NCBI GenBank assembly: GCA_963765205.1
Contig: CAVXVB010000004.1
Coordinates: 160,001-224,000 of the forward strand
Origin: an uncultured Verrucomicrobiae bacterium
GTDB taxonomy: Bacteria > Verrucomicrobiota > Verrucomicrobiia > Opitutales > JABDGR01
Length of the DNA: 64,000 nucleotides
Reading direction: 5' to 3'
The notes below the pieces were generated by a model. It was not told the origin of the DNA, ran no database searches, and saw only the letters and a program-made list of their open reading frames with translations. The position numbers were made by a program, and so were the translations under genes. Positions 1 to 64,000 of this stretch are shown here, one piece after another (the stretch's first letter is position 1; each line of letters starts with the position of its first letter).

Positions 1-676
1 GCGCCTCTTCCGCGGCGAACGCGCCGGCGAGCACGACGGCGGCGTTGTTCGGCGCGTAGCGGGCGGCGTGGTAGGCGGCGAGGTCGTCGCGCGTGAGGCT
101 CTCGAACAGCGCGCGCACGCCGATGACGGGATAGCGGTAGGGATGCTGGCGGAAGGCGAGCGCGAAGAGGCCCTCCATGAGGCGCGATTGCGGGTCGTCG
201 CGGCCCATGTCAATCTCGCGCAAAATCACATCGCGTTCGCGGGCGACCTCGGCCGGGTCGAGTTTGGGCGCGAACACCATGTCGGCCAGCACGTCGAGAA
301 ACAGCGGCGCGGATTCGGCGGGGCCGTCTATGTAATAGACGGTGCGGTCGAACGTCGTGTAGGCGTTGATGCTCCCGCCGGCGGCCTGCACCTCGGCGCT
401 GATTTGCAGCGGCCCGCGCCGGGCGGTGCCCTTGAACACGAGGTGTTCGAGGTAATGCGACAACCCCGTGCCCAGCCACGCGCCCTCGTGGATGCTCCCG
501 CTGCGAATCCAAACCTGCGCGCTGACCAGCCCGGCGGCGCGGTCCTCCTTGCTCAGTCCGACGAGGCCATTGGGCAGCGTCCAGCGATGAACCGACTCGG
601 CCAGCAACGGCTCAAGCACGGCGGCGGGGTTGACGGAATTTCGGGAACGGGCTTGGAGTGGGCGCGATTTCTTCAC
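1..676 (-). CDS. M16 family (pitrilysin-like) zinc peptidase, 3' end runs off the window
   Basis: Manual translation (not in ORF track): GTG at 676, ...HRWTLPNGL...GSIHEGAWLGTGLSHYLEHLVFKGT...INAYTTFDRTVYY; inverted zinc motif HxxEH. Confidence 0.9.
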   Translation of the reverse strand, partial: MKKSRPLQARSRNSVNPAAVLEPLLAESVHRWTLPNGLVGLSKEDRAAGLVSAQVWIRSGSIHEGAWLGTGLSHYLEHLVFKGTARRGPLQISAEVQAAGGSINAYTTFDRTVYYIDGPAESAPLFLDVLADMVFAPKLDPAEVARERDVILREIDMGRDDPQSRLMEGLFALAFRQHPYRYPVIGVRALFESLTRDDLAAYHAARYAPNNAAVVLAGAFAAEEA

Positions 677-832
677 CCAAAAGCGATGGCAGGAACGTCG
701 CCGCCGGGCAAAACAAAAGGGTGAACCGGTAACGGCGCAAAGCACCCCGGCAGGGTTGCCACACCCGTAGGCGGCATGAGGATTTGAACATACGTTCCAG
801 TCCGCGCATTTAACCTTTCTGCCACTGAAGCC

Positions 833-925
833 AACATCCCCAAAAACATCCCCAAGTTTCCTTTCAATCCTGACATAAGCCCCTATTAGCCAAAGCATAA
901 GGGCATAATAAACATCCCCAAGTTT
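833..925. repeat. Three copies of AACATCCCCAA (833-843, 845-855, 911-921); two extend to AAACATCCCCAAGTTT
   Basis: Read directly from the sequence. Confidence 0.8.
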
Positions 926-954
926 TTTGCATGGTGAGGCCCAAGGGCGCGATT

Positions 955-2433
955 TCACTTTTGACTGCCGCCATCTGAAAAACGTCCAAGTGCCCATTGG
1001 ATTTTTGATTTGTCTCCGGGACGCGACAAAGCCTGGATTCGCGCGAGCAATTCCTTTCGGGGTATCTTCCATTCGACGGAAAGCAGCGCCGACACCGCAA
1101 CTACCCGATTCGGATTGTCAAAATATGGCCGAACTTCGTCAACCTCAAGCGACCCATCTCCTTTAAGCCACGCTAAATTTTCAAAAAATTGAAATTCATT
1201 TGATAAATGGGGATCATCTTCCTTCAGCGTTTCCAAATACGAAAATATTTGTGGAAAATAGGGAGTGGCCAATATGCCGACTCGGCCAATCCCCACCAAT
1301 CCTTTAGTTGGCCACAAAGGCGCAGAAAGCTCAACCAATTGTGCAGTTAAATCGTTTAGCCGCGCCTTGAGGCCTGCGTCCACCGCCTCTTCGGTCTCAG
1401 TCGGGTGATTACTTATGACCACGCGTTGGTAGGCGGAAAACATGTCCCGCGGCAGATTGCCGGCTTTGTCCAAACCCTTGAAAGCTGCACTCCCCCAGAT
1501 TCCCAAAATACTACCCGCCTCATCGAGCAAATCGCCGGTCGAATCATCGTGCAGTGGCTTGGTGCGGATCAATTCGAGTAAATCGGGAACTATTTCAAGT
1601 CGTTCGACGCTCCGTTCAGATATAGTTACCCAGCGCTGGTCTTGCTGGCCCAATCGCACCCGCTCGATATCGCGGTGGGCCATCTCCACGACCCATGGCA
1701 AAACTGGCTGATCCATATTTCGGAGATGAAGCTCAAGATTCGGGTGTTCGCCGGGCATGACATGAGTTTGCGCGGATGCATAGAACCAACCGTCCAATTT
1801 ATTGCTCCATTCCCAAGTAACTAGCGGATAATCTGGGTGTGCTTGCAACGTTTCTTGGCGCATCGGCGGGCCCACAGAGACTGAGCAGTGAGTTCCATCA
1901 TCTGTAATTGTTTCGGCCGACCAATTATCTGACGATGTAAGATATGCATCGGCGGTGCCGTAAAGATCGGTTGTGCTGGTAACGGCAGGGACTGAATTTT
2001 GAAAGCTAAAGAAAGTTGGGCCCTTAAACATTACTTTCACGCCAGCAACAGGCAGCCCTTTTGCATCCAGCACCGTAACCTCCACTTTCTTGCCTGTGGT
2101 TCGCGTTAAAACAAATAAAATGCAAAAAGTGAGCACGGTTCCAGCTATTGCGCCTCTGATATTCAGCGCGGCTCCAACTGGCAGGCGAATGAATGCAATA
2201 ATGAGAAAGAACACTGAGGGAACGGCCAGTATAAGCAGGCCTAAAGACGCAATTATTCCAAATATGGGCACTTGTAGCGCTGCCACAGCGGGCATAAAAA
2301 ATTTGACCGAGCCGATGGCAGCCAACGCCACCGTTGGCAACCAGGGGACCAGCGCCCATTTATGCCGGCGTCCAATCGCCACACAAATAATCAGGCCAAC
2401 ACCCTCAATGACGAGTGGAATCAAAATCTCCAT
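955..2433 (-). CDS. Hypothetical membrane-anchored protein (about 4 N-terminal TM helices, carboxypeptidase-regulatory-like beta domain, helical C-terminus)
   Basis: Long ORF 955..2454; likely ATG at 2433 (MEILIPL); VTVLDAKGLPVAGVKV...TTDLYG motif; visibly AT-richer than flanks. Confidence 0.7.
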   Translation of the reverse strand: MEILIPLVIEGVGLIICVAIGRRHKWALVPWLPTVALAAIGSVKFFMPAVAALQVPIFGIIASLGLLILAVPSVFFLIIAFIRLPVGAALNIRGAIAGTVLTFCILFVLTRTTGKKVEVTVLDAKGLPVAGVKVMFKGPTFFSFQNSVPAVTSTTDLYGTADAYLTSSDNWSAETITDDGTHCSVSVGPPMRQETLQAHPDYPLVTWEWSNKLDGWFYASAQTHVMPGEHPNLELHLRNMDQPVLPWVVEMAHRDIERVRLGQQDQRWVTISERSVERLEIVPDLLELIRTKPLHDDSTGDLLDEAGSILGIWGSAAFKGLDKAGNLPRDMFSAYQRVVISNHPTETEEAVDAGLKARLNDLTAQLVELSAPLWPTKGLVGIGRVGILATPYFPQIFSYLETLKEDDPHLSNEFQFFENLAWLKGDGSLEVDEVRPYFDNPNRVVAVSALLSVEWKIPRKELLARIQALSRPGDKSKIQWALGRFSDGGSQK

Positions 2434-2452
2434 CAAAAAATAATGGCGCGGC

Positions 2453-2474
2453 AATGACTTGCCGACAAGTCATT
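2453..2474. promoter_or_regulatory. Perfect palindrome AATGACTTG-CCGA-CAAGTCATT, putative operator or hairpin
   Basis: 9-bp perfect inverted repeat 20 bp upstream of the ATG at 2433. Confidence 0.4.
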
Positions 2475-2537
2475 ATCACATCCCGAACGTGGACAAAAAT
2501 GTCCGGGCTGGCGACAATAAATGTAGGGTAGCTCCCC

Positions 2538-5066
2538 TCACGCCACCGGCTGGTTTTGCTCGAACTTGAGGGTTTCGCCGCCGGTGCAGGTGATGCGGAT
2601 GGGTTCGCCGACGCGGACTTCGCCGCGCAGGATGGCCTCCGCCAGCGGGTCTTCGAGGAAATTCTCGACGGCGCGGCGCAGCGGACGCGCCCCGTATTTC
2701 TCGTCCCAGCCCTTGGCGAGGAGGAATTCCTTGGCGGGTTCGTCCACTTCGATTTCGATTTTCTGGCCGGCGAGGCGCTTGCGCACCTTGGTCAACTCCA
2801 GCTCGATAATCTGCTTCATGTGCGCCCTGTCGAGCGGGTGGAAAATCACGATCTGGTTGACGCGGTTGAGGAACTCCGGCTTGAAGTGCCGCTTCATCTC
2901 CTCGAGGATGCGCTCCTTGCTCTTCTCGTAGTCCCCATCGCTGGTGCGGCCCACGTCGAAGCCCATCGAGGACGGGCGCTGGAGCAGTTCCGCCCCGATG
3001 TTCGAGGTCATAATGAGGATGGTGTTGCGGAAGTCCACCGTGCGCCCGAGCGAGTCGGTCAGCCGGCCGTCTTCGAGCACCTGCAGGAGCAGCTGGACGA
3101 CGTCGGGGTGGGCCTTTTCGATTTCGTCGAAGAGGACGAGCGAATAGGGCTTGCGGCGGACGGCCTCGGTGAGCTGGCCGCCCTCCTCGTAGCCAATGTA
3201 GCCGGGGGGCGAGCCGACCAGGCGCGAGACGGAGAATTTCTCCATATACTCAGACATGTCAATTTGTAACAGCGCGTCCTGGTTGCCGAAGATGCGCTCG
3301 GCGAGGGTCTTGGCCAGGTGCGTCTTGCCGACGCCGGTGGGGCCGAGGAACATGAACGAGCCGATGGGCCGGCGCGGGTCCTTCAGGTCGGCGCGCGAGC
3401 GGCGGAGGGCCTTGGCGATGACCTCGGTGGCGTGCTCCTGGCCGATGACGTTGGCCTGGAGTTCCTTTTCGAGGTTAAGCAGCTTCTGGCTCTCCTTCTG
3501 CTCCATGCGCGCGAGCGGGATGCCCGTCCAGTCGGACACGACCTGGAGCATGTCGTCCTCGCCGACGGTGATGGTGCGGCGCTCGCGGGTGTGCTTCCAC
3601 GCTTCGATTTGCTGTTCGCGCTTGGCGCGGAGCTGTTTTTCCTGGTCGCGGAATTTGGCGGCCTCCTCGAAATGCTGCTTGGCGATGGCGTCCTCCTTTT
3701 GCGCGCAGACGGTCTCGATCTCCTTGGTCAGCGCCTCGATTTCGGGCGGGCGGTTGAGGCCCTCGATGCGCGCGCGCGCGCCAGCCTCGTCGAGCACGTC
3801 AATGGCCTTGTCGGGCAGGTAGCGGGCGGTGATGTAGCGGTCGGAAAGTTTCGCGGCCAGTTCGAGCGCCCGGTCGGAGAAGATGACCTTGTGGTGCTCC
3901 TCGTATTTCTGGCGCAGGCCCTTGAGGATAAGGATGGTTTCGTCCACGCTCGGGGCCTCGACCTTGATGGATTGGAAGCGGCGGTCAAGCGCGCTGTCCT
4001 TCTCGATATACTTGCGGTATTCGCTGAGGGTGGTTGCGCCGATGCACTGCAATTCGCCGCGCGAGAGGGCGGGCTTGAAGATGTTCGACGCGTCCATCGC
4101 GCCTTCGGCCGCGCCGGCGCCGACGATGGTGTGCAGCTCGTCAATGAAGATGATGATGTTCTTCGAGCGGCGAATTTCGTCCATGACGGCCTTGATGCGT
4201 TCCTCGAACTGGCCGCGGTATTTCGTGCCGGCAACCATGAGGGCGAGGTCGAGCGTGATGACGCGCTTGTCCAACAAAATTTCCGGCACGATGCCGGAGG
4301 CGATTTCCTGGGCGAGGCCCTCGACGATGGCCGTCTTGCCGACGCCGGCTTCGCCGATCAGGACGGGGTTGTTCTTGGTGCGGCGGCAGAGCGTCTGCAC
4401 GACGCGGCGGATTTCCGCGCGGCGGCCGATGACGGGGTCGAGTTCGCCATTGCGGGCCAGCTCGGTCAAGTCGCGGCCAAAGGCCTTGAGGGCGGGCGTC
4501 TTAATTTCCTTCTTCTCCTCGGGGTTGGCGGGCGGCGTGGGCGCGGAGCCGCTGCCGCCGGGCGCGGGCGTGCCGGCCGGTTCCTCGGGCGGGGGCGCGC
4601 CGGTTTCGCCGGAAAAATTCGGGTCCAGCTCCTGCAAAATTTCGTTGCGGCAGCGCTCGATGTCCACGTCGAGGTTCTTGAGCACGCGGGCGGCGACGCC
4701 CTCCCCTTCGCGCAGCAAGCCGAGGAGAATGTGCTCGGTGCCGATGTAGGAATGGTTGAGCATCTTCGCCTCCTTCTGCGCGAGGGCCAGGACTTTTTTC
4801 ACGCGTGGCGTATACGGAATGTTGCCTTGCGGCTTGGTCTCCGGGCCGGCACCGACTTGCTTCTCGACCGCGTTGCGCACCGTTTCCAGATCAAGACCCA
4901 TCTTTTGCAGCACGCTGACGGCCACGCCCTGGTTGAGGTTAATGAGGCCCAGCAACAAGTGCTCGGTGCCCACATAATTGTGATGGAACCGGTCGGCTTC
5001 CTTGCGCGCCAGGGCCAGCACTTGTTGGGCGCGGGGCGTGAAATTGTTTTGTGGTGTGTCGGCCAT
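2538..5066 (-). CDS. clpC: ATP-dependent Clp protease ATP-binding subunit ClpC
   Basis: Start [14 protein letters not shown] at 5066; double Clp-N repeat, Walker [13 protein letters not shown]-domain, second Walker A GPTGVGKT; downstream of mcsA-mcsB. Confidence 0.97.
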
Positions 5067-5074
5067 GGGAAAAG

Positions 5075-6547
5075 TCAGGTTGGGGGTTGGGCAGCACAGA
5101 GATTGCGCAATGGTTCGTAATCTACACGCAAATTTGTCAAAACGCGAGCCGCGATTCCATCGCCCTCGCGCAAGAGCCCCAGCAGGAGGTGTTCCAATCC
5201 CACGCGGGAGCGTCGGAGGGCGGTCGCTTCTTCCCGCGCGAGGCCCAAGGCCCGGATGACGCCGGGGGTGAAGGGTATGCTTTTGGTTGGCCCAGGCTGC
5301 GTGCCCGCGGTGATCTGCTTTCCAATTTCCGCGCGCACGGCGGCCGGTTCGACCCCCATTTTGGCGAGGAGGCCAACGACGGTGTCCCGGCGGTGGCTGA
5401 GGAGCGCAAGGAGGACATGTTCCGTTGCGATACAATCATAGTGGAACCAGTCGGCCTCGCGCCGGGCGCGGGAAAGGGCTTGAATCACGTCGGGAAGAAT
5501 CACATCGAGATGGAAGGTTTTGCGCTGCTCGCCAAAAGCCGCAGCCAAAGCCTCACCCAGCTTGCCGAGCGAGGTGCGGCCCTCAGGGGTTTGCGCCCAA
5601 CGCTCGGTTCGTTCGTCGCGCATGGCCCGAAGCTTATTTTCCTGATCGCGGCACTTCGCCGCCTCCTCGAAATTCATCTTGGCGATGGCCTCATCCTTCT
5701 GCGCGCTGACTTTATCGATTTCCTTGGACAGTTCCTCGATTTCGGATGGGCGCTTGAGGCCCGCGAGGAAGGCGCGCGTCCAGGCGTCGGCGGGCACAAC
5801 ATAGGTCTTGTCGGGCCGGGTGTGGAAGCTGCGGACGGGTGGTTTCTCGCCGCCATCCGGCGCAGGGGCGGGCCCGAACCGAGACGCCCCGGCCTCGCCG
5901 GAAAAATTCGGCCCCAGTTCCTGCAAAATTTCATTGCGGCAGCGCTCAATATCCACCCCCAGGCTCCTGAGCACTCGGGCGGCGACGCCGTCGCCCTCGC
6001 GCAGTATTCCGAGCAAAATATGTTCGGTGCCAATATTTGAGTGCTGTAGCATTCTGGCCTCCTTCTGTGCCAGAGCCAGTGCCTTTTTGACGCGGGGTGT
6101 GTAGGGGATGTTGCCGGTGGGTGGCTCTTCGGGGCCGAAGCCCACTTGCTTCTCGACGGCGGCGCGCAAAGTCTCGAAATCAAGGCCCAATTTTTGCAGC
6201 ACGCTGACACCCACGCCCTGGTTGAGGCTGATGAGGCCGAGCAGCAAGTGCTCGGTGCCAACGTAATTGTGGTGGAACCGGTCAGCTTCTTTGCGCGCCA
6301 GGGCCAGCACCCGTTGGGCGCGGGGCGTGAAATTATTCAGCGGGAGCCGGCTGGTGTGGCTGCGCGTGGCCTGCGGGTCGGCCAAGCCCGACGGCAGCAG
6401 TTTTATGGAAAAGTTCCAGGTGGATTTCTCTTTGGTCGGCGGAGGTTTGATTCCCAGCCACCGGGCCAAGCCACGCCAGGGAAACTTGGACTTTTCAGTT
6501 TTGGGCCGGGAAGGGCTGCAGCGGCGTGGTGGGGGGAGGCCCGTCAT
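5075..6547 (-). CDS. ATPase-less ClpC paralogue: Clp N-domain, M/UVR coiled coil, degenerate Clp N-domain (possibly the 3' part of one 5075-7092 gene)
   Basis: [34 protein letters not shown] near-identical to clpC; RPSEIEELSKEIDKVSAQKDEAIAKMNFEEAAKCRDQE matches the clpC M-domain; no Walker motifs. Confidence 0.8.
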   Translation of the reverse strand: MTGLPPPRRCSPSRPKTEKSKFPWRGLARWLGIKPPPTKEKSTWNFSIKLLPSGLADPQATRSHTSRLPLNNFTPRAQRVLALARKEADRFHHNYVGTEHLLLGLISLNQGVGVSVLQKLGLDFETLRAAVEKQVGFGPEEPPTGNIPYTPRVKKALALAQKEARMLQHSNIGTEHILLGILREGDGVAARVLRSLGVDIERCRNEILQELGPNFSGEAGASRFGPAPAPDGGEKPPVRSFHTRPDKTYVVPADAWTRAFLAGLKRPSEIEELSKEIDKVSAQKDEAIAKMNFEEAAKCRDQENKLRAMRDERTERWAQTPEGRTSLGKLGEALAAAFGEQRKTFHLDVILPDVIQALSRARREADWFHYDCIATEHVLLALLSHRRDTVVGLLAKMGVEPAAVRAEIGKQITAGTQPGPTKSIPFTPGVIRALGLAREEATALRRSRVGLEHLLLGLLREGDGIAARVLTNLRVDYEPLRNLCAAQPPT

Positions 6548-7092
6548 TCTCCGGTGGCGGCTTGGTCTCGCCGGGGTCCGGCGGCGGGGAACCCGGATCT
6601 TCCAGCACGACCAGCGCCGCTTTGGATTTCGGGTCCTCGGAAAAATTCGGGTCTAATTCCCGCAAAATTTCCGCGCGAAACTTCGCCACATCCAACTTGA
6701 ACTCTTGAAAGACCCGCGCGGCGGCACCTTCGCCCTCACTCAAGAGGCCAAGGAGCAGGTGCTCGGTGCCGATGTAGGAATGTTTGAGCGCCTTGGCTTC
6801 CTTTTGCGCGAGGACCCAAAATTTTCTTCACGCGAGGCGTGTAGGGAATGTTGCCTGCCGGCTTGTCGGCAGGGCCACGACCCACTTCCTTTTCCACGGC
6901 GTTGCGCGTCGTCTCCAAATCGAAGCCATGCTTTTGCAGCACGCTGACCGCCACGCCCTGGCCCAGATTGACCAGGCCCAGCAACAAGTGTTCGGCGCCC
7001 ACGTAATTGTGATGGAACCGGTCAGCCTCCTTGCGCGCCAGCGCCAGCACCTGCTGCGCGCGCGGCGTGAAGCGGATCGTAGGGTCGGACAT
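6495..7092 (-). pseudogene. Clp N-domain ORF with an apparent +1 frameshift near 6815 (5' part of the mini-ClpC or a separate Clp-N-only gene)
   Basis: [22 protein letters not shown]... to KKIL; removing one G from TTGGGTCCTC restores [35 protein letters not shown], continuing in ORF 6495..6743. Confidence 0.75.
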
Positions 7093-7177
7093 GATGGAAA
7101 AATAACCGCGCCGCCATCTCCGGTGCAAAGCGAAAAAACCGCCCCACTCCGCCCCGTTGGCGCCCCCGCCGCCAAAT

Positions 7178-8266
7178 TCAATTCTTCTCGAACGCGCGCT
7201 CGAAATTCAACGTGGGCAGCGAGGCGACCTGCTCGCGCAGGAACCGTGCGCGCGCCACGTCGCGTTTTTGCGTCTCGAGCGTGCCGCGGGCGGCGAGCTG
7301 GACGTGGCCGGGCTGGCTTTCGATCAACAGGCGGTCAATCCGCGCGCGCTCCGCTTCCGGCAGCAGAGCGAGGTCGGCGGCCAGGCGCAGGAGCGAGAGG
7401 CAGTTCATCGCCTCGACCGAGGTCATCACATGCGCGTTGCGCACGGTGCCAAACGCGCGCCCAATTTTATCAAGCAGCTTGGCCGAGTCGCTCTCCATGA
7501 GTTTCGCGCGGGCGTTTTGCTCCTGCTCGACGATGGTTTGCAGCACCGAGGTGATGCGCTTGATGATGTCCTCTTCGCTTTCACCGAGGGTCTGCTGGTT
7601 GGAAATCTGAAATATACTGCCGCTGGCCTCCGAGCCTTCGCCATACCAGCCGCGCACCGCGAGGCCCAGTTGGTTCACCGCGCGGATGGCCTGCTCCATC
7701 TGGCTGGCGAGGACGAGGCCGGGCAGGTGCATCATCACCGAAGCGCGCAGACCCGTACCCACGTTGGTCGGGCACGCGGTCAGGTAACCCAGCTCCGCCG
7801 AAAACGCGAGGTCGAGCTTTTCTTCGAGGCCGTTGTCGAGCGCGTCGGCCATCTTCCACACGCGCTTGAATTGGAAGCCTGGGCGCATCACTTGCAGGCG
7901 CAGATGGTCCTCTTCATTGATCATGACCGACATGCTTTGGTCGCGGCTGATAATGACGCCCGCGCCGGGCGAGCCGGCTGACAACTCGCGGCTGATGAGG
8001 TGCCGCTCGACGAGCACTTGCTTTTCCAAATCGTCCAGCGTCGCCAAATCGAGCACATAGGCTTTTTTCATCGATGCAGCGTCCTGCGCGGCCTGTGCGC
8101 ACCGCGCAAAAATTTCCCGCCGCTGGGCCTCTTTGGCCCACCCGGGGAACGGAAAGTCCCGCAAGTTCCGCGCCAGGCGGATGCGCGTGCTGAGCACGAT
8201 CGGCCCCGGCGGCGAGCCGCCCGGCACGACCTTGGCCGGCGTGTCCAAAATAGGGAGGATGTGCAT
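7178..8266 (-). CDS. mcsB: Protein arginine kinase McsB
   Basis: LSTRIRLARN, INEEDHLR, YLTACPTNVGTGLRAS, FQISNQQTLG motifs; synteny with mcsA and clpC. Confidence 0.95.
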   Translation of the reverse strand: MHILPILDTPAKVVPGGSPPGPIVLSTRIRLARNLRDFPFPGWAKEAQRREIFARCAQAAQDAASMKKAYVLDLATLDDLEKQVLVERHLISRELSAGSPGAGVIISRDQSMSVMINEEDHLRLQVMRPGFQFKRVWKMADALDNGLEEKLDLAFSAELGYLTACPTNVGTGLRASVMMHLPGLVLASQMEQAIRAVNQLGLAVRGWYGEGSEASGSIFQISNQQTLGESEEDIIKRITSVLQTIVEQEQNARAKLMESDSAKLLDKIGRAFGTVRNAHVMTSVEAMNCLSLLRLAADLALLPEAERARIDRLLIESQPGHVQLAARGTLETQKRDVARARFLREQVASLPTLNFERAFEKN

Positions 8267-8280
8267 GGTGGGAGGGGAAG

Positions 8281-8373
8281 AATTTTAACCGTAGATGACG
8301 CATAGGACGCAAAAATGAAGCTATGGGTGAAGGTGCTCCTTTTGTGGCCTTTGTGGTTTTTGTGGTAAAAATT
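8281..8373. repeat. Inverted degenerate 9-mer array element between mcsA and mcsB
   Basis: AATTTTAACCGTAGATGACGCATAGGACGCAAAA ... TTTTGTGGCCTTTGTGGTTTTTGTGGTAAAAATT. Confidence 0.7.
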
Positions 8374-8406
8374 GGTTGGGAAATTTTTGCTTTGAACTTA
8401 TAATAC

Positions 8407-8922
8407 TCAGGACGCCACGATGGGCGCATCCCGCTTGGCGCGCAGGGTTTCGAGTTGGTCGCGGTAGCACGCGGCCGTTTCGAAGTTTTCGCTTTGGACC
8501 GCTTCGCGAAACTGGCGTTCCAGGGATTCGATTTCGCGGGCCAATTCGAGGCGGCGCCACTGGCGCGTGGGCGTCTTGCCCTGGTGTCGGCCACCTTTGT
8601 GCAGCCCGGCCAGGAGCGGCCCCAGCTCCGCCTTCATGGTGTCGTAACAAGCCGCGCAGCCGAGCCGGCCGGATTTCTTGAAATCGCGCGCCGTGTAGCC
8701 GCATTGCTCGCAGACGAGGCTCACGCCTTCGGTTTCCTCGGCCGGGTCGGCGAAACTCTTGGCCAGCAAGGCCGCCAGCGAAAATGTCTCCGAGTCGGTC
8801 ACCCCTTTCGACTGCGCGCACTCCTCGCACAGGTCCACTTTCTGGAACTGGTTCTTGACGACTTTCGTCAGATGGACGTGGGCGGGTTTGCCGCACAAAT
8901 CGCAATGGAGGGATTCGCCCAT
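8407..8922 (-). CDS. mcsA: McsA activator (CxxC motifs plus C-terminal UVR domain)
   Basis: CDLC, CEECA, CEQCG, GRLGCAACY, HKGGRHQGK, ENFETAACYRD. Confidence 0.93.
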   Translation of the reverse strand: MGESLHCDLCGKPAHVHLTKVVKNQFQKVDLCEECAQSKGVTDSETFSLAALLAKSFADPAEETEGVSLVCEQCGYTARDFKKSGRLGCAACYDTMKAELGPLLAGLHKGGRHQGKTPTRQWRRLELAREIESLERQFREAVQSENFETAACYRDQLETLRAKRDAPIVAS

Positions 8923-8960
8923 GGTTGGTTAAATATCACCTATCGGCACTCAAGTGAAGG

Positions 8961-8976
8961 GCATAATACGTGCCAA
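8961..8976 (-). promoter_or_regulatory. Sigma54-type (-24/-12) promoter for the mcsA operon
   Basis: Minus strand TTGGCACGTATTATGC = GG-N10-GC with the TGGCACG core, about 40 bp upstream of the mcsA ATG. Confidence 0.65.
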
Positions 8977-9089
8977 AGCGCGGGAGGTAAATGCCCAAAC
9001 GGCGGGGAAATGAGTGCAAGTGCTATTGCCTTGGAAGCCGGGGCGCGGGCTTCTATCCTGCCTCCCAATCTTGGGGTGGTTGCTCAACG

Positions 9090-10670
9090 ATGTTCAAATT
9101 TTTCAAAAAGACGGCGGCTTCGTCTGCGCCGGCACCCCCGCGTCCGCCGGCGACTTACTGGCTGACGCGCTTCGTGTTATTGCGCCTGCTGGGCGCTGTG
9201 TATGCGGTCGCGTTTCTCGTTGCCGCGAACCAAAACCTCCCACTGATTGGCGCACAGGGGTTGACGCCGCTGGCGCCGTTGGTGGACGCAGCGATTAGCC
9301 AACAGGGCACATGGGCGTTGTTTCTCAAAGTGCCGTCGCTGTTCTGGTTCAACCATTCGGATGCGATGCTGCAGGGCATGGCTTGGGCGGGTTTCGCGCT
9401 GGCCTGCGTGGTGGTGGCGGGCTACGCGAACGCGCTGATCATGCTCGCGCTGTGGGCCATCTACATGTCGTTCGTACATCTCGGTCTCGAGTGGTATGGC
9501 TACGGCTGGGAAATCCAATTGCTCGAAACCGGGTTCCTCGCCGTGTTTTTGTGCCCGTTGTGGGACGCGTGCCCGTTTCCCCGCCGCGCGCCGCCGACGG
9601 TGGTGCTGTGGCTGTTTCGCTGGCTGGCTTTCCGCATCATGCTGGGCGCGGGCCTCATCAAGTTGCGCGGCGACCCGGTGTGGCGCGACTTCACCGCGTT
9701 GTATTACCACTTTGAGACGCAGCCCATTCCGAACGGCCTGAGCCGCTGGTTTCATTTTCTGCCGCCGCTGGTGCTGCGCGTGGGCGTGGGGCTGAACCAT
9801 GTGGCAGAACTGGTCGCACCCTGGTTCGTGTTCTGGCCCCGGCTAGCGCGGCACCTCGCCGGCGCGTTCATCGTGGTGTTTCAATTCACGCTGATTTTGA
9901 GCGGCAACCTTTCCTTCCTCAACTGGCTCACCATCGTTTCCGCGCTCGCGTGTTTCGACGATTCAGTTTGGCGCCGAATTTTGCCGCGAGTGCTAACGCG
10001 CCGGGCCGAGGCCGCTGCGGTATCCGCCGTGCCCTGCGCTTCCATGCAGTGGGTGGCGTGGACGTATGCGGGCATCGTCGCGTTTCTCAGTTATCCGGTG
10101 GTGGTGAATCTGGCCTCGCCACAGCAGCAGATGAATAATTCCTTCGATCCGCTGGGACTCGTCAATACCTACGGCGCGTTCGGCACCGTGGGCAAAGAGC
10201 GCCTCAACGTCGTCTTCGAGGGCACCGACGACCTCGTGCCCGATGAAAACGCGCTCTGGAAGCCGTATCCCTACAAGGGCCTGCCGGTGGATGTGATGAA
10301 GCGCCCGCCGCAAATCGCGCCCTACCAGTTGCGCCTCGATTGGCAGATGTGGTTCGCCGCGATGAGTTCTCCGGGACAATATCCCTTCACCATCAACGTC
10401 GTCTGGAAACTTTTGCACAACGACCTCGGCACCCTCAGCCTGTTTGCGGACAATCCATTTCCCGGCCAGCCCCCGCGTTTTGTGCGCGCGCGGCTTTATA
10501 AATACAGTTTCGCCCCGCCGGGCAACCCCGCAGGGGCGTATTGGACGCGCGAGGATCGCGGCAACTGGCTCCCGCCGCTGGCGGCGGACAACCCCTCGCT
10601 GCAAGCCGAACTGGCCCGCCGGCACTGGCTCGACGCCGCTCCGGCCGCAGCGCAGGCAACGCCGAAGTGA
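9090..10670 (+). CDS. Lipase maturation factor (LMF) family membrane protein
   Basis: YGWEIQLLETGFL, YYHFETQPIP, LSGNLSFLNWLT, APYQLRLDWQMWFAA motifs; ATG at 9090. Confidence 0.9.
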   Translation: MFKFFKKTAASSAPAPPRPPATYWLTRFVLLRLLGAVYAVAFLVAANQNLPLIGAQGLTPLAPLVDAAISQQGTWALFLKVPSLFWFNHSDAMLQGMAWAGFALACVVVAGYANALIMLALWAIYMSFVHLGLEWYGYGWEIQLLETGFLAVFLCPLWDACPFPRRAPPTVVLWLFRWLAFRIMLGAGLIKLRGDPVWRDFTALYYHFETQPIPNGLSRWFHFLPPLVLRVGVGLNHVAELVAPWFVFWPRLARHLAGAFIVVFQFTLILSGNLSFLNWLTIVSALACFDDSVWRRILPRVLTRRAEAAAVSAVPCASMQWVAWTYAGIVAFLSYPVVVNLASPQQQMNNSFDPLGLVNTYGAFGTVGKERLNVVFEGTDDLVPDENALWKPYPYKGLPVDVMKRPPQIAPYQLRLDWQMWFAAMSSPGQYPFTINVVWKLLHNDLGTLSLFADNPFPGQPPRFVRARLYKYSFAPPGNPAGAYWTREDRGNWLPPLAADNPSLQAELARRHWLDAAPAAAQATPK

Positions 10671-10673
10671 GGC

Positions 10674-11054
10674 TCAGCCCCCGGTGCCCGTGCCGCGCGC
10701 AGCGGTGCCGCGCGGACCGGTGCCGCGTGGGCCACGAGCCGCATCGGCAAATTCTTCGGGATGGGCTTCGGCGTAGTCAATGCCGGCCTGCACGTCTTTA
10801 ATGGCTTGGTCGACGCTCGCGATGGCCTTCTCGCGGTAGCCGCCTTTGTCGGGGCGCGCCAAATCAAGCTGGTTGCGGGCTTCGCGGAGCCGGAGGATGG
10901 ATATATCCATGTGCGGCTGATGGCTGGGGTGGGCGGTGCCGGCGGGCGGCGCGGAAGTCGTTTCCGTCGTTGCGGCTTGGGCAATGACGAAGCTGCCGCC
11001 GACGGCGGAGACGATGGTGAGTGCTGCGAGGATGGGTTTCCAGTGAGTTTTCAT
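10674..11054 (-). CDS. Small secreted helical protein
   Basis: Signal peptide; PHM...LREARNQLDLARPDKGGYREKAIASVDQAIKDVQAGIDYA; RGT-repeat tail. Confidence 0.75.
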   Translation of the reverse strand: MKTHWKPILAALTIVSAVGGSFVIAQAATTETTSAPPAGTAHPSHQPHMDISILRLREARNQLDLARPDKGGYREKAIASVDQAIKDVQAGIDYAEAHPEEFADAARGPRGTGPRGTAARGTGTGG

Positions 11055-11224
11055 GATGATTTCCTTTTGAGATGAGGGGGTGAGGAGATGAGGGGGTAGG
11101 AAAAATAGCCGGCGGGGGCCACACTAAACTATTTACTTATGATAAACATTAAACCCCGCGCCGCCACTGAAAATTCGTTAAAAAAGGGTTAAAACGAACG
11201 TGGTGTTTTTTTACGCCGGCGGTC

Positions 11225-11650
11225 TTACGTCGGTGGAATTGAAAAAATTTCCACCGCCCCGGCGCGGGCCAGTTGCGCGGGCGTCATGACGTAGACCCAG
11301 GCCTCGCCAAGCGAGGCGGACGCGGCGGAATCATCATCGGCAAAACACGCCGCGCGCACGCGTTGGTAATCGTTTTGTTCGGGCGACCGCGCGGCCTCGA
11401 AGCCTTCGAGCCGGTCGAAATTTTGCAGGACGGCATCGTCCCGCAGCACCAACCGCCAGCCCCGGATCCACCGCAAATCTTCGCCCTCCGTGGCCAGCGC
11501 CAGATAACCATCGTGTAACTGATACGCCCGCCCGCGCACCCGCGCCGGTGTGCTTTCCGCGACCCGGCCCTCGCAGAAGCGCGCCCAGTTCGACCCGCGC
11601 GGCACGAGCGAGCCGTAAACAAAGACCGCGAGATCCACATTGTCTCTCAT
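11225..11650 (-). CDS. Gamma-glutamylcyclotransferase (AIG2/GGCT-like) family protein
   Basis: VFVYGSL, FDRLEG, YQR, AWVYV motifs; ATG at 11650. Confidence 0.85.
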   Translation of the reverse strand: MRDNVDLAVFVYGSLVPRGSNWARFCEGRVAESTPARVRGRAYQLHDGYLALATEGEDLRWIRGWRLVLRDDAVLQNFDRLEGFEAARSPEQNDYQRVRAACFADDDSAASASLGEAWVYVMTPAQLARAGAVEIFSIPPT

Positions 11651-11772
11651 GCGCCCATCATGCCACCCTCGCCCGCCCCACCCAAGCCGGATTTTTCCTT
11701 GGCCCGCCGAACCCCCATCTCTATACTTTCCCGTTCCCGTCTTCGGTGCGGCCTCCGAACTCAGCATTCAGC

Positions 11773-13132
11773 ATGAACCGAGTCCACCTCAAAACTTATG
11801 GCTGCCAGATGAACGAACGCGACTCCGAAGCGGTCGCGGCGCTCCTGCGCGCGCGGGGCTATGCGCTGGTCGAGGACGAGGCGCTGGCGGACATCGTGCT
11901 GCTCAACACCTGTTCCGTGCGCGATTTGGCCGAGCAGAAGGCCATGGGCAAAGCCGCCCACCTGGCCAAACGCAAGCGGCGCAACCCGCGCTTCATCGTG
12001 GGCATTCTTGGCTGCATGGCCCAAAACCGCGGCGCGAACTTGCTTGACCGGCTGCCGGATTTGGATCTCGTCGTGGGCACGCAGAAATTCCACCGCGTGC
12101 CGGACCACCTCGATAATTTGCTCGCAACGATCCGCGGCGAAGGCCCGTGCCCCGCTACACTCGTGGGACCTCGACGCCGAGGCGGGTTCGCAAAACGAAA
12201 TCCGTGGGCACATGAGCGTGGACGGCGCACCGCAAGTCTCGGCCTACGTCTCCATCATGCAAGGGTGCAACATGCACTGCACGTTTTGCATTGTGCCGAA
12301 AACCCGCGGGTCGGAACGCTCGCGGCCACTCGACGAAATCGTGCGTGAGGCCGAAGAACTGGTGACGAACGGGACGCGCGAGATCACCTTGCTCGGGCAA
12401 ATCGTCACCAGCTACGGGCGGCGCGAATATCCGATGGTCAGCGGCAAAACACCGTTCGTACAATTGCTCGAACGCTTGCACGCGCTCCCGCAATTGCATC
12501 GCCTTCGCTTCACCTCGCCCCACCCCAGCGGGTTCAAGTCCGATTTGATCGCGGCGTATCGCGATCTTCCCAAACTCGGCGAATACGCGCACCTGCCCGT
12601 GCAAAGCGGTTCTGACCGGATGCTGCGGGCGATGAACCGGCCCTACACGCGCGATTCCTACCGGCGGCTCATTGAACAGCTGCGCGCGGCCCAGCCCAAA
12701 ATGTGGTTCTCAACGGATGTAATCGTCGGCTTCCCCGGCGAGACGGACGAGGATTTTACGGCCACACGTGATTTGTTCCGCGACGTCGGCTTCGAGATGG
12801 CGTATCTGTTCAAATACTCAACCCGCACTGGCACGCCCGCGGCAGAAATGCCCGACCAGGTGCCCGCCGAAGTCGCCGAGGCGCGCCACAGGGAATTGAT
12901 GGCACTACTAGAACAACGCTCACTCGCCCGCCATCAGGAACTCGTCGGTACGACGCAGGAAGTGCTCGCCCAGGAACCGGCGCGGCGTCCTCCAGGCCGC
13001 TTGCTGGGGCGCACGCGCGGCTTTCGCAAGGTGTTCTTTGACGCGCCCAGGCACCGCCTCGGCGAACTTGTCCCCGTGCGCATCACCCGCGCGACGGTTG
13101 CAGCGCTGGAGGGGGAGATTGGGGAATGCTGA
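11773..13132 (+). CDS. miaB: tRNA-2-methylthio-N6-dimethylallyladenosine synthase MiaB with an apparent +1 frameshift near 12166 (likely sequencing error)
   Basis: KTYGCQMNERDS and LNTCSVR in one frame; GCNMHCTFC radical SAM motif and TRAM domain in the next; removing one G from GTGGGACCTC joins them. Confidence 0.9.
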
Positions 13133-13267
13133 ATTCGGAGTGCTGAATTCGGAATGGAAAATCGCAAGCAGGGTGTCTTGTTTTTGTTTGCGGAATTATT
13201 TTTACAACTTACGATTTTCCTTTCACCCCGCTTTTGATTCAGCATTCCGAACTCAACATTCCGAACT
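13124..13267. repeat. Inverted heptamer-array element (GAATGCT/GAATTCG ... ATTCAGC/ATTCCGA)
   Basis: Left arm supplies the miaB stop (GAA TGC TGA); right arm ends 6 bp before the next ATG. Confidence 0.85.
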
Positions 13268-13273
13268 TTTACC

Positions 13274-13828
13274 ATGTCCCTCTTTGCCGTCACCCTCTCC
13301 GCCGCCGCGCTACTGCTGGTTTTTGGTGCGATCCTCCTGTGGAGCGGGCCGTTGGTTGAGCGGGTGGCGAAGGCGTTTCCGCGGTCGCAACTGGCTGCCA
13401 TCGTGTTCTTCGGGGCGGCGGCCTTATGGTTTCTGGATTTGCTGAGCCAGCTTGGCCCCGCCGACTTTGGCGAATACCGGCAACTGCTCGTGATTATTTT
13501 CGCCGCAGTCGGCCTTGGCGCGTTTTTTGTGGCCAAGGATTTTCTCGCGGTACGCGGAGTGGCCATCCTGCTGCTCCTGGCGGCCAGGCCCGCCCTGGAC
13601 GCCTCTCTCGTTTACACCCCGCCGCCGTCATCGCGCGTGTGGCTGAATGCGTTTGTTTATGTGGTGATTGTGCTTTCGATTTATCTCGGCACCACACCCT
13701 ATCAGGCGCGCGATATCATCGCCTGGCTTTACGTGAAGCCGGGCCGGGCGCGGGCGCTGGGGGCGGTATGCGCGGGATACGGTCTTGCCCTTGCCGCGCT
13801 GGCGTCCACCTATCATGGGAAATATTAA
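13274..13828 (+). CDS. Hypothetical integral membrane protein
   Basis: 184-aa ORF with about 6 hydrophobic helices and typical codon usage. Confidence 0.75.
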   Translation: MSLFAVTLSAAALLLVFGAILLWSGPLVERVAKAFPRSQLAAIVFFGAAALWFLDLLSQLGPADFGEYRQLLVIIFAAVGLGAFFVAKDFLAVRGVAILLLLAARPALDASLVYTPPPSSRVWLNAFVYVVIVLSIYLGTTPYQARDIIAWLYVKPGRARALGAVCAGYGLALAALASTYHGKY

Positions 13829-13924
13829 AATGGGGTGCGGTGAATTTTCCGCGGGAGGATGCGCCGGCCGCCCGGATTGAAAATTTAAATTTTGTTAAAA
13901 AATTTTCCGCCGCCCGATTCGCCG

Positions 13925-13953
13925 TTGCCTTTCCCGGTTTGGAATCGTAAACT
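13925..13953 (+). promoter_or_regulatory. Sigma70-like promoter for gmk
   Basis: TTGCCT-N17-TAAACT. Confidence 0.5.
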
Positions 13954-13991
13954 ACCCATTATTAAGTTTATCAGCCAACCTACTCCTGCTC

Positions 13992-14651
13992 ATGCCGGCA
14001 CTTCCGACATTACCTGATGGCCCCGGGCTGATTTTTGTTTTTTCCGGCCCCTCGGGGAGCGGAAAAACCACGTTGTGCGACGCGCTCATCGCCAATGTGC
14101 CGCGCGCCAAGCGCCTCATCACCTGCACCAGCCGCGCGCCCCGGATTGGTGAGCAGGACAGCGTAGACTACCGGTTTTTGACGCCGGCACAATTCAACAC
14201 GGCCCTGGCTGCGGGGGAGTTTTTCGAGCATGCCCTGGTGCATGGCAACCATTACGGCTCGCGGCGCCGGGATGTCATCATGCTGATTGACCAGCGCCAG
14301 GATGTCGTCTTCAACGTGGATGTGCAGGGTGCCGCGACCATCCGCAAAACCGCCGCCGCCGAGCCGTTGCTGGCCGGCCGGCTGGTCACCATTTTCGTCG
14401 TGCCGCCGTCCATCGCAGAATTGCGCCGGCGTTTGCAAAGCCGCTCGCAGGACCGACCCGAGGAAATTGAGCGGCGCCTGCGGGCCGCCGCGGAGGAGGT
14501 CACGCACTGGCGGGAATTCGACTATGTCCTGCCCAGCGGTACCCGCGAGGAGGACGTGGAGCGCCTGCTCACCATTTACCACGCCGAACGCTTGCGCGTG
14601 CGCCCCGGCTCGAAACTCCCGGCCGACTGGACTTACGCGCTGCCGCAGTGA
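13992..14651 (+). CDS. gmk: Guanylate kinase
   Basis: GPSGSGKTT, TSRAPRIGEQDSVDYRF, VHGNHYG, DVQGA. Confidence 0.95.
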   Translation: MPALPTLPDGPGLIFVFSGPSGSGKTTLCDALIANVPRAKRLITCTSRAPRIGEQDSVDYRFLTPAQFNTALAAGEFFEHALVHGNHYGSRRRDVIMLIDQRQDVVFNVDVQGAATIRKTAAAEPLLAGRLVTIFVVPPSIAELRRRLQSRSQDRPEEIERRLRAAAEEVTHWREFDYVLPSGTREEDVERLLTIYHAERLRVRPGSKLPADWTYALPQ

Positions 14652-14725
14652 GGGGCGACTTGGCAGCATCTTGGGCGCCGCAAAACGGCGCCTCTAAAAT
14701 GAGCCAGCACACGGCGCGCTTGACT

Positions 14726-15619
14726 TCATTGAAAAAGGTTACCCAGGTGTCCGCCCGCGCCCGCGCTCCCGACGAAGGCCATGATCATGCCGAAAAAGAC
14801 GACGATGAACACAATCATCACCACAAACATGATGATGCGATAAATTCCCATCAACTTGAAATAAAACCGCAACTGGTCGAGCACTCCGATCATATCCGCC
14901 TCCGACCCCGTGAAGGCGGCCTCCTGCGCCTTGGCGGCCGCTTTCCATAGCACGACGCCCAGCCAGATCGGCAGCCAGCAGATCACGATCCCCGGGCCAA
15001 ACACCATCCCCGCGCCGGAGATAAATGACAGGATTGCCAGGAACTTCATCCAGCCGCCCGCCTCCGTCAAGATCACCGCCAGGCGTTTAATTAACTGGGT
15101 GGAATCCGTTCCCGCCTGCCCGGAGTTTTGCGCCAGGGTGTGCGCCAGCGACGGCGACACCTGCGGCGAGAGGGTGAAACCCGATACCGACGACGCGCCT
15201 GCAGCATTTAATTCCGGCACCGAGCCGAGTGTTTGATACGACCCGCCTTCGGCCAGGCGCACCTGCGTCTGCGCGTTGGCGCGGCCTTCCCTCGCCCATT
15301 GACGCAATTGCTCCGCGCTCACGGGGCCGTATTCCTTCCCGTCGCCGCCTTGCATAAAATAGTTGGCACCAGGCCCGCTGGGCGCAACCGTCGGCCCGGG
15401 CGATGGCTGGGCAAATGAGGGCGCGTAGCCCGACCCTGACGCCGGCACCGCGACGTTCAATTCGGGCACCACTCCGAGCGCCAAATACGCGCCGCCCTCG
15501 GCCAGGCGCACCTGCGTCTGCCCATTGGCACGGCCCTCCACCATCCACTGCCGCAATTGCTCCGCGCTCACGGGGCCGTATTCTTTGCCGTCCCCGCCTT
15601 GCATGAAATAGTTTGCCAT
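14726..15619 (-). CDS. Tandem GYF_2 (DUF4339) domains plus DUF5362-like membrane domain
   Basis: ANYFMQGGDGKEYGPVSAEQLRQW..EGRAN.QTQVRLAEGG twice; GWMKFLAILSFI...LRFYFKLMGI. Confidence 0.8.
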   Translation of the reverse strand: MANYFMQGGDGKEYGPVSAEQLRQWMVEGRANGQTQVRLAEGGAYLALGVVPELNVAVPASGSGYAPSFAQPSPGPTVAPSGPGANYFMQGGDGKEYGPVSAEQLRQWAREGRANAQTQVRLAEGGSYQTLGSVPELNAAGASSVSGFTLSPQVSPSLAHTLAQNSGQAGTDSTQLIKRLAVILTEAGGWMKFLAILSFISGAGMVFGPGIVICWLPIWLGVVLWKAAAKAQEAAFTGSEADMIGVLDQLRFYFKLMGIYRIIMFVVMIVFIVVFFGMIMAFVGSAGAGGHLGNLFQ

Positions 15620-15730
15620 GACAAAAATTCGATTAGGGGGTTAGTCCATGCCAATTACCTCAATTTGACTCTTCAATACCCCCGCTGGCAAGGCCAAAGC
15701 GGGAGTGGAGCGGTCCAGGGCGCGGCCATT

Positions 15731-15815
15731 TCTGAATCCTGAATGCTGATTTCCAAATTCTCAATTCTTAATTCTGTACTTTGCTTTTTTAATTCAGAAT
15801 TCAGAAATCAGCAAT
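15731..15815. repeat. Inverted heptamer-array element next to the gcvP stop
   Basis: CTGAATC CTGAATG CTGATTT ... AATTCAG AATTCAG AAATCAG. Confidence 0.75.
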
Positions 15816-15817
15816 AA

Positions 15818-18800
15818 TTACACGCCCGCAGCTTTGAGGACCCGCGCCGCAATATCCGCCACCGGCAGCGCGGCCAGCGCGCGAGGGGAGACGCGGTTCT
15901 CATACATCCACGGCAGGCTGCGCAGCGGTTCGCTGAGCACCAGCGCGCGGTGCGCCGCGACATCGTCCACCCGGTCCACCGGCGTGAAATAGGGCGCGCC
16001 CTTGAGCACCGCGGGCCGCTCGCGCACGAGGCGCAAAATCGCCAGCACCGCGTCGGCAAAGCGGTCTAGCTCGGCCTGGGTGTAGCTCTCGGTCGGCTCG
16101 ATCATCAGGCCGAAAGCCTCCGGCCACGCCACCGTCGGCGCGTGGAACCCGAAATCCAAAAACAATTTGCCGATGCGCGGGATCACCGCCGCCGGCGCGA
16201 GGCCCGTCTGCGTCACCCGCATGAAATCCTCCGGCGAAAGGGTCAAAATGAATTCGTGCATCCGCGGCTGTTCTGTGGCCGCCGCGCCCGCCGGCAGGCT
16301 GCCGTAGGGTGGACTGAGTTTTGCATACAGGTAGCGCGACGACAACACGGCCACGGCGGACATCCGCCGCACGCCCGCGCGGCCCAGCCGCAGCAGATAC
16401 GCATACGCGCGCACCTTGTGCGCGAAATTCCCCCAGTGCCGGTGGAACGAGCCGATGCTGCGCGCCGCCTTGACCGCGACAAATTTGCCGCCGCGTTTTT
16501 CGATTTGCTGGCCTGGCAGAAAATCCCGGAGGCGTTCGCTCACCGCGACAATCGCGTCGCCCGGCCCGCCGCCGCCGTGGGGAATCGTCCAGGTCTTGTG
16601 CAAATTGTTGTGCAGCGCGTCCACGCCCAGCGCGGCGAGATTCACCCAGCCGGCAATGGCGTTCATGTTCGCGCCATCCATATAGACGAGGCCGCCCGCG
16701 GCGTGCACGTTGTCGGCGATGCGCTTGAATTCGGTTTCAAAAATTCCGCAGGTGTTCGGGTTGGTGATCATCACGCCAGCGAGGCGCGGGCCGAAGCGCG
16801 CGATTTTCGCCTCGCAATCGGCGAGGTCAATGCGCCCGTCCGGCGCGGCCTCGAGCAGCACGATCCCCGCCGGCTCGCCGTTTTCCTCGCGCGCCACAAA
16901 GCCCGCCATCGCCGCAGTCGCGAAATTCGTGCCGTGCGCGCTTTTCGGAATGAGCAAGACATTGCGGTGGCCCTCGCCCCGCGCGCGATGATAGGCCTGC
17001 ATCATCTTCAGCCCGGCCAGTTCACCTTGCGCGCCCGCCAGCGGCTGCGTGGTGACGGCGGCCAGCCCCGTGATGCCCTTGAACCATTCCTGGATTTCAA
17101 ACAAAACCTCGAGGCAGCCCTGCGTATCCTCCGCTGGTGCCTGCGGATGCGCGTTCACGAAGCCGGGCAAGTTCGCCGCCCAATCGTTCACGCACGGGTT
17201 GTATTTCATCGTGCAGGAACCCAGCGGGTAGCACGCGTCGTCAGGGCTGACATTCAATTCGCCGAGCTTTTGATAATACGCGACCAGCACGTCATGCGAA
17301 AAATGCGGCAGGCCCGCCGGCGCGGCGCGCCAGGCCCGTGCGGGAATTTCCGGAATCGAAACCGCGGGCTCGTTCGCCGGGCACACGCCGAATTCCACGT
17401 CAAAAAAGTTTTCCAGTTTGGCCAAGTCCGCTTCGCTTTGCGCGTCGGTGAACGCCAGCTTGAGCAAATTCCGTCCGCCCTGCAGCCGCGCCGAGACATC
17501 CACGCCCAAGTGCAAGCCCGCGCGGCGCGCGCGCTCGAGCAACAGCGCGACTGGCCGGTCCAGCGCCAGCGCCGGCTCGTTGAAAAATGGCGCGGCAAAC
17601 GCCAGTGCCACGCCCGGCCGCAAAAGTTTTTCCACCGCCGCCACCGCGCGCCGCCGCCCCTGATTCACCGCCTTCGCCAAGCCCTCGTCCCCGCGCTCGA
17701 GCAGCGCCGCGCCGACCAGCGTCGCCAAAAACGCCTGGTTCGAGCAGATGTTCGAGGTCGCCTTGTCCTTGCGGATATGCTGCTCGCGCGTCGAGAGCAC
17801 CATCACGCAGCAATCACGCCCCGCCAAGTCGTGCGCCTTGCCGACAAACCGCCCGGGCGTCGCGCGCACGTCGTTTTTCACGTTCCGATTGTGCCGCACG
17901 GCAAACACGCCCAGGCCCGGCCCGCCGAAATTCGGGCCAATCGCGAGGTGCTGCCCCTCGCCGACCAAAATATCAGCGCCCCGTCCACCCGTGCCCCAAT
18001 GCGCCGGCGGCTTCAATCCACCCGTTGCAAACAAAATCGGGTCCACGACCGCAATCGCCCGCGCGCCGAGTTCGCCCGCCAAATCCGTCAGCGCGTCCAC
18101 GTCTTCGAGCAAGCCGAGGCTGTTGATTTGCGGAAACGCCAGCGCCGCCAGCCGCGGCCCAAGCTCCTGCGCACGTGCCCGCATCACCGTGGGATCAACG
18201 AGGCCTGTCACGGGGTTCGGCGCGACGATTTCGAGCCGCAGGCTCGTCTCCGCCGCGTGCGTGTGGAGCACCTCGAGGTCGCTCGGAAACAACGTGCCCG
18301 CCAACAACACCGTGTCCGCCTCGGGTTTCTCCGCCAGGCGCAGCGCGCAGCAGCACGCCTCGAATAGCGCGCTCGCGCGATCATAAAGCGAGGAATTGAC
18401 CGCCTCGAAGCCCGTCAACTGCGCCATCAAACATTGGTAAATCCAATGCGTCAGCAAGGTGCCCTGGCTGCGCTCCGGCTGGTAGGGCGTGTAGGCCGTA
18501 GTCAAATTGCGGATGCCCGCGACTTTGGCGACGATGGCCGACACGCGGTAAACCGGCAGCCCGTCGCCTAGGAACGCCGCCGCGCTGCGGTTGTTCGCCG
18601 CGAGGGCGGCCATGCGTTCCTGCACGGCCTCGTAGGCCAGCTCATCCGGCAGCGCCAAGGGTGGGTGCGCGCGGATTTCGGCCGGCAGGTGCGCGAACAA
18701 ATCCTCGAGCTTCGCCAGGCCGAGCGCGCGCAACATCGCAGCCAAATCCTCCCCGCTCGCGGGGATGTAGTGGCGCGCCAGTTCCCGCGGCCAGGCGGAG

Positions 18801-18883
18801 GGATCAAAGTCCAGGGGCGGGCGCAAGCCAGCGGCAGCGGCGCGAGCGGCGAGCGACGGGTCAAGAGCAGGCGAAGACGGCAT
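15818..18883 (-). CDS. gcvP: Glycine dehydrogenase (glycine cleavage P protein), single chain
   Basis: TAYTPYQPERSQG, REQHIRKDKATSNICSNQ, PLGSCTMKYNP, PLP lysine in NLHKTWTIPHGGGGPG; ATG at 18883. Confidence 0.95.
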   Translation of the reverse strand: MPSSPALDPSLAARAAAAGLRPPLDFDPSAWPRELARHYIPASGEDLAAMLRALGLAKLEDLFAHLPAEIRAHPPLALPDELAYEAVQERMAALAANNRSAAAFLGDGLPVYRVSAIVAKVAGIRNLTTAYTPYQPERSQGTLLTHWIYQCLMAQLTGFEAVNSSLYDRASALFEACCCALRLAEKPEADTVLLAGTLFPSDLEVLHTHAAETSLRLEIVAPNPVTGLVDPTVMRARAQELGPRLAALAFPQINSLGLLEDVDALTDLAGELGARAIAVVDPILFATGGLKPPAHWGTGGRGADILVGEGQHLAIGPNFGGPGLGVFAVRHNRNVKNDVRATPGRFVGKAHDLAGRDCCVMVLSTREQHIRKDKATSNICSNQAFLATLVGAALLERGDEGLAKAVNQGRRRAVAAVEKLLRPGVALAFAAPFFNEPALALDRPVALLLERARRAGLHLGVDVSARLQGGRNLLKLAFTDAQSEADLAKLENFFDVEFGVCPANEPAVSIPEIPARAWRAAPAGLPHFSHDVLVAYYQKLGELNVSPDDACYPLGSCTMKYNPCVNDWAANLPGFVNAHPQAPAEDTQGCLEVLFEIQEWFKGITGLAAVTTQPLAGAQGELAGLKMMQAYHRARGEGHRNVLLIPKSAHGTNFATAAMAGFVAREENGEPAGIVLLEAAPDGRIDLADCEAKIARFGPRLAGVMITNPNTCGIFETEFKRIADNVHAAGGLVYMDGANMNAIAGWVNLAALGVDALHNNLHKTWTIPHGGGGPGDAIVAVSERLRDFLPGQQIEKRGGKFVAVKAARSIGSFHRHWGNFAHKVRAYAYLLRLGRAGVRRMSAVAVLSSRYLYAKLSPPYGSLPAGAAATEQPRMHEFILTLSPEDFMRVTQTGLAPAAVIPRIGKLFLDFGFHAPTVAWPEAFGLMIEPTESYTQAELDRFADAVLAILRLVRERPAVLKGAPYFTPVDRVDDVAAHRALVLSEPLRSLPWMYENRVSPRALAALPVADIAARVLKAAGV

Positions 18884-18935
18884 CGGGAATGGTTGAACGA
18901 AAACGGGGCGGGTTGCAAGTAAGCAGCAACCGGAA

Positions 18936-19099
18936 AAGTGTGGAGTGTGGAATGTGAAGTGTGTAGTTAAAGCCGTTATTCGACCAATGGGAAAAATTCC
19001 CCGCCTCCACTTTTCGCTTCTGGCCTCCGGCCGCCCGTCTCCTGAATTTACCCTCTGAATTCTGAACTCCACGCTCCACACTCCACCCTTCACGCTTCG
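18936..19099. repeat. Inverted heptamer-array element with a long mixed right arm before nth
   Basis: AAGTGTG GAGTGTG GAATGTG AAGTGTG ... TGAATTC TGAACTC CACGCTC CACACTC CACCCTT CACGCTT. Confidence 0.85.
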
Positions 19100-19101
19100 C
19101 C

Positions 19102-19722
19102 ATGTCCCGTTCCGCCCGCGCCGCCTTCGTCGCCCGCCGCTTGGCCGCGCTCTACCCGCACCCGGCCATCCCACTCCTGCACCGCGACCCCTTCACCCTC
19201 CTCGTGGCCGTCATCCTCTCCGCCCAATGCACCGATGTGCGCGTCAACCAAGTCACGCCCAAGTTATTCGCACTGGCCGACACCCCGGCGAAAATGGCCG
19301 CGCTGACCGTCGCGCAGATTGACGCGATAGTGCGCCCCTGCGGCCTCTCGCCGATGAAGGCGAAAAACCTGCGTGAAATGTCGCGCCTGCTCCTCGAACG
19401 CCACGGCGGCGAAGTTCCGCGGACGTTCGAGGAACTGGAGGCCCTCCCCGGCGTCGGCCACAAAACCGCCTCCGTGCTCATGGTCCAGGCCTTCGATCAC
19501 CCCGCGTTTCCGGTAGACACGCACATCCACCGCCTGGCAATGCGCTGGAAACTCTCGCGTGGCCCCGGCGTCGTCCAAGTCGAGCGCGACCTGAAAAAAT
19601 TATACCCGCCCGAAACCTGGCACGATCTCCACCTGCGCATCATCTATTACGGCCGCGAACATTGCACCGCCCGCGGCTGCGACGGCCACACCTGCGAAAT
19701 CTGCCGCGCGCTGAATGGGTGA
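19102..19722 (+). CDS. nth: Endonuclease III
   Basis: LVAVILSAQCTD, HhH LPGVGHKTA, FPVDTH, C-terminal Cys cluster. Confidence 0.95.
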   Translation: MSRSARAAFVARRLAALYPHPAIPLLHRDPFTLLVAVILSAQCTDVRVNQVTPKLFALADTPAKMAALTVAQIDAIVRPCGLSPMKAKNLREMSRLLLERHGGEVPRTFEELEALPGVGHKTASVLMVQAFDHPAFPVDTHIHRLAMRWKLSRGPGVVQVERDLKKLYPPETWHDLHLRIIYYGREHCTARGCDGHTCEICRALNG

Positions 19723-19769
19723 GGTCTTGCCGTCGTGGGAGCGTTTGTTATCACTGGCGGTCTACCCAC

Positions 19770-20495
19770 ATGGACAAGGCATTCATCCTCAGCGAGATTA
19801 AGCGCACGGCTGCCGAAAATGACGGCAAGGCTTTAGGCTTTCGGGGATTCGCTAAGGATACAGGCATCAAACCTTACAACTGGGGAACGTATTGGGATAA
19901 TTGGAGCGATGCTCTGCAAGAGGCGGGATTTGAACCAAACCTCTTTTTCCGCACCCATAGCTACGAAACATTGATCGAAAAGCTAATTGAATTGATCCGC
20001 GAACGCGGCCAATTCCCGTTGCAGCGTCAAATAGTCAGAAAGTCAAAGGCGGATTCATCATTTCCAGGCGAGCGATCCTTTCGAGAAAAACTCGGCAATA
20101 AAGTACAAATGGCCTCCCATGTGCTTGCCTATTGCCAAAATCGAACGGGATTTGACGATGTGATAAAGATATGTTCGCCGATTGTGTCTGAAGAAAAGCC
20201 CGAGGTTAAAAAAGAATGACAAGAGGCCGGGCAAGCCGGATATGTATATCTCTGGAAGTCCCACCGCCGGTATAAAATTGGCAATACTCTCGATCTTGAG
20301 CGCCGCAAAAGCGAACTTGCCGCGCAATCACCGTACGAATGGCAGCGCATCCATGAGATCAAGACTGACGATCCCTCGGGCGTCGAAGCCTATTGGCACC
20401 GGCGCTTCGCCTCCAAAATGACCGACCGCAACGAGTGGTTTGAATTAAGCAGTGAGGATGTGAAGGCATTTAAGCGTTGGCGGAATATTTATTAA
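19770..20495 (+). pseudogene. GIY-YIG (T5orf172/MUG113-like) nuclease with N-terminal helical repeats, interrupted by an in-frame TGA at 20217-20219
   Basis: MDKAFILSEIKRTA...KKE*QEAGQAGYVYLWKSHRRYKIG...TDDPSGVEAYWHRRF...EWFELS in one frame; AT-richer than flanks. Confidence 0.8.
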
Positions 20496-20574
20496 ACCAT
20501 ACATATGACGTTATGCCTATCTGGATTTCTTCCGTGGCGCGGTGCTTTAGCCCGCCTGCATCCCCCCCCCCACC

Positions 20575-21942
20575 ATGAAACGCGGCCTGGCCATTGTCTC
20601 CGTGGGGTATTTCCTCTCCCGCCTCGTCTTTCATTTCATCGGCATCCGGTTCGATGGTATGACGAACTTAAACTCCTACCTGCAATTCCTGGACCCGCCG
20701 CTGCTCAAGCACGACCTGCTTGCCAGCCTTTATTATTCGAGCTTTCCGCCTTTGTATAACCTCATCGTCGGGGTGATGCTGAAGCTTTTCGGCGATTCAC
20801 GCAGGGCCTTCGCGGTGCTGCATCTCTGCGTCGGCTGGGCCATTGGGCTGAGTTTGTTCGCGCTGCTGGCCGACCTCGGCATCGGCCGGCGCCTCGCGAC
20901 CGGCGCCACGCTGCTCTTTCTGATCATGCCGCCGGTGATTCTTTATGAGAATTGGCTGTTCTACACGTATTTCGAGACGCTCTTCTTCATCCTCGCCGTT
21001 TGGGGCTTCCATCGCTTCATCCGGCAGCCCCGCCTGGTTTGGGGGTTGTTGCTCTTTGCCAGCGCCACGGCCCTCGCGCTGCTCAACGCGCGGATGATGT
21101 TTTACTTCTTTCTCATCGCGCTGTTCCTGGGCTGGGCCTGGCGGCGCGGTCGCCGCGCGCCGGGCTTGGCTCGCACCGCCGCGCTTTCCGCCACGCCGTT
21201 TTTGCTCGTGGTTGCGGTGATGGCCAAGAACGCGTGGCTCTTTGGCACGTTTACGGTGGACCCGCATTTCGGCTTTCACATGGGCAACGGCTTCATTTAC
21301 GCCGCATGGCGCGACCCGGACATCCGCGCCCTCTGCCGCGAGGACTACCCGCTGCTCCTCATCCCGCCCACCAAGTTCCCCTCCGCCGAGAAAGTCGGCC
21401 TCGACCCGCTCCCGCCCACCGGCGTGCCCCTCTGGGACCAGCCCTTTCGCTCGACCGGCTACTCTAATTATAATAGCCGCTATTATTTGGAGGTCTCCCA
21501 GATGTATTCCCACGACCTCGCCGATTTCATCTCCCACCACCCGCTCTATTATGCGAGGTTTGTCCGCCGCGCCTTCGCCAACTACTGGGAACCGGCGAAC
21601 CAATACACCTTCTTTACCGAAAAAAACCGCGCCCCCCTCGGCGTTTATGATTATTTGTATGGCGCGGCGTATCCGCTGCTGCTGGTGCTCTATTTCGTCG
21701 GCGCGGTTTATGTGATTTATGCCGGCTGGACGCGCCGCTGGGCAGACGGGCCCGCGCTCACCCTCGGTTTCGCGCTGGTCACCATCGCGTATAACATGCT
21801 CGCCATCTTCGCCACCCTCAACGAAAACGACCGCTATAAATTCACCATCGAACCGCTGCTTTGGGTTATGGTCGTGTACTCCCTGCAACAAATTATAGAC
21901 TCACGAAAACGCCCCGCGCCTGCCGATGGTGACACTTTTTGA
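20575..21942 (+). CDS. Multi-pass membrane protein, probable GT-C fold glycosyltransferase
   Basis: Many TM helices; PPLY, ENWLFYTY.E and ENDRY motifs. Confidence 0.6.
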   Translation: MKRGLAIVSVGYFLSRLVFHFIGIRFDGMTNLNSYLQFLDPPLLKHDLLASLYYSSFPPLYNLIVGVMLKLFGDSRRAFAVLHLCVGWAIGLSLFALLADLGIGRRLATGATLLFLIMPPVILYENWLFYTYFETLFFILAVWGFHRFIRQPRLVWGLLLFASATALALLNARMMFYFFLIALFLGWAWRRGRRAPGLARTAALSATPFLLVVAVMAKNAWLFGTFTVDPHFGFHMGNGFIYAAWRDPDIRALCREDYPLLLIPPTKFPSAEKVGLDPLPPTGVPLWDQPFRSTGYSNYNSRYYLEVSQMYSHDLADFISHHPLYYARFVRRAFANYWEPANQYTFFTEKNRAPLGVYDYLYGAAYPLLLVLYFVGAVYVIYAGWTRRWADGPALTLGFALVTIAYNMLAIFATLNENDRYKFTIEPLLWVMVVYSLQQIIDSRKRPAPADGDTF

Positions 21943-21956
21943 AACTTGGCATCGCG

Positions 21957-22019
21957 GGTAGGGACGGCTCTCCGAGCCATCCACGGATCCCGCTAAAGCG
22001 GGAGAGAGGCGTCCCTACC
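21957..22019. repeat. GTAG-type REP-like palindromic element
   Basis: GGTAGGGACGGCTCTC ... GAGAGGCGTCCCTACC (15/16 complementary). Confidence 0.75.
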
Positions 22020-22095
22020 GAAGGATCGCATTGCCGGATGCAGATTTTTGTGGGATTTTACCGTCGGCGCGCGGTTACCTTGGGAAAGCGCCCCT

Positions 22096-24339
22096 ATGAC
22101 CCCCGACTCCGAATTGTTGCGCCGGTACGCCAGCGATGGTGACGAGGCCGCCTTTGCGGAGCTGGTCGGCCGCCATGTGGACCTGGTGTATGCGGCGGCC
22201 TTGCGCCTCGCCTACGGCAACGCGACGCTGGCCGAGGACGCGACACAAACTGTCTTCACCGATCTGGCGCGGAAAGCCGGCGCGCTGCGCGGCCACCCGA
22301 CCCTCACTGGCTGGCTGCACACGAGCGCCCGCTACGCCGCCCTGACGGCCCTGCGCAGCGAACAAGCCCGGCGCGCCCACGAACAGGAAGCCTGCGCCAT
22401 GCACGACCAACCCACTGTCCCGGCGGAAATTTCCTGGGCGCAACTGCGCCCGGTGCTCGACGAAGCCCTCGGCCGCCTCTGCGAGCGCGACCGCGACGCC
22501 GTGCTCCTGCGTTTCTTTCAGAACAAAAGCTACCGCGAAGTCGGTAGCATCCTCGGCGTGAGTGAAGACGCCGCGCAAATGCGCGTCGAGCGCGCGCTCG
22601 ATAAATTGCGCGGGCAATTTTCGCGCCGCGGCGTCGCCACCACCGCCGCGTTGCTGGCCTCGGCCCTTGGTGCGTATGGCGCAACCCCGCCTGCCCCCGC
22701 GGGTTTGGCCGCCGCCGTCGCCGGAAAGACTTTGGCGGCCGCGCCGGGTCTAGGCGCAGTTGGCTCGCATTCCCTGTTCGCGAAGCAATTTTTGTCCGCC
22801 TGGGTGGGTGCGGGCACCTTGGCCATCGTCGCCTTGATTTTAATTTTCCACCAACCCACCCCACCCCCGGCGAAAATTACCGCGCCGGTTACGCAAAATT
22901 CCCCGTCCCCACCCACGCCCATGAATGTCTCCCCAATCCTTAATCGCGGCGTGGTCGCTGCCGCCATCATCGCCGCCACGTCTGCCGCCTCCGGCCAAAA
23001 TACGAGTCCCGCTGCGCCGTCACCAGCGCCACCACCGATTTACGTCCCATCACCGACCCCGCCCGAGGCCGTCGTCCTGACCATCACTCCCACCCAGTCC
23101 GCACCCGCTGCCGAACTGCCTCCCGCGCCCGACCCCAATTCCTACTCTGCGCTGGTAACGGCGAACAACCGCTTTGCGCTCGACCTCTTCCGCCAATTCA
23201 ACCCCAAGCCCAATGAGAATGTTTTTTTCTCGCCCTACAGCATTTCAACCGCCCTCGCCATGACTTGGGCAGGAGCAAATGGTGACACGGAGGCCCAGAT
23301 AGCTAAGGTTCTGCATTTTTCGGAAATGTCGGATAACACGGTGCTGGCAAACTACTCTGCGTTGCAGCGCGCCACGACTCGGGCGCAAGCTCTGAGCGGC
23401 GCGCAACTGGCCATCGCCAATTCGCTCTGGGCCGAGCAGAACCCCGAACATCCCCTACTGCCGCATTACCTGAATCTAGTGCAGGCCTATTTTACTTCCG
23501 AGGTCATGCCAGTGGATTTCATCAAGCAGGGCCCCGTTGCAGCCCAGCAGATCAACGCCTGGGTCGCGGACAAAACCAACGGCAAAATAAAGGACCTCGT
23601 GCAGCCCGATGACGTGAACACTCTCACGCGACTCATCCTGGAAAACGTCATTTATTTCAAGGGTGCGTGGACGAGCCCGTTTTCACAGCAAGCCGACACC
23701 AACACGGAATTTCACGAAGTGGACGGCAGCGCCATCCCCGTCGTGCTAATGAATCAACAGGTATTCACCAAGTATGCGGATATCACCGACGCTCCCGTGC
23801 CCTGCCAGATTCTTTCGTTGTCCTACTCGAACAATCCGCAAGGCACCGCGCAAGGCCTGTCGTTTGTCGCCATCTTGCCCCACGCTGGCGATGATTTGAA
23901 CCCACTGGTCAAGGCACTGACCGCCGAGCAACTTGCCGGCTGGTTGAGAAAGCTCACGGAAATCGAGGTGAACGTTTATCTGCCCAAGTTCAAACTCGAA
24001 GAACAATACCAACTGGCCGATGCCCTGTCGGCCATGGGCATTAAAAACGCCTTTGACCGAGGACGGGCCGACTTCTCGAGCATAAACGGCGTCCGCGCTG
24101 ACGACCTTGATAGCCTATACATTTCCAAAGTCATCCACGAAGCAATCGTGGAAGTGGACGAACGGGGCACCGTGGCGGTCGCCTCGTCCAGCGTATCGTA
24201 TGCGGTGACCGGAATGGTTGTGTCGCAGCCGCCGGTCTTCCGCGCGGACCATCCATTTCTATTTTTGATCCGCGACGACGTGTCCGGCAGCATCCTCTTC
24301 CTCGGCCAACTGGCCAGCCCGGCGCCGTTGCAGCCTTGA
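22096..24339 (+). CDS. ECF sigma-70 factor fused via a TM segment and Pro-rich linker to a serpin domain
   Basis: DSELLRRY...AFAELVGRH, AEDATQTVF, LRFFQNKSYREVG (sigma2/4); NRFALDLF, NVFFSPYSI, INAWVADKTNGKI, IYFKGAW, LPKFKL, VDERGT, FRADHPFLFLI (serpin). Confidence 0.9.
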   Translation: MTPDSELLRRYASDGDEAAFAELVGRHVDLVYAAALRLAYGNATLAEDATQTVFTDLARKAGALRGHPTLTGWLHTSARYAALTALRSEQARRAHEQEACAMHDQPTVPAEISWAQLRPVLDEALGRLCERDRDAVLLRFFQNKSYREVGSILGVSEDAAQMRVERALDKLRGQFSRRGVATTAALLASALGAYGATPPAPAGLAAAVAGKTLAAAPGLGAVGSHSLFAKQFLSAWVGAGTLAIVALILIFHQPTPPPAKITAPVTQNSPSPPTPMNVSPILNRGVVAAAIIAATSAASGQNTSPAAPSPAPPPIYVPSPTPPEAVVLTITPTQSAPAAELPPAPDPNSYSALVTANNRFALDLFRQFNPKPNENVFFSPYSISTALAMTWAGANGDTEAQIAKVLHFSEMSDNTVLANYSALQRATTRAQALSGAQLAIANSLWAEQNPEHPLLPHYLNLVQAYFTSEVMPVDFIKQGPVAAQQINAWVADKTNGKIKDLVQPDDVNTLTRLILENVIYFKGAWTSPFSQQADTNTEFHEVDGSAIPVVLMNQQVFTKYADITDAPVPCQILSLSYSNNPQGTAQGLSFVAILPHAGDDLNPLVKALTAEQLAGWLRKLTEIEVNVYLPKFKLEEQYQLADALSAMGIKNAFDRGRADFSSINGVRADDLDSLYISKVIHEAIVEVDERGTVAVASSSVSYAVTGMVVSQPPVFRADHPFLFLIRDDVSGSILFLGQLASPAPLQP

Positions 24340-24369
24340 CGCCGGTGATTGAGTTGCTATTTTCGCAAC
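24336..24369 (+). promoter_or_regulatory. higB promoter (TTGACG-N16-TATTTT) overlapped by palindrome GTTGC-N7-GCAAC
   Basis: -35 at 24336, TGn-extended -10 at 24358, inverted repeat 24353-24369. Confidence 0.55.
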
Positions 24370-24371
24370 AC

Positions 24372-24680
24372 ATGAAAATTCTGGGCCGAACCAAGTTGGC
24401 CGAATTCTCCGCCCAATACCCCACGGCGGAAAGCTGGCTGGCCAAGTTCGAAAAGACGGCCCAAGCGGCCACTTGGCGGAATTTTGCCGACTTGCGCCGG
24501 CAGTCCTTCAATCATGCGGACCAGGTTCAGGCCAAGAGCGGAAGAACGCTGCACATCCTGGACAAGGGAAATACCCACCGCCTCATCGTTGCCATCAACT
24601 ACCAAGCCGGCGTCGTGACGATTTTGGAGTTTTTGACCCATGCCGATTACGAAAGACAGAAATGGCTCGACCGTCATTAA
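24372..24680 (+). CDS. higB: HigB-family toxin (RelE superfamily)
   Basis: MKILGRTKLAEF...WRNFADLR..F..AD.V...GNTHRLIVAINY...FLTHADY. Confidence 0.85.
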   Translation: MKILGRTKLAEFSAQYPTAESWLAKFEKTAQAATWRNFADLRRQSFNHADQVQAKSGRTLHILDKGNTHRLIVAINYQAGVVTILEFLTHADYERQKWLDRH

Positions 24681-24686
24681 TAAAAC

Positions 24687-24705
24687 AATTGCGAATAACG
24701 CAATT
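24687..24705. promoter_or_regulatory. Palindrome AATTGCG-N5-CGCAATT (second TTGC-N7-GCAA site), putative HigA operator
   Basis: Perfect inverted repeat between higB and higA sharing its core with the upstream site. Confidence 0.5.
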
Positions 24706-24747
24706 TTTCCGTTGCTTTTTTCCTCAACCTACTTTACCGTTTAAGCC

Positions 24748-25182
24748 GTGAAATCCGCCCCGTCCCTGGCCCGCCTGCCGATTTCGAGCATCCCCACCGC
24801 CTACGAGGAGCTGGTGCGGTTTTATCCGCCGCGGCCCCTGCATGACAAAACGGACCTGGCCGGCGCGATGGAAATTGCCGAATGGCTGACCGGCGCCGAG
24901 TTGAATGAAGACCAGTCGGATTACTTGAACGCCGTCGGAACTTTTATCGAACAATACGAAGGCGAGCAGGTGCCGCCGATTCACATCACCGGCCTGCAGG
25001 CGCTGGAGTTTTTGCTCGAAAACAACGACCTGAGCCGGAAGGACCTGGCCGCGCTGCTCAAGGTTCATCCTTCCGTGATCACCCGGATTTTCGCCGGCAA
25101 GCGCCAATGGAAACCGGTGGAACTGAAAGTCCTCAGCGAGCGCTTTGGCGTTTCCGCCGATCTTTTCCTGCCAACGGCCTAA
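24748..25182 (+). CDS. higA: HigA-family antitoxin (HTH_XRE)
   Basis: PRPLHD...YL...IEQYE...LEFLLENNDLSRKDLA...GKR...LSERFGVSADLF. Confidence 0.85.
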   Translation: MKSAPSLARLPISSIPTAYEELVRFYPPRPLHDKTDLAGAMEIAEWLTGAELNEDQSDYLNAVGTFIEQYEGEQVPPIHITGLQALEFLLENNDLSRKDLAALLKVHPSVITRIFAGKRQWKPVELKVLSERFGVSADLFLPTA

Positions 25183-25206
25183 AGGATTTTTCGCAGCCTG
25201 TTCCTC

Positions 25207-26085
25207 TTATTGCTGCTGGGCCTGCTGTTCCTTCTGCGTCTGCTCGCGCTGGGCCAGGCGGGCGAGGGCCGCGCGGGCGGCCTGCTCTTCCGCCTCTTTT
25301 TTCGAGCGGCCGGCGCCTTCGCCGTGGACTTCGTCCTGCACGGTCAGCTCGACGTGGAAAACTTTCGCGTGGTCGGGGCCGGTCGTTTCCCGCAGCCGGT
25401 AATGCAGCGCCGCGCCGAGGCCGCGCTGCGCCAGCCACTCCTGCAGGCGGCCCTTCGGATTGTCGCCACTGAGCAATTCGGCGCGCAAGTCATCCAGGTC
25501 GCCAAACCAGCGCAGCACGGCGGCGCGCGCGCCCGCGTAATCGCTGTCCAGATACACCGCGCCCACCAGCGCCTCGAACGCGTCCTCCTGCGACGACGAC
25601 CACTCGCGCCCGCCCGCCGCCACGTCCCCGCGCGCCAAGCGCAAACACGCAGGCAGCCCGAGCTTGCGCGCGAGGGCCGCGAGCAACTCGCCCTTGCCCA
25701 GCGCCGAGCGCGCGCGCGCCAGTTCGCCCTCGCGCTCGCCGGGCAAATCCTGGAACAACCGTTCGGCCAAAATCAAACCCAGCACGGCGTCGCCCAAAAA
25801 TTCGAGGCGCTGGTTGTTCGGCATCCGATGCCGTTCCTGCTGCGCGTAGGACGGGTGCGTCAGCGCCTCCTCGAGCAGGGCGCGGTTGCGAAAGCGGTAG
25901 CCGATGCGCTCCTGCAAGGCCTCGAGCGAGGGGTCGCGCGGTTCCGCGCCGCTAAAGCGCCGCGCCATGAAGCGCCGCAGCCGCGCCAGCAGCGTGTCCA
26001 TTGGGCGCTCGACCGTCGGGTGCTCCACTGCCGCGCGCGTCGTCGTTGGCTGTTTGGCCCGGCTCCTGGATTTTTTGGCCGACAT
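25207..26085 (-). CDS. rnc: Ribonuclease III
   Basis: ALTHPS, NQRLEFLGDAVLG, EDAFEALVGAVYLD, dsRBD GRSKKEAEEQAA. Confidence 0.95.
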   Translation of the reverse strand: MSAKKSRSRAKQPTTTRAAVEHPTVERPMDTLLARLRRFMARRFSGAEPRDPSLEALQERIGYRFRNRALLEEALTHPSYAQQERHRMPNNQRLEFLGDAVLGLILAERLFQDLPGEREGELARARSALGKGELLAALARKLGLPACLRLARGDVAAGGREWSSSQEDAFEALVGAVYLDSDYAGARAAVLRWFGDLDDLRAELLSGDNPKGRLQEWLAQRGLGAALHYRLRETTGPDHAKVFHVELTVQDEVHGEGAGRSKKEAEEQAARAALARLAQREQTQKEQQAQQQ

Positions 26086-26113
26086 GAGAATAAACCTAAA
26101 AACCGCGGTTGAA

Positions 26114-26245
26114 ACCACGGATGGCACGGATAGCACAGATACGCATGAGGAAGAAGAATTTTGGCGCTCACCCGCTGGGTGAATAGATTTTTACCGCAAT
26201 CGTCGTTCAAGTTCTTGCATCCGTGTTATCCGTGCGATCCGTGGT
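26114..26245. repeat. Inverted 9-mer array element between parA and rnc
   Basis: ACCACGGATGGCACGGATAGCACAGAT ... ATCCGTGTTATCCGTGCGATCCGTGGT. Confidence 0.85.
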
Positions 26246-26283
26246 CAAATGGATATGCGGAAAAGGGTATAAAGATGGCCGCG

Positions 26284-27075
26284 CTACGCCGTTTTCTCCG
26301 GCAGCAAAAACCGCTTGCACACTTCCGCCGCGAGCTTGCCGTAAGCCTGCGAGCCGGAGCAGAGCGCGTCGTATTCGAAAATGGACTGGCCGAAGCTCGG
26401 CGCCTCGCTCAGGCGCACCGAGCGCGGGATGATCGTGTCGAACACAAAGGTCGGGAAATGCCCGCGCACCTCCTCCGCCACCTGCCGCGAAAGATTCGTG
26501 CGCACGTCATACATCGTGAGCAAAATGCCGCCGACGTTCAGCCCCTCGTTCACGCCCGCCTGCTTGAGCTGCTCGACCACGTTCAGAATCTGGCTCAGCC
26601 CCTCCATGGCCAGGTATTCGCACTGGAGCGCGATGAGCAGATAATTCGCCGCCGCGAGGCTGTTCATCGAAATTAGGCCCAGCGCGGGCGGGCAGTCGAG
26701 GATGACCGCGCCAAACCGTTCGCCGGCCACCAACGGCTTGAGCACCTCGCGCAATTGCACGAGATAATCGTCCTTCTGGCCCAGCTCGATCTCGATGGCC
26801 GCCATGTCCACCTCGGACGGAATCAGAAAGAGATTTTCCTGGCGCGTGGCCAAAACCTTTTCCTCCGCCCCACCCTCGCCGTGCAACGGTCCGTAAAGGC
26901 TCCGTCCGGCTTCCTTTTCAAAACCCAGGCCGCTGGTCGCATTGGCCTGCGGGTCGAGGTCCACGAGCAGCGTCGGCACGCCGCGGCGCGCCAGGCCGAA
27001 GGCCAGGTTGATGGCTGTGGTGGTCTTGCCCACGCCGCCTTTTTGGTTCGCAATGCTAAATACAGTCGCCGGCAT
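26284..27075 (-). CDS. parA: ParA/Soj family ATPase
   Basis: ANQKGGVGKTTT, DLDPQANAT, DCPP, IPRSVRLSEAPSFG. Confidence 0.93.
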   Translation of the reverse strand: MPATVFSIANQKGGVGKTTTAINLAFGLARRGVPTLLVDLDPQANATSGLGFEKEAGRSLYGPLHGEGGAEEKVLATRQENLFLIPSEVDMAAIEIELGQKDDYLVQLREVLKPLVAGERFGAVILDCPPALGLISMNSLAAANYLLIALQCEYLAMEGLSQILNVVEQLKQAGVNEGLNVGGILLTMYDVRTNLSRQVAEEVRGHFPTFVFDTIIPRSVRLSEAPSFGQSIFEYDALCSGSQAYGKLAAEVCKRFLLPEKTA

Positions 27076-27159
27076 ATCCCTGTGGATACTGCCCGGCGAC
27101 GGGCGGGAGTCGAGACTGGTTTTGCACCGCCAAAGCCCGCCGGCCTTGATCTATCGCCG

Positions 27160-28215
27160 CTACGGCGACGGCGTTGCGTCTCCATTCACCGGCGGCGGGC
27201 TGAGGAGCCTTTGCGCCAGGGCGATTTTTTTGTCGTCGTTGCTTTTCATCACGTAGGCCAGGAGCTTCGCTTTGATCGCTGCGGAAATATTTGGCAAATA
27301 GGCATACTTATATCCGGTTAGCCATCGCGCCGCACCTTCCATCTGCGCATCGGTCAGCGGACCCTGCAATGCCGCCGCCACATCCTCGGCGGAATAATCC
27401 AGCAGCAAATTTACCGCCTGCACTTCATAACCGCCAAACGCGTTCCACGCGCCCCCGCCCGCCCCATAATACCCCAGCAGCGCCCGTATTCTCGACGACG
27501 TATCGGGAATCTCGGCGGCCAATGCGGCGCGCGCTGCGGGCACTCCCGGCCAGTTATAGTTATTCTTCACCCACAGGTCGCCGAGCGACTTCGGCATTTG
27601 CGCCTCAAACTTCGCTTTGATGTCCGAGGCCTGTTTATCCTGGGCCTCAATTTGCGCCTCACTCGGTCCCGATATCGGCACTTTCGCCGCGCTCAACAAA
27701 TCATTCAACACCTTCGGCGCGCCCACTGCGTTCATCGCGGCGATCTGCTGGTCATCTTCATAGATGTTGAGCCGGGAGCATTCATAGCAGAGCACAAAAT
27801 CATAGGTGTGCCCGTTCACCGCCACCCGCAGCCCGTGCCGCGGATTAAAACACAGGGCGACGCCCTCCATTTTTTCGCCTGCGACCGCCGCCGCTTGAAA
27901 CGCCCCCACCACGGCGGGCAATTGCTTCGCGTCGAGATCCACCTTTCCGAGGATCTGAAAATTGTGGAAGGCATCCGCCGCGGTGATCGGTCCATCGCTT
28001 TGCGACCTAAACATGGCTGGATTCAGCGAATACAGTGTGCCCGTGGTCGCCGCGGCCAACACCGCGGTAACACTTGCCGGAAACGGGCTGGGTGCTGCGG
28101 TCGCGGGGCTCGCTCCGGTCGCAGCCGCGGGCGGCGCAGTAACATCCGCCGCCCCCACGGGCAGCGCGAGCAAAAGGGAAATCACCCAAACATTCAGGAG
28201 GGGCATCGTTTTCAT
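27160..28215 (-). CDS. Hypothetical secreted protein
   Basis: Signal peptide; CFNPRHG...FVLCYEC motif; helical C-terminal part. Confidence 0.7.
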   Translation of the reverse strand: MKTMPLLNVWVISLLLALPVGAADVTAPPAAATGASPATAAPSPFPASVTAVLAAATTGTLYSLNPAMFRSQSDGPITAADAFHNFQILGKVDLDAKQLPAVVGAFQAAAVAGEKMEGVALCFNPRHGLRVAVNGHTYDFVLCYECSRLNIYEDDQQIAAMNAVGAPKVLNDLLSAAKVPISGPSEAQIEAQDKQASDIKAKFEAQMPKSLGDLWVKNNYNWPGVPAARAALAAEIPDTSSRIRALLGYYGAGGGAWNAFGGYEVQAVNLLLDYSAEDVAAALQGPLTDAQMEGAARWLTGYKYAYLPNISAAIKAKLLAYVMKSNDDKKIALAQRLLSPPPVNGDATPSP

Positions 28216-28280
28216 GGGGGGTAATAAGGAGGCCAACTGGCGCCTTTACGGTAATGATGACGCACAACCCATGCGTTTAT

Positions 28281-28425
28281 TAGAACCTATCTCAAATTCG
28301 ACGAACAAGCAAAAATCTACCCATTTTCTACCAACCTCGGATAACGCGCTAGAGGGAAGCCGCTTTCCAGGATCCATAAAAATGGGTCAAATTTCTGCAT
28401 ATAATCGAATTTGAGATAGGTTCTA
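28281..28425. mobile_element. MITE, 145 bp, with perfect 21-bp terminal inverted repeats
   Basis: TAGAACCTATCTCAAATTCGA ... TCGAATTTGAGATAGGTTCTA; TA at both ends; AT-rich non-coding interior. Confidence 0.8.
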
Positions 28426-28524
28426 GCTATTTGTTTAACCCTGTTTTCCGCTCGTCGTTTCATCCTTCGTCCTCATCTTTGCTAAATCCTCTCGTCCCAC
28501 CCTCTCTCTACTCCCCTCCACACC

Positions 28525-28567
28525 TTTACTTCTGACTTCATAATTCATCATTCATCATTCATCATTC
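28525..28567. repeat. Heptamer array (TTCATCA), single arm before nadC
   Basis: TTCTGAC TTCATAA TTCATCA TTCATCA TTCATCA TTC. Confidence 0.75.
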
Positions 28568-28574
28568 GCCCCCA

Positions 28575-29480
28575 ATGCCTTTCGCCAGCCGCCTCACCTG
28601 GGCCGAACTCGACCCCGCCTACCTGCGCCAGCTCATCACCCTCGCGCGCGAAGAAGACCTCGCCGGCGCGGGCCTCGCCCGCGCCGTCACGCCCGGCGAT
28701 GTCACCACCGCCGCCCTGGTCGGCAATGCGCCCGCCTGCGCCGACTTCACCGCGCGCCAGCCCCTCACTGTCTGCGGGCTGCCGCTGCTCCCGCTCATCT
28801 TCGAAGGCTTCGGCCCCGGTTGCGTCGTTAAAAACGCGCCTGGCGTGCGCGACGGCCATGTTGCGGCGAAGGACGCAGTGCTCGCAACCGTGACTGGCCC
28901 CGCCGCCACGCTGCTGCAAGCCGAGCGCACGGCCCTCAACTTTTTCCAAAAACTCTCCGGTGTCGCCACGCAAACTGCGCGCCACGTTGCCGCCCTCGGC
29001 ACGAGCGCGACCAAGCTGCTCGACACGCGCAAGACCACGCCCGGCTTCCGCATGTTGGAAAAATACGCCGTCGCCACCGGTGGCGGCTGGAACCACCGGC
29101 TCGGCCTCTTCGACCGCGTGCTCATTAAGGACAACCACCTCGCCGCCGCCCACGCCACCGCTGGCGAGCGCCTCGCCGCCGCCGTCCGCCAGGCCCGCGT
29201 GCGCCACCCGAAACTCCTCATCGAATGCGAAGTGGACGCCCTCGCGCAAATCCCCCCCGTGCTCGAAGCCGGCGCGCACGTCGTGCTGCTCGACAACTTC
29301 GCGCCCGCCGATCTCGTCAAAGCCCTTGCCCTCATCGGCCGCCGCGCCGGCACCGAGGCGAGCGGCGGTGTGACCCTCGAATCCCTCCCCGAACTCGGCC
29401 GCCTCGGCCTCGATTTCATCTCCTGCGGCGCGCTCGTTCATCACGCGCCCTGGGCGGATATCGGGCTGGATTGGCGGTGA
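28575..29480 (+). CDS. nadC: Nicotinate-nucleotide diphosphorylase (carboxylating)
   Basis: AERTALNF, DTRKTTPG, HRLGLFD.VLIKDNH, LLDNF, EASGG. Confidence 0.95.
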   Translation: MPFASRLTWAELDPAYLRQLITLAREEDLAGAGLARAVTPGDVTTAALVGNAPACADFTARQPLTVCGLPLLPLIFEGFGPGCVVKNAPGVRDGHVAAKDAVLATVTGPAATLLQAERTALNFFQKLSGVATQTARHVAALGTSATKLLDTRKTTPGFRMLEKYAVATGGGWNHRLGLFDRVLIKDNHLAAAHATAGERLAAAVRQARVRHPKLLIECEVDALAQIPPVLEAGAHVVLLDNFAPADLVKALALIGRRAGTEASGGVTLESLPELGRLGLDFISCGALVHHAPWADIGLDWR

Positions 29481-29490
29481 GAGCGTCCAC

Positions 29491-30522
29491 TCAACTTGTC
29501 GGAAACGGGTTCCGTTCCGCGAACTGGGCCTGGTGCCAGTAGGGGTAGATGCGCTGTTTCGCGCTCGCGGCTTCGAGCGTGGCCATTTGCGCCGGGGTCA
29601 ATTTCCAGTCCGCCGCGGCGAGGTTTTGGCGCAACTGCTCTTCGGTGCGCGCGCCGATGATGACCGTGGCGACCGTGGGCCGCTGCAAAACCCAGTTGAT
29701 CGCGATTTGCGCCACGCTTTTGCCCGTTTCTTTCGCAACGGCGTCAAGCGCGTCCACCACGCCATAGACAAATTCATCTTCCGCCGGCGGCGCGATGCGC
29801 ACGGTCGTGGCGTCGTGCAAACGGCTGATTTTCGGCAGCGCCTGCCCGCGCCGCACCTTGCCGCCCAGCCGCCCGAAGCCGAGCGGACTCCACACCACCG
29901 CGCCGACGCCCTGGTCCAGCCCGAGGGGCAGCAACTCCCATTCGTATTCGCGCCCAATCAGCGAATAATATGCCTGGTGCGCGACGTAACGCGCCCACCC
30001 ATGCCGTTCCGAGGCCGCGAGCGACTTCATCAAGTGCCAGCCGGAAAAGTTCGAGCAGCCGATGTAGCGGATTTTCCCCGCGCGCACCAAATCGTCCAGC
30101 GCGCGGAGCACCTCCTCGACGGGCGTCAGCGCGTCAAAGCCGTGCAGTTGAAACAAGTCAATGTAGTCCGTGCCCAGACGGCGCAGCGCGGTGTCGCAGG
30201 CCTCGATCAGGTGGCTGCGGGACGAACCCACGTCGTTCGGGCCGCTCCCGCTGCGGAAGGTTGCCTTCGTGGAAATGATCACGCGATTGCGCCGGCCCTT
30301 GATGGCCCCGCCGAGCACCTCCTCCGCCGCGCCCGCGGAATAAATGTCCGCCGAATCGAACATGTTCACGCCCGCCTCGAGGCACAAATCCACAAACCGC
30401 GTGGCCTCCGGAATATCGGTGGTGCCCCATTGGTCGAACACCACTCCGCCGCCGAACGTCGCGGTGCCCAGGCACAACGACGGCACTTTTAATCCTGATT
30501 TTCCTAGTTGGCGGTATTCCAT
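29491..30522 (-). CDS. Aldo/keto reductase
   Basis: LGKSGLKV, FDSADIYS, LGTDYIDLFQLH, GKIRYIGCSN, WSPL. Confidence 0.93.
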   Translation of the reverse strand: MEYRQLGKSGLKVPSLCLGTATFGGGVVFDQWGTTDIPEATRFVDLCLEAGVNMFDSADIYSAGAAEEVLGGAIKGRRNRVIISTKATFRSGSGPNDVGSSRSHLIEACDTALRRLGTDYIDLFQLHGFDALTPVEEVLRALDDLVRAGKIRYIGCSNFSGWHLMKSLAASERHGWARYVAHQAYYSLIGREYEWELLPLGLDQGVGAVVWSPLGFGRLGGKVRRGQALPKISRLHDATTVRIAPPAEDEFVYGVVDALDAVAKETGKSVAQIAINWVLQRPTVATVIIGARTEEQLRQNLAAADWKLTPAQMATLEAASAKQRIYPYWHQAQFAERNPFPTS

Positions 30523-30560
30523 GGAGATAGGGAGTTAGGGTGAACTGGTTGGGCGCAACC

Positions 30561-32063
<1,503 letters not shown>

Positions 32064-32143
32064 GATGGAAATATGGAAAAAGGAACGGTTAGCCTAAACC
32101 CCAATCCCGCCCGCCAAAAGCATAAAATGCGGCGAACCCGTCC

Positions 32144-32509
32144 CTACTTTTGTGTCCGGCGGATGCGCGCGGAGAACTCCGCGAAGTCGAAGGCGACGGG
32201 CGGATGGGGCTTGATGACTTCGACTTCGACCGCCTCGACGCGTGGGAAGGCGCCGAGCAAGTCCGCAGCAATGGCTTCGGCAAGCGCCTCGGCAAGCTGG
32301 CGACGCGGACCGTCCATGACCTGGCGCACGACGGTGTAAACCTGCTGGTAATCCACGGTGAGCGCGAGGTCGTCGGCCCGCCCAGCTTCGGCGAGGGGAA
32401 ATTCGAGCCGGACGGTCACTTCGAAAGTCTGGCCGTGGGCCGTTTCGGCGGGGAGCACGCCGTGGCGGGCGAAAAAGCGCAGGCGGGTGAGGGTGAGGGC
32501 GTCGGACAT
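32144..32509 (-). CDS. folB: Dihydroneopterin aldolase
   Basis: FFARHGVLPAE...GQ.F...DDLALTVDY...LAEALAE...KP. Confidence 0.92.
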   Translation of the reverse strand: MSDALTLTRLRFFARHGVLPAETAHGQTFEVTVRLEFPLAEAGRADDLALTVDYQQVYTVVRQVMDGPRRQLAEALAEAIAADLLGAFPRVEAVEVEVIKPHPPVAFDFAEFSARIRRTQK

Positions 32510-32513
32510 GAAG

Positions 32514-32632
32514 AAGGGACATAGGGACAAAGGCACAAAGGGACAAAGGAAAAAGCGACCGGCAGGTGACTATTCGCTTGTGCGTGTCTGCCTAACTCTG
32601 TCCCTTTGTGCCTTTGTCCCTCTGCCCCTCGC
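32514..32632. repeat. Inverted octamer-array element overlapping the folP 3' end
   Basis: AGGGACAT AGGGACAA AGGCACAA AGGGACAA ... CTCTGTCC CTTTGTGC CTTTGTCC CTCTGCCC. Confidence 0.85.
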
Positions 32633-33509
32633 TCCACTCCAAGCCCGCCTTCACTGCGTCTGCCATCGTGATAAACCGCCGCAACGGTGCAATTTCATGC
32701 ACGCGCACCATGGCGCAGCCTTGTTGGATGCCCCAGACCAGCGTCGCGGCCGTGCCTTCAAGGCGGTCGTGCGCGGGCGCGCCGCCGAGGACTTTGCCGA
32801 GCGTGGATTTGCGCGACGTGCCGAGCAGCACCGGATACCCGAGTGCCACCATCCAGTGGAGATTTTTCAAGACTTCCAGATTTTGCGCGGCGTCCTTGGC
32901 AAAGCCAAAACCCGGATCGAGCCAGATTTGGCGGCTCGGCACGCCGGCAGCTTGCGCGAGCGCGAGGCTGAATTGCAAATCGCCCAGCACGCCGGCCCAA
33001 AAGTCCGTGTAATTCCGATCCGGCCGGTTGTGCATCAAAATTATCGGGCAACCCAATTGGGCCACGGTTTCCGCCATCGGCGAGCGCGGCGGGGGCGTGG
33101 CGCGGCGTTGCGCAGCGCTGCAGCCGTGCGCGCCGCCCCAGACGTCGTTGACGATGTCGGCCCCGGCGCGAATGGCCGCCTCGGCGACTTCGGCTTTGTA
33201 AGTGTCAATCGAGATGGGCGCGTCTGGGAATTTTTTCCGCAGCGCGGCGAGCGCCGGGAGTACGCGGGCGAGTTCAGTTTTGGTGTCAACCGGCGCGGCG
33301 TCGGGCCGGGTGGACTCCGCGCCGAGGTCGAGGACGTCCGCGCCTTCGGCGAGCAGGGCGCGCGCGTGTTCGACGAGGGCCGCGGTTGTGGTAAATTGGC
33401 CGCCGTCGGAAAAGGAATCGGGCGTGACATTGAGGACGCCCATGACGAGCGTGTGCCCGCCCGGCGCGGGCAGCGGGCGGCCATGGGGGCTGGTCCAGGA
33501 GGGGAGCAC
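32592..33509 (-). CDS. folP: Dihydropteroate synthase
   Basis: MGVLNVTPDSFSDGG, GAESTRP, SIDT, DPGFGFAK, GTSRKS, VRVH. Confidence 0.96.
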   Translation of the reverse strand: MLPSWTSPHGRPLPAPGGHTLVMGVLNVTPDSFSDGGQFTTTAALVEHARALLAEGADVLDLGAESTRPDAAPVDTKTELARVLPALAALRKKFPDAPISIDTYKAEVAEAAIRAGADIVNDVWGGAHGCSAAQRRATPPPRSPMAETVAQLGCPIILMHNRPDRNYTDFWAGVLGDLQFSLALAQAAGVPSRQIWLDPGFGFAKDAAQNLEVLKNLHWMVALGYPVLLGTSRKSTLGKVLGGAPAHDRLEGTAATLVWGIQQGCAMVRVHEIAPLRRFITMADAVKAGLEWSEGQRDKGTKGQS

Positions 33510-33513
33510 AAAG

Positions 33514-33670
33514 AAAGTGTGGAGTGTGGAGTGTGGAGTGTGGAATGTGAAGTGCGGAGTGAACAGCGTGAATTTCCAATGTGGAAAATCGTCTCCGAAC
33601 TACCTGCGCTCCTTCGCGCACCGGGGCCAGACGGCCTTCTCTGTCGCTCCACACTTCACGTTCCACACTT
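33514..33670. repeat. Inverted heptamer-array element (GAGTGTG ... CACACTT)
   Basis: AAGTGTG GAGTGTG GAGTGTG GAGTGTG GAATGTG AAGTGCG ... CACACTT CACGTTC CACACTT. Confidence 0.88.
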
Positions 33671-33675
33671 TGTTT

Positions 33676-34374
33676 TCACTCCGCCGGCTTGTAACGGTAG
33701 CCGACGCCGTGGACGGTAAGGAGGACGCCTTCGTCGGGATCAATTTTTTTGCGGAGTTGCGCGATGTGCTGGTCGAGTGTGCGGGTGGTGCCGAGGTAAT
33801 CAATGCCCCAGGCCTGGTCGAGGAGATATTGGCGCGAGAGGGCTTCGTTGGGTTTGTGGAGGAAAAGCTCGATGAGTTTGAGTTCGCGGGGCGTGAGCGT
33901 GGCCACCTGGCCACCGATGTCGGCCTCAAATTGTTTCGTGCGGATGAGGGCGCGGCCAAACTTGAATTCGTCCGGCAGGGGCGCGGGCGCGCCTTCACCG
34001 CCGACGTGCGCGCGGCGGAGCGCGGCGGCCACGCGCGCAAGGAGCTCGCGCACGCCAAAGGGTTTGGTGACGTAGTCGTCCGCGCCCAATTCGAGGCCGA
34101 CCACCTTGTCAATTTCCTGGCTCTTGGCGGTGAGGATGAGCACGGGGATCTGCGGGTCGCGCTTGCGGATTTCGCGGCACACATCGTAGCCGCTCATCTC
34201 CGGCATCATCAGGTCGAGCAGCACGAGGTCGTATTTGTTTTGCTTGAAGAGTTTGAGGCCCTCGGTGCCGTTTTGGGCGTCGGTGACTTCGTAGCCCTCG
34301 CTTTCGAGAATGTCCACGACGCCGCGGCGGATGTTGGCGTCGTCCTCGACGACGAGCAGGTGGCGGTTCTTCAT
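33676..34374 (-). CDS. OmpR-family response regulator (no adjacent kinase)
   Basis: VVEDD, LLDLMMP, LTAK, GADDYVTKPF, wHTH TRTLDQHIAQLRKK. Confidence 0.93.
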   Translation of the reverse strand: MKNRHLLVVEDDANIRRGVVDILESEGYEVTDAQNGTEGLKLFKQNKYDLVLLDLMMPEMSGYDVCREIRKRDPQIPVLILTAKSQEIDKVVGLELGADDYVTKPFGVRELLARVAAALRRAHVGGEGAPAPLPDEFKFGRALIRTKQFEADIGGQVATLTPRELKLIELFLHKPNEALSRQYLLDQAWGIDYLGTTRTLDQHIAQLRKKIDPDEGVLLTVHGVGYRYKPAE

Positions 34375-34495
34375 GGCCGGGACGATAGGGGGAAAATGTC
34401 GGTTTGAAAAGGATGAAGGAGAAGGCGGAATAAGGGTCGTTCCATCCCCGCCCGGGCGTGGCCAAGTCTGGACATCCGGTCTTCCGCAATCCAAT

Positions 34496-35677
34496 TTAAA
34501 TCGGCCATTCGCGGAGGATATGGGTGAAGAGCCGAACCCCCAGCAGCAGGGCTTTTTCGTCCAGATTAAAGGTGCTGGTATGCAGCGGAGTGACTTTTTT
34601 CCCGGAGGATTTGACGCCGAGCAGCATCATGCAGGCGGGCACCGGGTAATCCGCGAAGTCCTCGGCCCCCATGCTCGGGCGGCGATCCGTCTCCACGCGC
34701 AATGGCCCAAAAAGCGCCCGGGCCGCCTGGAGGCAAATACTGGTGACGGCGGGATTGTTGACCACTCCGCGCAACAAGCGGTCGAAAACGGGGGCGATGG
34801 CCGCCCGAAAAGCGCGGGCGGTGCCGGCACACAGCCGTTCAATGGTCGCGCGCGCATGGTCGGACACGGCCTGGTCGAACGACCGAATGGTGCCCTTCAG
34901 GACCACGGTATCCGGGATGATGTTCGGCGCCTGCCCCCCCTGAATCATGCCAATGGTCACCACGACCGGATCGCGGGCATCGGTCTGGCGCGGAACGGCC
35001 TGATAAATCATGGTGACGAGTTGGGCGGCCACCGCAATGGGGTCAACCGTGTTGTGCGGGCGCGCGCCATGCCCGCCCTTCCCCCGCACTTCAATGACAA
35101 AGTCCTGACAGAAAGCGGACTGCGGCCCCGGCGTGATGCTGACGCGGCCCACCGGCAAATTCGGATCCACGTGAAGCGCAAGTATGGCTTGCACGCCCTG
35201 GACCGCGCCCTGGGCCACCATCTCGCTGGCTCCGCAGCCAGTCTCCTCCGCCGGCTGAAAAATACTCCGCCAGGAAACGGACAACGGCCCCGCCCGGTGG
35301 AGCGCCAGCGTGGCGCCGAGCAAAATGGTGGAATGGGCGTCATGGCCGCAGGCGTGCATCACGCCTTTATTTTTCGAGCGGTAGGCAACCGGGTTTGTTT
35401 CGGTAATCGGCAGGGCGTCAACATCGGCCCGCAAGGCAATGACCGGCGATTTTGCGCCAGTTCCGGGCACCACGTCGGTGATGATACCCCTTTTCCCGGC
35501 GCCCAACTTATACGGGATTTTTGCCCCGGCCAGTTGTTTGGCCAAATACGCCGTGGTTGCGTATTCCGCCCCGCTTAATTCGGGATGCTGGTGAAGGTGG
35601 CGGCGAATGACGGGCAATTGCTGCGCCAAGCGGTCAATCTCGGCGGCGACGCGGAGCGCTGGGGTGGTTGAGGCCAT
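34496..35677 (-). CDS. M20D amidohydrolase
   Basis: RRHLHQHPELS, RADVDALP, MHACGHD, FQPAEE, GAEDF. Confidence 0.92.
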   Translation of the reverse strand: MASTTPALRVAAEIDRLAQQLPVIRRHLHQHPELSGAEYATTAYLAKQLAGAKIPYKLGAGKRGIITDVVPGTGAKSPVIALRADVDALPITETNPVAYRSKNKGVMHACGHDAHSTILLGATLALHRAGPLSVSWRSIFQPAEETGCGASEMVAQGAVQGVQAILALHVDPNLPVGRVSITPGPQSAFCQDFVIEVRGKGGHGARPHNTVDPIAVAAQLVTMIYQAVPRQTDARDPVVVTIGMIQGGQAPNIIPDTVVLKGTIRSFDQAVSDHARATIERLCAGTARAFRAAIAPVFDRLLRGVVNNPAVTSICLQAARALFGPLRVETDRRPSMGAEDFADYPVPACMMLLGVKSSGKKVTPLHTSTFNLDEKALLLGVRLFTHILREWPI

Positions 35678-35725
35678 TGAAAGATTAGTAAAGGGGGGCG
35701 GATTGCGGTAAATCACAGACTATCA

Positions 35726-36625
35726 CTAATAGAACCGCACGGTCGGAGTGCCGTCGAGCCGTTTGGACAAATCAATCGGGTCGCCCACGGACACTTGTTG
35801 GGGATTCACTTGATAAGCCCAGACCTGAAAATAGGTCAAGTTAGCCTCGCCGTAGATCGTCGCAAACGCACCATCCACGGCGTCCGCCCCGTGCGCGATT
35901 TTGACCCGGCCAATGCGCTGGACGTTATACCGCGCGTCGAAGGTGAGCCATTCCTGGCCGAGATGGACTTCGCAATAGGCGTGAAAGTCCATGGCCGAGC
36001 CTGGATCAGGGTAGCCGATGTCCGGCAGGTGTCCAGTCACGTAGCGGGCGGGCAAATTAAAGGCCCGGCACAGCGCGATGACCGCATGGGCGAAATCGCG
36101 GCAGACGCCATAACGCCGGAAAATGACCTCGGAGGCGGACAGGTCGGGCCGGCCGGACATATGACGGTATTCAATGTTGTCATGCACCCAGTCGCAAATC
36201 GCTTGCACGCGCGCGAGGCCGTGCGGGACCTGCCCGAATTGATTCCAGGCAAAATTCAGCAGCTTGTCGGAATCGCAATACCGGCTCGGCAGCGTATAGC
36301 GCAATAGCTCAAACGGCAGTTGACCCACGGGCACGATCGAACCCAGGATTTCCCGGCTGTCCGGCACCGACGAAACCGCGACCAGCGCATCATGCCGGAT
36401 TTCGTTGCGCCCCGGCCGGAACATCGAGCGGTAGGTAATGTTGCCGTGCGAGTCCTGAAACTCATACGCAGGCTGCGCGATGCCGAACGAAAGTTGCTCC
36501 TGCATGACAAACACCCGGCCTTCGAGCCGCGGCTTGAGCACAAACAGCACGGGCGTCGGCACAGTGGTGTCGTAAGCGAGCTGGCAGCCGACGCGGACGG
36601 TGAGATTCAGCGGAGTCCAATCCAT
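35726..36625 (-). CDS. Transglutaminase-like protein
   Basis: PSRYCDSD, GVCRDFAH, DFHAYCEV, FDA catalytic triad. Confidence 0.9.
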   Translation of the reverse strand: MDWTPLNLTVRVGCQLAYDTTVPTPVLFVLKPRLEGRVFVMQEQLSFGIAQPAYEFQDSHGNITYRSMFRPGRNEIRHDALVAVSSVPDSREILGSIVPVGQLPFELLRYTLPSRYCDSDKLLNFAWNQFGQVPHGLARVQAICDWVHDNIEYRHMSGRPDLSASEVIFRRYGVCRDFAHAVIALCRAFNLPARYVTGHLPDIGYPDPGSAMDFHAYCEVHLGQEWLTFDARYNVQRIGRVKIAHGADAVDGAFATIYGEANLTYFQVWAYQVNPQQVSVGDPIDLSKRLDGTPTVRFY

Positions 36626-36813
36626 GGGTCACGGGGAGTTTGAACTCTGGATGCAAATTTCAAAACAAAAGATACAGGCCTCACCATGTGCCACGCGGGA
36701 ACAAAAGGCAAGCGGCAACCGACCTGGCGCCGAGAGGGAGGCGGCGGTGCGGGATGGGCTGGAGTCTTCACCCCAGCCGACTTCGGCGGCGGTTTAAATT
36801 TTTTATGAAATTT

Positions 36814-36829
36814 TTGGGCCGTCGCTTGC
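36814..36829 (+). promoter_or_regulatory. Possible sigma54 promoter for the DUF1328 gene
   Basis: TTGGGCCGTCGCTTGC = GG-N10-GC ending TTGC; -24 core imperfect. Confidence 0.3.
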
Positions 36830-36895
36830 GGAATTACAGATCGAGGATTATGTTTGGTCAATTAACAAGAACAGCAACCTCAACCCACTCTAACT

Positions 36896-37063
36896 ATGCT
36901 TCGCTACACCCTGGCATTTCTCTTAATCGCCATTCTCGCCGGCCTCCTGGGTTTCTGGGCCATCTCGGGGATCGCCGCAGCCATCGCCAAAGTTTTGTTC
37001 CTGATCTTCCTGGTGCTCTTCATTTGCACCTTGATCTTTCGGCGTTCGCCGCCAGCCGTCTGA
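36896..37063 (+). CDS. DUF1328 (UPF0391/YtjA-like) small membrane protein
   Basis: Manual translation, below the ORF-track cutoff: MLRYTLAFLLIAILAGLLGFWAISGIAAAIAKVLFLIFLVLFICTLIFRRSPPAV. Confidence 0.9.
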   Translation: MLRYTLAFLLIAILAGLLGFWAISGIAAAIAKVLFLIFLVLFICTLIFRRSPPAV

Positions 37064-37129
37064 GGAGGGAATAACTCAAGGCCGGTCGTTTGTCTGCCGC
37101 CGCTTGGCCCGGCGGGGGGTGGGTGGCTG

Positions 37130-39253
37130 TTAGTGCCAGCCCATTCCGCGCCAGCGGCGCCAGTAAAGAAATGCGATCAGGGCCAGGATGAGGGCGACCA
37201 AGCCATACAGCAACCAGGGGGTTTTCTTCTCGGCGAAGGGGTCGGTCAGGCCGCGTTCGGAGCCGGGCGGCAGTTGCGGCAGGTCGGTGAGCGAGCGGCC
37301 GAAGGGAATGTTCATCTTGGCGACGTTGTTGATGGCCCAGCCGTTGGCGTCGAGGATGGGGCCGAGGTTGCGTTTGCGCAATTTAACCGCGGCCATCCCC
37401 ATCGAGGGCAGCGAGATGGCTAGGCCGACGCCAATAATAATGAGTGGGATTTCCCACCACGGTTGCCCCAACAGCGTCGAGATCCAGGTGCCGACCGCGC
37501 CGACAAAGGAGGTGAGGACCAGGCCGATGACGGCGATCGTGCCGGGGTCAATTTTGGTGGGGGGCGGCGCGGGCGGGGGGGCATTTTCCAAATTCGTGGC
37601 GGCTTGCGCGGCGGCCGCGGCGGCTTTTTGCTGCGCGGCGGCGTCCAGCGCGGCGGCGCGCTGGGCGATCTGGTTTTCGATCAGGCGTGAGATTTTTTTG
37701 TAGGGCGTCCAGAAGGCCTGCCGGATGCTGATGGGGTTCGAGACGATTTTGGCAATCGTGGCATCCCAATCCCGGCCCTGGCGGTCGTAGAAGACGCCGT
37801 TGCGGCCCACGATGAGGTTGTCGGAGTCGCCGTCGGTAAAGATGGCCACAATCTGGCGCTTGAGGCCTCCGGGGCGCGCGAGGTCGCAATAAGCGAGGAA
37901 CGCGCCGGAGAGGTGCGCGAGCAACGCATGGCGGTCAGGGTCGGTCACATCCAAGCAAAGGTTGCACGCGCGGTTGTCGAGAAAAAGCGTGCCGGATTGG
38001 AAGACCGCGCCGGTGCGGCCGTAGAAATCCGCAAAGTTCACAAAATTGGTCAGGAGTTTGTGCAAGTCTTTCTGAAAGCGCAGGAGTTTCTCAACCCCCG
38101 CGAATTGGTCGAATTCACCCGCCAGGGCGGCGTCCTGCTTGATCAGTTCGGCGAGGCGGCCTTGCGCGTCGCAAGCAAGCAACTCGCGCAAGCGGGGCAG
38201 GCCGAGGGTTTCAATGGTGGTCACGGGTTTACCAGCGAGCCACTCGCCAAAGGGGGCGAGTTTGCCTTGGAGCGCAGCCCAGTCCGCTTCAGTGAGGCTG
38301 GATTTTCCCGGCCCGAGCAAGGGCGTGACGGCATCGGTAGAAAGCATGGCGAGCGCAGCCGCCCAAGCGGGGTTCACCGCGCCGGCGAGCGGCAGCGGTT
38401 GGTTCGCGGCGGCTTTGGCCAGGGGCAGGTCGGCGACTTCCTGCGCGGTGATCGAAAGGCTCTGGTCTGCGATGGCGAGATAATCGCTTTCCTCGGGATT
38501 CAGCGCCGCGAGCGACCGCTCATCATACGCCGCAAGGCGGCAGCGCCCGAAATAGTCGTTCACTTTGGCCTGCACCGCCTTCACGGCGAGGGCGGCGCGC
38601 GTGGTGCCGTCGAGGCCGAGCGGGGTCAGCGCGCGGTCGGCTTCGCCCTTTGCGGCCCAGTTGGAGAGCGTGCGGGCCTCGGCGAAAAACTGGTCGAGCC
38701 GAGCCTGATCAAGACCGGGCTGGCCGCTGCGGTCGGCGACCGGGCCAAGGGTCGCAATGATGTCCGTAATGGCCTGTTGGTCGGCGGGGCTGTCTGCGGT
38801 GGCGGCGATGATAACGCCGTCACCATTGAAGCGCGTCTCGGCAAAAATTTTGACGGTGTCCGAGACTTCGGCAAGGGAGATGGAGATCGCGCCGGATTTT
38901 TTGAGGCTGTGGAGGATGCGTTGCGCGCCGGCGAGCAGGTTGGGGTCCTTGATCGCCGCAAGGGCCACGGAGTCGCCGCCGCGCAGCAGGTCACCGGGGT
39001 CTTTGAGTGCACCGGCAATCCAGTCGAGGGCGGCGAGGACTTCGGGCGGGCGGATGCGGCCATCTTTGTCGGTGTCTATGAGGTCGGCCGTGCGCGGGTC
39101 GAACTCAATGCCGCGCGTGGGCATGGCGAGCGTCATCCACAGCTTTTGGTCCAGCTCCGCGAGATGGGTCAGGTCCGCCCCATTGCGGAAAGTGACCTGG
39201 TCCACCCCGCCGACGCGGAAAAATTGCCAGCCATGCGAAGAAGGTGCATTCAT
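37130..39253 (-). CDS. Hypothetical protein with EF-hand-like loop and C-terminal TM helices
   Basis: WQFFRVGGVDQV...DTDKDGRI...GRNGVFYDRQGRDWDA...RNLGPILDANGWAIN; ATG at 39253. Confidence 0.8.
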   Translation of the reverse strand: MNAPSSHGWQFFRVGGVDQVTFRNGADLTHLAELDQKLWMTLAMPTRGIEFDPRTADLIDTDKDGRIRPPEVLAALDWIAGALKDPGDLLRGGDSVALAAIKDPNLLAGAQRILHSLKKSGAISISLAEVSDTVKIFAETRFNGDGVIIAATADSPADQQAITDIIATLGPVADRSGQPGLDQARLDQFFAEARTLSNWAAKGEADRALTPLGLDGTTRAALAVKAVQAKVNDYFGRCRLAAYDERSLAALNPEESDYLAIADQSLSITAQEVADLPLAKAAANQPLPLAGAVNPAWAAALAMLSTDAVTPLLGPGKSSLTEADWAALQGKLAPFGEWLAGKPVTTIETLGLPRLRELLACDAQGRLAELIKQDAALAGEFDQFAGVEKLLRFQKDLHKLLTNFVNFADFYGRTGAVFQSGTLFLDNRACNLCLDVTDPDRHALLAHLSGAFLAYCDLARPGGLKRQIVAIFTDGDSDNLIVGRNGVFYDRQGRDWDATIAKIVSNPISIRQAFWTPYKKISRLIENQIAQRAAALDAAAQQKAAAAAAQAATNLENAPPPAPPPTKIDPGTIAVIGLVLTSFVGAVGTWISTLLGQPWWEIPLIIIGVGLAISLPSMGMAAVKLRKRNLGPILDANGWAINNVAKMNIPFGRSLTDLPQLPPGSERGLTDPFAEKKTPWLLYGLVALILALIAFLYWRRWRGMGWH

Positions 39254-39270
39254 GAGCCGCAGCGAAGACA

Positions 39271-39421
39271 GAGTGCTAAATTTCGGAATTCGGATTGCTG
39301 AATGCTCCAACCAAATTGACGCTGAAGCACGATTCTTGAATATCCAGCAATCAGCATTCAGCAATCAGAAATTTTCCGCCCTCGCTCCGCTTGCGCGCTC
39401 CGCACTTCGAATTCCGCATTT
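39271..39421. repeat. Inverted heptamer-array element after the lexA stop
   Basis: GAGTGCT...GAATTCG GATTGCT GAATGCT ... CAGCAAT CAGCATT CAGCAAT ... CCGCACT TCGAATT CCGCATT. Confidence 0.8.
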
Positions 39422-39422
39422 C

Positions 39423-40055
39423 CTACAGGCTCCTCACGACCGCCTTGGCCACGCCCTGAATAATCAAGTCGGCCACCGGGTGGAGGTTCGGGTATTTCGG
39501 GTTCTCGGCCTTGAGAAAGGGGTGGCGGCCAGGCTTTTGGATGAAGCGCTTGAGCGTCGTTTCGCCGTCAATCAGCGCCGCCACGATGTCGCCATCCTTG
39601 GCCGGGCCGTGCTCAAATATCACCACATCACCGTCGTTGATCGCGGCGTCTATCATGCTGTCGCCGCGCACCTTGAGGGCGAAGGCGCGGCGGGCGCGGC
39701 GGATGCCGGCGGTGTGCACGTCAATTTGCAGGCGCCCGATTTCGCCGCCCGGCTCGACGCCGTCCGGGTAGCCGGCGGCGATGTTGCCATAAACCGGAAT
39801 GTCCACGACATCAAAGGCGCTCGGCGGCGCGGCGCTGTCCGGGTCGTGGGTGACGCGGAAGGCGCGGGCCTGGCCAGCGACGCGCGAGATGGCGCCCTTG
39901 CGCTCCAGCGCGCGCAGGTGGCCCATGACCGCGTTGGTGCTGGCGAACTTGAAATGCGCCTGGATGTCGCGGATGCTGGGCCAGTAGCCCTGCTCCCGGT
40001 TGTGGAGCTGGATGAACCCCAAAATTTCCTGCTGCCGGAGGGTGAGGTCTTTCAT
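39423..40055 (-). CDS. lexA: LexA repressor
   Basis: LTLRQQEIL, PSIRDI, IAAG cleavage site, GDSM catalytic Ser, TLKR catalytic Lys. Confidence 0.95.
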   Translation of the reverse strand: MKDLTLRQQEILGFIQLHNREQGYWPSIRDIQAHFKFASTNAVMGHLRALERKGAISRVAGQARAFRVTHDPDSAAPPSAFDVVDIPVYGNIAAGYPDGVEPGGEIGRLQIDVHTAGIRRARRAFALKVRGDSMIDAAINDGDVVIFEHGPAKDGDIVAALIDGETTLKRFIQKPGRHPFLKAENPKYPNLHPVADLIIQGVAKAVVRSL

Positions 40056-40397
40056 GATGCCCAAACGTATAGGGTGCGGACGTTCACGTCAAGCGGGAAT
40101 TTTTACGTGAAAAGGCGATATGCTGTTCCAGCAACCGGTTTTGTTGCTTTAAGGCAAGAGACGGTTGCAGACGAAAAAAACACTTAGCGCCCTGGAACAT
40201 TCCAATTTTCGACCGAATTTCGTGGGACAATAAACTCATCCTTTGGACTCGACACCCGGAGGCGTTTACCGCCGATCTTTTTAACTGTTATGGACTGCTG
40301 CTTGTCAGCCGATAAGCGACAAAACGATTCGAGCGCAGCGAAATTTTGGGATAGCCTCCGGGATATGTCATTGGCATTCTTTAACGTCACCCCGCCC

Positions 40398-42977
40398 ATG
40401 AACCCGTCGCAGTATAATTTCGGTGACCCAACCGGGGGCAGACGCAAGACGCCGTCCCGCCGGTGGCGAAGGGTGGTCTTGAGTATTATCAGTGTTTTCA
40501 TCGTCGCAACGATTTTTGCCGCCGGGGTGGGCGAGGGGCTACACCTGGCGGCGCAGAAGAACACCGTCCACAAAACCACAGCCACGGCTGGCGGAAAACA
40601 AGTCAGGGAGAAGACCGGGAGCGAAGTAATCATTCCCAAAAGCATTGCCTGGAACCCACAAGGTTCCCTGGCGGACATCCTGGCCAAATACACCGGCTTC
40701 GAGCGCGTCAAGGCCCTCATTGCCCTGGTGGATCAAACCCCGGTCACGCAATTGGGCCAGCTTATTGACGACGCCCAACGCTGCCCCTATCCCGAGTTTC
40801 GCAAGACGGTGTATGACGCCGTGTTCGCCAAATGGACCGCCACCGACCCGGCCGGAGCCGTCAGTTACGCCGCGGGCTTTGCCACGCGGGCCGGCCAGCC
40901 GGACATGATCTATACTGTCTTTTCCGCCTGGGCCGGGATCAACCCCCAAGCCGCCCTCGCCGCGGCGGAGAAGCTGGGCAAAGCCTCGCTGCGCACCGCG
41001 GCCATCGGCCAGGTGCTCACCACCTGGGTGCAATTCGACCCGATCGGCGCGCTGGCCACCACCAAGACCCTCCCGCGCGGGGTGGTGGACGACAAGCTGA
41101 TGAAGTGGCTCTTCGATTTGTGGTCGCGCCAAGACCCCGCCTCCGCCTTGGCGTCCCTGGATTTCATTGGCAGTGCCAACCTGCGCCGCGACATCCAAAA
41201 CTCCATCATCGCCAATATGGCGGCCAGCGATCCTGCCTTGGCGTTGAGCACTTTGCGCAATCTGCCCGTGGGCCAGCAATCCCCGCAACTCTTCAACACC
41301 GTCTTTCAGGCCCTGGCCGGGCAGGACCCGACCGCCGCCCTGGCCGCGTTGAATGACCTGCCGCTGGGCGCGGCGCGCATGGCTGCCCTGCAAGGCCTGT
41401 TTAGTGCTTGGGCGCAAAATGACCCGCTGGCCGCCATGCAAATGGCCCAGTCCTTCCCCGTCGGCCCGGACCGCGACAATGCCTTGCAGGTGAGCCTGAA
41501 CAATCTCTTTTTGCAAAATCCCAGCGCGGCCGGCAACTACATCGCCACCCTCCCCAACGGAACCAACCGCAACAACCTCATCACGGCCCTCGCCGCCAAA
41601 TGGGCGGACAGCGATCCCGCCGCCGCCCTTGCCTGGCTGGACAAGAGCGTCAACGGCACCCTCTACGACTCGGCGGCGGGCACCGTGCTGAATGCCTTTG
41701 CCAGCACCGACCCGAATGCCGCCATGGCCTATATCACGCAACTGCCCGCCGGCACAAAACGCAATACCTACATGCAGACGGCCATTGGCGTGTGGGCTGC
41801 CCAAGACCCTTCCGCTGCTATGGCTTGGGTGGACAACAGCCTCACCGGCACGCCGCATGATTTGGCGGCGATGAGCGTGGTGAATCAAATGGCCCAGTCC
41901 GACCCCACGCAGGCGATGGGCTACATCGCCCAATTGCCGGCGGGGGCCGGGCGCGACAACGCCATGATCACCTTGTCCTCCACGCTCGCAACCCAAGACG
42001 TGGATACTGCCCTGGGCTGGATGCAGAGTTTGCCCGATGACACCAGCGATGCCGTCCGCAGCACGATTATGCAAAACATTGTCAATTCGTGGTCGAGCGT
42101 GGATCCGGTCGGCGCGGCGGCTTATGTTCAAGACTATGCCGATGACCCCGCTTATGCCAACGCCATCGCCAGCGTGGCGTCCGCCTGGGCGCAAAACGAC
42201 AGCCCGGCCGCCCTCGCTTGGGCGGAGGGCCTGCCCGACGGCCCCGCCCGCAACGGCGCTGTGTCCACTTCGTTGGTGAGCCTCGCCAATTATGACGCCC
42301 CCACCGCCTGGGCGAATGCGGCGGACAACTTTGATATGCCCACTTCCGCGTCAGGCCCGTATAACACCTTTTCGCAGATCGTCCAATCGTGGAGCGCCAC
42401 GGACCCGGCGGCGGCCGCCGAACACATCGCCGACCTGCCCGTGGGCGGCGGCTTTGTGGTGACGGTCAACGCCCTGGCGCAAAACTGGCTGTCGCAAGAC
42501 ACGCAGGGCGCTTCGCAATGGATGGCCAGCTTGCCGGATGGCCCGGAGCGCAACCAGGCGGTGGGGGTGCTCGTCCGTACGGAGGCGGACAACGATCCGG
42601 AAACGGCGTTTAATTGGGCCATTACCACCGACAACCCCATCCCCCTCATGGGCACCGCCTTGACGGCTTGGGCGAAAGTTGACCCTACGGCCGCCGCCGC
42701 CGCCCTGGCCAACACCCCCGTTAACGACGACCAATACAACAATCTCCTCAATCAAATCCAACAAGCGGCGACCGGCGGTCCTAAAGTAATCAACCTGCAA
42801 GCCGGGCAATCCGTGGCGGCAGTGGTGCAAGCGCTCAATAATCAACGAATAAACAATAACGGATCAAGCGGCTTCTCGATTACTATTAATCCTGGCCCGC
42901 GCGCAGGCGGCCCGCGGATTATTACTTCACCGACTCCAAACTCCGGCCCGTCCTCCGGCCCAATGCCACTGCCGTAA
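40398..42977 (+). CDS. Membrane-anchored alpha-solenoid repeat protein
   Basis: N-terminal TM helix, then about 20 units of W..xDP.AA.A...LP.G..R; start uncertain. Confidence 0.8.
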   Translation: MNPSQYNFGDPTGGRRKTPSRRWRRVVLSIISVFIVATIFAAGVGEGLHLAAQKNTVHKTTATAGGKQVREKTGSEVIIPKSIAWNPQGSLADILAKYTGFERVKALIALVDQTPVTQLGQLIDDAQRCPYPEFRKTVYDAVFAKWTATDPAGAVSYAAGFATRAGQPDMIYTVFSAWAGINPQAALAAAEKLGKASLRTAAIGQVLTTWVQFDPIGALATTKTLPRGVVDDKLMKWLFDLWSRQDPASALASLDFIGSANLRRDIQNSIIANMAASDPALALSTLRNLPVGQQSPQLFNTVFQALAGQDPTAALAALNDLPLGAARMAALQGLFSAWAQNDPLAAMQMAQSFPVGPDRDNALQVSLNNLFLQNPSAAGNYIATLPNGTNRNNLITALAAKWADSDPAAALAWLDKSVNGTLYDSAAGTVLNAFASTDPNAAMAYITQLPAGTKRNTYMQTAIGVWAAQDPSAAMAWVDNSLTGTPHDLAAMSVVNQMAQSDPTQAMGYIAQLPAGAGRDNAMITLSSTLATQDVDTALGWMQSLPDDTSDAVRSTIMQNIVNSWSSVDPVGAAAYVQDYADDPAYANAIASVASAWAQNDSPAALAWAEGLPDGPARNGAVSTSLVSLANYDAPTAWANAADNFDMPTSASGPYNTFSQIVQSWSATDPAAAAEHIADLPVGGGFVVTVNALAQNWLSQDTQGASQWMASLPDGPERNQAVGVLVRTEADNDPETAFNWAITTDNPIPLMGTALTAWAKVDPTAAAAALANTPVNDDQYNNLLNQIQQAATGGPKVINLQAGQSVAAVVQALNNQRINNNGSSGFSITINPGPRAGGPRIITSPTPNSGPSSGPMPLP

Positions 42978-43134
42978 ATGCGTCTTGCCGGAAGCGTTCA
43001 ATGCAGCCCCGGAGATTTTGTGCGCGAGGATTTCACAAATCCCGTGAATGTAAGGTGCCTATGTTCACTTCCAGGCGGATTTTGGCTTGAATTAAAAATT
43101 CATCAACAAAAACGGGCTTTCGGTGTTAATATAC

Positions 43135-43173
43135 AAAAAGGGAGCGGGAGCGGATTAATTTCCACTCCCGCTC
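43135..43173 (-). terminator. Intrinsic terminator (minus strand)
   Basis: GAGCGGGAGTGGA-AATTAA-TCCGCTCCCGCTC followed by CCTTTTT. Confidence 0.6.
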
Positions 43174-43340
43174 GGTTCGCGCGACGGCTTGCGCCGTCAG
43201 CGGTCGGCGGTTCGGGGCTGCGAGCCTGAGCCGCCAAAGTCTTTCCGCCCATCCGCATAGCGTGCGGGTGGGCGGGGGACTGACGTTCCGCGATGGGCGA
43301 CTGGGGTATCAGTTAAAGATTAACTCATATCCCTATCCCT
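43135..43340. ncRNA. Candidate structured RNA or regulatory element (five adjacent hairpins)
   Basis: Stems at 43142-43173, 43183-43198, 43206-43235, 43238-43281, 43304-43333; no credible ORF; family not recognised. Confidence 0.45.
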
Positions 43341-43403
43341 TCGGGCGCGATTTGCACCCGGGCTGGGGTAAAGTTTTTCCAAAAATAATGATGCTTGGCT
43401 TCG

Positions 43404-43922
43404 TTAGTCCAGTGCGTTTTTCTCCCGCGCCAGCACCTTAAAGACATAGGGCACCGGGCCGGCCGGGCCTGGATGTTCGGAGACAACATTGGTGAAGCCG
43501 GCTTGCGCAAAGGTGGCCCAGGGTAGAAAAGTGTCGCCGGGGAAATCGGCGTGGATTTCCGTAAGGTAAACACGGTCGGCCTGGGGCAGCGCCTCGCGGT
43601 AAACCTCCGGGCCGCCGCCGACCCAAATCGGGCCGGGATGCGGCGAGGCCTGCGCGAGGGCCAGCGCTGCGGGCCAGCTTTGCGCCGCGCGCGCGCCGGG
43701 CGGAGGAACATAATGGAGATTGCGGCTCAGAACGATGACCTCGCGATTCGGCAGGGCAGCGCCGTGGTGATCCTGGCATTTGCGGCCATGAATGAGGATG
43801 CCCCCGCGCGTAGTGGCGAGGAAATATTCCCATTCATCCGGCAACTTCCACGGCAGACCTCCATCGCGGCCGATGGCGCCATTGCGGGCGACGGCAAGAA
43901 TGAGATGGATTGGCTTGGGCAA
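43404..43922 (-). CDS. folA: Dihydrofolate reductase
   Basis: AVARNGAIGRDGGLPW, GRK, LPNR.VIVLSR, WVGGG..VY, GDTF.P. Confidence 0.9.
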   Translation of the reverse strand: MPKPIHLILAVARNGAIGRDGGLPWKLPDEWEYFLATTRGGILIHGRKCQDHHGAALPNREVIVLSRNLHYVPPPGARAAQSWPAALALAQASPHPGPIWVGGGPEVYREALPQADRVYLTEIHADFPGDTFLPWATFAQAGFTNVVSEHPGPAGPVPYVFKVLAREKNALD

Positions 43923-43946
43923 ACGAAAATTATGAATTCACCTGGC

Positions 43947-44645
43947 TTAATTCACTTCTGGCTTCTGCGACATCGCACACCCTTGCGGGTAAACGGCGTC
44001 AAGCGCGCCCCACAGAGCCTTCAGCACGCGTTCGGCCCCGGCGATGATTTCGGCGTCGTTCAGGCCGGCCGCTTCCAGCCCGAGCCACATGCGCCAAGCT
44101 TCGCGGTGGCGCACGTCGGCTTCCTGGTGGACGGAAAAATAGGCGAGCGCCGCGGGCTGGTTGATGCCGTAAAATTTGCGCAGCCCAGCGATTTTTTCGC
44201 CGGAAATTTCCGGCACTTGCGCTTCATAGGCGTAGAATGCGGCGACGGCCTGAGGCAGCGAACCCCGCTCGGAGATGTCGCGAAAGGCCAGCAGTAACTC
44301 GGCAATGCCGGGCAGCGGTTTGGTGGCGTCAAGGCGGGCGTCGTCGGTGCCGACCGCGTGGGCGAACTGACGCCAAAGTTGGGGGTGTGGCGCGATGGGG
44401 TCGAGCTCCTCGGCGAGGTTTTCGGCGACAAGGTCTTCGAGCGGGCCATCACAACGTGCAGCCAAGCGCGTCAAATTTTTTGGGAAGGCGCGGACGTGCT
44501 GGTAATACTGCTCAGCGTAAAGCGCGAGGGTCTCGCGGGACAAGGTGCCTTCGGTCCAAGCCTGGTAGAAAGGATGCTTGAGCAGATGATACTGCGCAAT
44601 GAGCTGGTCGAGCGCAGCGAGGAGCGGAGAATTTTCTTGGGTCAT
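43947..44645 (-). CDS. CADD/CT610-family heme-oxygenase-like dimetal protein (probable pABA synthase)
   Basis: HLLKHPFYQAW, YAEQYYQHV.AFP, NLAEE, HPQLW, YAYEAQVP.IS.EK, YF.VH.EADVRH; adjacent to folA. Confidence 0.88.
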   Translation of the reverse strand: MTQENSPLLAALDQLIAQYHLLKHPFYQAWTEGTLSRETLALYAEQYYQHVRAFPKNLTRLAARCDGPLEDLVAENLAEELDPIAPHPQLWRQFAHAVGTDDARLDATKPLPGIAELLLAFRDISERGSLPQAVAAFYAYEAQVPEISGEKIAGLRKFYGINQPAALAYFSVHQEADVRHREAWRMWLGLEAAGLNDAEIIAGAERVLKALWGALDAVYPQGCAMSQKPEVN

Positions 44646-44798
44646 GGAAGGAAAGATTTTTGCAAGTAGCGCGGCATTGTCTTCACAAGCGCGCCGACTT
44701 GGCAAGCAAAACGACGCAAAAACTTCTCCACAATTTTACACCGCCGATTGTGAATATGTGAATAACTTTTTTCGATGAAGCAGGCCGCAGAAGAATTA

Positions 44799-44869
44799 AC
44801 CACGGATTACATGGATGGCACGGATGGGCAGATCGGAAAATAATCCGTGCTATCCTCGCCATCCGTGGT
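44799..44869. repeat. Inverted 9-mer array element
   Basis: ACCACGGATTACATGGATGGCACGGAT ... ATCCGTGCTATCCTCGCCATCCGTGGT. Confidence 0.85.
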
Positions 44870-44888
44870 CAAAAATAAATCCTCTTCG

Positions 44889-45350
44889 TCACTCTTCGCG
44901 CGAAACTTTTTCAAGACTGACTTTGGGCAGTTTGTTGGCGGTGGCGACGACGTAAGCCGGCTCCTTGGTGCGGACCCAGACTTGTTGCTCCTTCAGGAAG
45001 CGCGCGGGGACGTGCTCGCAGACCTCGGCGATGGTCTTCGCCGGCAATCGGCGACCGCGCGACGAGGCGTTGAAATCCTGGGCGGCCTTGATCAGACGCT
45101 CTTCCGTCGCGATTGCATTGGCCACCTCGGGAATCTGCACCACCCAGCCCGTGAAGTCCTTGCCCTCCAGGTGCCCGCGCGGGTCGGACACGAGGATGAC
45201 GTATTGTTTTTTGACCGGTGGCGGCTTCTCGTCGTCCACCATCGCCGCGAGTTCCTGGTTTATCTCCTCAATGATGTGCGCCACCTGGCGCACATCCATT
45301 TCGTTGCGCTGGAGAATAATTTTGACGAGTTCGAGATCAACTTTGGGCAT
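44889..45350 (-). CDS. Hypothetical cytoplasmic protein
   Basis: 153-aa ORF with typical codon usage; KKQYVILVSDP...GWVVQIPE...FLKEQQVWVRTKEP. Confidence 0.8.
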   Translation of the reverse strand: MPKVDLELVKIILQRNEMDVRQVAHIIEEINQELAAMVDDEKPPPVKKQYVILVSDPRGHLEGKDFTGWVVQIPEVANAIATEERLIKAAQDFNASSRGRRLPAKTIAEVCEHVPARFLKEQQVWVRTKEPAYVVATANKLPKVSLEKVSREE

Positions 45351-45359
45351 GGTCAGAAA

Positions 45360-45389
45360 AAATTAAGAATTATGAATTAAGAAGTGAAG
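45360..45389. repeat. Heptamer array (GAATTAA/GAATTAT), single arm
   Basis: AAATTAA GAATTAT GAATTAA GAAGTGA. Confidence 0.7.
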
Positions 45390-45480
45390 GGCCAACTGCC
45401 GGAGGTGACGATGCGGGTTTATTCACTTTCAATGCAGACGCGACCAAAGGAGGGCGGTCCGGCGATGGATTCAATCCGGG

Positions 45481-47256
45481 CTATTCCCGTCCAGGACCAC
45501 GCCCACCACCGGGCGGGGGCCGGCGTCCGTAGCCGCGATGCCGGCGCGGGCCGCCACCTCCACGGTTGTCGCGCGGGCCCTCGTCGCGGCTCTCCGGGGA
45601 TCCGCCACCGCGGCGCTCCGGTTGTCCGCCGCGATGGTCGGGTGGGTTGCGGCCTTGTCCGCCACGGGCTGGGCCGGAATGGCGCTGCTGGCCTTCGTGG
45701 GAAGAATGCGAGTGGTGGGAAGAGTGGGCGGGTTCGCGCGGGTGAGAGGCTTCGCGTTGGTGCGTCGGTTCAGTTCGGGCTTCGCGGCCCTGTTCCTCGC
45801 GTTGGGAGTAGGGGACTTCGTCCTCGTGCGAGCCGTAGGGAACCTCTTCGTGGCGGTGGGTGGCCGCGCCTGCGGGTGCAACGGTTTCGTCGGAGAATGG
45901 TTCTTCGAGCCGTTCCCGATCTTCGCGCATCTCACGGTCGTCTCGCGGGGCGCGTTCTTCGCCACCATTGTCCTGCGGCGCAGTTTCATCGCTGCCTTCT
46001 TCGTCGGACTCGGAATGAGGAGTGCGGAAGCTGTCATCGCGCGCAAAGGTCCGTTCCTCGGCGGGTTCCTCAGGATCGGGATATTCGCGCTCGGGGCTGG
46101 ACGCAGGCTGGTTTTGCGGGGGGCGGCCTTGGGCGGGCAGGCGCGGTTGGCCGCCGCCGGGCGGGCGATTGCCGAAGTTTTCATTGGGCTGGCCGCGCCC
46201 GCCGCGTCCACGGCGACGCCCACCCCGACCACCACGCCCACCCCGGCCGCCGCTACCACCACGCCCACCGCCGCCTTGGCCTTGGTCGTAGCCGCGCTGG
46301 CCTTGTGGCAGGTGTTCGCCTTGGCGGCGGGGTGCATCCTGCGGTGCGCCTTGAAATTCATCTTCACGGTTGGACGCCCACGGCAGCGGTTCCTGGTCGG
46401 GATCCCAATCCTCTTCTTCATCTTCGTCCTCGAAATCTTCCGTGGCCGATAGTGGGGCGTCGGCGGGGCGGGCGCGTTCCGGCGTAGGTATGGGTTCAGG
46501 CTCGCTGGGGAAGTGCTGGCGCGGAGGCAGTTGCACGTCGCGCGTGGCGAGGCCCGCCAGTTCCGCGGTGCGCAGCAAACGCGGCGTTTCGCTTGTGGCC
46601 GCCGGGCGGATCACGAGCGTCGAGACGACGTTGCTGGGCCGCGACCGGAAGAGGTGCTCCACGGTTTCGGCGACCAGTTCCGGGTTGACCGCGCTTTGCG
46701 GATCAAGGGCGTAAGCCGCTTCCGGCGAGGTTTCGGCGTTGGCGCGCGCGTAAACGGTCGTCGCACGCACCCCGTCGCTGCGCAGTTCCTCGAACAGGGC
46801 GTCGGTAAAGCAGTGCAGCCCGCCTTCAATTGCGGCGGTCAGTGGGCCGCCGGGCGCGGGGCCGTCGCCATTCCAGCACAAAACCAGGAAATGCCCCTGC
46901 TCTTTGCGCAGCCACGGTAGCGTGACGCGCGCGAGCGCCAGAGGCGCGAGCAGCCCGACATTGACCCGCGCCGCCAAGTCGGCGATGGGTGAATCAAACC
47001 AGGACGCCGGCGCGCGGCGCGCGGCATGCACGACGAAGCTGACATGCCCTTCACGCGCCACGATGTCCTCGGCCACCTTGGTCAAGGCTGCCGGGTCCGC
47101 GAGGTCGCAAGCGAGGGGGATGAAATCGTCGTGGGGAAAAGGGTTGCGGAGGAACTGGGTGGCGAGTGCATACACTCGGCAGCCCATGCCGATCAAGCGC
47201 CGGGCGATGGCCAGCCCCGGCCCGGCGTCGGCGCCGGTGACTAAAGCAATGTCCAT
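45481..47256 (-). CDS. SDR-fold protein with degenerate catalytic motif and a low-complexity C-terminal tail of about 350 aa
   Basis: ALVTGADAGPG, CDL, VN; YxxxK position reads TAAIE; tail with acidic runs and GGRGG repeats. Confidence 0.75.
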   Translation of the reverse strand: MDIALVTGADAGPGLAIARRLIGMGCRVYALATQFLRNPFPHDDFIPLACDLADPAALTKVAEDIVAREGHVSFVVHAARRAPASWFDSPIADLAARVNVGLLAPLALARVTLPWLRKEQGHFLVLCWNGDGPAPGGPLTAAIEGGLHCFTDALFEELRSDGVRATTVYARANAETSPEAAYALDPQSAVNPELVAETVEHLFRSRPSNVVSTLVIRPAATSETPRLLRTAELAGLATRDVQLPPRQHFPSEPEPIPTPERARPADAPLSATEDFEDEDEEEDWDPDQEPLPWASNREDEFQGAPQDAPRRQGEHLPQGQRGYDQGQGGGGRGGSGGRGGRGGRGGRRRGRGGRGQPNENFGNRPPGGGQPRLPAQGRPPQNQPASSPEREYPDPEEPAEERTFARDDSFRTPHSESDEEGSDETAPQDNGGEERAPRDDREMREDRERLEEPFSDETVAPAGAATHRHEEVPYGSHEDEVPYSQREEQGREARTEPTHQREASHPREPAHSSHHSHSSHEGQQRHSGPARGGQGRNPPDHRGGQPERRGGGSPESRDEGPRDNRGGGGPRRHRGYGRRPPPGGGRGPGRE

Positions 47257-47601
47257 TTAGGTAAGGGTTAGGGAGAATTGTGGGTTGGGGGTGGGGCGGG
47301 CACTCAGGCGCGGGGCCAAGCGAACCCGCCGAAATTGAGGGGAAAGAGGCAAACGGCTAATACAGGCCGCCCGCGCCGGGCGCAAGCGGGAAAGAAGCAG
47401 ATTGTTTTTGGGCGCTCATACGCTGGCGCAAAAATATCATTGTTTGACAGCCGCGGCGCGCGTGCGGGTTGGCGGTGGAACGTTTTATGCTGACTTGCCA
47501 ATCTCGCCATTGACTTTCGGGAGTTTGTAAGGATATTGAAAGGCGCGCGATAATGGTTTAGGATTCTACACTAGAGGACGCCATCGGCCCTCCCCCACCC
47601 T

Positions 47602-48534
47602 ATGGACTCCGAATTTCTCGATGATCCTCCGCCTGCCCCGCCGCCATCCGGTTGGGCGGCTTGGCGCGTTTTGGTCTGGGCTGCGTTGACCCTTTTCCTC
47701 TACAACAGTTGGGCAGTCGCGTGGCACGGATGGACAAGCGTGCTGGCTTACGAGGTGCCGAGCCACACCGCGCTCGCCGCCGGGCATTGGTGGACACTGC
47801 TTGCTTATGCGTTAACCGGGGCGGGCACCAGTTTGCCCACGCAGTGGGTGGCCGGGCCACTGAGCATTTTTTTCCTGCTGATCGTGGCGCAACTGACCGA
47901 GGCCGAAATGTCGCGACGAGATTTTGTCTGGCTGTGCGTGGCGTGCGCGCTCGGCGGCGCGGCCTGCTGGCTGCCGCTGCATTGGGCGGGGGATGAGCGG
48001 CTGCTCTCAGGCTGCATGGTGCTGGTGCCCGGGCTGCTGTCGTTCTGGTGTTTTGCGATGCCGGACGAGGCGCTGCCGTTGCGGTTGTTTTTCACTTTTG
48101 ACGTGCGCCCGCAGGCGTTTTTCTGGCTGGTGCTGGCGCTCGAAACAGGCGCCTTTCTGAGCTTCGAACTGCCACAGGCGCTGGGCCACGCGGGAGCCTT
48201 CCACTCGAATTTTGACAACTCCGCCCATCTCGGCGCAATGATTGCGGGTTGGGCTTTTGCGTGCGTGTGGCGGCGCAGCCTCGAAATCAGCGAACTGCCC
48301 GCGCCGGCGGAAAAGGTTTCGCCCCCGGCCAACGTATTGCCCGTCGGCGCCCGGCGCGCCGCGGCGGTGGAAGCGGCCCACGCCGCGCCCACCCGCCCGG
48401 TCCCCGTCAGCCGCCGCGAATTGCGCGAGGAAGTAGACCGCATCCTCGACAAAATCAATCGCCAGGGCTTCGGGGCGCTCAACATCCAGGAGAAGCAGAC
48501 CCTCGACCGCGCGCGGAATTTGATGAAGAAGTAG
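47602..48534 (+). CDS. Rhomboid-family membrane protein with C-terminal DUF6576-like domain
   Basis: WWTLLAYA, SAHLG, EVDRILDKI...G..AL...EK..L. Confidence 0.75.
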   Translation: MDSEFLDDPPPAPPPSGWAAWRVLVWAALTLFLYNSWAVAWHGWTSVLAYEVPSHTALAAGHWWTLLAYALTGAGTSLPTQWVAGPLSIFFLLIVAQLTEAEMSRRDFVWLCVACALGGAACWLPLHWAGDERLLSGCMVLVPGLLSFWCFAMPDEALPLRLFFTFDVRPQAFFWLVLALETGAFLSFELPQALGHAGAFHSNFDNSAHLGAMIAGWAFACVWRRSLEISELPAPAEKVSPPANVLPVGARRAAAVEAAHAAPTRPVPVSRRELREEVDRILDKINRQGFGALNIQEKQTLDRARNLMKK

Positions 48535-48544
48535 GGAGATACCT

Positions 48545-48625
48545 GAGTGCTAATTTCTGAGTGCTGATTTCGGGCAAGCGAATTTCCAAACTGAAATCGG
48601 CTGGCTTTTATTCAGCATTCAGAAA
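48545..48625. repeat. Inverted heptamer-array element between convergent genes
   Basis: GAGTGCT AATTTCT GAGTGCT GATTTCG ... ATTCAGC ATTCAGA AAT; supplies the M20 gene stop. Confidence 0.75.
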
Positions 48626-49865
48626 TGCCGCTGTCCGCCATTGCCTCCACCGCCAGCACATTCAGCATCGCCTTTGGCACCAACGATGCCGGGTCGAGGT
48701 ATTCGGGGCGCTTGGGCGCGACGGGGTCGTCGCTCCATTCGGAGGTGTGGGCGTTGCCGCCAGCGGGGCCGAGGCCGTCGAGCGTCGGCAGGTGCGGGGC
48801 AAGGAGATTGCCGTCACTCAAACCGCCGCGGCGTTCCGCAGCGACACACGCGCCAAGTGAAGCCGCCGCACGGAAATAAATATCAAACAGCCGGCGCGTG
48901 GCGGGGTTTTCCGGCCACGCCGGGGTGCGGCCGGTGATTTCCGCGTGCACTTGGCAACGAAAACCATCGGACGCAGCGGCGATGGCACCTAGGGCGGTGA
49001 GGGTGAGGATGCGGTTTTCGGCTTCGCTCAAAACCGCCGGGTCGAAGGCGCGCAGTTCGCCGAGTGCTTCCGCTTCGTGGGGAACGCGATTGAGCGCTTC
49101 GCCTCCGCGGATAATGCCAACATTGGCGGTGCAGTCGCGGGCGGGGTCGGTCAACGCCTCGAGGTGAGAAACCAGGCGCGCGAGTTCGGCGATGGCGTTG
49201 GCCCCATCGGCGTGGCAACTGCCGGCGTGCGCGCCGCGGCCAGTGGCGGTGACGTGAAATTCCGCGCGGCCCTTGCGGGCGACGACGAGGTTGAATTCAT
49301 TTTCCCGCCAGGCACCGGATTCGTAAATGAGCGCGGCGACGGCCCGGTCGCCGAAGCGGGCCAGCGCGGCGCGCGCGAAGTCGTCGCCCAGGGTTTCCTC
49401 GGCCGCGTTTAAGGCGACCACCCAACTGAAGTGCTCAAGTAATTCCGGGGCTGCGGCGCGCAGCGCGCTAAGTTGCAACCAGAGCAGCGCGGTGCCGCCT
49501 TTGATGTCCACCACGCCGGGACCATAAATGCGGCCTTCCGCTTCCCGCCAGCGGAACTGGTGCCGCGCTTCCTCGGCGGGTGGGAATACGGTGTCGAGGT
49601 GGGAGACGCACAACAGCGTGGCGCGCGTGCGGCCGGGACGGCGCAGAAAAAGATGGTCGCCGCCGTGTCGGTCCGCACCGGGCAAGAACTCGGCGGAGAA
49701 ATCAAGCGGGGCGAAAGTGGCGGCCGTTGAGCGGGCGAGGGTGTTGACGCCGTCGCGATGGCGCGTGTAGCTATTGATGCCGACCCATGCGCGCAGATGG
49801 GCCAACGCGGCCGGCAGGTCGCGGGTCAGCGCGGCGCGGAGATCGTGAACGGGAACAGGCGGCAT
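48612..49865 (-). CDS. M20 family metallopeptidase (glutamate carboxypeptidase-like)
   Basis: SHLDTVF, GPGVVDIKGG, AEE, GAHAG, GGLSDGN, DGLGP.GGNAH. Confidence 0.9.
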   Translation of the reverse strand: MPPVPVHDLRAALTRDLPAALAHLRAWVGINSYTRHRDGVNTLARSTAATFAPLDFSAEFLPGADRHGGDHLFLRRPGRTRATLLCVSHLDTVFPPAEEARHQFRWREAEGRIYGPGVVDIKGGTALLWLQLSALRAAAPELLEHFSWVVALNAAEETLGDDFARAALARFGDRAVAALIYESGAWRENEFNLVVARKGRAEFHVTATGRGAHAGSCHADGANAIAELARLVSHLEALTDPARDCTANVGIIRGGEALNRVPHEAEALGELRAFDPAVLSEAENRILTLTALGAIAAASDGFRCQVHAEITGRTPAWPENPATRRLFDIYFRAAASLGACVAAERRGGLSDGNLLAPHLPTLDGLGPAGGNAHTSEWSDDPVAPKRPEYLDPASLVPKAMLNVLAVEAMADSGISEC

Positions 49866-49870
49866 GGGGT

Positions 49871-49991
49871 GAATCCTGATTGCGGATTTCTGAATGCTGA
49901 ATGAAGAACCCAATTGGCTGAATGCAAAATTTAGCCATCAGCTTTCGATGTTTAGGATTCAGAACTCAGAATTCAGCATTCAGAAATCAGC
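49871..49991. repeat. Inverted heptamer-array element
   Basis: GAATCCT GATTGCG GATTTCT GAATGCT GAATG ... ATTCAGA ACTCAGA ATTCAGC ATTCAGA AATCAGC. Confidence 0.85.
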
Positions 49992-51114
49992 CTTTCATTC
50001 CGCGCGACCGAATCTTGTCCACGCCGACAGCGAGAACGATGACGACGCCGATGATGATTTCCTGGATGTAGGTGGGCCAGCTCATCTGGACGGTGCCGCT
50101 TCGCAGGGAGGTCATCGTGAGCGCGCCAATGATCGCTCCCCAGATGCTGCCGACTCCGCCGTTAAGGCTGGCGCCGCCAATAACGACAGCGGCGATGACA
50201 TCCAGTTCGAGGCCCTGGCCAACGGTGACGTCGCCTTGGCTCAGGCGGGCGAGGTCGAAGACGCCGGCGAGGCCAATGAAGAATCCTGCAAAGGTGTAAA
50301 CGAGGACTTTAAGCGTGCGGGTGCGCAGGCCGCAGAGGCGCGCGGTGTCTTCATTCGAGCCAAGGGCAAATATGTGGCGGCCAAACACGCTGCGGTTCAA
50401 AACGATGGACATGAGGATGGTAAGCGTGAGTAGGATGATCACACCGATGGGAGGGATCCAGAACGGAATGGCCAAATCGCCCGGGTGCTGTCGGTCCGGC
50501 CCCATGCAATGGCTGAGGAGATTGAAGAGCCAGTCGGGGATGACGGCGGGGAGGCTGAGGCCGGTTTCGCCGGGCTTCCACCACGCCGGAGCGCCGGCGG
50601 CGTGGAGGGAATATGGATTGTTCATCAAGGCGTTGACGCCTTCGACACGCGCAAGGTTGTAATTGACGGTTTGGTTGTCACCAATCCATTTCGCGAGGCC
50701 GCGCATCGCACCCATGGCCCCGAGAGTGACGATAAAGGGCATCATTTTGAATCGCGCAATGATGGTCCCGTTGACCGCGCCGACCAGCCCGCCGACGGCC
50801 ACGGCGGCCGCGACGGCGACCCAGGATGAATGTCCGGCCCGCAAGAGCACCGCCGCGATGACGCCCGTGAGCGCGACCACTGAGCCGGCGCTCAAATCAA
50901 TCCCGCCGGAGACGATGATCATGGTCATGCCCAAGGTGCCGGTGGCAACAACGGTGGTTTGCGTGATGATGAGGCCGATGGTATCCGGCGACAGAAAATT
51001 CGCCTGGGAGTGCCCGTAGATCATCCCCTCAAAGAGCACCAGGACGAAGGTCAAGCCGAAGAGCGGCCCGAGCAGGGGATAGCGTTTCATCCAGGAGAGG
51101 CGGGGAGCGGACAT
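49987..51114 (-). CDS. Sugar ABC transporter permease (RbsC-like)
   Basis: GGIDLSAGS, PFIVTLG, FGRHIFALGSN, ELDVIAAVVIGG. Confidence 0.93.
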   Translation of the reverse strand: MSAPRLSWMKRYPLLGPLFGLTFVLVLFEGMIYGHSQANFLSPDTIGLIITQTTVVATGTLGMTMIIVSGGIDLSAGSVVALTGVIAAVLLRAGHSSWVAVAAAVAVGGLVGAVNGTIIARFKMMPFIVTLGAMGAMRGLAKWIGDNQTVNYNLARVEGVNALMNNPYSLHAAGAPAWWKPGETGLSLPAVIPDWLFNLLSHCMGPDRQHPGDLAIPFWIPPIGVIILLTLTILMSIVLNRSVFGRHIFALGSNEDTARLCGLRTRTLKVLVYTFAGFFIGLAGVFDLARLSQGDVTVGQGLELDVIAAVVIGGASLNGGVGSIWGAIIGALTMTSLRSGTVQMSWPTYIQEIIIGVVIVLAVGVDKIRSRGMKG

Positions 51115-51121
51115 GGGAGGG

Positions 51122-51250
51122 GAATTAAGAAATATGAGTTAAGAATTAAGAAGTAAAGCCGAGGGCAAAGCAGGCGCAAATTCGAGTTTTGAGTTTCGAG
51201 TTGGGGGTAAAGAATCTGAAATTTTAAATCTGAAATTTCAGATTTCGGAA
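51122..51250. repeat. Compound heptamer arrays inside the ABC operon
   Basis: GAATTAA GAAATAT GAGTTAA GAATTAA; TTCGAGT TTTGAGT TTCGAGT; palindromic AATCTGAAATTTCAGATT. Confidence 0.75.
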
Positions 51251-51283
51251 AATGCGGGGGTAAAACATCGGGAATGCAACGAG

Positions 51284-52795
51284 TTAATTATTCTGCTCGT
51301 TGGGTTCGGTCGCGTCGCGGCCCAGCGCGGCGGTGAGCAGACTGTGCTCGGTCCATTCCTCCCGCGGGTGCATGGCGACCAGTTCGCCGCGGCACATGAC
51401 GCCGATGGTGTCGCACATGCCAAGCAACTCGGGCAAATAGGAACTAACCATGACGATGGCTTTGCCGGCCAGGGCAGTGTCAAGCATTTGGCGATACAGC
51501 ACGGCCTTGGCGCCGACATCAATGCCGCGCGTCGGCTCATCAAGCAAAAACACGTCGGCCTGCTGGTGGAGCAGACGGCCAAAGGCGATTTTTTGCTGAT
51601 TCCCGCCGGACAGGGTGCCGACCAGCTGGCGCGCGGATTGCGCGCGCACATCGAGGCGCTGAATGAGGTCGCGCGCGACGGCGAGTTGCTTTGTGCGAGA
51701 GACAAAGCCGCCTTTGGCGAGCACGTCAAGGCGCGAGAGCGTGAGATTGTCCGCGAGATCGCGGTTGAGCAGGAGGCCTTCCTCCTTGCGATTTTCGGAC
51801 AGCAACCCAAGGCCAGCGGCGAGGCTGCGGCCCGGCGCGCCAAGCGCCAGCGTCTTTCCTTCCACCACGACCTTGCCTGCGGCGGCCTGATCCAAGCCGA
51901 AAATGGAGCGCAAAATCTCCGTGCGGCCGGAGCCGATGAGGCCAGCGAGGCCAAAAATTTCTCCGCGGCGGACCGCGAAGGAAACACCCTGTGGCTTGCC
52001 ATGCGGGCCATCCAAGCCTTGGACGGTGAGCAGGGGTTCGCCGAGCGGGCGCGGCGCGCGGGGATAAAGTTCAGTCACTTCTCGGCCGACCATAAGGCGG
52101 ATGATGCCCGCGTCGTCAATCCGGCTAAGTTTGCCGCCACCCACCGATTTGCCGTCGCGCAGGACAAGGTAACTTTTGGCGACGGCGCGACATTCTTCGA
52201 GGAAGTGGCTGATGTAGATGAGGGCGACGCCCTGCTCCGCAAGTCGGGCGATGATACCAAAGAGGGTTTCGACATCGTGGCTGCCCAGGCTGCTGGTCGG
52301 CTCGTCGAGGATGACAACGCGCGCGCCGCTGGCGCAGGCCCGGGCGATCTCGACAATCTGTTGCTCGGCGATGGAGAGGGCGCGCACCGGCACATTGAGC
52401 GGCAGGTGCGGGTGGTTGACCATCGCCAGAGCCTTTTGCGCGAGTTCGCGGCGCCGGCGGCGGTTGATGAAGCCGCCGCGGGCCGGTTCGCGCCCAAGAA
52501 GGAGATTTTCCTCCGCATTCAGGTGCGGCGCGAGCGTCAACTCTTGATATATCATCGCGACGCCGGCATCGCTGGATTGGCGCGGCTCGCGCGGGGCGAA
52601 GGGATGGCCGTCCAGCTCCATCAAGCCCTGGTCCGGGGCGTGCGCGCCGGAAATGACCTTCATCAGCGTGCTCTTGCCCGCGCCATTTTCGCCGATGACG
52701 GCGAGCACTTCCCCAGCCCGCGCCTCAAGATCCACGCCGGCGAGGGCGCGGGTGGCGCCGAAGCTTTTTTCGATGCCGCGCAGCCGCAGGCGCAT
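51284..52795 (-). CDS. Sugar ABC transporter ATP-binding protein (RbsA-like, two NBDs)
   Basis: GENGAGKST, LDEPT, LSGGNQQK, DEPTRGIDVGAK. Confidence 0.95.
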   Translation of the reverse strand: MRLRLRGIEKSFGATRALAGVDLEARAGEVLAVIGENGAGKSTLMKVISGAHAPDQGLMELDGHPFAPREPRQSSDAGVAMIYQELTLAPHLNAEENLLLGREPARGGFINRRRRRELAQKALAMVNHPHLPLNVPVRALSIAEQQIVEIARACASGARVVILDEPTSSLGSHDVETLFGIIARLAEQGVALIYISHFLEECRAVAKSYLVLRDGKSVGGGKLSRIDDAGIIRLMVGREVTELYPRAPRPLGEPLLTVQGLDGPHGKPQGVSFAVRRGEIFGLAGLIGSGRTEILRSIFGLDQAAAGKVVVEGKTLALGAPGRSLAAGLGLLSENRKEEGLLLNRDLADNLTLSRLDVLAKGGFVSRTKQLAVARDLIQRLDVRAQSARQLVGTLSGGNQQKIAFGRLLHQQADVFLLDEPTRGIDVGAKAVLYRQMLDTALAGKAIVMVSSYLPELLGMCDTIGVMCRGELVAMHPREEWTEHSLLTAALGRDATEPNEQNN

Positions 52796-52809
52796 GGGGG
52801 GGTGGGGAT

Positions 52810-53910
52810 TTATTGCTGGACGGTATTGTCGAGCAGGGCTTTGATGGCAGGGTCGGTTTGGTTGTCCTTGCGCAGGACGACGGTGCCGGTGTCCACGTTG
52901 GCGGGGACGTTCAGACCGGCGAGGTGGGCGAGCATGGTTTTGACGCCGAGGTAACCCATTTGGTAGGGATACTGGAGGACGATGGCGCCGAGTTCGCCGT
53001 TTTGGAGGCCGGCCATGTTGGCTTTGTCACCGTCGAAGCCGACGAATTTGACTTTGCCGGCGAGTTTGACGTTTTCAAGAGCGAGCAACATACCGTTGGT
53101 GCTGGGTTCATTAGGCTCGAAGATGCCGTCCACCTGGCCCTTAAAAGTGTTGAGGAGGTCGCCGCCCTTGGAAAGGGAATCGGACGCATCACCACCACCG
53201 CCCGCGTAATTGTCGGATGAGAGGACTTTAAGGCCGGGATGTTTTTTAACTTCGTCAAGAAAGCCATCTTCGCGGTCGTTGGTGCTGGCGGAGCCGGCCA
53301 GGAAGCGCATCATAATGACGTTGCCTTTGTCGCCGAGTTCCTTGGCGAGTTCCTGTCCGGCGAGGATGCCGGCGCTGCGGTTGTTGGTGCCAACGAAGGC
53401 GACAATGTCCTGGTAGTCGAGTGCGGAGTCCACGATGACGAGAGGGATGCCGGCATGGCGGGCTTTGTCGGCCGGAGTGACGAGGGCCTTAAAGTCCATC
53501 GGCGCCAGGATGATGCCGTCGAGCTTTTGGGCGATGTAAGTTTCGACGAGCGCGACTTGGGCCGGGCGGTCGGATTCGTTGGGCGGGCCGTTCCAATCCA
53601 CCGTGAGGTTGATGCCAGCGGCTTGCGCCTCTTCTTGGGCGACATCCAGACCCTTTTTCACGGATTTCCAGTAAACATTTTCCATGCCTTTGGGTATGAA
53701 GGCCAGGTGAATGGTCTTGCCCTTGAGGGAGGAAAGATCGGCCTTGGCCGGATCCACAGTCGGGCCGGCAGGCGTGGCCGACGGTGCGGGCGCGGCTGAC
53801 GAGGCGGCGGACGAGCCATTGGATGAATTCGATTGGCCGCAGGCGGCCAAGAGCAAAGCCAAGGCGGCCAGCAGCGTGGAGCGGAAACGGAACGAAGCAG
53901 GGGATTTCAT
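52810..53910 (-). CDS. Sugar ABC transporter substrate-binding lipoprotein
   Basis: Lipobox LAAC; IPKG...YW, VGTNN, REDGF, VGFD, QYPYQMG; ATG at 53910. Confidence 0.92.
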   Translation of the reverse strand: MKSPASFRFRSTLLAALALLLAACGQSNSSNGSSAASSAAPAPSATPAGPTVDPAKADLSSLKGKTIHLAFIPKGMENVYWKSVKKGLDVAQEEAQAAGINLTVDWNGPPNESDRPAQVALVETYIAQKLDGIILAPMDFKALVTPADKARHAGIPLVIVDSALDYQDIVAFVGTNNRSAGILAGQELAKELGDKGNVIMMRFLAGSASTNDREDGFLDEVKKHPGLKVLSSDNYAGGGGDASDSLSKGGDLLNTFKGQVDGIFEPNEPSTNGMLLALENVKLAGKVKFVGFDGDKANMAGLQNGELGAIVLQYPYQMGYLGVKTMLAHLAGLNVPANVDTGTVVLRKDNQTDPAIKALLDNTVQQ

Positions 53911-54025
53911 GGGGTAAAGAAAGGGGTGGGCGGAAGGGGCCTGCACGGGTGAGCCACGTATGAGGCCACACGCGCCGCGAGGTGTCAAACCCTTAGCCAC
54001 ACGACTCCTCCCGGTGCAAAACTGG

Positions 54026-54334
54026 TTACGGTTTGTCGTCCACCGGCTTGTTGCGCTCGGCCTGCCAGCGGGCGCGCTGCCAGCGCATCGAGAAAAAGTC
54101 CCAGCCATCGGCGATGAGGCGCGCCGAGCCAACCAAACAATACAGCAGGACCACCAAGGCAGCGGCCAGCGCCCAGAACATGAAGGCCGGCGAACCCAGA
54201 GCAACAACCGAGCAAACGGCCACGGCGGAAACAATCACTGTGTAACGCAGCCGCCGCACTTCGAGGCGCACCTTGCGCACTTGCCGCGCAACTTCCTCAT
54301 ATTCCGGGGGCATGGGAGGTGGGGGCGGGGGCAT
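54026..54334 (-). CDS. Small hypothetical membrane protein (coiled coil plus 2 TM)
   Basis: 102-aa ORF co-oriented with neighbours. Confidence 0.55.
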   Translation of the reverse strand: MPPPPPPMPPEYEEVARQVRKVRLEVRRLRYTVIVSAVAVCSVVALGSPAFMFWALAAALVVLLYCLVGSARLIADGWDFFSMRWQRARWQAERNKPVDDKP

Positions 54335-54362
54335 ATTGGAAAAGGGGTTCGGGATGGTGGTC

Positions 54363-54602
54363 TTACTTAATGTCTTCGACCGGGGGCCTGGGCGGCTTCG
54401 GAAACGAAGCCATCCGGCCGACAGCGTGCAGCACTTCAGCCATCAAACCAATGAACGCCACGACGATGATTGCGCCAAAGCCCAGCCACGGGAAAAGAGC
54501 CAAGCCCAGCAGGGCCATGATCATAATCTCGCGCTGCTGCCGAAGTTCCTTCCGCAGCTCGCGCACCTGGGTGATCAGTTCCTGGGATTCGAGGTTTGTC
54601 AT
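54363..54602 (-). CDS. Small hypothetical membrane protein (coiled coil plus 2 TM)
   Basis: MTNLESQELITQVRELRKELRQQR followed by a hydrophobic hairpin. Confidence 0.55.
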   Translation of the reverse strand: MTNLESQELITQVRELRKELRQQREIMIMALLGLALFPWLGFGAIIVVAFIGLMAEVLHAVGRMASFPKPPRPPVEDIK

Positions 54603-54696
54603 GGAGGTAACATAGACCGACCACCTAACGCCGCAAGCCATAATTCTTCATCTTTGCCCATGCATCCTTGCGGCTGAGGTGGATGGGGAAGCCCCA

Positions 54697-57033
54697 TCAG
54701 GGAGCAACGTGGTCGCGCGCCCGGCAAAGGGACCGCAGAAACAAACCCGACCAGACCAGCGCCGCCAAAAGAGAAATCAGGAGGCCATGGCGAAACGACG
54801 GCGGCGCGTATTCGACGAGTAAATGGTGATGCCCGGCGGCAAGGGGAATCGCGCGGACGATGTAATCCGCCGGGAGTATTTCATAGCTGGCCTGCGCACT
54901 GCCCGGCAGCGCGCGGGCGCACCAGTCGCGGCTATACAGATCGGTGATGAGCAGCAGGGCGGGCGCGGGCGTGTCCGCCTCAATGGTCAGCGAATCGCTG
55001 GTCGAATCGGTCAGGCGGGCGGCGCCGGGCGGGGCCTGCGGTTGGGGACGTGGAACAGGCTCGCTTTCGAGGAGCACGGTTTTACGCGCATCGAAGTCCG
55101 CTTTCATCAGAGCCGCCAGAATGGCGGCGCGCCCGGACAGCACCTGGTAATTCGAGACCAGCAGCACATGGGGCAGCACCGCGGGCGTCTCGATGATTTG
55201 ATAATACCCTGTCTGCGGCCAGAAGGCCACGCGCAGCCGCAGCAGGGCGTAAATCGGCGGCAAGGAAAAGAACGAGGTGAATTCCGGCGGCTGGTCGGGA
55301 TCCTGGCCCTGGCTAAAATTGATGAACTCGGCATAACGCTTCAATCCGGTTGGGTTGGCGCCCCAGATATCGGATTTGCCAAGAAAATAGCCGTTGTTCG
55401 GCCACATGAAGTTGAGCACGCGGTAATCACCGGGTCGGGCCGCGAGGTAGGCGCTCACTTCCGCCGGCTCAGTAATAACCAGATTCTTGGCGTCAAGATT
55501 CTCATAGGCAAACCAACCCAGCTCCCCCAGCAGCAGCGCCACGGGCAGCCAGCGCCAGGGCGCCCAGCGCCGGGCCAGGAGCAAGCCGGCCGCCGCCAGC
55601 AGAAAAATCACGCCGGCCAGCGCCACCGCCTGCCCCGTTTGCACTCCGCAAGTGTGGATAAGTTGCGGGTCCGTGATGCTGGTTTCCTGAATGCCGTAGC
55701 TGGCTTGCCGGTTCTGCACGAATTGAAGCAACCCGGCAAAAAGCGAGGGCTGCCGCCAGATATCCATACCCACGCCCACCGCCACAATCCCCGCCAGTAA
55801 CAACACCCCGGCGAAAACCTTGCTCCCCGGCCGCCGGCGGATAAGGGCGTCGGCGCCAGCGCCGATAATCAGCGCCCCGAAAAGCAGCACAGGGAAAACC
55901 AACCGCCCGGGAACCCGAAACTTGTCAAAGCCGGGAACATAATCATAGAAAAAACGCAGGAGCGGCGTTTGATCGCCGAGGGCCAGCAAAAACATCGGGA
56001 GCATGACCAGCAAGTCCGCCCACGCGCCGCGGCGGCGCTCCCGGTCCCCGAGGGCGAGTCCCGCCAGCGCCAGGCCGGCGGCCCCGGCAAAGGCGGACGA
56101 CTCCCAAAGATAGCCGCGTCCCCAATAGGTGTGGTTGCTCAAATGGCCAAAAAAGCCCGGCGCAAAGAGCATCAGTAAATTCTCCACGGGAAAGGGAAAA
56201 GTGCGGACCAGGCTGAAATCCACTTTGCCCTGCCGGAAGCCCTCGGTCGCGGCCGCCAAACCAGGCAAAAGTTGCGCCGCCGCCATCGCCGCGCCGCCCA
56301 GGAAGACAGCTCCCGCGAGCGGCAAAGCGCGGCGGCGGATGGCGGGATCCAGCGCCGAATACACGAGCGCCTGCAGCCCGGCGGCGAAGGCCGTGTAAAA
56401 GACAAATTGCGGGTGTCCGCCCAAAATTTGCAGGCCAACGGCGGCCATCCCCAACAGCAGCGGTCGCAGAACCGGGCCGCGCCAGGCCTTTTCCAGCGCC
56501 AGAAAAATCCATGGCGCCCACGCCATGGTGCAGACCACGGATAGATGCCCGGCATACAAACGCGTAAAAACCGGCGCATTCAACACTACAAAGAATCCGC
56601 ACAGCGCGCAGGCGGCCGGACGGTAGCCGTGCCACTTCGCCCAAAATCCCATCCCCCACCCCAAGATTAACAGATGCAGCAGGAAGCAGAGGTTGACGGC
56701 CCGCGCGAGGGGCAAAAATATAAAAATGAGGTTGGGTGGATAAAGCTCCGCCGATTGAAAATCACCCAGAAACGGCCCGCCCGAAAACGTGTAGGGATTC
56801 CACAACGGCAGATGGCCCCCTTGAATGCTCTCGGCGGCGAAGGCCCGCCAGGGGGCGAAGAGGCTCACCAGATCCACGCCCGACCCTGTCCCGGAAAGCA
56901 CCAAATTCTCCGGCAGCGCAAAAACCAGCGCCACCACCACCGCCACACTCAGCAGGACGAGCAGCCGCAGCCTCTGGAAGGGAATTATTTCTGTCGGGCG
57001 CGCCGGGACGAACGTCTCACACAAGTCGGGCAT
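54697..57033 (-). CDS. YfhO-like GT-C membrane protein
   Basis: GHLPLWNPY.FSG.PF...LYP, GHPQF, AAAQLLP, KFRVPGR, C-terminal LLITD.Y..DW.A...G.H. Confidence 0.85.
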   Translation of the reverse strand: MPDLCETFVPARPTEIIPFQRLRLLVLLSVAVVVALVFALPENLVLSGTGSGVDLVSLFAPWRAFAAESIQGGHLPLWNPYTFSGGPFLGDFQSAELYPPNLIFIFLPLARAVNLCFLLHLLILGWGMGFWAKWHGYRPAACALCGFFVVLNAPVFTRLYAGHLSVVCTMAWAPWIFLALEKAWRGPVLRPLLLGMAAVGLQILGGHPQFVFYTAFAAGLQALVYSALDPAIRRRALPLAGAVFLGGAAMAAAQLLPGLAAATEGFRQGKVDFSLVRTFPFPVENLLMLFAPGFFGHLSNHTYWGRGYLWESSAFAGAAGLALAGLALGDRERRRGAWADLLVMLPMFLLALGDQTPLLRFFYDYVPGFDKFRVPGRLVFPVLLFGALIIGAGADALIRRRPGSKVFAGVLLLAGIVAVGVGMDIWRQPSLFAGLLQFVQNRQASYGIQETSITDPQLIHTCGVQTGQAVALAGVIFLLAAAGLLLARRWAPWRWLPVALLLGELGWFAYENLDAKNLVITEPAEVSAYLAARPGDYRVLNFMWPNNGYFLGKSDIWGANPTGLKRYAEFINFSQGQDPDQPPEFTSFFSLPPIYALLRLRVAFWPQTGYYQIIETPAVLPHVLLVSNYQVLSGRAAILAALMKADFDARKTVLLESEPVPRPQPQAPPGAARLTDSTSDSLTIEADTPAPALLLITDLYSRDWCARALPGSAQASYEILPADYIVRAIPLAAGHHHLLVEYAPPSFRHGLLISLLAALVWSGLFLRSLCRARDHVAP

Positions 57034-57121
57034 GGGCGGGACGATGCCTACCATCAAACCTTGGGGAAACTCAACTTATTATCGGCCAAGCGGGCGGTTG
57101 CTGGCGGAGCCGGCGGGGGGG

Positions 57122-57457
57122 TTACTTCATCTTCGCCAGTGCTTCCTCGCGGCTCGCGTAGATGGGGAAGATGCTGGTGAAGCCGGAAATTTCAAAAACC
57201 TGGCGGACGGTGGGCGCGAGCGAGGCCAGCGCAATGGCTCCACCGAGTTTTTTGAATAGTTTGGCGCCGGACAGGAGCACGCGCAGGCCCGCGCTGGAAA
57301 TGTAATCGAGTTCCTTCACATCCACCAGCACCCTGGCCTGGCCTTTACCCGCGAGCGCATTCAACTCGGTTTCGAGCTGGCCATGGGTGTTGATGTCCAG
57401 CCGGCCCTTGAGGCTGACTATGACAACGTTGTTGATGCTTTCGGTGCGGATTTCCAC
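57122..57457 (-). CDS. STAS-domain anti-sigma factor antagonist
   Basis: LKGRLD, LDYISSAGLRVLL, VFEISGF; start uncertain (GTG 57457 or TTG 57520). Confidence 0.9.
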   Translation of the reverse strand: MEIRTESINNVVIVSLKGRLDINTHGQLETELNALAGKGQARVLVDVKELDYISSAGLRVLLSGAKLFKKLGGAIALASLAPTVRQVFEISGFTSIFPIYASREEALAKMK

Positions 57458-57584
57458 GGCGGTGGGCGGCTGGGGTTGGGACGCGGAGGTCTTTTTCGCT
57501 GACGAGCGGGAGATTGGCAAGCGGAAAGGGAGGGGGGCGCAGGGGCAGAGGGCACAGGGCGAAGAACGCAGGAATGCCCAAAAG

Positions 57585-57971
57585 TCAGTTTTGCTTGGCG
57601 GGGGATTTGAGTTTCGAAATAAGGCTGGACAGCATCCTTTCAATTTCTCGGGCCGCATAGCCAAATTCATCAAATTGAGTTGGCTCCAAGTATCCCAAGT
57701 TGCGGACGATTTCCAGTTGGGTTTGCAATTCGAACAGCGAACCGGCGGCAGTTTGCAAAAAGCGCACGTAGTCCGGCATAGAGTAACGGCCAAATCCCTC
57801 CGCGATATTTGACGGAATCGAGATCGCCGCCCGTCGAATTTGCGAGGTCAGCGTGTAAACTTCCTCTTTTGGAAAGGGCTGGGTCAAAGCATATGCCTAG
57901 GTCACCAAGGCCATCGCTTTTTGCCAGACCAGCAAATCCCGATAGGTGCGAATGGGCAATTTTGCATTCAT
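57585..57971 (-). pseudogene. Four-helix-bundle protein (23S rRNA IVS / Avd-like family) with in-frame TAG at 57897-57899
   Basis: MNAKLPIRTYRDLLVWQKAMALVT*AYALTQPFPKEEVYTLTSQIRRAAISIPSNIAEGFGR...GSLFELQTQL. Confidence 0.88.
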
Positions 57972-57978
57972 AAAGTTT

Positions 57979-58588
57979 CGGAACTATGCATTTAACAAAC
58001 CTAACCTTGCTCTCATTGGGCTTAGGAAGCGAGTGCATCAAGCAGCAAATTCAATCCCATGCGTCCTTTGAAATTCTGCGCTTCTCCCATACGCATCCAA
58101 AAATACGGCCTTGTCGCCCCTTCCTCGCGGAGTTTTTTCATGCACCTTACGACCGTCTTGGATGGGATGAAAAACACTTCTGGTAGATTTTCGCTAGCAG
58201 GCCAATCATTGAGCCAAACAAAGGCATACCATAGATTCTTGTCGCCGCGCTCTGTTGCAGCCCAAGAGGTAAACCAAACATATACTTCCCCTTCGTCGTT
58301 CGTATTTCTTTTGGATTGGGTGCCGGTCTTTACTTGCACGCGAATAGCGTGACCACCTTTCAATTTTGCAACGAGTAAATCACAACCCGGCATTCCACCG
58401 CGAGGCATCGCAACTATAAGCCTGCGGCCCGAAAGGTAGGCCACAATGTAATGTTCGCCGCACACGCCGATAATTGAGGTGTTTTGCTTTGCAACGGCAA
58501 AGATAGTTGGCCCCACACTTGGCTGAGTCAAACGCTTAAAATCCGTGATGGCATATTCTCAACGAGGTTTGTGAGGCGCACAGTTCCG
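57979..58588. repeat. 24-bp inverted repeats (57979-58002 and 58565-58588) flanking the nuclease-like gene
   Basis: CGGAACTATGCATTTAACAAACCT vs reverse complement CGGAACTGTGCGCCTCACAAACCT, 19/24 identical. Confidence 0.7.
58022..58531 (-). CDS. Putative PD-(D/E)XK restriction-endonuclease-fold protein
   Basis: GVCGEHYIVAYL...PGCDLLV...IRVQVKT pattern (E...D...QxK); start uncertain. Confidence 0.65.
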   Translation of the reverse strand: MTQPSVGPTIFAVAKQNTSIIGVCGEHYIVAYLSGRRLIVAMPRGGMPGCDLLVAKLKGGHAIRVQVKTGTQSKRNTNDEGEVYVWFTSWAATERGDKNLWYAFVWLNDWPASENLPEVFFIPSKTVVRCMKKLREEGATRPYFWMRMGEAQNFKGRMGLNLLLDALAS

Positions 58589-58655
58589 CAAAGGTTGACA
58601 ATGGTTGGATGATATATGTCCCTTCGCCCTCTGCCCCTTCGCCCTGCGCCCTCCC

Positions 58656-60200
58656 TCACTCCCACTCAATCGTCGCCGGGGGCTTGGACGAGATGTCGAG
58701 CACGACGCGGCTGACCCCGCGGACTTCGTTGGTGATGCGCGTCGAGATTTGCTGGAGCAGGTCGTGCGGCAGGCGCGTCCAGTCGGCCGTCATGGCGTCA
58801 ATGCTTTCGACGATCCGCAGGGCGATGACCCAAGCGTAATTGCGCTCGTCACCGACCACGCCGACAGATTTTACGGGGAGGAACACACAGAAGGATTGCC
58901 AGACTTTCCAATACCAGCCGGAACGCATCATTTCATCGTGCAGGATGGCGTCGGCCTGGCGGAGGATGGCGAGCTTGTCGCGGCTGATTTCGCCGAGAAC
59001 GCGTACGCCCAGGCCGGGGCCGGGGAAGGGTTGGCGCCAGACGACTTCGCGCGGCAGGCCGAGTTTGGCGCCGACTTCGCGCACCTCGTCCTTGAACAGT
59101 TCGCGCAGCGGCTCGACGAGTTTGAGCCTCATGCGCGCGGGCAGGCCGCCGACGTTGTGGTGGCTTTTGATGACGGCGGCGGGGTTGTTGCCGATGGAGA
59201 CAGATTCGATCACATCGGGATACAGCGTGCCCTGCGCGAGAAAATCGGCGTGCCCGATGGACTTGAGCGATTTCTCAAAGACGGTGATGAACGTGCGGCC
59301 GATGATCTTGCGCTTCGCCTCCGGCTCGCTGACGCCCTTGAGCTTGCGTAGGAACAGGTCGCCGGCGTCGGCCACGCGCAGGTCAATGTGGAAATGTTTT
59401 TTATAAAGGTCCACCACGGCTTCGCGTTCCCCCTGGCGCAACAGGCCGTTGTCCACAAAGACACAAACCAGTTGGCGGCCGATGGCTTTGTGGAGCAGCG
59501 CGGCGGCGACCGAGGAATCCACCCCGCCGCTAAGGCCGAGCAGGACGCGGCTGGAGCCGACCTGGGTACGGATGTCGCGCACGGCTTGTTCAATGAATTC
59601 GCCCATCGTCCAGTTGCGGCGGGCGTGGCAGACACCGAAGAGGAAATTTTTGTAAACTTCAATACCGCGTTCGGTGTGGGAAACTTCGGGGTGAAACTGG
59701 ATGCCGTAGAAGTTGCGGGCGCGGTCCTCGATGGCGGCGAAGGGCGAATTTTCCGTCGTGCCGATGGCGGCGAACCCGGATGGGAGCTGGCTAAGGCGAT
59801 CGCCGTGCGAATTCCAGACGCGCAATTTTTTGGGCAGGCCAGCGAAAAGGCGGCCAGGTTTCTTAATGGCGAGGGTGCCGTGGCCGTATTCACGGTGGTC
59901 GCTCTGGGCGACGCGACCTCCGAGCAGATGCCCCATCAGCTGGATGCCGTAGCAGATGCCCAGCATCGGGACACCCAGAGTGAAAATGGCCGGGTCGGGC
60001 CGCGGCGCGTCTTTGGCAAACACACTACTGGGGCCGCCGGAGAGGATGAGGCCGATGACGTTCTCGGCGCGCAATTTTTCCGCCGGGGTGGAGTAATGAT
60101 AAATTTTCGAGTAAACCTTGCATTCGCGGATGCGCCGCGCGATCACTTGCGTGTATTGCGAGCCGAAGTCGAGAACGGCAATGGTGGCCGGAGCAGACAT
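58656..60200 (-). CDS. guaA: GMP synthase (glutamine-hydrolysing)
   Basis: [45 protein letters not shown]. Confidence 0.98.
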
Positions 60201-60214
60201 GGGAGAGAGAATAT

Positions 60215-60286
60215 TTACCGCAAAAAAACGCAAACGCGACGCGAGGCCGCCGAGAGGTATTGCGTACTTTGCGTTTTTTGAGGTGA
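60215..60286. repeat. Inverted 9-mer-type array element before guaA
   Basis: ACCGCAAAAAAACGCAAA ... TTGCGTACTTTGCGTTTTTTGAGGT. Confidence 0.7.
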
Positions 60287-60291
60287 AGTAA

Positions 60292-60525
60292 TTAAAATTT
60301 CAACTTGGAGTTTTCAAAATCGCAATGGGGGCAGCGGGCGACGAGACTGGCGCGAGGCGCGGAGTAGAGGCGGCCGCATTTGAGGCAGTGGAAAAGGGAT
60401 TGCGCGCGCTCCTGCTCATAGACGCGCTGGTCGCGCTGGTCGTGGTAAATCCAAAGGCCGAACACGACGGCGAGGCCAATCGTGACACCGGTGAGGAGGA
60501 AGTTGCTGAAGTCCGGGTGGAACAA
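60292..60525 (-). CDS. Small TM-anchored zinc-ribbon protein
   Basis: TM helix then [10 protein letters not shown]...CPHCDFEN; start uncertain (TTG at 60525). Confidence 0.7.
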
Positions 60526-60640
60526 GGCGGGAAAATGGCGGAGCGTGAGGGATAAAAACGCAGCGGGCGGCGTGCCAGATTGGCCGCGCCGCCCGTCGCA
60601 GAAAATCAACCGCGCACATAGGCGCGGTGGCGGGATAAAG

Positions 60641-61186
60641 TTAGGTTTTGGTTTCGGCGCCGGGGGTGGAAACGGGGGGTTCCGTGGGTGCCGGGGCCGC
60701 AGAAGCAGGACCTTCCGCAGGCGGGCCGGCTTTGGCTTTCGCCGCGGATTTGGCTTTGCCTTTGGCGCCGCCTTTGCTGCGCTTGGATTTCTTGTAGCCC
60801 TCGTCGCTGGCGGGGATCAATTCGATCAGCGCCATGGGGCTGGCGTCGGTGCCGCGGGCCTGGAGTTTGTAGATGCGGGTGTAACCGCCGGCGCGGTTGA
60901 GGAACTCGGAAGCGCGTTCGTCAAAAAGAGTTTGCAGCGCGCCGGGGTTGCGCAGGCGGGCGGCGGCGAGGCGGCGGAAGTGCAGCTTTTCCGACCCTTC
61001 GGTGGACTGCTCGGCCTTCTTGGCCAAGGTGATGAGGCGTTCGGCGAAGGGGCGCAGCGCCTTGGCCTTGGCGAGCGTCGTCTTGATGCGGCGGTGGCTG
61101 AACAGCGCCGAGGCGAGCGCGGCGACCATGGCGGCGCGGTGCTCTTTTTTAACGCCCAACTGGTGGCGGTGTTTCTGATGGCGCAT
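60641..61186 (-). CDS. rplQ: 50S ribosomal protein L17 with C-terminal extension
   Basis: MRHQK...IKTTLAKAKALRPFAERLIT...GGYTRI. Confidence 0.97.
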   Translation of the reverse strand: MRHQKHRHQLGVKKEHRAAMVAALASALFSHRRIKTTLAKAKALRPFAERLITLAKKAEQSTEGSEKLHFRRLAAARLRNPGALQTLFDERASEFLNRAGGYTRIYKLQARGTDASPMALIELIPASDEGYKKSKRSKGGAKGKAKSAAKAKAGPPAEGPASAAPAPTEPPVSTPGAETKT

Positions 61187-61192
61187 GACAGG

Positions 61193-61313
61193 GAATTGAG
61201 AATTATGAATTAAGAATTATGAAGCGAAGACAAAATGATGAAAGTTTCCTGGCTGACGGCCAACCGTCCCAGTTTTTTCCTTCGTTTCGTAATTCGTAAT
61301 TCGTAATTTGAAT
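61193..61313. repeat. Inverted heptamer-array element between rpoA and rplQ
   Basis: GAATTGA GAATTAT GAATTAA GAATTAT ... TTCGTAA TTCGTAA TTCGTAA TTTGAA. Confidence 0.85.
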
Positions 61314-61321
61314 TTTTGTGT

Positions 61322-62326
61322 TTAGACAACTTCGGCGGGCTTCTCCAGCATGCGTTCGTCGAACTTCATGCCGAGGGAGAGGCCGAGCTGTTCGAGCTTC
61401 TGCTTGATTTCGTTGAGCGACTTTTTGCCGAAGTTGCGGTATTTGAGCATTTCCTGCTCGGTCTTCATCGCCAGCTCGCCAACCGTGGTGATGTTAGCGT
61501 TGTTGAGGCAGTTGGCCGCGCGCACAGACAGCTCGATTTCGTTGACGCTCATGTTGAGGAGCTTGCGGAGGCGGTTTTGCTCCTCGGAGACTTCCTTGCC
61601 TTCGGTCGCGAATTCAATCTGGTCGGAGGAGACGGCGTCGAACACATCCAGGTGGTGCTTGGTGACGGCGGCGGATTCCTTGAGGGCTTCGTCCGGGGTG
61701 AGGCGGCCATCCGTGGTGATTTCAAGGATGAGTTTGTCGAAGTCGGTCATCTGGCCGACGCGGGTCTGCTCGACCGAATATTTGACCAAGCGTACGGGGC
61801 TGAAGAGCGAGTCCACGGCGATGACGCCGATGGGTTGGTCGTCCACCTTGTTTTCATCGGCGGGGCAGTAGCCGCGGCCGACTTTGATTTCGATCTCGGC
61901 CTGGAAGCGGCGCTTGCGGTCGAGCGTGCAGATAAGCTGCTTAGGGTTGACAATGGTGATGTTCGAATCGGGCTGGATGTCGGCGGCGGTGACGGTTCCC
62001 TCTTTATCCACATTGATGGCAAGGCGGATCGGGTCGCGCTTGGTGGATTTGATGAGCACTTGCTTCAAATTGAGGACGATGTCGGTGACGTCCTCGACGA
62101 CTCCTTCAATGCTTTGGAACTCGTGCTTGACCCCATCAATGCGGATGGAGCTGATGGCGGCGCCTTCGATGGAACTGAGGAGGACGCGGCGAAGGGTGTT
62201 GCCGATAGTGTGGCCGTAGCCGGTCTCAAAAGGCTCGGCGACAAACATGGCGTAGGTGTCCGTGGCGGTGTCCTCGACTTTGGCGAGGCGTTTGGGCAGT
62301 TCGAATTTTCCGAGGCGTTTAGGCAT
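61322..62326 (-). CDS. rpoA: RNA polymerase alpha subunit
   Basis: EPFETGYGHTIGNTLRRVLLSSI, ELSVRAANCL, NFGKKSLNEI. Confidence 0.98.
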   Translation of the reverse strand: MPKRLGKFELPKRLAKVEDTATDTYAMFVAEPFETGYGHTIGNTLRRVLLSSIEGAAISSIRIDGVKHEFQSIEGVVEDVTDIVLNLKQVLIKSTKRDPIRLAINVDKEGTVTAADIQPDSNITIVNPKQLICTLDRKRRFQAEIEIKVGRGYCPADENKVDDQPIGVIAVDSLFSPVRLVKYSVEQTRVGQMTDFDKLILEITTDGRLTPDEALKESAAVTKHHLDVFDAVSSDQIEFATEGKEVSEEQNRLRKLLNMSVNEIELSVRAANCLNNANITTVGELAMKTEQEMLKYRNFGKKSLNEIKQKLEQLGLSLGMKFDERMLEKPAEVV

Positions 62327-62366
62327 GGCGGGTGCGGAGTTGAATTAAAAAGGCGAGTGAAAAAAT

Positions 62367-62975
62367 TTAGCGGCTGTAGAACTCGACGATGAGCTGGGTG
62401 TTGATGCCCGGCTCGAGTTCTTCCTTGGCGGGCAGGCGGCTGACGACGCCGCGCAGGGCGTCGGCTTGCAGGGTGAGCCACGCGGGCGGGGAGCGGAATT
62501 GGTTCGTTTCGAGGCCGCGTGTGGCAAGCTGGCGGGAAGAGGGGCGCTCGCGCATTTCCACGATGTCGCCGGGTTTGCAGAGGTAGCTGGAGATGTCCAC
62601 CTTGTGGCCGTTGACGTTGACGTGGCCGTGGTTGACAAGCTGGCGCGCGGCGCGCCGGGACTTCACGAAGCCGAGGAGGTAAACGATGTTGTCCAGGCGC
62701 GATTCGAGGAGTTGGAGAAACTGGTCGCCGGTGACGCCGCGCATGGCTTTGGCGCGGTCAAAGAGCAAGCGAAATTGTTTTTCGCCGAGGCCATACATAA
62801 AGCGCAGCTTTTGCTTTTCGTTCAGGCCGGCGGAATACTCCGACATTTTACGGCGCAGGCGGGGGCCGTGCATACCGGGGGGGTGCGGCTTGCGTTCGAA
62901 GGCCTTTGACGGCGGGAATATCGCCTGGCTGAAGCGGCGATTGATTTTTTGCGCGGGTCCGGTGTAGCGGGACAT
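62367..62975 (-). CDS. rpsD: 30S ribosomal protein S4 (Cys-free variant)
   Basis: MSRYTGP, EKQKLR..YG, LESRLDN.VY, ARQLVNHGH, IVEFYSR. Confidence 0.98.
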   Translation of the reverse strand: MSRYTGPAQKINRRFSQAIFPPSKAFERKPHPPGMHGPRLRRKMSEYSAGLNEKQKLRFMYGLGEKQFRLLFDRAKAMRGVTGDQFLQLLESRLDNIVYLLGFVKSRRAARQLVNHGHVNVNGHKVDISSYLCKPGDIVEMRERPSSRQLATRGLETNQFRSPPAWLTLQADALRGVVSRLPAKEELEPGINTQLIVEFYSR

Positions 62976-62984
62976 GTGAAAGGG

Positions 62985-63017
62985 AAGTTTCGAGTTTCGA
63001 GTTTCGAGTTTTTAGTT
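62985..63017. repeat. Heptamer array (GTTTCGA), single arm before rpsD
   Basis: AAGTTTC GAGTTTC GAGTTTC GAGTTTT TAGTT. Confidence 0.8.
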
Positions 63018-63051
63018 ACTCGGATCGAAGCCCAGTGGCGGGAGAAAGGGT

Positions 63052-63699
63052 TTAGACGCGGCGGCGTTTGCGGGGGCGGCAGCCGTTGTGGGGGACGGGA
63101 GTGACATCGGTAATCGAGCCGACGGCCATGCCAAGGGTTTGCAGGGCGCGGATGGCGGAATCGCGACCGAGGCCAGGCCCGCGCACTTTTACGATAATGT
63201 CCTTGAGGCCGTGCGCCATGGCGGCGCGGCCGGCTTCCTGGGTGACGACTTGCGCGGCGTAGGCGGTGGATTTGCGCGAGCCGCGGAAATTGCACTTGCC
63301 CGAGGAGGACCAGGAGATGACGTTGCCCTGCAAGTCGGAGAAGGTGACCTTGGTGTTGTTGAAGGTGGCGAGGATGTGGCAGATGCCGTGCGTGATGTTC
63401 TTGCTGCCTTTGGCGCGGCGGACTTTGGCGGCGCCGAGGTCGTCGGTGAGCGTATCTTTCACGGCGGCGGCCTTGTCGCCGGCGGTGGCGGGGGCTTTGC
63501 CTTCAGCGGCAGGCCCTTCGGCAGGCTCAGGGCGGGCGGCGTCCTCCTTGCCGGCTTTGGGCGCGGGGGATTCTTTCGCGGCCTTGGGGGCGGCGGCGGT
63601 GGCGTCCTTGGCCTTGGGGGCCTTGGGTTTTTTCTCCGCGGAAGCTTTCTCCGGGGCTGCGCCCGGGGGAGAGGTGGGTTTTTCCTGCTCGTCGCTCAT
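63052..63699 (-). CDS. rpsK: 30S ribosomal protein S11 with long N-terminal extension
   Basis: [34 protein letters not shown] at 63699. Confidence 0.97.
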
Positions 63700-63704
63700 A
63701 AAAT

Positions 63705-64000
63705 TTATTCGGCTTTCTTGATAACACCGACGGTCTTGCGCGCGCCCTTGCGGGTGCGGGCGTTGGTGCGGGTGCGCTGGCCGCGCACGGGGAGACGGTG
63801 GATGTGGCGGATGCCCCGGTAGCACTTGATGGCTTGGAGGCGTTTCAAATTCGAAGTGATTTCCCGGCGCAGGTCGCCTTCGACTTTCCAACCGCGCTCG
63901 CCGATGAATTGGACGATGCGGTTGATTTGTTCCTCGCTTAGCTCCTGGGAGCGCAGCGCGGGGTCAATGTGCAGCGTGGAGATAATTAAATCCGCGCGGG
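63705..64000 (-). CDS. rpsM: 30S ribosomal protein S13, 5' end outside the window
   Basis: Manual translation: [47 protein letters not shown]. Confidence 0.97.

Follow-up and report, generated by a model that had tools for sequence, protein, structure and literature searches.

The activity of the unfoldase ClpC is set by its N- and M-domains. Phospho-arginine (pArg) at the N-domain is described as activating ClpC allosterically, and contacts between M-domains as repressing it (PMC12583610, PMC5699869). In the account given for Staphylococcus aureus ClpC, E106, T7 and R9 lie in one pocket (pArg1) and E32 in another (pArg2); binding depends on E106 and E32, and activation proceeds through pArg1 (PMC12583610). 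The resting-state M-M contacts are reportedly mediated by F436, R443 and D444, of which F436 also binds MecA (PMC5699869). The studied bacterial ATPase-less paralogues of the N-domain are ClpC2 and ClpC3, both actinobacterial. ClpC2 is reported to bind pArg and to compete with ClpC1, and has been proposed to act as a holdase (bioRxiv 10.64898/2026.06.30.735635; PMC10030653). One ligand that it sequesters is cyclomarin A; other possible targets that have been named are phage proteins binding to the ClpC N-domain (PMC10030653). It is also described as a DNA-binding repressor with an extra, non-homologous region (PMC10030653), which corrects the "N-domain-only" label applied to ClpC2 and ClpC3 in the earlier note that this analysis follows up. 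ClpC3 is presented as a small Clp protein without an ATPase, in competition with ClpC1 for its ligands (PMC12678426, PMC10864484; see also PMC13657355, PMC10746685, PMC10454040 and PMC10914731); according to one review, it has no pArg receptor and occurs in actinobacteria only (PMC12678426). In plastids, UVR-UVR pairing has been suggested for ClpF and ClpC (PMC7966870).

The gene of interest lies in a 64,000-nucleotide stretch (C4:160001-224000; hereafter, the window) of G000, the 4.02 Mb, 92%-complete genome of an uncultured member of the Opitutales. The window's minus strand carries mcsA, mcsB, the gene of interest and clpC in that order, with the stop codon of the third gene 8 bp ahead of the clpC ATG (Table 1). 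As assembled, the gene is spread over three frames; with a single base removed at each of positions 6511 and 6815, it encodes 671 aa without an internal stop. A Pfam search returned six Clp_N half-repeats, which make up three full N-domains, and, at E 2e-9, one UVR coil, but no AAA family, no DNA-binding family and no MecA homology, and the 671-aa read-through contains no Walker A motif. The earlier note had described just this: a single N-N-M-N protein without an AAA+ module, obtained by removing two single bases and ending 8 bp short of clpC. We refer to it as the motor-less protein.

Table 1. Features of the mcsA-mcsB-clpC locus (window positions).
Feature	Position	Strand	Remarks
mcsA	8407..8922	-	171 aa; CxxC motifs and UVR coil
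mcsB	7178..8266	-	protein-arginine kinase, 362 aa
Motor-less gene	5075..7092	-	671 aa after two-base correction; N1-linker-N2-linker-lid remnant-M coil-N3; no ATPase
N1	6645..7077	-	ClpC-type N-domain, residues 6-149; 78% identity to own ClpC N-domain; pArg1 complete, pArg2 T31A
CCC run with one extra base	6815..6817	.	assembly error 1; left out in X1 and X2 contigs
AA with one extra base	6511..6512	.	assembly error 2, within 102-aa Pro-rich linker; left out in X2 and X3 contigs
N2	5906..6337	-	ClpC-type N-domain, residues 252-395; 85% identity to own ClpC; both pArg sites, K85 and R122 kept
Lid remnant	5756..5818	-	decayed copy of last AAA1-lid helix of ClpC; PDKT for PDKA
M/UVR coiled coil	5591..5755	-	copied from ClpC; residues 446-500; F474, R481, D482 = S. 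aureus F436, R443, D444
N3	5087..5506	-	terminal N-domain, diverged (residues 529-668); T31/E32/T81 retained, pArg1 lost and R83 changed to G
clpC	2538..5066	-	842 aa, intact; both Walker A motifs
Candidate operon promoter	8961..8976	-	upstream of mcsA; sigma-54-like TGGCAC-N6-TGC

The candidate promoter upstream of mcsA resembles the sigma-54 consensus. In the window, no sigma-70 consensus was seen ahead of either the motor-less gene or clpC, and no CtsR was found in the 92%-complete genome. The operator of the ClpC2 type (CGTCAAC-n5-GTTGACG) does not occur near the motor-less gene; the 64 kb contain one distant match with three mismatches, where 3.3 are expected by chance. An RNA run (X6) yields a 142-base contig with zero differences, at depth 3, across the end of the gene and the start of clpC; the rest is mostly without an RNA contig, and this cannot show transcription. 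G000 also encodes two clpP genes and three LMW phosphatases. The runs that contain the stretch are labelled soil and peat metagenomes.

Intact orthologues exist in the same place elsewhere. A gene of this kind separates mcsB from clpC in three of ten family genomes: G000 (N-N-M-N), G003 (528 aa, N-N-N) and G008 (668 aa, N-N'-N-N). In six others mcsB directly adjoins clpC, and G001 gave no match. Protein searches added three orthologues, namely P0005 (581 aa, N-N-N), P0015 (partial, N-M-N) and P0234 (partial, no M); the upstream extension of P0005 matches the spacer between mcsB and the motor-less gene in the window, so P0005 probably occupies the same mcsB-clpC position. The terminal domains of the six orthologues form one clade (support 100/100) whose shape follows the species tree, in a careful tree of 32 rows that leaves aside the degenerate second domain of G008; a tree of 80 rows was taken to the quick stage and serves as a hint only. 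Furthermore, the mcsB-clpC spacer of G005 holds a decayed 3' remnant (reading DIAARVL...) with a score of 87, a value reached by none of 500 shuffles, and no such match occurs in the five other mcsB-clpC spacers. The clade and the remnant together indicate that this Opitutales family inherited the gene from its ancestor and has lost it at least three times. Two earlier views therefore change: the protein is not locally evolved, its N-N-N core being ancestral to the family and lost several times, and the M coil, found in two of six orthologues, is not its defining part. The gene is dispensable, being missing at the locus in six of nine scored family genomes.

Beyond the family, an N-domain match was obtained in 177 of 201 genomes of the order (a maximum of 19 candidates being scored in each), and only G000, G003 and G008 gave more than one. 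A sample of the class gave more than one match in 4/161 genomes, and the other three extras lie away from mcsB and clpC. A first metagenome scan with the M+N3 stretch returned nothing; a second returned one orthologous locus, L058, which is identical over 12,633 bases to L121 and so is not a new case. No terminal domain fused to ClpC was seen among 23 longer proteins returned by a weak search, none of which carries an AAA module.

We next consider the two frameshifts, using Logan short-read contigs from four of the seven runs listed, over positions 4900-12600 (depth low, 2.4-7.5; X1-X3 belong to one study, possibly including the source sample). The base at 6511 is missing from contigs of X2 and X3, and that at 6815 from contigs of X1 and X2, the contigs otherwise being without differences. 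The X1 contig also lacks the base at 12165, where a neighbouring gene—miaB-like, going by sequence features—breaks. Contigs bridge the junctions of mcsB with the gene (6766-7432), of M with N3 (5272-5812) and of the gene with clpC (4956-5197), so the locus is not misassembled at these points. The control was a set of 166 ORFs, drawn from 20 stretches of G003 and G004, that have orthologues in G000; 11 of these change frame there, clpB included (two match pairs lie close and are possibly single events). P0005, a single 581-aa ORF, reads through both break positions. The motor-less gene is thus real and encodes one protein, and the two frameshifts, missing as they are from the short-read contigs, are assembly errors. 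Two frameshifts in 2 kb of window sequence would suit a pseudogene or a misassembly, but the extra bases are absent from the contigs, the junctions are bridged and orthologues elsewhere are intact; with the frame-break control also against it, we reject this reading as exceedingly improbable.

The gene is also, from its codon substitutions, under purifying selection. Pairwise dN/dS (NG86, 300 bootstraps; synonymous sites near saturation in some pairs) for the terminal domain is 0.41 (0.24-0.62) for G000-G003, 0.22 (0.11-0.40) for G000-G008 and 0.34 (0.21-0.56) for G003-G008, compared with 0.06-0.15 for clpC and mcsB and 0.18-0.34 for mcsA. Against clpC of the same genome, N1 gives 0.19 and N2 0.12, values that include the strongly constrained clpC branch; the neutral divergence raised earlier as a sign of decay is not what is found. 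M against its clpC counterpart gives 0.36 (0.14-0.86), and lid plus M 0.62 (0.29-1.19), an interval that includes 1. The dS of N1 and N2 from their own clpC is about 0.86, and that of the G000-G003 split is 0.80 for clpC and 0.97 for mcsB; the two copies are thus about as old as that split. Recent gene conversion from clpC was considered for G000 and rejected (longest identical tract 24 nt, dS 0.86).

Comparison of the N-domains, with residues numbered after B. subtilis/S. aureus ClpC via alignment, reveals two ClpC-like copies and one that has diverged. On sequence alone, all eight residues of the pArg pockets are present in N2, while N1 carries T31A, a change common to P0005; the equivalents of F6, Y80 and K85 are retained in both. 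The motifs of N3 are eroded to LPD, TPG and LEH, and the domain has family-specific invariants (R-to-W in EADW; a DY..LR..CA end). These motif states agree with those listed in the earlier note. Among the ClpC-like copies of the four full-length orthologues, pArg1 (T7/R9/T105/E106) is complete in 8/8 and pArg2 in 5/8. By contrast with ClpC, all five terminal domains compared have lost pArg1, kept T31, E32 and T81, and changed R83 to G or K, and they have in common 13 differing residues scattered along the domain. The placing of T105, T31, T81 and R83 in the pockets is our assumption, made from repeat symmetry and from PDB 5HBN. Retention of pArg sites is not specific to the motor-less gene, since at least one site is present in 142 of the 148 ATPase-less representatives; nor is retention of TEH and TPR proof of pArg binding, because these motifs are also structural and form resting-state N-M contacts. 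An AlphaFold2 model of a 490-aa part (5-row alignment; pLDDT 68.5, pTM 0.41) predicts that N2, the M hairpin and N3 fold separately on disordered linkers, and Foldseek on this model returned solved ClpC N-domains (target TM about 0.9 for N2).

The coil, as had been claimed, is a copy of ClpC's own M-domain: it scores 202-216 against ClpC M-domains of the family and has equivalents of F436, R443 and D444. McsA, against which it scores 86, is rejected as its origin, and the suggestion that the protein docks on McsA finds nothing pointing that way. The part from N2 through the linker and lid remnant to M is collinear with ClpC 5-176 and 418-498, as a clpC copy would be after deletion of D1. The coil occurs in the G000 protein, with tip residues F, R and D, and in P0015, with F, R and E; between the two, 46/55 coil positions are identical, compared with 12/25 in the adjoining linker. 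P0005 has an RLDKA motif that is possibly a lid remnant. The coil may have been gained in the G000/P0015 line or lost elsewhere. Since four of six orthologues are without it, docking through M cannot be the core role of the family.

Proteins of related architecture recur in other phyla. Among the best 150 representatives for the M+N3 stretch, 149 are without AAA, and our profile also detects an M coil in 15 (ten of these pass the Pfam UVR cut-off); the tip Phe is present in 15/15 and the Arg in 14/15. Judging by their N-termini, these N+M representatives are probably for the most part planctomycetal. The ESM Atlas adds Clp_N+UVR clusters without AAA of 57, 95 and 88 members, mostly from Actinomycetota; uniqueness of the N+M combination is hence not supported. 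In Planctomycetota, more than one N-domain match was found in 12/71 genomes. One of them, G204, has mcsA-mcsB followed by four N-domains at a contig end. The extra loci of ten of the 11 others were inspected: mcsA-mcsB-(N only)-clpC in G432, (N-N)-clpC in G433, and eight that are not upstream of clpC. In the phylum of G349 (81 small genomes), none has more than one match and 80 have one. The planctomycetal and actinobacterial cases indicate that both the motor-less architecture and the operon position recur independently; the position upstream of clpC is weak evidence of function, as tandem duplication alone places a copy there. In the full-text literature, outside which most subscription papers fall, we found no description of an mcsAB-clpC operon that encodes a multi-N-domain or N+M protein, and no demonstration of arginine phosphorylation in Verrucomicrobiota.

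What might such a protein do? We propose a multivalent, ClpC2-like buffer (a sponge or holdase) for ligands of the ClpC N-domain, a proposal to which we give an even chance of being right. Partial tandem duplications of clpC would have produced an ATPase-less paralogue that was retained in the mcsA-mcsB-clpC operon, and under stress the buffer would be produced alongside McsAB and ClpC. N1 and N2 would bind pArg-marked or unfolded proteins with avidity, competing with ClpC; this would damp ClpC activation, and substrates would be held until cleared by ClpCP. N3 would have a separate, conserved job in oligomerisation or with a partner, and the M coil, which a single lineage gained or retained, may tie the buffer to M-domains of ClpC or link buffer molecules with each other. 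The intact ORF, the single-ORF orthologues P0005, G003 and G008, the dN/dS intervals that exclude 1, the complete pArg1 sites, the ClpC2 precedent, the separately folding units of the AlphaFold2 model and the clpP and LMW phosphatase genes of G000 argue for this proposal, and the four coil-less orthologues fit it, as binding without docking needs no M. Counting against it are the dispensability of the gene in the family, the structural role of TEH and TPR and a position that duplication by itself explains. The coil itself suggests an adaptor or activator: it could pair head-to-head with ClpC M-domains via the F436 equivalent, open the resting state as MecA does and pass on pArg substrates from N1 and N2. 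The part played by F436, R443 and D444 in ClpC, the retention of these tip residues here and across the N+M representatives, the better conservation of coil than linker, and the pairing suggested for ClpF and ClpC are all in its favour; yet a coil missing from four of six orthologues cannot explain why the family retains the gene, an M mimic could equally cap or stabilise the inactive state or merely self-dimerise, and unregulated ClpC activation is reported to be toxic (PMC5699869). We therefore hold this reading to be unlikely, the G000 lineage being where it could still apply. Similarly doubtful is a more far-reaching version, in which pArg-reading N-domains and the M mimic would insert into the resting-state M-M contacts of ClpC and switch the protease by pArg load, with the terminal N-domain binding a further partner. 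Such a protein would amount to a natural scaffold of the BacPROTAC type, with separate origins in Opitutales, Planctomycetota and Actinomycetota. If true, a trans-acting regulator has repeatedly been built from ClpC's own control parts in McsAB-ClpC bacteria.

Rather improbable is a decoy against foreign ligands of the ClpC N-domain, such as cyclic peptide antibiotics or phage adaptor-like proteins, with diverged copies broadening its range. ClpC2 offers a precedent in cyclomarin A and the possible phage targets, and the F6, Y80 and K85 equivalents in N1 and N2, the three or four copies, the patchy distribution and the soil and peat origin of the runs are consistent with it. Against this, the divergence is purifying rather than diversifying, neither a ClpC2-type operator nearby nor a DNA-binding family was found, and the gene sits in a housekeeping stress operon rather than a defence locus; we know of no such foreign ligand for this phylum. 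The gene could also be a near-neutral product of repeated clpC duplication, weakly kept through harmless folding or because its 3' end carries expression signals for clpC. At least three losses in the family would suit that, as would its persistence in the three largest genomes (4.4-5.5 Mb corrected vs 3.0-3.5 Mb, although these are kin and not independent), a GC3 of 0.74 vs 0.88 in clpC, and the fusion of N-domains to many unrelated enzymes elsewhere. G005, moreover, keeps about the last 75 bases, with TTGCGC-N16-TATAAT, and the last codons of G003 contain TTGCGT-N16-TATAAT. But open frames of 528-671 codons have lasted over a dS of about 1 or more, the dN/dS intervals exclude 1, and the terminal domain forms a fully supported clade following the species tree, with its 13 new invariant residues; we consider near-neutrality a long shot.

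The gene shows the idea behind ClpC2 and ClpC3, an ATPase-less paralogue of the N-domain, arising independently in a diderm phylum, inside the operon that joins kinase and unfoldase. Natural variants with M (the G000 protein, P0015) and without it (P0005, G003, G008) offer a ready test of activating, capping or tethering, and the locus points to a large class of proteins with several N-domains, which could weaken compounds that target ClpC. ClpC3 of Mycolicibacterium smegmatis may have a coil resembling an M-domain. If so, a motor-less N+M protein has a studied precedent, and the novelty of the G000 protein is lower.

How, then, does the motor-less protein compare with known systems? With ClpC (B. 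subtilis, S. aureus; PDB 5HBN, 3PXG, 6EM8) it shares, in N2, both pArg pockets and close identity to the neighbouring N-domain, and a coil that is the ClpC M-domain down to the tip residues; it differs in having three N-domains and no D1/D2 ATPase, and alone cannot unfold substrates or feed ClpP. Like ClpC2 of Actinomycetota, it is an ATPase-less homologue of the ClpC N-domain with a pArg site, by sequence. ClpC2, however, has one N-domain, one pArg site and the extra region, and represses its own promoter, whereas the motor-less protein comprises three N-domains, with the M coil optional, is encoded in the mcsAB-clpC operon and has no operator that we found. The motor-less gene appears to have arisen independently from the local clpC, with whose product N1 and N2 share 78-85% identity; ClpC2 chains match at E 1e-17 to 8e-16 (ClpC2 being absent from our trees). 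ClpC3, as the review describes it, is not a multi-N-domain protein of an mcsAB operon. Plastid ClpT1/ClpT2 (PDB 4Y0B/4Y0C, matched at E 4e-12) are likewise accessory proteins of the Clp N-fold, but each is described as one distantly related N-domain attached to the ClpP ring (PMC7966870), as opposed to three in a bacterial protein. ClpF is similarly a UVR-bearing adaptor, but is plant or algal, and the review names no Clp_N repeats for it (PMC7966870). Finally, database proteins named "Clp repeat N-terminal/UvrB/uvrC motif" also combine Clp_N and UVR without AAA, yet have independent origins, mostly one or two N-domains and no terminal domain of the G000 family. In our proposal, then, the G000 protein functions like ClpC2 and ClpC3 while belonging to neither, and is no new kind of system.

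Transcription of the mcsA-mcsB-clpC operon may be controlled independently of CtsR. The region upstream of mcsA carries a sigma-54-like site, TGGC(A/C)C-N6-TGC (TGGCAC-N6-TGC in the window). Within the genus, every one of the six genomes with an mcsA locus has the site ahead of this gene (the window and fetched loci L029, L031, L032, L033 and L037); it is absent upstream of mcsA from genomes G007, G008 and G009. Closer to the mcsA start lies an inverted motif, TTCAC-N14/15-GTGA, common to most of the family. The source genome encodes rpoN, and a search of this 92%-complete genome returned no match to CtsR.

A further promoter, serving clpC, is possibly located within the 3' end of the ATPase-less ClpC paralogue gene. 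The candidate, TTGCGY-N16-TATAAT, lies immediately before clpC both in the decayed remnant of G005 (the mcsB-clpC spacer of L037) and in the last codons of the intact G003 gene (L029); the source genome retains TTGCGC, and not TATAAT. Downstream of clpC, the window has a gene for a membrane protein of 499 aa; the corresponding place in G008 is taken by another, small membrane gene.

Assembly indels break two other genes of the source genome: a miaB-like gene (window position 12165) and clpB (contig C7, near 360493). Other frameshifts in this genome are to be distrusted.

Features and protein groups (P, proteins from searches; L, fetched loci)
Feature	Location or members	Strand	Remark
Sigma-54-like TGGC(A/C)C-N6-TGC site	window 8961-8976	-	upstream of mcsA
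Inverted motif TTCAC-N14/15-GTGA	window 8935-8958	-	close to mcsA start
Membrane protein gene, 499 aa	window 955-2454	-	downstream of clpC; weak Ig-like match
N-domain + small C-terminal domain family	P0006, P0008, P0009, P0012, P0013, L151, L152, L157, L177		
N-domain-enzyme fusions	P0029-P0054, P0022, P0360, P0381, L098, L225		

Clp N-domains also occur in other arrangements. One Verrucomicrobiota family combines one to four N-domains with a small, conserved C-terminal domain that has no Pfam match on record; in the fetched loci, its genes adjoin neither mcsB nor clpC. Other fusion proteins join ClpC N-domains to ornithine carbamoyltransferase, to a glyoxalase domain, to a putative QueD-like domain or, in 1-4 copies, to Gfo/Idh/MocA oxidoreductases. 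Proteins P0224 and P0363-P0380, of 1,500-1,800 aa, each contain 7-9 N-domains and no AAA module. Locus L226 (G331, contig C2; 4711-6765) encodes, next to clpB, a 685-aa protein with an N-domain, a degenerate D1, an M coil and an unrelated C-terminal domain, and L232 (G444, contig C63), from a genome of the planctomycete phylum, holds at least four tandem N-AAA genes. Finally, the 799-aa P0264 joins three N-domains to an AAA module, demonstrating that multi-N ClpC fusions exist.
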